Source: an uncultured Nitrospinaceae bacterium
GTDB taxonomy: Bacteria; Nitrospinota; Nitrospinia; Nitrospinales; VA-1
Length of the DNA: 23,446 bases
Direction: 5' to 3'
Assembly (NCBI GenBank): GCA_913043155.1
Contig: CAJWLY010000005.1
Location: 1 to 23,446, forward strand
Shown here piece by piece: positions 1 to 23,446 of the stretch. A model generated the notes under the pieces. That model searched no databases. It was given only the letters and a program-made list of their open reading frames with translations, and was not told the origin of the DNA. Within the stretch, counting starts at the first letter, position 1. Every line of letters starts with the position of its first letter. Both the position numbers and the translations under genes were made by a program.

Positions 1-232
1 GACCACCGGTGTCGATAGCTTCCTGCCCTCTCACCAGTCCGTCGGTTGAGTGCATCGAAACAGTACGAACCGCATCGTCTCCCAGATGCTGAGCAACCTC
101 GCACACAATGGTTTCATCTTCGTCCTGCGGGCTTTTAAGATTGATCGCGTTATAGAGTGCGGGCAGTTCACTCCCTTTAAAACTCATATCCACAACGGGA
201 CCCATCACCTGAATGATACTTCCTTTGTTCAT
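1..232 (-). CDS. atpD: F1 ATP synthase beta subunit, 5' (N-terminal) part; gene runs off the window start
   Basis: Manual minus-strand translation from ATG (complement of 230-232) gives MNKGSIIQVMGPVVDMSFKGSELPALYNAINL...VRTVSMHSTDGLVRGQEAIDTGG with no stop to position 1. This matches the conserved beta-subunit N-terminal barrel. GGAGG Shine-Dalgarno at complement of 240-244. It sits directly downstream of atpG in the canonical operon order. Not in the ORF track because it is truncated at the edge. Confidence 0.85.
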   Translation of the reverse strand, partial: MNKGSIIQVMGPVVDMSFKGSELPALYNAINLKSPQDEDETIVCEVAQHLGDDAVRTVSMHSTDGLVRGQEAIDTGG

Positions 233-268
233 TCCCTTCCTACCTCCCAATAGCAGTCATTAGCATGA

Positions 269-1138
269 TCAGGCCTTGAGTGCCTCGGCCCCGTTTACAA
301 TTTCAATTAATTCTTTAGTGATATAGGCTTGGCGTGCCTTGTTATAAGTCAGAGTCAGGCCATCGATCATGTCCCCGGCGTTGCGGCTAGCACTGTCCAT
401 CGCCGTCATCCGCGCTCCGTGTTCGCTGGCGGTGGACTCCAGAAACGCACGGTACACCTCGACCGTCATGTATCGTTTCAGCAGAGTTTCAAGAATCACT
501 TCCTCCTCCGGTTCGTAGATATAATCCACAACGGAAGATTTCTCCTTACTTGTGTCCAGTTTTTCCGGAACAATGGGTAGAAGCTGTTCAAGAATCACTT
601 CCTGCTGCATAACGGATTTAAACTCGTTGTACACCATATAAACCCGATCAACCGCTTTTTCGACGAAAAGCGATGCGAGGGTATCACTGATCTCGCCCAC
701 CGTGAGATAGTCAAAATCGCGGGTCCACCCGGAATGGTCATGCAGGATTTCGGTGGCGCGGTTTTTGAAAATATCATTTCCCTTTTTGCCAGCGGTGATA
801 AGCTGAATCTGCTTACTTGCGTTCTCATTGATGACCTGTGCGGTCTTCCGAATGATGCTTCCATTGAAACCACCGCACAGCCCTCGGTCTGCGGTAACAA
901 CTAAAATAAGCCAGCGATCCCCTTCCCTGTCGTCAAGAAGTGGGTGTAAGTCCTGGTTGCATCGTGCAGAAAGGTGGTTGAGCACCTCCATCATTTTGAT
1001 TGCGTAAGGGCGGGCCGCCATGATGGCTTGTTGCGCCTTGCGCAGTTTGGAAGCGGCGACCAGCTTCATCGCCTTGGTAATCTGCTGGGTGTTTTTGACA
1101 CTCCTTATCCTTCGTTTAATGTCTTTAAGATTCGGCAT
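269..1138 (-). CDS. atpG: F1 ATP synthase gamma subunit
   Basis: 289 aa. N-terminal MPNLKDIKRRIRSVKNTQQITKAMKLVAASKLRKAQ and C-terminal helix ...AYITKELIEIVNGAEAL are typical of gamma. Position between atpA and atpD. Confidence 0.93.
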   Translation of the reverse strand: MPNLKDIKRRIRSVKNTQQITKAMKLVAASKLRKAQQAIMAARPYAIKMMEVLNHLSARCNQDLHPLLDDREGDRWLILVVTADRGLCGGFNGSIIRKTAQVINENASKQIQLITAGKKGNDIFKNRATEILHDHSGWTRDFDYLTVGEISDTLASLFVEKAVDRVYMVYNEFKSVMQQEVILEQLLPIVPEKLDTSKEKSSVVDYIYEPEEEVILETLLKRYMTVEVYRAFLESTASEHGARMTAMDSASRNAGDMIDGLTLTYNKARQAYITKELIEIVNGAEALKA

Positions 1139-1252
1139 ATTTCCAAAAAAAGTTCGCCCGTGTTACACGGGGTTTCGTCTAAAATTCCACCCTGGGTATC
1201 GAAATATCCCCTGCCCAAGGTTGAAGCATGCTACCCATACGGTTCTCTAGAA

Positions 1253-2755
1253 CTAGAACAACTCTTTATATTCCAGGATAGCGGCTTTGATTTTTTCCTC
1301 TAGCGCATCGTCCAGTTTCTTTTCTTTTTCGATCGCATCGATGATGTCTTTGTGTTTCTCATCAACGAAGTTCAACAATCCTGCTTCGAACTTCTTGATG
1401 TCCTCAGCCGCGATGTCGTCTACCAGTCCGCGAACGCCCGCGAAAATTGCGATGACCTGTTGTGCCACCGAGAACGGTTTGTACTGGTCCTGTTTCAAAA
1501 GCTCAACGAGACGCTCGCCACGGAGCAGCTGGGCCTGGGTTGCAGCGTCGAGATCGCTTCCGAACTGGGCAAATGCCGCCATTTCACGGTACTGTGCGAG
1601 GTCAAGACGCAACTGACCCGCCACTTGTTTCATCGCCTTGATCTGCGCCGCGCCACCGACACGGGACACGGAAAGTCCGACATTGATCGCCGGTCGCACG
1701 CCGGAGAAGAACAGGTCGCTTTCAAGATAAATCTGACCATCGGTAATGGAAATAACATTCGTAGGAATGTAGGCGGAAACGTCGCCCGCCTGCGTTTCGA
1801 TGATGGGCAAAGCCGTGAGGGACCCGGCTCCTAAGTCGTCGCTCACCTTGGATGCCCTCTCGAGAAGCCGAGAGTGCAAAAAGAATACGTCTCCTGGATA
1901 CGCTTCGCGTCCGGGCGGACGCCTGAGAAGCAGGGACAACTGGCGGTAAGCCGCAGCCTGTTTGGACAGGTCATCGTAAACGATGAGACAATGCTGTCCA
2001 TTATCGCGGAAATATTCACCCATGGCGCACCCTGCGAAGGGAGCGATGAACTGCATCGGCGCTGGCTCGCTGGCCGAAGCGGAAACAACGATGGTGTACT
2101 TCATTGCGCCATGTTCTGCCAGCGTTTTTACGACACGGGCCACAGTGGACCTTTTTTGTCCGACCGCCACATAAACGCAGAACATGTTCTGGCCCTGTTG
2201 GTTGATGATCGTATCAATAGCTACGGCGGTTTTGCCGGTTTGCCGGTCACCGATGATCAGTTCGCGCTGACCACGTCCAATCGGGATCATGCCATCAATA
2301 GCCTTGATACCGGTCTGCATCGGTTCGTGCACTGATTTTCGGGAAATCACACCGGGGGCAATTCGTTCAATGGGGCCGGACTGGGAGCTCTTGATGGGAC
2401 CTTTACCGTCGATGGGCTGACCCAGCGCATCAACCACGCGTCCCACCATTTCGGGGCCGATGGGTACCTGCATGATGCGTCCCGTCCGCTTAACCTCATC
2501 GCCTTCCTTGATATCGTTATCAAATCCGAGAAGAACGGCTCCGACGTTATCCTCTTCCAAGTTCAAAACCATTCCCGCCAAGCCCCCGGGAAAATCAAGC
2601 AGTTCGCCGGCCATGGCCTTCTCCAGACCGTAAATGCGGGCGATACCGTCTCCGACGGAGATTACCCGACCCGTCTCCTTAAGCTCGATACCTTCGTCGA
2701 ATCCCTGAATCTGTTTCTGGATCAGGGAGCTAATTTCATCAGCACGCAAACTCAC
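1253..2755 (-). CDS. atpA: F1 ATP synthase alpha subunit
   Basis: 500 aa. Walker A GDRQTGKT, hallmark alpha segments ([52 protein letters not shown]). Stop and start are adjacent to atpH. Confidence 0.97.
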
Positions 2756-3307
2756 TTAAGCTACCTCCTCTTTTTCAATCATTCGTTTCAATACGGCCAA
2801 CCGGTTTGTAATGGTGGCATCGGCCACCTGGTCGCCCACGCGAAGCTGGATCCCGCCAATTAGCGACGTATCCTCGCTGGCTTCGATCAGCACAGTTTTA
2901 CCCAGAATGCGGTTGAGGCCCGTCTTGAGTTGGTTGATATTGGCCTCAGTCAACGGGTGAGCTGACGTAACGTGTACGCGGACCTGGTTCAATCTTTCGT
3001 CAACAACCGCTTCGAAATAGTCGGCGATGTTTTTTAAAAAAAGAATTTTCTGCCGCTGGGTCAACATCGCCAACAGGTTGCGGACTACGTTTTCTACCTG
3101 CAGACGGTCGCAAAGCTCCCGCGCCAGCGCATTTTTCTTTTTTCCCGAAATACCCGGATGTGAAAAAAACCGCCCCAGCTGCCGATCGGCGTCAAACGTT
3201 TCGCGGAACGCCTTGAGGTTTCCCAACGCGCGGTGGAGCAGGCCCTCATCGTCTATGCTGGAGGAGAGCGCCTCTGCGTAACGCTTACTGATAACATTTT
3301 CAATCAT
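2756..3307 (-). CDS. atpH: F1 ATP synthase delta (OSCP) subunit
   Basis: 183 aa, helical. N-terminus ISKRYAEAL resembles the delta consensus IARPYAKA. Sits between atpF and atpA. Confidence 0.8.
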   Translation of the reverse strand: MIENVISKRYAEALSSSIDDEGLLHRALGNLKAFRETFDADRQLGRFFSHPGISGKKKNALARELCDRLQVENVVRNLLAMLTQRQKILFLKNIADYFEAVVDERLNQVRVHVTSAHPLTEANINQLKTGLNRILGKTVLIEASEDTSLIGGIQLRVGDQVADATITNRLAVLKRMIEKEEVA

Positions 3308-3327
3308 AATAACCTGCCCCGATCAAC

Positions 3328-3846
3328 TCAGGCTCCCTTACTGTCCATTTCGCGCAGGACTTCTTCGATGGATTCATCGACCAACCGCTTCTTGTCCTCA
3401 TCGCCTAGAGATTTTTTAAGAACTTTTTCAGTCGCAGCGATAGTTAGAGCCGCCGTGTACCCACGTATCTCATTAAGCAGTTTGTTCTGGGCAATTTGAA
3501 TTTCCTGCTCGGCATCGCTCTGCATTTGCCGAACCTTGGCCTGAGTTTCTTGGATTGTTTTTTCTTGGATCTTTTTGGACTCAGCGCCAGCCATCTGCAC
3601 AATGGTGTTGGCCTTTTCGTGAGCGTTTTTCAGTTCCTTCTCCAGATCGGCTTTAAGTTCCTGCGCTTCTTGCCTCAGCTTTTCCGCATCGCTGATTTCA
3701 GTGCGAATCTTGTTCTCGCGTTCTTCCAAAGCCTCTAAAATAGGCGGGAAGGCATATTTCTTTAGCAAAAGGAAGAGAAGCGCAAAGGAAACCACGGACC
3801 AAAACGCAAGCGACTGAAATACTTCAATTTGTTCAAATTGTGGCAT
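3328..3846 (-). CDS. atpF: Fo ATP synthase b subunit
   Basis: 172 aa with a single N-terminal transmembrane helix (FWSVVSFALLFLLLKKYAFPPI), then a long charged helix rich in E/K/Q/A. Operon position. Confidence 0.85.
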   Translation of the reverse strand: MPQFEQIEVFQSLAFWSVVSFALLFLLLKKYAFPPILEALEERENKIRTEISDAEKLRQEAQELKADLEKELKNAHEKANTIVQMAGAESKKIQEKTIQETQAKVRQMQSDAEQEIQIAQNKLLNEIRGYTAALTIAATEKVLKKSLGDEDKKRLVDESIEEVLREMDSKGA

Positions 3847-3931
3847 CGTATTTTTGTGTGATATAGGATTGGATCACTAATAAAATTTCTCTAAAAAGTG
3901 GTCCTACAGTAGAGATAAAACTTAAAAAAAA

Positions 3932-4162
3932 TTATTTAATATTTCCCATTATGATGAACGCAAGAACCAACCCGTAAAGGGCAACCGCCTCCACCAGTGC
4001 AAATCCGATCCAGCAATACTTGGCAATCCGAGCCTCGGCATTGGGTTGCCGCCCAACCGTTTCAATTGTCTGGGCAAAAATATAACCGATCCCTATCGCA
4101 GCGCCGGCGAATCCCGCTGCACACAAACCCATCCCAATTAATGCTGCCGCTCCTAATTCCAT
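3932..4162 (-). CDS. atpE: Fo ATP synthase c subunit (proteolipid)
   Basis: 76-aa helical hairpin with loop motif GRQPNAEARI and a conserved carboxylate in helix 2 (FALVEAVALYGLV). Confidence 0.92.
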   Translation of the reverse strand: MELGAAALIGMGLCAAGFAGAAIGIGYIFAQTIETVGRQPNAEARIAKYCWIGFALVEAVALYGLVLAFIIMGNIK

Positions 4163-4196
4163 GCTCTTAATCTCCTAAAAAAAAGTATAACCACTT

Positions 4197-4928
4197 TTAA
4201 TGAAGATGGATCACATCTCCGATGTAAACACACGTCAGGATCGTAAAAATATACGCCTGAATAAAGGCAATCGCTATTTCCAACCCATTGATGATGATGG
4301 TAAACCCAAATGGCAGCCAGCCTATCAGCAGGGACGCTGACATAGCCAAACCGAACAAAACAGCAAGAATAGTATGTCCAGCAGTCATGTTGGCGAACAA
4401 CCGCACCGAAAGTGAGATCGGGCGGGCCAGCATGCTGATGATTTCAATTGGGATCATCAAAGGGATCATTAATTTGGGAATCCCCGGAGGCACAAGAATA
4501 CTTAAAAAATGACCCCCATGTTTGGCAAAACCTATAACCAGGGTCAAAACAAAAATACAGATGGCAAAAATCCCGGTCACCACGAGTTGACTGGTGATGG
4601 TGTACGACCCGGGAATCATTCCGATCAGGTTGCAGGCAAGAATAAAAAAGAACAGTGATGCAATAAAGGGGAAATACTTATGAGCTTCTTCTTTTCCAAT
4701 AAACTCTTCCACCATATCCTTGATAAATACCAGCGCTAACTCTGCAACACTCTGAAGCTTCCCAGGAATAAGGCGGACCCCACTCTTCACTACCACCATG
4801 AACAGCCCAAACATAACAGCTAGCCCGGCCCACATGGCCAAGATGCCATTGTTAATAGAAATATCGATCCCCAGCAGGTTTAGGGGGATAAGTGTATGTA
4901 ACTCAAAGTGGTGTAAAGGGTTTTCCAT
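4197..4928 (-). CDS. atpB: Fo ATP synthase a subunit
   Basis: 243 aa, polytopic. The conserved Arg-containing helix ...ISLSVRLFANMTAGH... is typical of subunit a. Confidence 0.9.
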   Translation of the reverse strand: MENPLHHFELHTLIPLNLLGIDISINNGILAMWAGLAVMFGLFMVVVKSGVRLIPGKLQSVAELALVFIKDMVEEFIGKEEAHKYFPFIASLFFFILACNLIGMIPGSYTITSQLVVTGIFAICIFVLTLVIGFAKHGGHFLSILVPPGIPKLMIPLMIPIEIISMLARPISLSVRLFANMTAGHTILAVLFGLAMSASLLIGWLPFGFTIIINGLEIAIAFIQAYIFTILTCVYIGDVIHLH

Positions 4929-4935
4929 TTAAGCA

Positions 4936-5202
4936 CTAATCCATTTCGTTGTTTTGTTTCGAATTTCCATTTTGGCTATCGTCATCTCCTGGAAATTGGG
5001 TTGCTTGAGCTGTTTTGTAAGCAGCCAAACACCCTGCGGCACCACCAAAAAACACGCCCAGAACCATCAGCCAAGGTTTGGTCCCCAAAAACCAGTCTAG
5101 AGCATATCCCATCACAGCCCCGACCAGTGTGGAAACAGTAAGTTCTGTTCCCAACCTGAACCCAACCCCTACACCTCGGCGTAAGTCGTTGCCTTCACTC
5201 AT
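4936..5202 (-). CDS. atpZ: AtpZ/AtpI-like small membrane protein of ATP synthase operons (PF09527-like)
   Basis: 88 aa. Two transmembrane segments with LGTELTVSTLVGAVMGYALDWFLGTKPWLMVLGVFFGGAAG match the AtpZ/AtpI signature. Immediately upstream of atpB on the same strand. Confidence 0.75.
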   Translation of the reverse strand: MSEGNDLRRGVGVGFRLGTELTVSTLVGAVMGYALDWFLGTKPWLMVLGVFFGGAAGCLAAYKTAQATQFPGDDDSQNGNSKQNNEMD

Positions 5203-5435
5203 TCAGTTTGAATTTAGGAGATGAAAATAAGCCCTGCAGAGGAAAAGCGGGGCAGTGTAACATAAGAAAGCCAACTATCCAATCAGCTCTCACCCACTAT
5301 CATTTTTCACCGATCTCTGTCTAAAATCCTTCCTAATCTTAAAGAACCGCTATGGAAAGATAAATTCCCCTGCACATAGCAGTTTAACGAGAAAATAAAA
5401 TCCCCTGTCAAAAAAAGAACAACCCAGGATTAGAA

Positions 5436-5762
5436 TCAATAAGGGAGGGCGCCAAAAGTCTCTTCGTATTCCTCGAGGGGCATCATGTCGATAGCATCCC
5501 AGGGGCACCCTTCTAGAAACGTGTCCATAGGACCTTTCGAAGTGCATTTCTTGCACCCGATACACAGCAGTGGATCAACCTCGATCCGGTTTGACCGCGG
5601 AGCGTCCGGATTCGTCACTTCGCTCATACAGTCCTCGACCGGACATTCCGTCAGACAGATCGGGGACCCGCCACAACCGGTGCAGGCATCATTGATCACA
5701 GCAAGAATCTTAGGTTTGCGCTTCCGCTGTCCGGTACGTTTTGTTTTCTCCGCGACGGCCAC
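5436..5762 (-). CDS. 4Fe-4S dicluster ferredoxin-like protein with a basic N-terminal extension
   Basis: Two Cys clusters (CTGCGGSPICLTECP and CIGCKKC...EGCP). In-frame GTG start preceded by an AGAGGA Shine-Dalgarno 7 nt upstream. Same strand as the atp operon, 233 bp upstream of atpZ. Confidence 0.7.
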   Translation of the reverse strand: MAVAEKTKRTGQRKRKPKILAVINDACTGCGGSPICLTECPVEDCMSEVTNPDAPRSNRIEVDPLLCIGCKKCTSKGPMDTFLEGCPWDAIDMMPLEEYEETFGALPY

Positions 5763-5843
5763 GACGACATCCTCTTTTTAAAAAGGTTGGCTCGTTTTCC
5801 ACAAGCTCACGGCGTAAAACCCTTTTTTGACAAACTGGTTGGG

Positions 5844-5872
5844 ATTAATACCAGAAATTAAGGGACTTTGCA
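5844..5872 (-). promoter_or_regulatory. Putative sigma70-type promoter for ferredoxin/atp transcription
   Basis: Read on the minus strand: TTGCAA (-35, 5872-5867), 17-nt spacer, TATTAA (-10, 5849-5844). About 80 nt upstream of the ferredoxin start. Found by eye only. Confidence 0.3.
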
Positions 5873-6010
5873 ATAATTACTCGCATCTTGAAATAATCGA
5901 ACCCGACACCACCACCTCCCGCACTCTATAACCTCTGATAGGTTTAAATACAACCTGTTGCACGCTCATATTTAGAGAACTCCGCTTTCTACGCAGGCAA
6001 GGTTTTTCAT

Positions 6011-6039
6011 TTGCAGAACGCATGACGGTGTATTAATAT
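6011..6039 (+). promoter_or_regulatory. Putative sigma70-type promoter upstream of holB
   Basis: TTGCAG (6011-6016), 17-nt spacer, TAATAT (6034-6039). About 125 nt upstream of the holB ATG, in a 400-bp divergent intergenic region. Confidence 0.35.
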
Positions 6040-6165
6040 GAACTTGCTGAGGAGGGTGCATTCCCCCCTTCATCGCGACAACTTGTTGATCTATCATATT
6101 TTATCGACTAACCAAAGCAACCGTTCCAATTTCGAAAAAGAAAAGATGGATCGCCATAAACCGCC

Positions 6166-7185
6166 ATGTCATTTTCGCGTATTCTGGGCCAAGACCGGCC
6201 CAAACATATACTTAAAAAGACCCTTCGCAACGGCTGTATCCCGCACGCCTATCTGTTCTACGGTCAGGAGAGCGTAGGCAAAAAACTCGCTGCCGTCGAA
6301 CTGGCTAAGGCCCTCAACTGTGAGGTCTCCGGACCGGTAGATGGATGCGACGGATGCCCTTCCTGCCGCAAGATCGATGAACGCACGCATCCTGATTTTT
6401 TTCTACTCGAACCTGAAAAAAGCAGCCCTTCCGCACGGGACGCCATTCTCAAAATCGATGCGATCCGCGAGCTTCAGAAAAAACTGATCTACCTGCCCTA
6501 CGAGGGGCAAACCAAAGTTGCCATCATTGATTCGGCAGAATGCATGAACCCCCAGGCAGCTAACTCATTTTTAAAAACACTGGAGGAGCCACCGTCCAAA
6601 ACAATCATCATCCTCATCGCCTCCAATCCTTACCAATTGCTCCCAACCCTTGTTTCGCGCTGTCAGAGTATCCGGTTTTACCCGTTAGCAGTGGAAACCA
6701 TTAAAAAAATCATTACAAAACAACTTGAAAGCGAAACGGGTGATGCGCAACCGGAGTTGCTGGAGTTGAGAGCCCAACGGTCGATGGGACAGGTTGCTCG
6801 CGCCATGGAAGAAGACCTTCTCAAAACCTCAGAATACCGGGGAGATTTGATCGGTCTAATAGAACAGGTTTCGTTTAAACGCATGGATCTAGCGTTTCAG
6901 TGGATTAGAACCTATGGGCGAAAAACAGACCGTCTTCAGTCGATCCTAGATGAACTTTTAAATTTGGTGCACGATGCGGCAGTGCTCAAAACGAATCGTA
7001 ACCCTCGGGCGATCCAAAACAAAGACCTGACGCATCTACTGGAAAAGGTGGCAAACCAAAAATCTCTAGCGGCTCTTCTCGATATGTTCGATGCGGTCCA
7101 CCGCACCAAAGTCGCCTTGAAGTACAACGCCAACGCACAACTTTCGCTGGAGAATATGTTTCTCAACTTTTGCGAAGCCGCATAG
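6166..7185 (+). CDS. holB: DNA polymerase III delta' subunit
   Basis: 339 aa. Clamp-loader AAA+ N-terminus (HAYLFYGQESVGKKLAAVELAKALNCE), Zn module CDGCPSCRKI, and box VII-like SRCQSIRF. Confidence 0.85.
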   Translation: MSFSRILGQDRPKHILKKTLRNGCIPHAYLFYGQESVGKKLAAVELAKALNCEVSGPVDGCDGCPSCRKIDERTHPDFFLLEPEKSSPSARDAILKIDAIRELQKKLIYLPYEGQTKVAIIDSAECMNPQAANSFLKTLEEPPSKTIIILIASNPYQLLPTLVSRCQSIRFYPLAVETIKKIITKQLESETGDAQPELLELRAQRSMGQVARAMEEDLLKTSEYRGDLIGLIEQVSFKRMDLAFQWIRTYGRKTDRLQSILDELLNLVHDAAVLKTNRNPRAIQNKDLTHLLEKVANQKSLAALLDMFDAVHRTKVALKYNANAQLSLENMFLNFCEAA

Positions 7186-7203
7186 CATGCAACGGGAATC
7201 ACT

Positions 7204-8073
7204 ATGGATCAAACACTGACCGAAGAACAGGCGCAGCCTAGGAAAGAAAATAGAGGACCTCGTTTCCTCATCGGAATTCGTGTCGGCGACACCCTTAAAT
7301 CGGAATTGTTCGATCCGGTTAAACTGAACCTTCGCGTGGGTATGCAGGTGATGGCGGAAACCAATTATGGGACTCAACTAGGCGTAGTTGCTTCTAATAA
7401 GGTCCCCAACTTAAGTAAAAAGAATAAGAAATTCCAGCGCGTACTCAGAGTCGCCAATGAAAACGATTTTCAGGCTCAAACGAGAAAATTGGACCAGGAA
7501 AAACGGGCTAAGGAGCTGTGTGCGAGAAAAATTCTGGAACTGAAATTGCCGATGAACCTAAGTCGAGTGGTTCATATCCAAAAGCTGAAAAAGACCATTT
7601 TTTTCTTCACTGCCGAAGGCCGCGTAGACTTCCGTCAGCTCATCAAGGAACTGGGATCCGGCCTACGACACCGTATCGAAATGAAACAGGTGGGCGTGCG
7701 CGACGAGGCCCGATCGATTACTGGCTACGGGGTATGTGGGGAAGCCCTTTGCTGTTCTAGTTTCCTTCAGGACTTCACTCCGGTCACCATCCGCATGGCC
7801 AAGGATCAGGGACTCGTCCTCAACCCAACCAAAATTTCAGGGGTATGCGGACGTCTTATGTGTTGCCTGCAGTATGAACATGAAATTTACAAAAATCTCA
7901 TCAAAGACATGCCCAAGGTCAACCGCAAGATCCAGACTCCGGACGGGCCCGGCAAGGTCCTGAACAATGACATCCTGAAGCAAAATATCCTTGTCCGGCT
8001 CGACGATGAAAGTATAATGACCTATCCTTTAGACGAGTTGAGGGAGTTCCTGAAGCCAAAGAACCGGGAATAG
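7204..8073 (+). CDS. ricT: PSP1 C-terminal domain protein (RicT/YaaT-like)
   Basis: 289 aa. Conserved Cys pairs GVCGEALCC and GVCGRLMCCLQYE are typical of PSP1/YaaT. Gene order holB then yaaT is conserved as in Bacillus. Confidence 0.75.
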   Translation: MDQTLTEEQAQPRKENRGPRFLIGIRVGDTLKSELFDPVKLNLRVGMQVMAETNYGTQLGVVASNKVPNLSKKNKKFQRVLRVANENDFQAQTRKLDQEKRAKELCARKILELKLPMNLSRVVHIQKLKKTIFFFTAEGRVDFRQLIKELGSGLRHRIEMKQVGVRDEARSITGYGVCGEALCCSSFLQDFTPVTIRMAKDQGLVLNPTKISGVCGRLMCCLQYEHEIYKNLIKDMPKVNRKIQTPDGPGKVLNNDILKQNILVRLDDESIMTYPLDELREFLKPKNRE

Positions 8074-8372
8074 TTTCCACCAAAAACCAAGCCTTCTTAA
8101 AAACCACAGCCTACGCGCTGAAAGCCCATTGGAAAAAAATATTAGGCGCTCTCCTACTGGATACTCGCAAAGATTCAATCGCTGGGATGGGTTCACTTTT
8201 TCAAAAACACCCCTCATCCCCTTCTAGAACGGGAGTGATGGGCTCCGACCTTTTATCAATTCGTAACATCTTTTAAAAAATGATCTGAGAAAAACTTAAT
8301 CTTGAGAATCATCAAGTCTTCAAAATTTTCCGCTTCATCTGAAACCAAAAAACTCTCAATCGCTCAATCTCC

Positions 8373-10325
8373 ATGAAAAGTTTAGGAAAAAAGTTTTTTC
8401 TCACAACACCTATCTATTACGTAAACGATGTCCCGCACATCGGGCACGCCTATACAACCATTGCCGCCGATGTGGTGGCGCGCTACAGGCGGCTCGAAGG
8501 GTATGAGGTGATCTTTCTCACAGGAACCGACGAACACGGACAAAAAGTCCTGCAAGCCGCGCGCGAACTCAAGGTGGAACCACAGGAACACGTCGACAAA
8601 TTACACCAGCGATTCAAGGAACTTTGGCTGAGGTTCAATATCTCCAATGATGATTTTATCCGCACCACCGAAGAACGGCACAAGGCTCTCGTTTGCGACA
8701 TCCTACAGCGGTTACACGACAAAGGAGAGATCTATAAGGATAGCTACGAGGGCTGGTACTGCATGCCCTGCGAACGGTTCTGGACAGAAAAAGACCTTAT
8801 CCAAGGAAACTGCCCAGAATGCAAACGCAAGGTAGATAAAATCCAGGAGCACAACTATTTTTTCAAGATGGGGCAGTACCAGGATTGGCTGAAGAATTAC
8901 ATCCGAACGGACGAACGATTCATACAACCGGTGTCACGCCGTAATGAAGTGCTTGGTTTTCTCGACAAACCGCTCGGGGACTTGTGCATCTCGCGCCCGG
9001 TAGAGCGCCTCCCTTGGGGCATCCCCCTGCCCTTCGACAAAAAATACGTCACCTACGTCTGGTTCGACGCACTTATCAACTATATCTCCATTCATGGATC
9101 GCTCAACGAGATCAGGAGAAGCGGATTCTGGCCCGCAAACCATCATCTACTGGGCAAGGACATCCTTACCACCCACGCCGTTTACTGGTCCACAATGCTC
9201 AAGGCGATCGGACTCGATCCGGCGCTCAATCTTTTCGCCCATGGCTGGTGGACGGTGAACGGACAAAAAATGTCGAAGTCCATTGGTAACGTGGTGGAAC
9301 CCAACAGGTTAATTGAACAGTTCGGCGTCGATGCCATTCGGTACTTTCTGATGCGCGAGGTACCGTTTGGGATGGATGGAGACTTTTCGCACAAGGCGCT
9401 GATCGGACGTGTCAATAGCGACCTCGCAAATAACCTGGGAAATCTGCTCAACCGAACGATTAATATGATGAAAAGGTATCATGACTGCATAATTCCCGAA
9501 CCGACTGAACCTAATGAAGACGCTGATCTAAAAAATGAATTCCAAAAGGGAATCGACACTGTTCATAATCTTTATGACAGCCTGGCCTACAATAAAATTC
9601 TCGAGCGCGTCTGGCATTTGATTGACGTGACCAATAAATATATCGACCACCAGGGCCCGTGGACCCTGGTCAAGTCGGAGGACGGAAAAGAACGTCTCGC
9701 AACGGTCATGTACAACACCGCGGAGTGCCTGCGTATAATCGCGATCCTCGTTTATCCGTTCATGCCAAAAAGCGCCGAAACGATGATGCAACAATTGGGA
9801 ATCGAAATTTCCATTAAGGAACAGGGGCTGGAGACAATCAAAACATGGGGTGGATTAAAACCAGGAACAAGGGTGCAGCCGGGAAACCAGCTGTTCCCAC
9901 GCATTGAGGACAAAGAAGCAGAGAAACTTCTCGCTGCCGTAGAGGTAGCCGAAAAGCTGGACTCAAAAAAAGGAGCTGAAGTAATGGAAGAGGGAACTTC
10001 CGAACAGGTGAGCATTGACGAGTTCATGAAAATCGACCTACGAACAGGGAAAATCATTGCAGCAGAAAAGGTCGAAAAATCAAAAAAACTTCTGCAGTTA
10101 AAAGTAGATATTGGCAGCGAGGTGCGCCAAGTGGTTGCGGGTATTGCGGAATGCTACGAACCGGAACAACTGATCGGGCGAACCGTCATTCTTGCCGCCA
10201 ACCTTAAGCCGGCGAAACTGATGGGCGTCGAGTCGCAGGGCATGGTGCTCGCCGCCAGTGAAGGCGGAAATATCACTTTGGCCGGATTCGATCTGGAACC
10301 AGGCAAAGGGATACGAGTGCGATGA
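8373..10325 (+). CDS. metG: Methionyl-tRNA synthetase with C-terminal tRNA-binding (Trbp111/EMAPII-like) domain
   Basis: 650 aa. HIGH motif (PHIGHAYT), KMSKS motif (QKMSKSIG), zinc knuckles CMPCE...CPECKRK, and a C-terminal OB-fold domain (IDLRTGKIIAAEKV...GMVLAAS). Confidence 0.96.
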   Translation: MKSLGKKFFLTTPIYYVNDVPHIGHAYTTIAADVVARYRRLEGYEVIFLTGTDEHGQKVLQAARELKVEPQEHVDKLHQRFKELWLRFNISNDDFIRTTEERHKALVCDILQRLHDKGEIYKDSYEGWYCMPCERFWTEKDLIQGNCPECKRKVDKIQEHNYFFKMGQYQDWLKNYIRTDERFIQPVSRRNEVLGFLDKPLGDLCISRPVERLPWGIPLPFDKKYVTYVWFDALINYISIHGSLNEIRRSGFWPANHHLLGKDILTTHAVYWSTMLKAIGLDPALNLFAHGWWTVNGQKMSKSIGNVVEPNRLIEQFGVDAIRYFLMREVPFGMDGDFSHKALIGRVNSDLANNLGNLLNRTINMMKRYHDCIIPEPTEPNEDADLKNEFQKGIDTVHNLYDSLAYNKILERVWHLIDVTNKYIDHQGPWTLVKSEDGKERLATVMYNTAECLRIIAILVYPFMPKSAETMMQQLGIEISIKEQGLETIKTWGGLKPGTRVQPGNQLFPRIEDKEAEKLLAAVEVAEKLDSKKGAEVMEEGTSEQVSIDEFMKIDLRTGKIIAAEKVEKSKKLLQLKVDIGSEVRQVVAGIAECYEPEQLIGRTVILAANLKPAKLMGVESQGMVLAASEGGNITLAGFDLEPGKGIRVR

Positions 10326-11713
10326 TCATAGATACGCATGCCCACCTCGACATGGACACATATGACGAGGACCGCTCGGACGTGATTCAACGCGCCCGCG
10401 ACGGCGGGGTCGATTACATCCTTAACATTGGTTGCGACATCGAAAGCAGTCTGCGTTCGCGGGAACTGGCTGAGCGTTACGATTTTATTTACGCTACCGC
10501 TGGCGTTCATCCTCATGACGTAAAAAACATCAATGGACATACCTACGATCACCTCAGGGAACTGCTCTCGCACCCGAAGATGCTCGCGCTTGGGGAAACC
10601 GGCCTCGACTTTTTCAAGAATTACTCGCCCCAGGACCAGCAAAAGGAACATTTCCGCAAACAGATTGAGTTGGCGCGCGAAGTGGGTAAGCCCATCATCG
10701 TCCATAGTCGTGATGCGAATAATGACATCACCAGCATTCTCTCCGATCACTTCCCGAAAGATCGGTCCGCGCGATCAGGGATCTTCCATTGTTTCTCTGG
10801 AGACCAAGAACTGGCCGACCGGGCGCTAGAGATGGGATTCTACATCTCGTTCTCTGGTTCGGTCACCTTCAAGAAATCGGATGAACTGCGTACAGTGGCA
10901 AAAACAATCCCTGCCGATCGCCTGTTCGTCGAAACGGATTGTCCATTCCTCGCACCGGTCCCGAAACGCGGTAAACGGAACGAACCGTCCTACGTCAATC
11001 ACATTGCCCAACGGATTGCCGAAATACGCGGGCTCACCGTTGAAGACCTTGCACGTACCACCGCCCTCAACTTCTTCGAACTGTTCGGCATCGGCAAGGA
11101 AGCTAAGACCGGGACCGTGTCTTACCAAATACGCAACTCACTCTATCTCAATCTGACGACACGATGCACCGCCGATTGCTCATTCTGTACCCGCTTGACG
11201 CGTCCGATCGTCCAAGGCTACAACCTCCAACTCGACCGAGAACCGACAACTGAAGAGGTGTGGGAATCGATCGACGACTGCACAAAATATGATGAAATTG
11301 TTTTCTGTGGATATGGCGAACCGACGTTGAGGCTCGACGTCGTCAAGGAAGTAGCAAAAAAAATCAAAACTGCAGGGGGACGCGTTAGGCTGAACACTAA
11401 CGGACACGGCAACGCAATCAACAAACGCAATATCCTGCCCGAACTCAAGGGACTGGTTGATGCGATTTCAATCAGCCTCAACGCCGACACTCCTGAGGCC
11501 TACGATGAAATCGTCCGCCCCCTACCCGGCTTGCGCGAAGGCCTCTACGACAAGGTCAAGGAGTTCATCGAGGAATCCAAAAAATACATTCCGAAAGTGC
11601 AGGCCACCATCGTAACGCATCAGGACGGCGTCAATGAAACAAAATGTGAAGATATGGCCTGCAATGAGTTCGATATCGACTACCGGCCCCGACGCTACAA
11701 CATCGTGGGTTAA
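10322..11713 (+). CDS. tatD: TatD-family metal-dependent hydrolase fused to a C-terminal radical SAM domain
   Basis: 463 aa in one continuous frame. Residues 1 to ~250 are TatD (IDTHAHLD, HSRDA, FVETDCPFLAPVP). Residues ~255 to 463 carry CTADCSFC (CX3CX2C) and the glycine-rich FCGYGEPTL SAM motif. The start overlaps the metG stop (ATGA). Confidence 0.85.
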   Translation: MIIDTHAHLDMDTYDEDRSDVIQRARDGGVDYILNIGCDIESSLRSRELAERYDFIYATAGVHPHDVKNINGHTYDHLRELLSHPKMLALGETGLDFFKNYSPQDQQKEHFRKQIELAREVGKPIIVHSRDANNDITSILSDHFPKDRSARSGIFHCFSGDQELADRALEMGFYISFSGSVTFKKSDELRTVAKTIPADRLFVETDCPFLAPVPKRGKRNEPSYVNHIAQRIAEIRGLTVEDLARTTALNFFELFGIGKEAKTGTVSYQIRNSLYLNLTTRCTADCSFCTRLTRPIVQGYNLQLDREPTTEEVWESIDDCTKYDEIVFCGYGEPTLRLDVVKEVAKKIKTAGGRVRLNTNGHGNAINKRNILPELKGLVDAISISLNADTPEAYDEIVRPLPGLREGLYDKVKEFIEESKKYIPKVQATIVTHQDGVNETKCEDMACNEFDIDYRPRRYNIVG

Positions 11714-11771
11714 GCTCTCCGTTTCATCTCGCACAGAGCCTCAAAAACGCAGAAAAAAGGGGGGACAAATA

Positions 11772-12164
11772 ATGAACTGGATTCCTACAGGCGCGGTTTT
11801 CAGCGGGTTCAGCGTACTGCTTGGAGCAGTCGGGGCGCACGGACTCAAAAATATTCTCTCCGAACAAAAACTCAAGGCTTTCCACACGGCAACTCAGTAC
11901 ATGGGATACCACGGTCTAGCACTGATACTCGTCGGTATTCTTTGCCTGCATCTTGGAGCCGACAGGGCGAAAGCACTTAAGAAAGTCGGCATCCTGTTTC
12001 TGGCGGGTATTCTCATGTTCTCTGGAAGTATCTATATCCTCACCTTCGATGGGCCCCGTTTATTTGGTCCGGTCACCCCACTCGGCGGACTCTCCTTTAT
12101 AGCCGGCTGGTTCACCTTCGCCTGGGTGATGCGTGGGCATTCCAATAAAAACTATAATCCCTAA
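11772..12164 (+). CDS. DUF423/YgdD-family small inner-membrane protein
   Basis: 130 aa from an ATG preceded by an AAAAAAGGGGGG Shine-Dalgarno. GAVGAHGL...AFHTATQYMGYHGLAL...FSGSIYIL...VTPLGGLSFIAGW closely parallels E. coli YgdD. The ORF-track N-terminal extension (11634) overlaps the previous gene and is rejected. Confidence 0.82.
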   Translation: MNWIPTGAVFSGFSVLLGAVGAHGLKNILSEQKLKAFHTATQYMGYHGLALILVGILCLHLGADRAKALKKVGILFLAGILMFSGSIYILTFDGPRLFGPVTPLGGLSFIAGWFTFAWVMRGHSNKNYNP

Positions 12165-12166
12165 AA

Positions 12167-12182
12167 CCACCCTCAAAGGTGG
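12167..12182. terminator. Short hairpin between convergent genes, possible bidirectional terminator
   Basis: CCACC-ctcaaa-GGTGG (5-bp stem), followed by TTTT when read on the minus strand. Lies in the 26-bp gap between the convergent stops at 12164 and 12191. Confidence 0.25.
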
Positions 12183-12190
12183 ATTTCGAT

Positions 12191-13039
12191 TTACCCATTC
12201 TCTCGCCCCAGCCTTTTTCCTACAGGAGAGAAGATATCTTTGGAACGTTTCCGGTAGGAGTACCACACAAGCAAGGCCAATATTCCCGTGGCAGAGGCGG
12301 ACGGGACAAGCGCGACACGATCCCAAGCCGGACGAAAATCAATCTCTCCTCCGATCTCACCAGTATAGTGCTTCAGCATTTCGGCATATTCGATCATGAG
12401 ATGCACGGGATAAACGGTCTCGGTGCTCTCGGCCGAACGATGCACTGGCACCTCGAATGATTTTTCCTCACCGCCGCGAATGGTGAATCCCATCATCTGC
12501 CCAAACTCGTCCGCGACCAGTCCAGGGGGAAGAAGAAGCATCAGCCGAACATTTTTAAACGACGACGAGTTATTACGGAGAAAAATTTTTAGTAGCGATC
12601 CATCTCCCTGCCGGGTCGTTCGGATTTCTCCATCGATAACTGACTTCACTGGCTCGCGGAAATAAAATGAGTCGGTATGAATCTGCGTAAGTGGCGCTTC
12701 GTCTTTGGCGCCGGTTTTATATTCCGCCATAACCACGAGTGGGTAGCGTCCCGTTCTCAACACCGGCGGATGGTCGGTGTTCTCCAGCGTGACCCCCTGC
12801 CCCGGATCAAGTCTGACGATCTTATCCATCATCACCATGCTGTGATGAAAATGGAACATAGGGTGTACATCATAGAGCGGCTCACGTCCGTTATTCTTCA
12901 CCGTCAAACGAACCCACACCCTACCGTCATCATCCACCAACGCCTGCGTGGTTAGTTGCAGCGGGGACGCCCACACAGAAGAGGAAAACCCAGCTGTTAA
13001 AAAAAACACCAGCAATAGACCTGCGCAAAGTTTCTCCAT
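12191..13039 (-). CDS. Exported hypothetical protein: signal peptide, two beta-rich (Ig/CARDB-like) repeats, C-terminal transmembrane anchor
   Basis: Start taken at the third in-frame Met (MEKLCAGLLLVFFLTAGFSSSVWA^SP), which gives a plausible signal peptide. The ORF-track start is 13075. Two similar segments (VRLTVKNNGREPLYDV and LKIFLRNNSSSFKNVRLML). C-terminal hydrophobic ATGILALLVWYSY followed by RKRSK. Confidence 0.55.
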   Translation of the reverse strand: MEKLCAGLLLVFFLTAGFSSSVWASPLQLTTQALVDDDGRVWVRLTVKNNGREPLYDVHPMFHFHHSMVMMDKIVRLDPGQGVTLENTDHPPVLRTGRYPLVVMAEYKTGAKDEAPLTQIHTDSFYFREPVKSVIDGEIRTTRQGDGSLLKIFLRNNSSSFKNVRLMLLLPPGLVADEFGQMMGFTIRGGEEKSFEVPVHRSAESTETVYPVHLMIEYAEMLKHYTGEIGGEIDFRPAWDRVALVPSASATGILALLVWYSYRKRSKDIFSPVGKRLGRENG

Positions 13040-13146
13040 AGAAGGTGATTCTATCATGGTTTCACACGGAGCCATCTTGCTACCTGTCTATTGGGGCCGA
13101 AAATTGGTATACTTATCCAAACCGTAACACATGTAGGGGGTGGGTC

Positions 13147-13908
13147 ATGGATGGCGCAATCGTTGCCCTAATAATACTGGGTCTGCTTCTCTTCAGCGCA
13201 CTCAAAATTCTGCGTGAATACGAACGTGGTGTCATTTTTCTTCTGGGCCGATTCTGGAAAGTGAAGGGTCCGGGACTCATCATCGTCATTCCCGGAATTC
13301 AGAAGATGATCAAGGTAAGCCTGCGCACGGTAGTCATGGACGTACCACCGCAGGACATCATCACCCGTGACAATGTCACAGTTAAGGTGAACGCGGTTTT
13401 ATATTTCCGCGTCATCGAGGCCAGAAAGGCCATCATCGAGGTCGAAGATTACCTTTACGCCACCTCCCAGCTTGCGCAAACAACGTTACGAAGTATCCTG
13501 GGCCAAAGCCAGTTGGACGATCTGCTTTCGAAGCGCGACGAGATCAACGCCCACCTACAGAAAGCGATCGATGAACAAACCGAGCCCTGGGGCGTAAAGG
13601 TCGCAAACGTGGAAGTCAAAAACGTCGACCTACCCCAGGAGATGCAGCGTGCCATCGCCAAACAGGCCGAAGCGGAGCGGGAACGTCGAGCCAAAGTCAT
13701 CAACGCCAAGGGCGAATACGAAGCGGCAGAAAAACTGAGCCAGGCCGCGGACACCATCGGGGCGCACCCTCCGGCCCTGCAACTGAGATTCCTGCAAACC
13801 CTGCTAGACATCTCCACCGACCGCAACACCACCATGTTCGTGCCCATCCCGCTGGAATTGTTCGAGGGCTTTTCCAAACAGAAAAAGCCAGGCTCCGATG
13901 GCCTCTGA
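13147..13908 (+). CDS. SPFH/band-7 (stomatin/QmcA-like) membrane protein
   Basis: N-terminal transmembrane helix ([19 protein letters not shown]), then an SPFH core ([31 protein letters not shown]...) and a C-terminal coiled coil ([15 protein letters not shown]). ATG at 13147 preceded by GGGGGTGGG. The GTG at 13045 in the ORF track is rejected. Confidence 0.85.
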
Positions 13909-14032
13909 CCATAACCCGCATCAGGCCCTCGAAATAAACTATTAGGGGCCCACCCTTACTTCCCTTTTGCTTGGGGTTTGCCAGAGGATGCATTAGAATA
14001 AATAAGGATACGATATTCATCGAGCCGCTCCA

Positions 14033-17000
14033 ATGGAACCTCACGCCTTCATTGAGAATTTCCTGAACCGAGTACGCCGCCTGCATACGCGGACCCAGTT
14101 ACTTCACGGGTTCAACATAATAATAGCTTATATTTCAATAAGTTATCTAACAGCCAACCTGCTGGCTTGGTTTTATCCCGCAGCCCATGAATGGTCCTGG
14201 TTGGTGGGAGCCCTGTTTCTAGGGGGATTGGGTTACATAGTCTTCCGCTACATCCTCCAGATCGGATTCGTGTCCTTTTCGCTTGACGATGCGGCGCTGT
14301 TGACGGAATTGCGGCACCCCCACTTAAACAATTCTCTCATCAATTCGTGCCAGTTGGCGCGTCGGCTGAAGCGCCCTGAAGCAAAAAAACAATCATCCCT
14401 GGAATTTATCCACGAACTGCACCGCCGTACCCGCCTGACCATCGAAGCAATCGATCCAAGATCGGTAATTGACCGGAGTGACTTGGTGTCAAGCCGCAAC
14501 TGGTTTGCTGGGGCTTTAGGTTCGCTTATTCTTCTGGCGTTGTTTCTTCCCGATTTTCTAACACAGGGATACAACCGCTGGATGCCTCCCCCTAAACCGC
14601 ACCAAGCCGCAATTGACAAATCGGTAAAACCAGACCTTTTGGAACCCACTGCCGCTAAAACTGCCTATGCGATCGACTCCTTGAGTCTGACTTTTCACTT
14701 TCCAGCGTATACGAGAATGAAGACAAAAACTGTAAAATCTTCTGACGGAAAGATCCACGTCCTTCCCGGAAGCGAGGTGAAAATTTCAGCCCGCACCAAC
14801 CTCCCCACAACCGGGGGCGACCTGATATTTAACGGCAAGGACAACTTCGTCATGAGCATGGAGGATCCAGCGAACCTTAACGGACGCCTCCTTATAAAGG
14901 AAAAAGGCTTCTACCAATTCCGAATCAAAGATGCGGTTGGAAAAAAACATCTACTCGCGCAAAAGTATCCGGTAACGCTCGGCCAAGACCGCTCGCCCAG
15001 CATCGTTTTATTCCTCGCCAACCCAAAACCTGTTTACTTCAACACCGACAAGGTCCAGCTGTTTTATGAAGGGAGCGACGACTTCGGTATCGGGTCCGTC
15101 GAACTGGTGGCCTACATCAACGGAAAAATCCAGCGCTTTCCGGTCAAACGGTTCAAAGAACACGAGAAGGAAGCCAAGGGCGACTACACTTGGGCCCTAT
15201 CGCAAATCGAGCTTCATCCGGGTGACGAGGTCCAGTACTACCTTGAGATTAAAGACAACGACAACGTACGAGGTCCGAACACCGGCCAATCCGAGGCATA
15301 CACCTTCACCATTTTCGACTCAGCAAAAGAACTGGAGAGCTTAATCGCCTTACAGGAAGAGTTGACCGAGAAAATGATCGCACTCCTGGCAACGGGGCTA
15401 GTTAAAGGCGCGTCGCTAGATAACTCGGTCGATGATCCGATGCAGTGGGAAAAACTTTTCACCACCAGCACCGACGCCCTGATCGAGATCGTAAGCCTGG
15501 CCCAACGCATTCGCGACCGGGGAAAAACCATCGACCGGTTCCCGCAACCTTACCTCAACCTGCTCAATAACGTTGCCTCCGGTCTGGCACGCATTCGACA
15601 GGAGCAGATTGAAGCAATCAACCAGATTCGGGACACAATCCATAAACCAACGCAGGCAAAATTTGACTCCTCTTCCCCTTACCGCACCATCAACAACCGA
15701 ATGATCGGTCACCTGGAAAACGATATTCTCTTCTTGGTCAAAATGACCAATCGGCAGAAGTTGGACCGGGTGGTGGGTCTGGAAGAGAAGCTCAACAACC
15801 TGACCCAAACCCTGCGCCAAGAGTTTGAGAAACTGAAGGACCGCAAAACCAAACCACGCCCAAACGAGTTGAAGAGCAAAATTAAACAGATACGCGACAC
15901 CCTGCAAAAAATCATGGACCAGCTGGCCCGCCAGACCCAGTCCATGCCCGACGAATTTTTAAATTCGGCCGCCTTCAAACGCCTGAGCATGGACTCGTTC
16001 GCCGCTTCGCTGGAACGGATGATGGACATGGTGAACCGCGGCCAGTTCGAGGAAGCAATGGAGGAGTTGAAAAAAGTCTCTGAGGACCTGCAACAGCTAG
16101 CCAATCAATTCAACCAAGCACGGTCGGAAATGGACGACCTTCTCGATATGCAGATCGCGGAAGCGCTGGACGACTCCATCGAGAAGTTGGATAAGCTGGA
16201 AGCTCGACAACAGAGGCTGGTTGAAGACACCACCCAAATCAATCAGGAACTGAGGGAACAACAATCAAAACGGTTTGAAAAGGAGCTGGACAATTTCTTT
16301 AAAGAACTCCAACACAACGTAGATGCCATCCGCTCTCTTTTCAAAGAGGACGAAGAGTATCTCAACAGGCACCGTGTGATGAAGCAACTTGAAAAATTGA
16401 TGGCTCAAGAAACAAAACTCAACCGAAAAATAAATGAACTAGGCCAGAAAACCGTCGATTCGAGCCTCACAGAGAGGTTGGATCAGAATTTCCAAACCCT
16501 CAACGAAGCGCGCAAAGAACTTTCCAAATTGACCCATGAAAAAGACTCTCTGCGTGTGAATGAGTTTCAGCGGTTCAGGGAAGGGTTGCCGCAGCTTATG
16601 AAAAAATACGACACGCTCCGAGAACTAGCCAGGTTGCGGGATCTCACCGAATTCGGCAACCTGTTCAAAAAAGCCTACCCCGAAGTGTTTCGCTGGCAAA
16701 ATAACCTGCGCACCACGCCCAATCGGAGGGAGGACATTGGTGAACAATTGGACAACGACCTAAAGCAGGTCACCCGGCTCAACAACGAAATTTCAAAAAA
16801 GTTAGGATCGATGATGCGATCGATCCGCAAGAACTACGATTCATCCATCACCGAAAAACAAAAAAAGAAACTGGGACAAATGGCTCAACAAGAAAGTCAG
16901 ATGCGCAAGGAAGTAGAGGAGTTGACACGCCGGTTTGACCGTTTAAACCAAGAAAACCCGATGGTCCCATCCCAGCTTTCGAAGCAGATGGGGCAAACGG

Positions 17001-17368
17001 GGCGTCGCATGAAACGCGCCGAGCGAAACCTCAAAGAACAGAATATCCGCGAAAGCATAGAGGCAGAAAACCATGCACTTAAGGGATTGCGCGAAACCCG
17101 TGATCTACTCAAGGAAATGAAAAACTCTAACGGCCAAGCCCAACAGGCGCAACAGAAAACACCGAACCGACTCGGCACTGGCAGCCGACTTGACTCACGG
17201 CGTGGTGGAGGAGCACGTATGCGGAATGAGCGCGTGCTGTTGCCTTCCGAAGATCAATATCAGGTACCCAGAGAATTTCGCGAGGAAATTCTCAACGCAA
17301 TGAAAAAGCAAACGCCGAAAGACTATCAGCGCATGGTCATGGAATATTACAAGAACCTAGTGAAATGA
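14033..17368 (+). CDS. Giant membrane-anchored coiled-coil protein (possibly DUF4175/TIGR02302-like), function unknown
   Basis: 1111 aa. Has 2-3 N-terminal transmembrane helices, a beta-rich region at roughly residues 200-420, about 600 aa of charged heptad-like helix (E/K/Q/R/L rich), and a Q/G-rich low-complexity tail (NGQAQQAQQKTPNRLGTGSRLDSRRGGGARMR). An in-frame stop lies 27 nt upstream of the ATG. Contiguous with the MoxR locus. Confidence 0.75.
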   Translation: MEPHAFIENFLNRVRRLHTRTQLLHGFNIIIAYISISYLTANLLAWFYPAAHEWSWLVGALFLGGLGYIVFRYILQIGFVSFSLDDAALLTELRHPHLNNSLINSCQLARRLKRPEAKKQSSLEFIHELHRRTRLTIEAIDPRSVIDRSDLVSSRNWFAGALGSLILLALFLPDFLTQGYNRWMPPPKPHQAAIDKSVKPDLLEPTAAKTAYAIDSLSLTFHFPAYTRMKTKTVKSSDGKIHVLPGSEVKISARTNLPTTGGDLIFNGKDNFVMSMEDPANLNGRLLIKEKGFYQFRIKDAVGKKHLLAQKYPVTLGQDRSPSIVLFLANPKPVYFNTDKVQLFYEGSDDFGIGSVELVAYINGKIQRFPVKRFKEHEKEAKGDYTWALSQIELHPGDEVQYYLEIKDNDNVRGPNTGQSEAYTFTIFDSAKELESLIALQEELTEKMIALLATGLVKGASLDNSVDDPMQWEKLFTTSTDALIEIVSLAQRIRDRGKTIDRFPQPYLNLLNNVASGLARIRQEQIEAINQIRDTIHKPTQAKFDSSSPYRTINNRMIGHLENDILFLVKMTNRQKLDRVVGLEEKLNNLTQTLRQEFEKLKDRKTKPRPNELKSKIKQIRDTLQKIMDQLARQTQSMPDEFLNSAAFKRLSMDSFAASLERMMDMVNRGQFEEAMEELKKVSEDLQQLANQFNQARSEMDDLLDMQIAEALDDSIEKLDKLEARQQRLVEDTTQINQELREQQSKRFEKELDNFFKELQHNVDAIRSLFKEDEEYLNRHRVMKQLEKLMAQETKLNRKINELGQKTVDSSLTERLDQNFQTLNEARKELSKLTHEKDSLRVNEFQRFREGLPQLMKKYDTLRELARLRDLTEFGNLFKKAYPEVFRWQNNLRTTPNRREDIGEQLDNDLKQVTRLNNEISKKLGSMMRSIRKNYDSSITEKQKKKLGQMAQQESQMRKEVEELTRRFDRLNQENPMVPSQLSKQMGQTGRRMKRAERNLKEQNIRESIEAENHALKGLRETRDLLKEMKNSNGQAQQAQQKTPNRLGTGSRLDSRRGGGARMRNERVLLPSEDQYQVPREFREEILNAMKKQTPKDYQRMVMEYYKNLVK

Positions 17369-18933
17369 AGCGCATCGTTTACATCCTGCTGGCATTATCC
17401 CTTGAGCTGACAGCCATCGGCCCGGCAAGTGGGACGCCCACAGCCACCCCCCCTGACGAAGTATTCGCCGGGTATAAGCTGATCGAACAGTGGCGCATTG
17501 AAGAGGCCGGTACCCTGGCCGAAAAATTGCTGGACAAATATCCCGAATCGGGAGACGCCCATTTCCTTAGTGCGCGGATCGAATTTTTAAGAGGAAACTA
17601 TAAATACGCCAAAAAAATTCTCGGCCGCGTTGGGGACAACCACGCTCCAGTCCGCGAATTCAAAACACTGGTCCAGGACACCCATGATGCGACAAAATTG
17701 TTCATCTCCCGGGAGTCGGAACATTTCATCTTTCACTTCGAGCAGGGCCCCGATGAAATTCTAGTACATTACGCTGAAGAGGTTTTGGAAAAATCATATG
17801 AAGTCCTCGGCAAGCTCCTAAATTACTACCCTCAACAAAAAGTACTGGTCGAATTCTATCCTGACCGGAAACCTTTTTCCCGCATCTCTCCGCTAACGCT
17901 CCAAGACATCCTCACATCAGGCACGGTGGCGCTTTGCAAGTACAACCGCATCATGATGATCTCCCCGGGGTCCCTAGTGCGCGGCTATAACTGGATGGAC
18001 ACACTGAGCCATGAATACACCCATTACCTCATGACGAGAAAAAGTCGTAACAACCTTCCGCTGTGGATGCATGAGGGAATCGCAAAATTCCTTGAAGGGC
18101 GATGGCGAAATAGCGAAGAATACCTAACCCCCATCATGGAGACGATACTTGCAGGCGGATTGAACAACGATTACCTGATCTCCCTCGACAGCATGATGCC
18201 TTCGCTGGCCAAGCTAAAAACAACCGAAGACGTACAATTAGCCTACGCTGAAGTGTCGACTATGATTGAGTACCTAGCAGAACTCCGGGGGGATGAGGTG
18301 ATCGCCGCCATTCTTGACGACTTGGCCGGAGGCGAACCGTTCGATTCAGCTTTTACAAGAAGGTTGGGCATGGATCTCGACGACTTTCAAAAAGAGTGGA
18401 AGCAATTTGCAAAGCAAAAAAATCTAAAAACCGTTCCCGGACTCAAAATTCCGGGAATTCGCTTCAGAGCTGATCGCTCTATAACAGAAGAGGACAGCAA
18501 AGAGTATCGCGAGGTCGGCGCACGCAAAACCCAGGACTTGACTTTTCTAGGAGACATCCTCAGGTCGCGAGACTTTAACCGGGCGGCGATCGTAGAGTAT
18601 CGTCGTGCCATTGACCAAGCGAAAACCTTTTCTCCCATTCTGCACAACAAACTTGCGAAGACCTTTTTTCTGACACGAGAGTTTGATCAGGCCGAGGCAC
18701 TCCTGAAAAAAAGCCTCAGTCATTATCCCATGTTCCATACCACCCTCTCTAGCCTGGGTGAACTCTATTTCGAAACCGGAAACATGGAAAAATCGCTCGA
18801 CTTCTACGAACAAGCAGTGCGGGTCAACCCTTTCAATCCGTTCGCGCACATCAGGCTGATGGCAATCTACCAAAAGCTGGGGCTGAACAAAGAAAAAGAA
18901 TTGCAGGCAAAACTGTTTGGATATATAGATTGA
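17365..18933 (+). CDS. Secreted HEXXH...E (Peptidase_MA_2-like) plus TPR-repeat protein
   Basis: 522 aa. N-terminal signal-like segment MKRIVYILLALSLELTAIGPASG. Zinc motif LSHEYTHYLM, followed by E in WMHEGIAKF 17 residues later. C-terminal TPR-like repeats (...YFETGNMEKSLDFYEQAVRVNPFNPFAHIRLMAIYQKLG). ATGA overlap with the upstream gene. Confidence 0.78.
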   Translation: MKRIVYILLALSLELTAIGPASGTPTATPPDEVFAGYKLIEQWRIEEAGTLAEKLLDKYPESGDAHFLSARIEFLRGNYKYAKKILGRVGDNHAPVREFKTLVQDTHDATKLFISRESEHFIFHFEQGPDEILVHYAEEVLEKSYEVLGKLLNYYPQQKVLVEFYPDRKPFSRISPLTLQDILTSGTVALCKYNRIMMISPGSLVRGYNWMDTLSHEYTHYLMTRKSRNNLPLWMHEGIAKFLEGRWRNSEEYLTPIMETILAGGLNNDYLISLDSMMPSLAKLKTTEDVQLAYAEVSTMIEYLAELRGDEVIAAILDDLAGGEPFDSAFTRRLGMDLDDFQKEWKQFAKQKNLKTVPGLKIPGIRFRADRSITEEDSKEYREVGARKTQDLTFLGDILRSRDFNRAAIVEYRRAIDQAKTFSPILHNKLAKTFFLTREFDQAEALLKKSLSHYPMFHTTLSSLGELYFETGNMEKSLDFYEQAVRVNPFNPFAHIRLMAIYQKLGLNKEKELQAKLFGYID

Positions 18934-18961
18934 TAATAGTTAATTGATTCAGGGAGATCTT

Positions 18962-19948
18962 ATGAAAGATCTGGAGTTGGCCCAAGAGTTATTGAGTGCG
19001 AAAAAGCGCGTCACCGGCGAAATACGAAAAGTGATCGTGGGGCAGGATGAGGTGATCGAAAACCTGTTGATTGCGTTGTTCTGCAAAGGACACTGCCTTT
19101 TTGTTGGCGTCCCCGGGCTGGCCAAAACCTTGTTGGTAAGCACTCTAGCCCGGGTACTGAATCTCAACTTCAGCAGGATCCAGTTCACACCCGACCTGAT
19201 GCCCTCAGACATCACCGGAACGGATATCCTTTACCAAGATCAGGCCACTAACAAGCGCGAATTCCGGTTCATCAAGGGGCCAGTTTTTGCCCACATCATT
19301 CTCGCGGACGAGATTAATCGCACACCACCAAAGACCCAGGCTGCCCTACTCCAAGCCATGCAGGAGCAGCAGGTGACCGTCGGCGGGAACACCTACCAAC
19401 TCGACCAACCCTTCCAAGTCTTCGCCACACAAAATCCGATTGAGCACGAAGGCACCTATCCCTTGCCCGAAGCACAATTGGACCGGTTCATGTTCCTAGT
19501 CAACGTTAGCTACCCCACCATGGAGCAGGAGGTTAACATTGCCATATCCACCACTTCGGGATTCCACCCGGACCTGGACGTAGTTCTGGATGCCGCACAT
19601 GTTCGTGAGTTGCAAACGCTGGTTCCGCGCGTTCCCGTGTCAGAACACGTCGCGGAATATGCGGTGCGGCTGGTGCAAAGCTCGCGCCCGAGCAAGAATG
19701 GGGCGACACCGGACTTCATAAACGAATGGATCGACTGGGGAGCGGGTCCGCGCGCGTCGCAATACCTTATTCTTGGGGCAAAGGCCCACGCCCTCATGGA
19801 CAACCGCGTAACCACAACCGTGGATGACATCAAAAACGTCGCCCGGCAGGTGCTCGAACACCGGCTCATTCTCAACTTCAAAGCCGAAGCTGAAAATATC
19901 ACCACCACCGATATTATCGAAAAACTTCTACAGGCAGTTAAAGCGTAA
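18962..19948 (+). CDS. MoxR-family AAA+ ATPase
   Basis: Walker A GVPGLAKT, Walker B ILADEINR, sensor ATQNP, helix-2 insert. These are classic MoxR/RavA features. ATG at 18962 with an AGGGAGA Shine-Dalgarno 5 nt upstream. The TTG at 18944 in the ORF track is rejected. Confidence 0.9.
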   Translation: MKDLELAQELLSAKKRVTGEIRKVIVGQDEVIENLLIALFCKGHCLFVGVPGLAKTLLVSTLARVLNLNFSRIQFTPDLMPSDITGTDILYQDQATNKREFRFIKGPVFAHIILADEINRTPPKTQAALLQAMQEQQVTVGGNTYQLDQPFQVFATQNPIEHEGTYPLPEAQLDRFMFLVNVSYPTMEQEVNIAISTTSGFHPDLDVVLDAAHVRELQTLVPRVPVSEHVAEYAVRLVQSSRPSKNGATPDFINEWIDWGAGPRASQYLILGAKAHALMDNRVTTTVDDIKNVARQVLEHRLILNFKAEAENITTTDIIEKLLQAVKA

Positions 19949-19975
19949 TCAGGAGATGTAAGTGAGGATCTTTTT

Positions 19976-20599
19976 CTAAACCAGGTTGGCCGTTTTCCAG
20001 TCCACTTCCACATTCTGAGTTGTTCCCGAGCGGGTCTGATACACCACGTGTCCATTAGACTCGCCGTACAGGAACAAGTCGCGCGTAATTTCAACATCCT
20101 TCTGGCAGTATTCGACAATTTTATCTATCTTACCCTCTCGGTACCATTGCAAAGAAACTAGTCCGTCGGCACTTTTTTGCGTCTTGAGCGTGTTCTGAGC
20201 TAGGTGGTCCAAGCTGAGCCTGTATCCCAGTTTTTTCTTAATATCAATCAGCATATCGAAGGTGCGGATTTTCTGCAGGTCAAAGTCGGAATACGGTTGA
20301 AGCACAGTATAGTCGAACCCGATCACGTTGAATCCGACCACAAGATCAGCAGAGCGGAGTTTTTCCGCTAGTTGCGAAGCATCCTTTTCCAGGTAGTTGA
20401 AAAACTGCTGTTCCAAACTATCCCACACCACTCCGACAGCCAGTTTCATCAAGTGGATGTTTTCCCAACCGCCCACCTCATGGGCACTTTTTTGAGTTTC
20501 CAAGTCGAAAAAGAGCGCGCGTACTCCGGATGACATCCGCTGAGGGGTTTTGGGTGCAATTTTCTCGGAACCTGCAAAAAGATCAAGTTGCTCGGACAT
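19976..20599 (-). CDS. DEDDy-type 3'-5' exonuclease (RNase D/DnaQ-like fold), standalone
   Basis: 207 aa. Exo I FFDLET, Exo II GFNVIGFDYTVL, Exo III YCQKDVEITRDLF. GAGG Shine-Dalgarno 5 nt upstream of the ATG. Convergent with MoxR. Confidence 0.7.
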   Translation of the reverse strand: MSEQLDLFAGSEKIAPKTPQRMSSGVRALFFDLETQKSAHEVGGWENIHLMKLAVGVVWDSLEQQFFNYLEKDASQLAEKLRSADLVVGFNVIGFDYTVLQPYSDFDLQKIRTFDMLIDIKKKLGYRLSLDHLAQNTLKTQKSADGLVSLQWYREGKIDKIVEYCQKDVEITRDLFLYGESNGHVVYQTRSGTTQNVEVDWKTANLV

Positions 20600-21148
20600 G
20601 CGACCTCAAAAGGGATCTTGTTGGAAGAACTCCAATTTAGCACCCCATAGCGCCAAATCAAGAGGAAATTTGAACATTAAGTAACTCATTAAAAACAAAA
20701 AGTTTTTTTGCGTTCAGCCCCCCCCAGAGTTTCTGCACCCGATCGCTCCAAATATGCGTAATTCCTTGAACTGGGTAACCCCCTTCCGAATGAAGTATGA
20801 AGAACGGTGAAGTACATCAAAATGACGATCGAATGGAGCGGGTGTTAGCAAGATTAACGACATCGCCAAAGTGATGTCTCTCGCCTTGACATGCAAAAAG
20901 TTGGCGAGGAAAGAGACGGTTGGAAATGCAGTACCAGTTCATCCTTTGGTTGATTCCGACCAACATTAAATCGGAGTTAGTCTTCATCATCCTATTTCCC
21001 TTCACGAAGTCTAGAGTGAGCGATCGTCAGAAACAGAGATTTCCCGGACAACCTCCTGCGAATTTAATTGTCAGCAAAGGTTGATTCTCCCAACCACTTT
21101 CTCACTTCTTATTTTCTCTTTTCAGAGTTTTCTCAGGGACGGTTTTTT

Positions 21149-21177
21149 TTGACAACCTCCGCAGGCTGTGATAAAAG
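21149..21177 (+). promoter_or_regulatory. Putative sigma70-type promoter for sucCD
   Basis: TTGACA (21149-21154), 17-nt spacer, TAAAAG (21172-21177) with TG upstream. T-rich tract immediately 5'. About 45 nt upstream of the sucC ATG. Confidence 0.3.
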
Positions 21178-21220
21178 TTCCCTTTCCCAGCGACATTCGT
21201 TTTAAATTCTTAATCTAGCC

Positions 21221-22381
21221 ATGAAAATCCACGAACATCAGGCGAAAGAAATTCTTGCGAGGTATAGCGTCGCCATACCCCGTGGTATCGTCGCCACCAC
21301 ACCCAAGCAGGCGGAAGCGGCGGCTCGCAAACTCGGGACCAGCGTGGTCGTGGTCAAAGCCCAAATCCATGCCGGCGGACGCGGTAAAGGTGGCGGCGTC
21401 AAGCTCGCCAAAAGTCCGGAAGAAGCAAAAGAACTCGCCAAAAAGATCATCGGCATGACCCTTGTAACTCCGCAGACGGGGCCGGAAGGGAGAAAGGTCA
21501 AAAAAGTCCTCATCGAAGAAGGCATGCCCATCGCCAAAGAGCTTTACTTAGGCATCCTGCTCGACCGACAAACCAGCCGGGTGCTCATCATGGCCAGCGA
21601 GGCAGGTGGCATGGAAATCGAAGAGGTCGCCGCCAAAACTCCGGAAAAGATCATCAAGGAATCGGTCGATCCCATCACTGGCGTTCACCCGTATCTTGCG
21701 AGAAAAATAGCGTTCGCGCTCAACCTGAAAGGCGACGCGTTCAAAAAAATGATTCCCTTCATCATCAATCTGTACCAGGCTTTCGTTAAGGAAGACTGCG
21801 ATATGCTGGAGATCAACCCCCTGATCGTCACCAAGGACGACCGGGTACTCGCGCTCGATGCCAAGGTCAACATCGACGACAACGCCCTATACCGCCAGAA
21901 AGAAACCCAGACCTACCGCGATCTGGATGAGGAAGACCCCATGGAGGTAGAAGCGAGCAAGTTCCACTTGAACTACATCAAGCTCGACGGAAACATCGGG
22001 TGCATGGTCAATGGAGCGGGTCTCGCTATGGCAACTATGGACATCATCAAGCATTCAGGCGGTGAACCGGCCAATTTTCTCGACGTAGGTGGCGGCGCCG
22101 ATGAGGAGATGATTGAAAATGGATTCCGCATCCTAATTTCCGACAGAAATGTAAAGGGGATTTTTATCAATATTTTTGGCGGGATCCTGCGATGTGACAT
22201 TCTCGCGCGCGGTGTCGTATTGGCGGCAAAAAAACTCCATATCAAAATTCCCATCGTCGTACGGATGGAAGGAACAAATATGAAAGAAGGGCATGATATT
22301 CTCGAACAATCAGGAATGGATTTTCTTGTTGCCCATGGAATGAAAGAAGGCGCAAAAAAAATGGTCGAAGCAATTCAATGA
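21221..22381 (+). CDS. sucC: Succinyl-CoA synthetase beta subunit (ADP/GDP-forming)
   Basis: 386 aa. [17 protein letters not shown]..., ATP-grasp N-terminus and a CoA-ligase C-terminus ([18 protein letters not shown]). ATGA overlap with sucD. Confidence 0.96.
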
Positions 22382-23247
22382 GTATTCTAGTTGACGAAAA
22401 GACACGACTGATCGTCCAAGGGATTACTGGACGCGAGGGACAATTTCATACCGAACAATGCATGAGGTATGGCACCAAGGTAGTCGGTGGGGTCACCCCC
22501 GGCAAAGGCGGCCAGACCGTGCTGGGAAAAGTTCCCGTGTTCAACACCGTGCGCGACGCAGTTAAGAAGACCCGCACCAACGCCACCATGATCTTTGTGC
22601 CCCCCCCGTTCGCTGCCGACGCTATTCTCGAAGCGGCCGATGCCGGGGTCGAACTCATCATCTGCATCACCGAGGGCATTCCCGTATCGGACATGGTGGA
22701 GGTATACCGTTACATTCAAACCAGCGGTTCACGTTTAATCGGGCCCAACTGTCCGGGAATCATCTCTCCGGGGAAATGCAAGATCGGCATCATGCCGGCC
22801 CATATTCATAAAAAGGGGAACGTGGGCATTATTTCTCGGAGTGGCACCCTCACCTACGAAGCGGTCGGCCAGTTGACCGCTCTGGGCTACGGCCAGTCGA
22901 CCTGTATAGGAATCGGCGGCGACCCAATCATCGGCACGAAGTTTATTGATGCGCTGGAGCTTTTCCAGAAGGACCGCGGGACCAAGGCCATCTGCATGAT
23001 CGGCGAAATTGGCGGTACCGCCGAAGACGAAGCAGCCTACTACATCAAAAAATATGTCAGCAAACCGGTGGTCGGATTTATCGCGGGCCAGACCGCTCCA
23101 CCCGGCCGGCGTATGGGCCATGCCGGCGCCATCATCTCCGGCGGGCAGGGCACAGCCGATGAAAAAATGAAGGTCATGAGGCGGTGTGGAATCAAGGTGG
23201 TTAAAAGCCCCGCCGACCTTGGCAAAACCATTGCCAAAATTCTTTAA
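22378..23247 (+). CDS. sucD: Succinyl-CoA synthetase alpha subunit
   Basis: 289 aa. [11 protein letters not shown], CoA-binding fold, and the catalytic His region ([14 protein letters not shown]). Confidence 0.96.
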
Positions 23248-23340
23248 TTTCCACTCCCTCCGCGTTCATCTTTCCTGTATTTTTAAAGAATCCTAAAGAA
23301 AAGAATTGTGACAGCACACAATCTGTGTCATCTAACAGAT

Positions 23341-23446
23341 ATGTCAGCAGAAGCCTGTCCCAAATGCGGTTATGAAAATGCCACGCAGTCAGCGTGGTGT
23401 GAGAAGTGCCTGCACCATTTCAACTCGTACAGAAAGGACAAGACCC
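23341..23446 (+). CDS. Partial ORF with N-terminal zinc ribbon (CPKCGYENATQSAWCEKC); runs off the window end
   Basis: Manual translation MSAEACPKCGYENATQSAWCEKCLHHFNSYRKDKT... gives CxxC-x10-CxxC. No stop before the window end and no clear Shine-Dalgarno. Confidence 0.3.
   Translation, partial: MSAEACPKCGYENATQSAWCEKCLHHFNSYRKDKT

Follow-up and report, generated by a model that had tools for sequence, protein, structure and literature searches.

Operons of the Bat/Cmd type (Bacteroides aerotolerance; Rhizobium RL3499-RL3502) bring together an MRP-type MoxR ATPase, DUF58, BatA/BatB VWA proteins and TPR proteins, to which DUF4159 and DUF4175 proteins are added in many phyla. The phenotypes of bat/cmd operons have been summarised, including the envelope and morphology phenotypes of Rhizobium cmd mutants (PMC5700661). 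In the part of the literature on which we draw, characterised MoxR ATPases generally act with VWA partners, as in NorQ/NorD and RavA/ViaA. MoxR-vWA ternary conflict systems combine a vWA co-chaperone and effector domains with one further component, which can be VMAP, iSTAND, a beta-propeller or FtsH (PMC7159879).

The locus described here lies in a 23,446-nt stretch of a Nitrospinota genome, the whole of which is referred to as the window. As originally predicted, it contains four co-directional ORFs on the + strand (Table 1). The SPFH stop codon (13908) and the ATG of the DUF4175 gene (14033) are separated by 124 bp, the DUF4175 and peptidase genes share a 4-bp ATGA (17365-17368), and 28 bp, including an AGGGAG Shine-Dalgarno sequence, lie between the peptidase stop (18933) and the MoxR ATG (18962). 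We consider it likely that the last three genes represent the Nitrospinota form, and the front half, of a widespread uncharacterised MoxR-DUF58-BatA envelope operon, with the SPFH gene as a separate neighbour.

Table 1 Features of the locus, in window coordinates
Feature	Position	Strand	Evidence or remark
SPFH/stomatin-like membrane protein (253 aa)	13147..13908	+	Band_7, 1.2e-38; neighbour outside the conserved module
DUF4175-family inner-membrane protein (1111 aa), core component 1	14033..17368	+	Pfam PF13779, 3.4e-14
DUF4175 protein, TM1-TM2 hairpin (aa 29-75)	14117..14257	+	hydropathy peaks aa 29-47 and 57-75; AF2 helices
DUF4175 protein, small helical domain TM2-TM3 (aa 76-157)	14258..14503	+	AF2 helices 84-145, pLDDT about 87-92
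DUF4175 protein, TM3 (aa 158-176)	14504..14560	+	hydropathy 2.01; AF2 helix 149-171
DUF4175 protein, two tandem Ig-like beta-sandwich domains (aa 214-428)	14672..15316	+	motifs NPKPVY, DDFGI, KDNDNV-GPN-GQSE
DUF4175 protein, all-alpha region (aa 430-1034)	15320..17134	+	DSSP of full-length model; ~17 helices of 20-75 residues
DUF4175 protein, C-terminal motif (aa 1067-1111), VLLPSEDQYQVPREFREEIL..MK...P..Y......YYK.L	17231..17365	+	follows a disordered Gly/Arg-rich segment
Secreted Peptidase_MA_2/TPR putative metallopeptidase (522 aa), core component 2	17365..18933	+	Pfam PF13485, 2.1e-15, and TPR families
Peptidase, zinc-binding/catalytic motif H216-E-Y-T-H220 ... W-M-H-E237-G	18010..18078	+	motif location in sequence
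MRP-type MoxR AAA+ ATPase (328 aa), component 3	18962..19948	+	Pfam AAA_3 (PF07726), 6e-63; AAA_lid_2 (PF17863), 1e-16
MoxR, Walker A GVPGLAKT	19106-19129	+	motif location
MoxR, Walker B ILADEINR	19298-19321	+	motif location

By sequence comparison, the functional unit is three genes (DUF4175, peptidase and MoxR), not four. All three are present in each of the 63 assessable Nitrospinota loci, where MoxR always follows the peptidase gene (63/63; median gap 15 bp), and the 4-bp overlap, by which the peptidase gene appears to be translationally coupled to the DUF4175 gene, is retained in 54 of 55 loci. This 4-bp coupling extends across at least four phylum-level groups, and the DUF4175 gene lies directly 5' of the peptidase gene wherever upstream sequence is present, with the exception of L015. 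The pair is also found in Myxococcota, anammox Planctomycetota and "Deltaproteobacteria" MAGs, and the complete 'Deltaproteobacteria bin23' chromosome carries the entire trio in an unrelated context. A search with the peptidase gene gave 290 genome matches, and a peptidase homologue follows all six sampled close-subfamily DUF4175 proteins (L013 among them). Between the window and L003, identity is 25% for the DUF4175 protein, 38% for the peptidase and 65% for MoxR, and the three proteins appear to co-diverge. The trio locus is single-copy, and its housekeeping surroundings (ATP synthase, metG, sucCD) are stable phylum-wide. Since the last three genes are neighbours in all assessable Nitrospinota loci and also in other phyla, their adjacency goes far beyond chance. 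Thus, the four-gene module first proposed is reduced to a tightly coupled and conserved trio, which is syntenic throughout Nitrospinota and elsewhere, whereas the adjacency of SPFH is not conserved to this extent.

The DUF4175 protein matches its Pfam family at 52.3 bits (cut-off 27.3), and about 8500 representative homologues have the same architecture; the profile of its N-terminal part retrieves 3610 representatives at E<1e-10. Against TIGR02302 (aProt_lowcomp) it reaches 26 bits, below the trusted cut-off of 394, and we assign it to the TIGR02302 superfamily but outside that alphaproteobacterial equivalog. The original prediction of a giant transmembrane coiled coil was correct as to a large transmembrane protein, but the full-length AF2 model (pLDDT 80.8) is better described as three TM helices, a helical domain of ~80 aa, two Ig-like sandwiches and an all-alpha region of ~600 aa. 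The arginine-rich N-terminal tail (RVRRLHTR) suggests a cytoplasmic N-terminus. By the positive-inside rule, the TM2-TM3 helical domain, in which A87, A88, L89, L90, P96, N100 and L108 are invariant in Nitrospinota, is predicted to be cytoplasmic as well, and is predicted to be the only sizeable part of the protein within reach of the cytoplasmic MoxR. The motifs of the Ig-like domains are common to the whole DUF4175 family, and the C-terminal motif, its most conserved segment (majority fraction 0.66), is also present in distant representatives. The all-alpha region is rich in L, E, K, R and Q and gives weak matches of coiled-coil type only (for example SMC, Rad50 and LmuB); it has no beta strand and therefore no VWA fold.

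The description of the second component as a secreted HEXXH...E/TPR protein is borne out by its sequence. Its match to Peptidase_MA_2 (clan MA gluzincin) is moderate, at 57.5 bits against a gathering cut-off of 32.4; TPRs flank the peptidase domain on both sides, and a signal-like hydrophobic segment is present at the N-terminus (aa 4-22). Within the HEYTH...E237 motif, H216, E217, H220 and E237 are invariant in a nine-sequence alignment that includes the 38%-identical L003 protein. HExxH...E is also kept in the more distant L086, L089 and L090 homologues, with a variable residue preceding the glutamate (WLQEG in L086); the L086 protein reaches 412 bits with the peptidase profile. We classify the protein as a Peptidase_MA_2 member with an intact HExxH...E, and as a putative metallopeptidase. 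The third component is assigned to the MRP (MoxR-proper) subfamily on its ATPase core with AAA_lid_2, Walker A and B, sensor 1 and arginine finger. It carries ATQNP and LDRF motifs and matches the C. hutchinsonii MoxR structure (PDB 2R44) at 3e-82. An alternative MoxR start, TTG, is located at 18944.

HMMs for VWA, DUF58, BatA and DUF4159 give no match at E<0.1 in the four proteins. Among the families singled out for checking at the outset, DUF4175 and PF13485 are matched, whereas DUF4159, VWA and DUF58 are not and TIGR02302 stays below its cut-off. Two AlphaFold models and two fold searches reveal neither a VWA fold nor any alpha/beta fold in the DUF4175 protein, and the peptidase has no VWA HMM match; a cryptic VWA or DUF58 domain was thus found neither in the large protein (HMMs and VWA fold search) nor in the TPR protein (HMMs). 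No DUF58 and/or VWA gene adjoins MoxR in the window, and a survey of ±10 kb around the trio in some 63 Nitrospinota species turned up no DUF58, VWA, BatA or DUF4159 gene, so the view that this MoxR has no DUF58 or VWA partner stands locally. The contrast originally drawn with canonical MoxR/DUF58/VWA operons does not stand, as operon order in other genomes places the locus in that same family. L086 has the order DUF4175-peptidase-MoxR-DUF58-BatA/VWA_2-DUF4159, four Myxococcota loci (L049, L064, L081 and L084) have DUF4175-peptidase-MoxR-DUF58-BatA-like, and L015 has peptidase-MoxR-DUF58-BatA-DUF4159, while a sister DUF4175 subfamily closes a DUF58-BatA-DUF4159-GATase1_like cluster (L087). The window genes are orthologous to genes inside these complete clusters; DUF4175 is present in the window, and DUF58, BatA-N/VWA and DUF4159 are absent locally. 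Because the orthologous operons continue with MoxR-DUF58-BatA/VWA-DUF4159, the Nitrospinota locus is best read as a truncated or split Bat/Cmd-type MoxR envelope operon. Within the part of the literature searched, no paper describes a DUF4175-peptidase-MoxR module, in agreement with the claim of an uncharacterised system, but that system is not free-standing, given the DUF58-BatA/VWA-DUF4159 genes of its orthologous operons.

A doubtful alternative holds that DUF58, BatA and DUF4159 were lost altogether in Nitrospinota and the bin23 lineage, and that MoxR, with no VWA adaptor, controls the peptidase across the membrane by acting on the DUF4175 protein directly, at its cytoplasmic domain. It is consistent with the ±10-kb survey, with the lack of DUF58, BatA and DUF4159 at the bin23 trio locus, with the tight linkage of MoxR to the pair, and with the negative searches for a VWA fold in the DUF4175 protein and a VWA match in the peptidase. 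However, the colinearity of the Nitrospinota MoxR with DUF58-followed MoxRs, at 60-65% identity, gives no sign of a changed partner interface; its identity to the MoxRs of L086 and the four Myxococcota loci is 55-64%. The pair also occurs without a nearby MoxR in anammox Planctomycetota (L008-L011) and in L012/L013; the anammox split, at another point of the operon, makes trans-encoded partners plausible. The absence of MoxR near the anammox pair also weighs against our own reading, as a mechanistic tie between the ATPase and the pair may be lacking. The general dependence on VWA partners, as described in the portion of the literature cited above, also argues against this alternative. The more specific proposal that an adaptor-free Nitrospinota MoxR engages the DUF4175 cytoplasmic domain directly and switches the periplasmic TPR-metallopeptidase on or off seems improbable to us; if true, it would represent a device that controls a protease across the membrane at the expense of ATP, and would be the first MoxR mechanism independent of VWA.

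SPFH proteins are known to pair with proteases, as in HflK/C-FtsH and stomatin-NfeD. By analogy, all four genes could form one system, in which SPFH forms a membrane cage around the HExxH/TPR peptidase, the DUF4175 protein provides the scaffold and MoxR serves as chaperone, and the co-directional genes, their short gaps and the same-strand upstream position of SPFH in 29 of the 55 assessable Nitrospinota loci (gaps 46-574 bp) would fit. We regard this as very unlikely, as SPFH is absent from 20-21 of the 55 loci (about 40%), lies on the opposite strand 3' of MoxR in four (L020, L022, L024 and L028), and occurs at none of the non-Nitrospinota trio or pair loci. In L062, the closest relative of the window at 93% identity, a clean 735-bp deletion (window 13079-13813) has removed most of SPFH and spared the trio. 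SPFH travels with DUF423 and a divergent 294-aa hypothetical gene, not with the trio; the three appear to form a separate lineage-specific block that adjoins the module by chance. No FtsH or NfeD is encoded in the window, where the one related signal is a weak NfeD_membrane match (0.003) in DUF423, and the HflK/HflC equivalog scores of SPFH are far below the cut-offs. As in HflK/C-FtsH and stomatin-NfeD, a protease-like gene lies beside an SPFH gene, whose product has a single N-terminal TM helix, but with FtsH/NfeD missing and no conserved co-occurrence of SPFH with the module, the resemblance is positional only. The loss, inversion and L062 deletion of SPFH contradict the four-gene model and leave the proposed corralling of a protease without comparative support. 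A lineage-specific functional link between SPFH and the trio is possible, given the co-directional adjacency in 29 of 55 loci. It is extremely unlikely that the locus encodes a MoxR-vWA ternary system for anti-phage defence or conflict: MoxR ATPases and peptidases do occur in such systems (PMC7159879) and MoxR has a weak bpMoxR Pfam match (2e-10), but its AAA_3 score is far higher, PADLOC finds nothing significant (weak coiled-coil-type LmuB, JetC and ZorA matches in the DUF4175 protein, best 2.3e-05), Pfam finds no vWA co-chaperone, VMAP, iSTAND, beta-propeller, FtsH or effector domain at the locus, the single-copy housekeeping setting is stable phylum-wide, and export or membrane signals set the proteins apart from the intracellular conflict systems.

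Under the preferred reading, a truncated or split Bat/Cmd-type envelope operon, we propose that the DUF4175 protein is anchored by its three TM helices, with the ~80-aa helical domain in the cytoplasm and the two Ig-like domains and ~600-aa helical scaffold projecting into the periplasm. There the protein may bind, position or gate the TPR-metallopeptidase, which probably acts on envelope proteins. Such a role in maintaining the envelope or in its quality control would agree with the defects of envelope and morphology reported for cmd mutants of Rhizobium. As a cytoplasmic protein, MoxR would contact the cytoplasmic parts of the DUF4175 protein and spend ATP on remodelling or assembly of the complex, perhaps helped by a DUF58/VWA adaptor from another place in the genome and less likely without one.

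The locus shares features with several described systems. With the MoxR-VWA chaperone pairs of known target (NorQ/NorD, CbbQ/CbbO and RavA/ViaA) it has in common a MoxR-class AAA+ protein whose Walker motifs are intact and which presumably remodels or assembles its client, but here MoxR has no adjoining VWA partner gene, and the presumed client is a membrane/periplasmic complex, not a cytoplasmic or membrane enzyme that needs metal insertion. BepA (YfgC) of E. coli, an M48 zinc metallopeptidase of the periplasm that ends in a TPR domain, functions in outer-membrane protein quality control. As a secreted HExxH zinc peptidase fused to TPRs, it offers a plausible parallel for quality control of envelope proteins, although the peptidase described here belongs to Peptidase_MA_2 with no M48 match, has TPRs on both sides of the catalytic domain, and is encoded in obligatory coupling to a DUF4175 membrane protein and usually MoxR too. 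The L087 cluster differs in that DUF4175 is its last gene, whereas here it is the first and is coupled to the peptidase. The Bat/Cmd systems differ in having DUF58, BatA/VWA and DUF4159 genes locally, and the TPR protein of the trio has an intact gluzincin peptidase domain, unlike described Bat/Cmd components. Nevertheless, the trio and the Bat/Cmd systems share the MoxR subfamily (AAA_3 and AAA_lid_2, 2R44-like), the DUF4175 family, a TPR-containing envelope protein and the membrane or periplasmic location of all non-ATPase parts, and in the L086 and Myxococcota operons the trio is physically joined to DUF58, BatA/VWA and DUF4159.

The DUF4175 membrane protein (hereafter the large protein) and the secreted TPR zinc peptidase form an obligate, translationally coupled pair, and this pair travels with a MoxR ATPase in several phyla. 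The four co-directional genes of the original prediction, running from SPFH through DUF4175 and the peptidase to MoxR, were confirmed in every ORF and junction: a 124-bp spacer separates SPFH from DUF4175, an ATGA at 17365-17368 marks the overlap of the DUF4175 and peptidase genes, and the MoxR ATG, which has an alternative TTG start at 18944, is preceded by a 28-bp gap with an AGGGAG ribosome-binding site. The large protein scores far under the NCBIfam cut-off for TIGR02302. The peptidase begins with a signal-like segment of the Sec type and carries the motif H216-E-Y-T-H220 and E237, while MoxR has its Walker A, Walker B, sensor 1 and arginine finger all intact and is matched at 3e-82 by the Cytophaga hutchinsonii MoxR structure 2R44. 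Inspection of the upstream regions revealed no clear shared promoter. Against shuffled controls, the window holds 6 promoter-like sites (6.8 expected) and 20 terminator-like sites (12.1 expected); the sole terminator-like site in the SPFH-DUF4175 spacer, a weak hairpin at 13943-13958, decides nothing. The tRNA and Rfam scans of the window gave no matches. Further upstream, the TatD/radical-SAM fusion is also found in a 3.25-Mb Nitrospinales genome (L001 6017-7408). Since the DUF423 orthologue in that genome is called at 145 aa, DUF423 translation in the window probably starts at an internal Met close to MNWIPTG.

Table. Genes of the window and parts of the large protein
Feature	Position	Strand	Description
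TatD/radical-SAM gene	10322-11713	+	463 aa; TatD-type hydrolase domain fused to a radical-SAM domain; 4-bp overlap with metG stop
DUF423 ORF, as mechanically called	11634-12164	+	176 aa; overlaps 3' end of TatD/radical-SAM gene
294-aa gene	12191-13075	-	N-terminal signal or TM segment; C-terminal TM helix
SPFH gene	13147-13908	+	253 aa; Band_7/SPFH 1.2e-38 (Pfam/NCBIfam)
DUF4175 gene	14033-17368	+	1111 aa; DUF4175 3.4e-14, above gathering score (Pfam)
TM1-TM2 hairpin	N-terminal		AlphaFold2
Helical domain between TM2 and TM3	about aa 76-157 (helices 84-145)		Basic; AlphaFold2
TM3, then disordered linker	after helical domain		AlphaFold2
Two beta-sandwich domains	aa 214-428		AlphaFold2
Helical region	aa 430-1034		~17 alpha-helices, zero strands; AlphaFold2
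Disordered stretch, then C-terminal motif	17126-17365 (aa 1034-1111)		Gly/Arg/Gln-rich, pLDDT <50; then 45-aa two-helix motif
Peptidase gene	17365-18933	+	522 aa; Peptidase_MA_2 2.1e-15, TPR repeats either side (Pfam)
MoxR gene	18962-19948	+	328 aa; AAA_3 6e-63 and AAA_lid_2 (Pfam)

The window comes from a Nitrospinota genome, and the closest named relatives are Candidatus Nitromaritima and uncultured Nitrospinaceae. Peptidase alignment A4 was scanned against one genome per GTDB species (matches in 290 genomes; best 80 loci analysed), and the 80 loci, 65 of them Nitrospinota-type including two labelled Nitrospirae, were annotated with phmmer and hmmsearch. Among these best 80 of 290, the complete DUF4175-peptidase-MoxR trio is present in 63 of the 65 Nitrospinota-type loci, the remaining two being cut by contig ends; the 4-bp DUF4175/peptidase overlap recurs in 54 of 55 Nitrospinota loci, and the gap between peptidase and MoxR has a median of 15 bp. 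The predicted four-gene synteny thus holds for these three genes but not for SPFH, which is absent from many loci. The two 'Nitrospirae bacterium' MAGs (L041 and L046) have trio loci that score like those of Nitrospinota (973 bits for the L041 large protein), and L041 also carries an SPFH gene; their labels are probably wrong.

A complete 'Deltaproteobacteria bin23' chromosome contains the trio in an unrelated neighbourhood, its DUF4175, peptidase and MoxR being 25%, 38% and 65% identical to those of the window. Anammox Planctomycetota (Kuenenia, Brocadia and others; L008-L011) and two other MAGs (L012, L013) encode the DUF4175-peptidase pair with no MoxR within 10 kb. The anammox pair is followed by a conserved protein of ~510 aa that is not MoxR (L008 11857-13398, L009 11695-13242, L010 7149-8672); the L009 copy has a dCache_1 sensor domain (1.6e-17), a hint that this lineage uses another regulatory input. 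DUF4175 itself is a very large family, since a profile of its N-terminal 470 residues matched 8524 representative proteins at E<=0.001 (3610 of them at E<=1e-10), which are mostly 1000-1150 aa in length and have a C-terminal motif in common, V-x-I-P...Y-x-V-P-x-E-F-R...Y-Y-x-x-L. In the closest DUF4175 subfamily, a peptidase homologue with HExxH...E is the next gene in all 6 representatives with visible context; two representatives of a sister subfamily have none after them.

Gene order places SPFH in a separate block, often but not necessarily adjoining the trio, because it is absent, inverted or deleted in a part of the Nitrospinota loci and occurs in none of the non-Nitrospinota loci examined. 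Among 55 assessable Nitrospinota loci (best 80 of 290), SPFH precedes the trio on the same strand in 29, is absent from 20-21, follows MoxR on the opposite strand in four (L020, L022, L024, L028) and is found elsewhere in one. In those four loci SPFH, the divergent 294-aa gene and DUF423 keep their mutual arrangement, and three further loci (L016, L053, L082) have the 294-aa gene without SPFH. The window's closest relative in the genome collection (L062, 92-94% nucleotide identity) lacks exactly window 13079-13813, a clean 735-bp deletion (against L062:3618-3621) that takes the start and about five sixths of the SPFH gene but spares the final ~95 bp of the gene, the 124-bp spacer, the trio and the flanks; either a natural knockout or an artefact of MAG assembly could explain it. 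Given this distribution and deletion, the tempting interpretation of an SPFH cage corralling the protease finds no comparative support, and our analysis removes it. The 294-aa protein has no Pfam, NCBIfam or PADLOC match; throughout Nitrospinota its gene is the conserved divergent neighbour of SPFH, the block running DUF423, 294-aa gene, SPFH. Since inverted blocks keep the two genes together, the 294-aa protein may be the real partner of the SPFH protein.

Two AlphaFold2 models, one of residues 1-470 (pLDDT 79) and one of full length built on a 38-sequence alignment (pLDDT 80.8), give the same architecture for the large protein. A cryptic VWA or DUF58 domain in it was ruled out by Pfam, NCBIfam, our own HMMs, both models and two fold searches, and in the peptidase by Pfam, NCBIfam and our own HMMs. 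No Pfam model for VWA, DUF58, BatA or DUF4159 matches any of the proteins at E<0.1, nor do our HMMs made from the DUF58, BatA and DUF4159 proteins of related operons. The Pfam domains of the peptidase cover residues 40-102, 185-349 and 395-510 and leave no space for a VWA domain. The predicted absence of a DUF58/VWA partner from the locus therefore stands, with neither domain found in the large protein or, by sequence search, in the TPR protein. The 45-aa two-helix motif is the most conserved segment across the whole DUF4175 family. Together with the disordered stretch it looks like a tethered docking peptide, perhaps a candidate site for the TPR domains of the peptidase.

The positive-inside rule predicts that the large protein has its arginine-rich N-tail and basic helical domain in the cytoplasm and everything beyond TM3 in the periplasm. 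The most economical reading would be a three-part model: (i) the DUF4175 protein may serve as an inner-membrane scaffold whose Ig-like and helical regions would bind or gate the TPR-metallopeptidase in the periplasm; (ii) the latter, as its obligate, translationally coupled partner, is predicted to act on envelope proteins; and (iii) cytoplasmic MoxR would remodel or assemble the complex via those parts of the large protein that lie in the cytoplasm, whether or not a VWA adaptor is involved. A defence system is unlikely, since PADLOC gave weak coiled-coil-type matches only (LmuB, JetC, ZorA), all in the large protein, vWA, VMAP and effector domains are absent, and the trio sits in a stable housekeeping context. 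A possible role of the trio in envelope integrity is an analogy with the Rhizobium cmd operon (the work of Vanderlinde 2011) and the Bat operons, both as described in PMC5700661.

The module was predicted to be uncharacterised, and our literature search agrees: no paper was found that treats DUF4175 in such a setting (the four DUF4175 papers found include both versions of the Acinetobacter AdvA study, and none deals with the peptidase pairing) or that reports a Peptidase_MA_2-MoxR association. The coupled DUF4175-peptidase pair is a new descriptive point inside a known, poorly understood operon family, as is its separation from DUF58/VWA in Nitrospinota, the main marine nitrite oxidisers. To our knowledge, few bacterial gene clusters of unknown biochemical function are as widespread as the MRP-type MoxR/Bat/Cmd operons, and the pair offers a testable hypothesis for one branch of them: regulated proteolysis in the periplasm or quality control of the envelope.

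None of the Nitrospinota loci among the best 80 of 290 has a DUF58, BatA or DUF4159 gene within +-10 kb of the trio. Small DUF58 matches overlapping MoxR 3' ends in three loci (L037, L040, L044) were put down as artefacts, the L015 ORF being over-extended in an alternative frame. MoxRs from operons with and without DUF58 share 55-65% identity and are colinear, and so give no sign of an altered partner interface. We consider it doubtful that the Nitrospinota MoxR is truly VWA-independent and acts through the membrane protein, and the Nitrospinota trio offers a naturally minimal setting in which to ask if MoxR requires a VWA adaptor. In four Myxococcota loci (L049, L064, L081, L084) the operon continues as DUF4175-peptidase-MoxR-DUF58-BatA-like, with Pfam matches to DUF58 (1.9e-43) and VWA_2 in L049. 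One further locus (L086) packs DUF4175-peptidase-MoxR-DUF58-BatA/VWA_2-DUF4159 and one more gene, and another (L015) reads peptidase-MoxR-DUF58-BatA-DUF4159. A sister-subfamily DUF4175 gene comes last in a DUF58-BatA/VWA-DUF4159-GATase1_like-DUF4175 cluster (L087). The idea of a system built on different principles is not borne out, because the Myxococcota, L086 and L015 gene orders place the locus inside the canonical family: the Nitrospinota locus is the 5' half of a larger Bat/Cmd-type envelope operon with MoxR, DUF58 and VWA.

Follow-up and report, generated by a model that had tools for sequence, protein, structure and literature searches.

The gene at 14033..17368 of the window (the whole stretch of 23,446 nucleotides that was analysed; all coordinates are on the + strand) encodes a protein of 1111 aa from an ATG start, and the locus raises the question of which family this protein belongs to and what it does beside its neighbours. 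The original prediction likened it to DUF4175 and TIGR02302 (aProt_lowcomp). The first likeness was borne out by hmmscan, in which Pfam DUF4175 (PF13779) scored 52.3 bits against a gathering threshold of 27.3 (E = 3.4e-14, three stretches), the helical region alone reaching 32.4 bits. The profile match is patchy, being limited to aa 200–426 and, in the helical region, aa 585–857, and the profile is matched best by the second beta-sandwich (aa 323–426). In the homologue search, family representatives align end to end with the window protein; the family comprises 3853 clusters (50% identity) at E ≤ 1e-10, mostly of 1000–1170 aa, and hundreds of representatives have the architecture and length class of the window protein. 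Hydropathy and AlphaFold2 (AF2) give the PF13779 architecture, N-terminal transmembrane (TM) helices and then a long extramembrane region of about 800–1100 aa, and the Nitrospina orthologues are already named 'DUF4175 family protein' at NCBI. By its profile match, the window protein is thus a member of the uncharacterised DUF4175, a family known to the databases and not a new kind of system; no description of DUF4175 function, or of a DUF4175/peptidase/MoxR triad, was found in the literature.

Membership of TIGR02302 was not supported by its score, 26 bits against a curated cut-off of 394.3 in a partial match (aa 587–858), nor by the origin of the DNA in Nitrospinota, not an alphaproteobacterium; the close relatives and the 79 GTDB loci are all from Nitrospinota. 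TIGR02302 is a distant relative with weak sequence similarity over aa 587–858. TM helices at the N-terminus, a long C-terminal region and Gln/Gly-rich low complexity near the end (here aa 1035–1066) are common to both, although the window protein exceeds the TIGR02302 model (851 positions) by about 260 aa. Genes of TIGR02302 probably adjoin MoxR/DUF58/DUF4159 genes. One TIGR02302 member, RSP_0730 of R. sphaeroides, belongs to the regulon of the envelope two-component system CenKR, which activates it directly (PMC9275681).

Directly downstream of the DUF4175 gene is a gene for a Peptidase_MA_2 zinc-metallopeptidase of 522 aa (17365..18933), with TPR on both sides of the catalytic domain (Pfam, 57.5 bits against a cut-off of 32.4; AF2) and a signal-peptide-like N-terminus, which is predicted to be exported. 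This peptidase has HEYTH at 216–220 and HEG with E237, the zinc ligands of gluzincins, and the pattern HE[YF]xH...W[ML]HEG is conserved in its orthologues as well as in loci L004 and L085, the L085 peptidase also having a signal peptide. From the conserved HExxH...E, the enzyme is likely active. Its AF2 model with Foldseek and a PDB sequence search returned TPR matches only and no informative peptidase relative, and Nitrospinota orthologues saturated the search for its homologues. The third gene of the block encodes a MoxR-type AAA+ ATPase (AAA_3 and AAA_lid_2; 18944..19948; Pfam AAA_3, 6.1e-63).

In Nitrospinota, the peptidase gene immediately follows the DUF4175 gene in the same orientation at 71/71 loci, and MoxR lies downstream on that strand at 60/60. 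The three genes are inverted as a unit in L013, L026, L046 and L077, and their order is kept in L002/L003 despite different flanks. The triad was also found in a Deltaproteobacteria MAG at 25% identity (L085, L089), and the peptidase is directly downstream in L085, L089, L093, L094 and L096. In a second distant clade, probably Brocadiales, the DUF4175-peptidase pairing is present in 5 of the 9 assessable loci of the metagenome scan, and also in L004; MoxR was not found in the flanks of this clade. Several family members are solitary or beside DUF4159, and many family loci lack the peptidase. Because MoxR is missing in the second clade and stand-alone or DUF4159-linked members exist, the triad is a lineage-specific module and does not define the family; the spread of the family beyond Nitrospinota is read from a few named matches (Deltaproteobacteria, Brocadiales, WOR-3).

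The proposal of an operon context different from MoxR/Bat-like loci therefore stands in part: DUF58, vWA and DUF4159 are absent and a TPR metallopeptidase is present instead, but MoxR is there, two genes downstream, in all 60 loci. No DUF58 or vWA gene was found among the window ORFs or in L001, L002 and L085, and no segment of the protein resembled BatD at E ≤ 10. Operons of the Bat (Bacteroides aerotolerance) type (MoxR, DUF58, BatA/BatB vWA, BatC TPR and BatD) share with this locus an AAA_3 MoxR gene co-linear with membrane-anchored and TPR envelope proteins, whereas BatC is a TPR protein and the TPR protein here has a Peptidase_MA_2 catalytic domain. MoxR ATPases are usually paired with vWA proteins, and the lack of this usual partner here is a counterpoint to the scaffold reading given below. 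The partner peptidase is also like BepA, the periplasmic M48 metallopeptidase of E. coli, in being an exported HExxH zinc peptidase fused to TPR, but it differs in its Peptidase_MA_2 domain and in having TPRs that flank the catalytic domain. We know of no link between BepA and a DUF4175 protein or MoxR. BepA has a role in outer-membrane protein quality control (for example PMC7950410, PMC8423444).

The layout of the DUF4175 protein was drawn from models and conservation. As originally predicted, it has three TM helices, with hydropathy peaks a few residues N-terminal of the positions first given (35–60, 62–85 and 165–185). Residues 1–80 (14033..14272) include a basic N-terminal helix, TM1 (about 27–47), a short loop and TM2 (about 57–80), with AF2 helices at 2–47 and 52–79. 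These are followed by a conserved helical loop (aa 81–157; 14273..14503), predicted to be cytoplasmic from its 13 K/R and positive-inside bias, with the family-wide motif AALL.E...P.LNN.LINS.QL, in which A88, L89, Q107 and L108 are conserved down to about 21% identity. TM3 (aa 158–178; 14504..14566) has the top hydropathy peak (2.01) and is inside the AF2 helix 149–171/173–183. The next stretch (aa 179–213; 14567..14671) is a variable, disordered juxtamembrane linker, with pLDDT <50 at 187–209 and the highest column entropy of the orthologue alignment.

In the AF2 model, strands were the only element across aa 214–426, where they form two Ig-like beta-sandwiches and account for the beta-rich module of the original prediction, whose quoted strand peptides are at aa 249–256, 324–336, 356–369 and 399–408. 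The first sandwich (aa 214–316; 14672..14980), seen in the AF2 strands and by Foldseek, starts with the family motif (GD)I.L.Y.YP.YTG, and its P224, Y226, G239 and G246 do not vary among distant homologues. The second (aa 323–426; 14999..15310) contains DDFG (349–352) and YYLE..DND..GP (402–415); at about 21% identity, D349, D350, G352 and D408 still do not vary and E405, N409 and D410 hardly do. This invariant acidic DDFG / E..DND..GP site may bind a metal or ligand, and the DND motif could be read as cadherin-like. Foldseek of the full model against the PDB gave tandem Ig / C3 MG domain matches only, which are generic (E about 1e-4), and a per-segment Pfam scan at E ≤ 10 found no BatD, vWA, cadherin or other domain.

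A coiled coil of about 600 aa with heptad character had been expected after this module. Residues 430–1034 (15320..17134) are indeed all-helical in AF2, but as 16 amphipathic helices of 16–74 aa each, predicted to pack as successive four-helix bundles. Most of these helices have an amphipathic periodicity of 3.35–3.65, and the 3.5-residue signal is absent in the two longest, 549–602 and 706–779, so that the heptad character is local only. A canonical long coiled coil was rejected, as no uninterrupted helix keeps a heptad register for hundreds of residues, and the model favours four-helix bundles over a single long coiled coil. The landmarks LE.DILFL..M.NRQK (561–576), PDEFLN (639–644) and G..EEA (670–675) are conserved. 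The full model reaches a pTM of 0.43, which makes the inter-domain arrangement unreliable. The PDB sequence search with the family profile gave marginal matches to designed helical bundles only, and hhalign detected neither internal repeats among the helices nor a repeat shared by the two Ig domains. The rods of talin, vinculin and alpha-catenin and domain II of TolA are structural or mechanical analogues without sequence relationship to the window protein; bundle matches are generic, designed bundles being the best. The likeness to TolA would be architectural only.

The Q/G-rich tail (aa 1035–1064) and the C-terminal peptide (aa 1075–1111) of the original prediction were both located. The former lies in a disordered low-complexity linker rich in Q, G and R (aa 1035–1066; 17135..17230; R 23%, G 19%, pLDDT <50), with G/M/P/Q-rich counterparts in distant homologues. 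The last residues (aa 1067–1111; 17231..17365) form the motif V..LPSED.Y.VP.EFR.EIL.AMKK.TP..Y...V.EYY..LV, which has the lowest alignment entropy (0.54 bits). The conservation expected of the C-terminus was confirmed across homologues, the last ~45 residues being the best conserved even at about 21% overall identity, where V1068, P1071, P1079, R1083, P1095, Y1105 and Y1106 are invariant, and the core ..Y..L...YY..L persists in DUF4159-linked homologues. The motif is present without an adjacent TPR peptidase in L086–L088, so it is not a dedicated docking peptide for that partner, and its candidacy as a TPR-docking peptide was down-weighted.

Since the DUF4175 gene of Nitrospinota is constantly co-encoded with the TPR zinc-peptidase and MoxR, its product is probably a cell-envelope scaffold. 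The specific reading put forward here, tentatively and with slightly less than even confidence, is that the protein, polytopic in the inner membrane by its predicted topology, serves as the anchored scaffold or adaptor in an envelope module of three genes, the other two being those of the peptidase and MoxR. In the periplasm it would present, in order, the two Ig-like sandwiches, a rod of about four four-helix bundles, the flexible G/Q/R linker and the C-terminal motif, and would position or regulate the exported TPR zinc-metallopeptidase with which it is co-translated. MoxR, an AAA+ ATPase of the cytoplasm, would target the scaffold at times of assembly or remodelling, the conserved cytoplasmic loop being the most plausible point of action. 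Both physical contacts, with the peptidase and with MoxR, and the function itself are what we infer, and envelope maintenance or protein quality control is the likely physiological area. A stronger form, considered improbable, is a trans-envelope machine in which MoxR acts on the cytoplasmic loop and a conformational change through the Ig/bundle rod gates or positions the periplasmic zinc protease. If true, it would be a previously undescribed machine, a vWA-independent mode for MoxR ATPases and a first functional assignment for a family with thousands of members, with protease gating serving envelope protein quality control.

For DUF4175, a very large family of envelope proteins of about 1000–1100 residues in many phyla, there is now a model-based domain map: a predicted cytoplasmic loop, then a pair of Ig-like domains that includes the invariant acidic site, a predicted four-helix-bundle rod and a tethered C-terminal motif. 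Candidate partners can also be named, an exported TPR zinc-peptidase and MoxR, which stay together in Nitrospinota and are found again in other phyla, and the vWA-less context could clarify how MoxR is connected with the envelope. In Nitrospinota, the main marine nitrite oxidisers, the locus marks a universally conserved envelope module.

An alternative judged unlikely is that the protein is a TolA-like periplasm-spanning tether or ruler, which would deliver the C-terminal motif to some universal target in the outer envelope (peptidoglycan, a component of the outer membrane or the protein itself) independently of the peptidase, an accessory in some lineages. Distant homologues agree with this, as their N-terminal module and C-terminal motif are conserved and the middle is variable, being Q/E/M-rich in P0287, P0296 and P0301 and a huge P/Q/G/N-rich spacer in P0312, and the motif is kept where the peptidase neighbour is missing. 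The architecture is compatible, with a disordered linker just before the motif, and the Nitrospinota orthologues keep to a narrow range of length: nearly all of the full-length ones have 1089–1125 aa, and the alignment of 28 of them (44–70% identity) has only 12 insert columns. However, the Nitrospinota helical region is conserved residue by residue, with conserved loops and compact bundles in the model, and linkage to peptidase and MoxR is invariant there.

Quite unlikely, too, is that the neighbouring metallopeptidase has the DUF4175 protein as its substrate or as a target that it regulates. They might, for example, form a signalling or anti-sigma-like device: a cut in the disordered linker would release or inactivate part of the protein, and MoxR would extract or reset the membrane remnant. 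Consistent with this are the tight coupling of translation with a HExxH peptidase that is apparently active, the exposed disordered segments at 187–209 and 1034–1079 and a conserved cytoplasmic loop that could pass on a signal. Against it, none of the examined loci has a linked gene for a DNA-binding protein, sigma factor or kinase, the cytoplasmic part has only about 100 residues and no recognisable domain, and the peptidase is missing in many family loci.

The scaffold reading places the C-terminal region in the periplasm. The density of K+R is 0.18 at the N-terminus and 0.13 in loop 2, against 0.05 in loop 1 and 0.08 after TM3, a pattern kept in orthologues and distant homologues; by the positive-inside rule, on which the topology is based, the N-terminus would be inside, followed by three TM helices with a cytoplasmic loop of about 75 residues between TM2 and TM3 and about 930 periplasmic residues. 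The Ig-like domains and the signal-peptide-bearing partner also point to the periplasmic side, and BB0173, an inner-membrane protein linked to MoxR, sets a precedent, its periplasmic domain having been shown by experiment (PMC5700661). The inverse, a cytoplasmic coiled-coil scaffold of about 930 residues comparable to EzrA or AdvA, would make direct contact with the cytoplasmic MoxR simple, and has in its favour weak matches to SMC-like coiled coils and AdvA itself, an essential division protein of A. baumannii with a DUF4175-annotated N-terminal TM region (PMC7481262). It is nevertheless very improbable, as the positive-inside bias is conserved family-wide, tandem Ig-like domains and an exported partner favour the periplasm, the SMC-like matches are compositional and far under any threshold, and the DUF4175 annotation of AdvA is restricted to that TM region (PMC7481262).

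The ORF is a real, conserved gene of a Nitrospinota bacterium. An in-frame stop at 14003 makes the ATG at 14033 the earliest start possible, M1 is invariant in the 28 orthologues, and the end overlaps the peptidase gene by 4 bp (ATGA), in agreement with the clean start and coupling first noted. That the frame owes its length to compositional bias, or is a low-complexity ORF confined to one lineage, as the E/K/Q/R/L-rich helical region might suggest, is already refuted by the conservation seen in sequence: nearly gap-free, full-length orthologues (44–99% identity) in at least 79 Nitrospinota genomes, numerous invariant P/F/Y/G/N residues within the helical region, thousands of clusters in the family, a Pfam score over threshold, and a conserved start and coupling to the downstream gene.

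Rfam had no match within the window. PADLOC assigned no defence-system membership, with weak coiled-coil matches of the DUF4175 protein to LmuB, JetC and ZorA (E 2e-5 to 7e-4) and none for the peptidase, MoxR or SPFH proteins. The promoter/terminator scan was at background level save for a weak terminator-like hairpin (13943–13958) after the SPFH/Band-7 gene (13045..13908; Pfam), from which the DUF4175 gene is separated by a gap of 124 nt. In the locus comparison, this SPFH gene is a frequent neighbour but a separate unit, being directly upstream in 38 loci, absent in L002/L003, and on the other side and other strand in the four loci with the inverted three-gene block.

The gene for the DUF4175 protein (14033..17368, + strand) opens a three-gene block in the window. 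Its stop codon overlaps by 4 bp (ATGA) the ATG of a gene encoding a 522-aa Peptidase_MA_2 protein (17365-18933; Pfam, 57.5 bits against a cut-off of 32.4), which has a signal-peptide-like N-terminus and the zinc motif HEYTH...HEG with TPR repeats on both sides, and which is followed by the gene for a MoxR ATPase (18944-19948; Pfam AAA_3/AAA_lid_2). The original prediction had placed the family here in an operon context other than its MoxR locus, which was wrong in one respect, as MoxR is found two genes downstream. All 79 GTDB loci with close DUF4175 relatives belong to Nitrospinota, the best match being 95% identical and from an uncultured Nitrospinaceae MAG. When these loci were counted wherever there was room for the gene, the peptidase gene came directly after DUF4175, in the same orientation, in 71 of 71, and MoxR came next in 60 of 60; the motif HE[YF]xH...W[ML]HEG is conserved in the peptidase orthologues. 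The gene order is kept in two loci with different flanks (L002 and L003), and in four others (L013, L026, L046 and L077) the block is inverted in place relative to the flank of SPFH, unknown and DUF423 genes. This inversion shows that the three genes move together, so that the block is the evolutionary unit, and the SPFH/Band-7 gene upstream, separated from DUF4175 by a 124-nt gap with a weak terminator-like hairpin, is only a frequent neighbor.

The identical block was found in a Deltaproteobacteria MAG (loci L085 and L089), with a DUF4175 protein 25% identical to that of the window. In a second distant clade, probably Brocadiales by its named matches, the peptidase gene is immediately downstream of DUF4175 in L093, L094 and L096 and lies beyond a spacer of about 1 kb in L097, L099 and L004; L090, L095, L098 and L100 lack it, and MoxR is present in none of the flanks of this clade. 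Among more remote homologues, DUF4159 is found beside DUF4175 in L086 and L087, which points to a second, different recurrent partner of the family, and L088 has no obvious partner. The DUF4159 gene is upstream in both cases, 22 nt away in L087 (8272-8979) and two genes away in L086 (6463-7131). Additionally, L076, from the Nitrospinaceae bin1391 chromosome (CP070799.1), gave a match at 8001-9722 to residues 204-778 of the DUF4175 protein and no others, and the 8 kb of flank downstream yielded neither peptidase nor MoxR; the copy may be disrupted or masked, or the assembly may be at fault.

The DUF4175 reading frame has 1111 codons, and its ATG is the earliest possible start because of an in-frame stop at 14003. 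The possibility that so long a frame is an artefact of compositional bias, which had been raised with the original prediction, is refuted by its relatives. A search of 5.8 billion proteins gave relatives of full length, whose identity ranges between 99% and about 45%; almost all are 1089-1125 aa long, and the named ones are all from Nitrospinota (Candidatus Nitromaritima at 70%, Nitrospina at about 45-55%). Over 1111 positions, an alignment of 28 orthologues needs no more than 12 insert columns; P, F, Y, G and N residues are invariant at many places in the helical region, and the column entropy is lowest (0.54 bits) at the C-terminus, where conservation had been suspected and where a motif is kept even at 20-25% identity. 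All the peptides quoted beforehand were located (aa 249-256, 324-336, 356-369, 399-408, 1035-1064 and 1075-1111). The three anticipated transmembrane (TM) helices are present, although the Kyte-Doolittle peaks (about 27-47, 57-80 and 158-178) are slightly more N-terminal than proposed.

The suspected resemblance to TIGR02302/DUF4175 held for the Pfam family DUF4175 (PF13779; 52.3 bits against a gathering threshold of 27.3) but not for the NCBIfam equivalog TIGR02302 (26 bits against a cut-off of 394.3). By these scores and the Nitrospinota host, the protein is classified as a member of DUF4175 with no more than a distant relationship to the TIGR02302 proteins of Alphaproteobacteria. When 1.84 billion cluster representatives were searched with a profile, 3853 clusters passed E<=1e-10, within a total of 8117 at E<=1e-3, and 859 reached E<=1e-30; the best matches are mostly of 1000-1170 aa and aligned nearly end to end, and the few named distant ones come from Deltaproteobacteria, Brocadiales/Brocadiaceae and WOR-3. 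A PDB sequence search found no related solved structure. In the literature searched, DUF4175 and TIGR02302 receive passing mentions only: the N-terminal TM region of AdvA, an essential division protein of A. baumannii, is annotated as DUF4175 (PMC7481262), and RSP_0730 (TIGR02302) of R. sphaeroides, a gene that is not essential, belongs to an envelope regulon and is activated directly by CenR (PMC9275681). Nitrospina orthologues are already labeled "DUF4175 family protein" and "peptidase MA family metallohydrolase" at NCBI, so the protein is of a known but uncharacterized kind.

An AlphaFold2 model built from the 28-sequence alignment (mean pLDDT 75.9, pTM 0.43) predicts helices covering TM1 and TM2 (aa 2-47 and 52-79), a helical loop (84-145), a helix covering TM3 (149-183) and a disordered stretch (187-209). 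These are followed by two all-beta domains (214-316 and 323-426), which bear out the predicted beta-rich module and resemble tandem Ig-like domains and the MG domains of complement C3 (Foldseek against PDB, E ~1e-4). The single coiled coil of about 600 aa expected beyond them was not recovered: since the model gives sixteen separate helices of 16-74 residues with short loops between them, aa 430-1034 is better seen as four-helix bundles, about four of them, forming a rod. Long helices may be common to neighboring bundles; the domain-to-domain geometry is unreliable at this pTM. A second disordered stretch (1034-1079) precedes two short helices of low confidence (1080-1110).

Alignments including homologues at 20-25% identity retain several elements: AL.IE...P.L.N.LINS.QL in the TM2-TM3 loop, GDI.L.Y.YP.YTG at the start of the first Ig-like domain (Ig1), two acidic motifs in Ig2 (DDFG and Y.LE..DND.VSGPK, with D349, D350, G352 and D408 invariant), PDEFLN and GDLE.A in the helical region, and V.IPSE..YKVPKEFR.EIL.AMKE..P..Y..L...YY..L after the G/M/P/Q-rich linker. 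Its core, ..GY..DY..LI..YY..L, is kept in still remoter homologues with Q/E/M-rich or P/Q/G/N-rich middles. The acidic site of Ig2 looks like a putative metal- or ligand-binding site; a segment-by-segment scan found no supporting Pfam domain. In four distant family proteins (P0312, of 1447 aa, and P0287, P0296 and P0301), much of the helical rod is replaced by very long P/Q/G/N-rich or Q/E/M-rich low-complexity sequence, with the Ig module and the C-terminal YY motif retained, so that outside Nitrospinota the middle region tolerates drastic change.

K+R density reaches 0.18 at the N-terminus and 0.13 between TM2 and TM3, against 0.05 between TM1 and TM2 and 0.08 directly beyond TM3, and the bias also holds in orthologues and distant homologues. 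Together with the Ig-like domains after TM3, the signal peptide of the next gene and the precedent of the MoxR-linked Borrelia BB0173, whose periplasmic domain was shown by experiment (PMC5700661), this favors an N-in/C-out topology that would put some 930 residues on the periplasmic side and leave loop 81-157 on the cytoplasmic one. Here it is proposed that the DUF4175 protein would act as a membrane-anchored periplasmic scaffold or adaptor for the co-translated, exported TPR zinc-peptidase, and that in some lineages it would also work with the cytoplasmic MoxR ATPase, to which loop 81-157 would offer the sole conserved cytoplasmic surface. Docking of the tethered C-terminal motif in the TPR groove of the partner was also considered and down-weighted, since homologues lacking that partner retain the motif. 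By analogy to MoxR/Bat clusters, BepA-like TPR-metallopeptidases and the CenKR control of a TIGR02302 gene, the scaffold would probably serve envelope maintenance or quality control. That the gene is real, which family it belongs to, its domain layout and its linkage are established by the analysis; its topology, its physical contacts and its role are deduced from them. A rival account makes the protein a TolA-like periplasm-spanning tether to which the peptidase would be an accessory, and another makes it a substrate or a regulated-proteolysis device. An inverted topology, giving a cytoplasmic scaffold, is disfavored in view of the bias in charge, the Ig-like domains and the export of the partner.

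The cluster is similar to Bat/MoxR envelope operons in having MoxR together with membrane and TPR proteins; however, it lacks their defining DUF58/vWA/BatD content, and no DUF58, vWA or DUF4159 genes were found in the window or the orthologous loci. It matches none of the PADLOC defense models, and the DUF4175-peptidase-MoxR block was not found described in the literature searched. It is of use as a testable lead more than as an unexpected discovery.

A 294-aa ORF (12191-13075, - strand) that diverges from the SPFH gene begins with a signal-peptide-like stretch, carries a TM segment at its C-terminal end and matches nothing in Pfam; the two stay together and divergent in Nitrospinota loci, even beside an inverted block. 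The position next to an SPFH gene is usually occupied by NfeD, and this ORF may be a lineage-specific SPFH partner in its place. Beyond MoxR, L001 (a locus in a 3.25-Mb Nitrospinales genome) has additional DUF8220, DCC1-like, HTTM and fliD/fliS genes before sucC (16002-18673 and 19891-21984), absent from the window (compare 19949-21220), so that a variable region adjoins the conserved block. Further upstream, a single 463-aa ORF (10322-11713, + strand) encodes a TatD-family nuclease (TIGR00010) fused to a 'TatD-associated radical SAM' domain (TIGR04038), a fusion present at the same length in L001. The DUF423 ORF (11634-12164, + strand) overlaps the end of this gene by 80 nt, and its L001 orthologue was called at 145 aa, for which reasons its true start is probably an internal codon.
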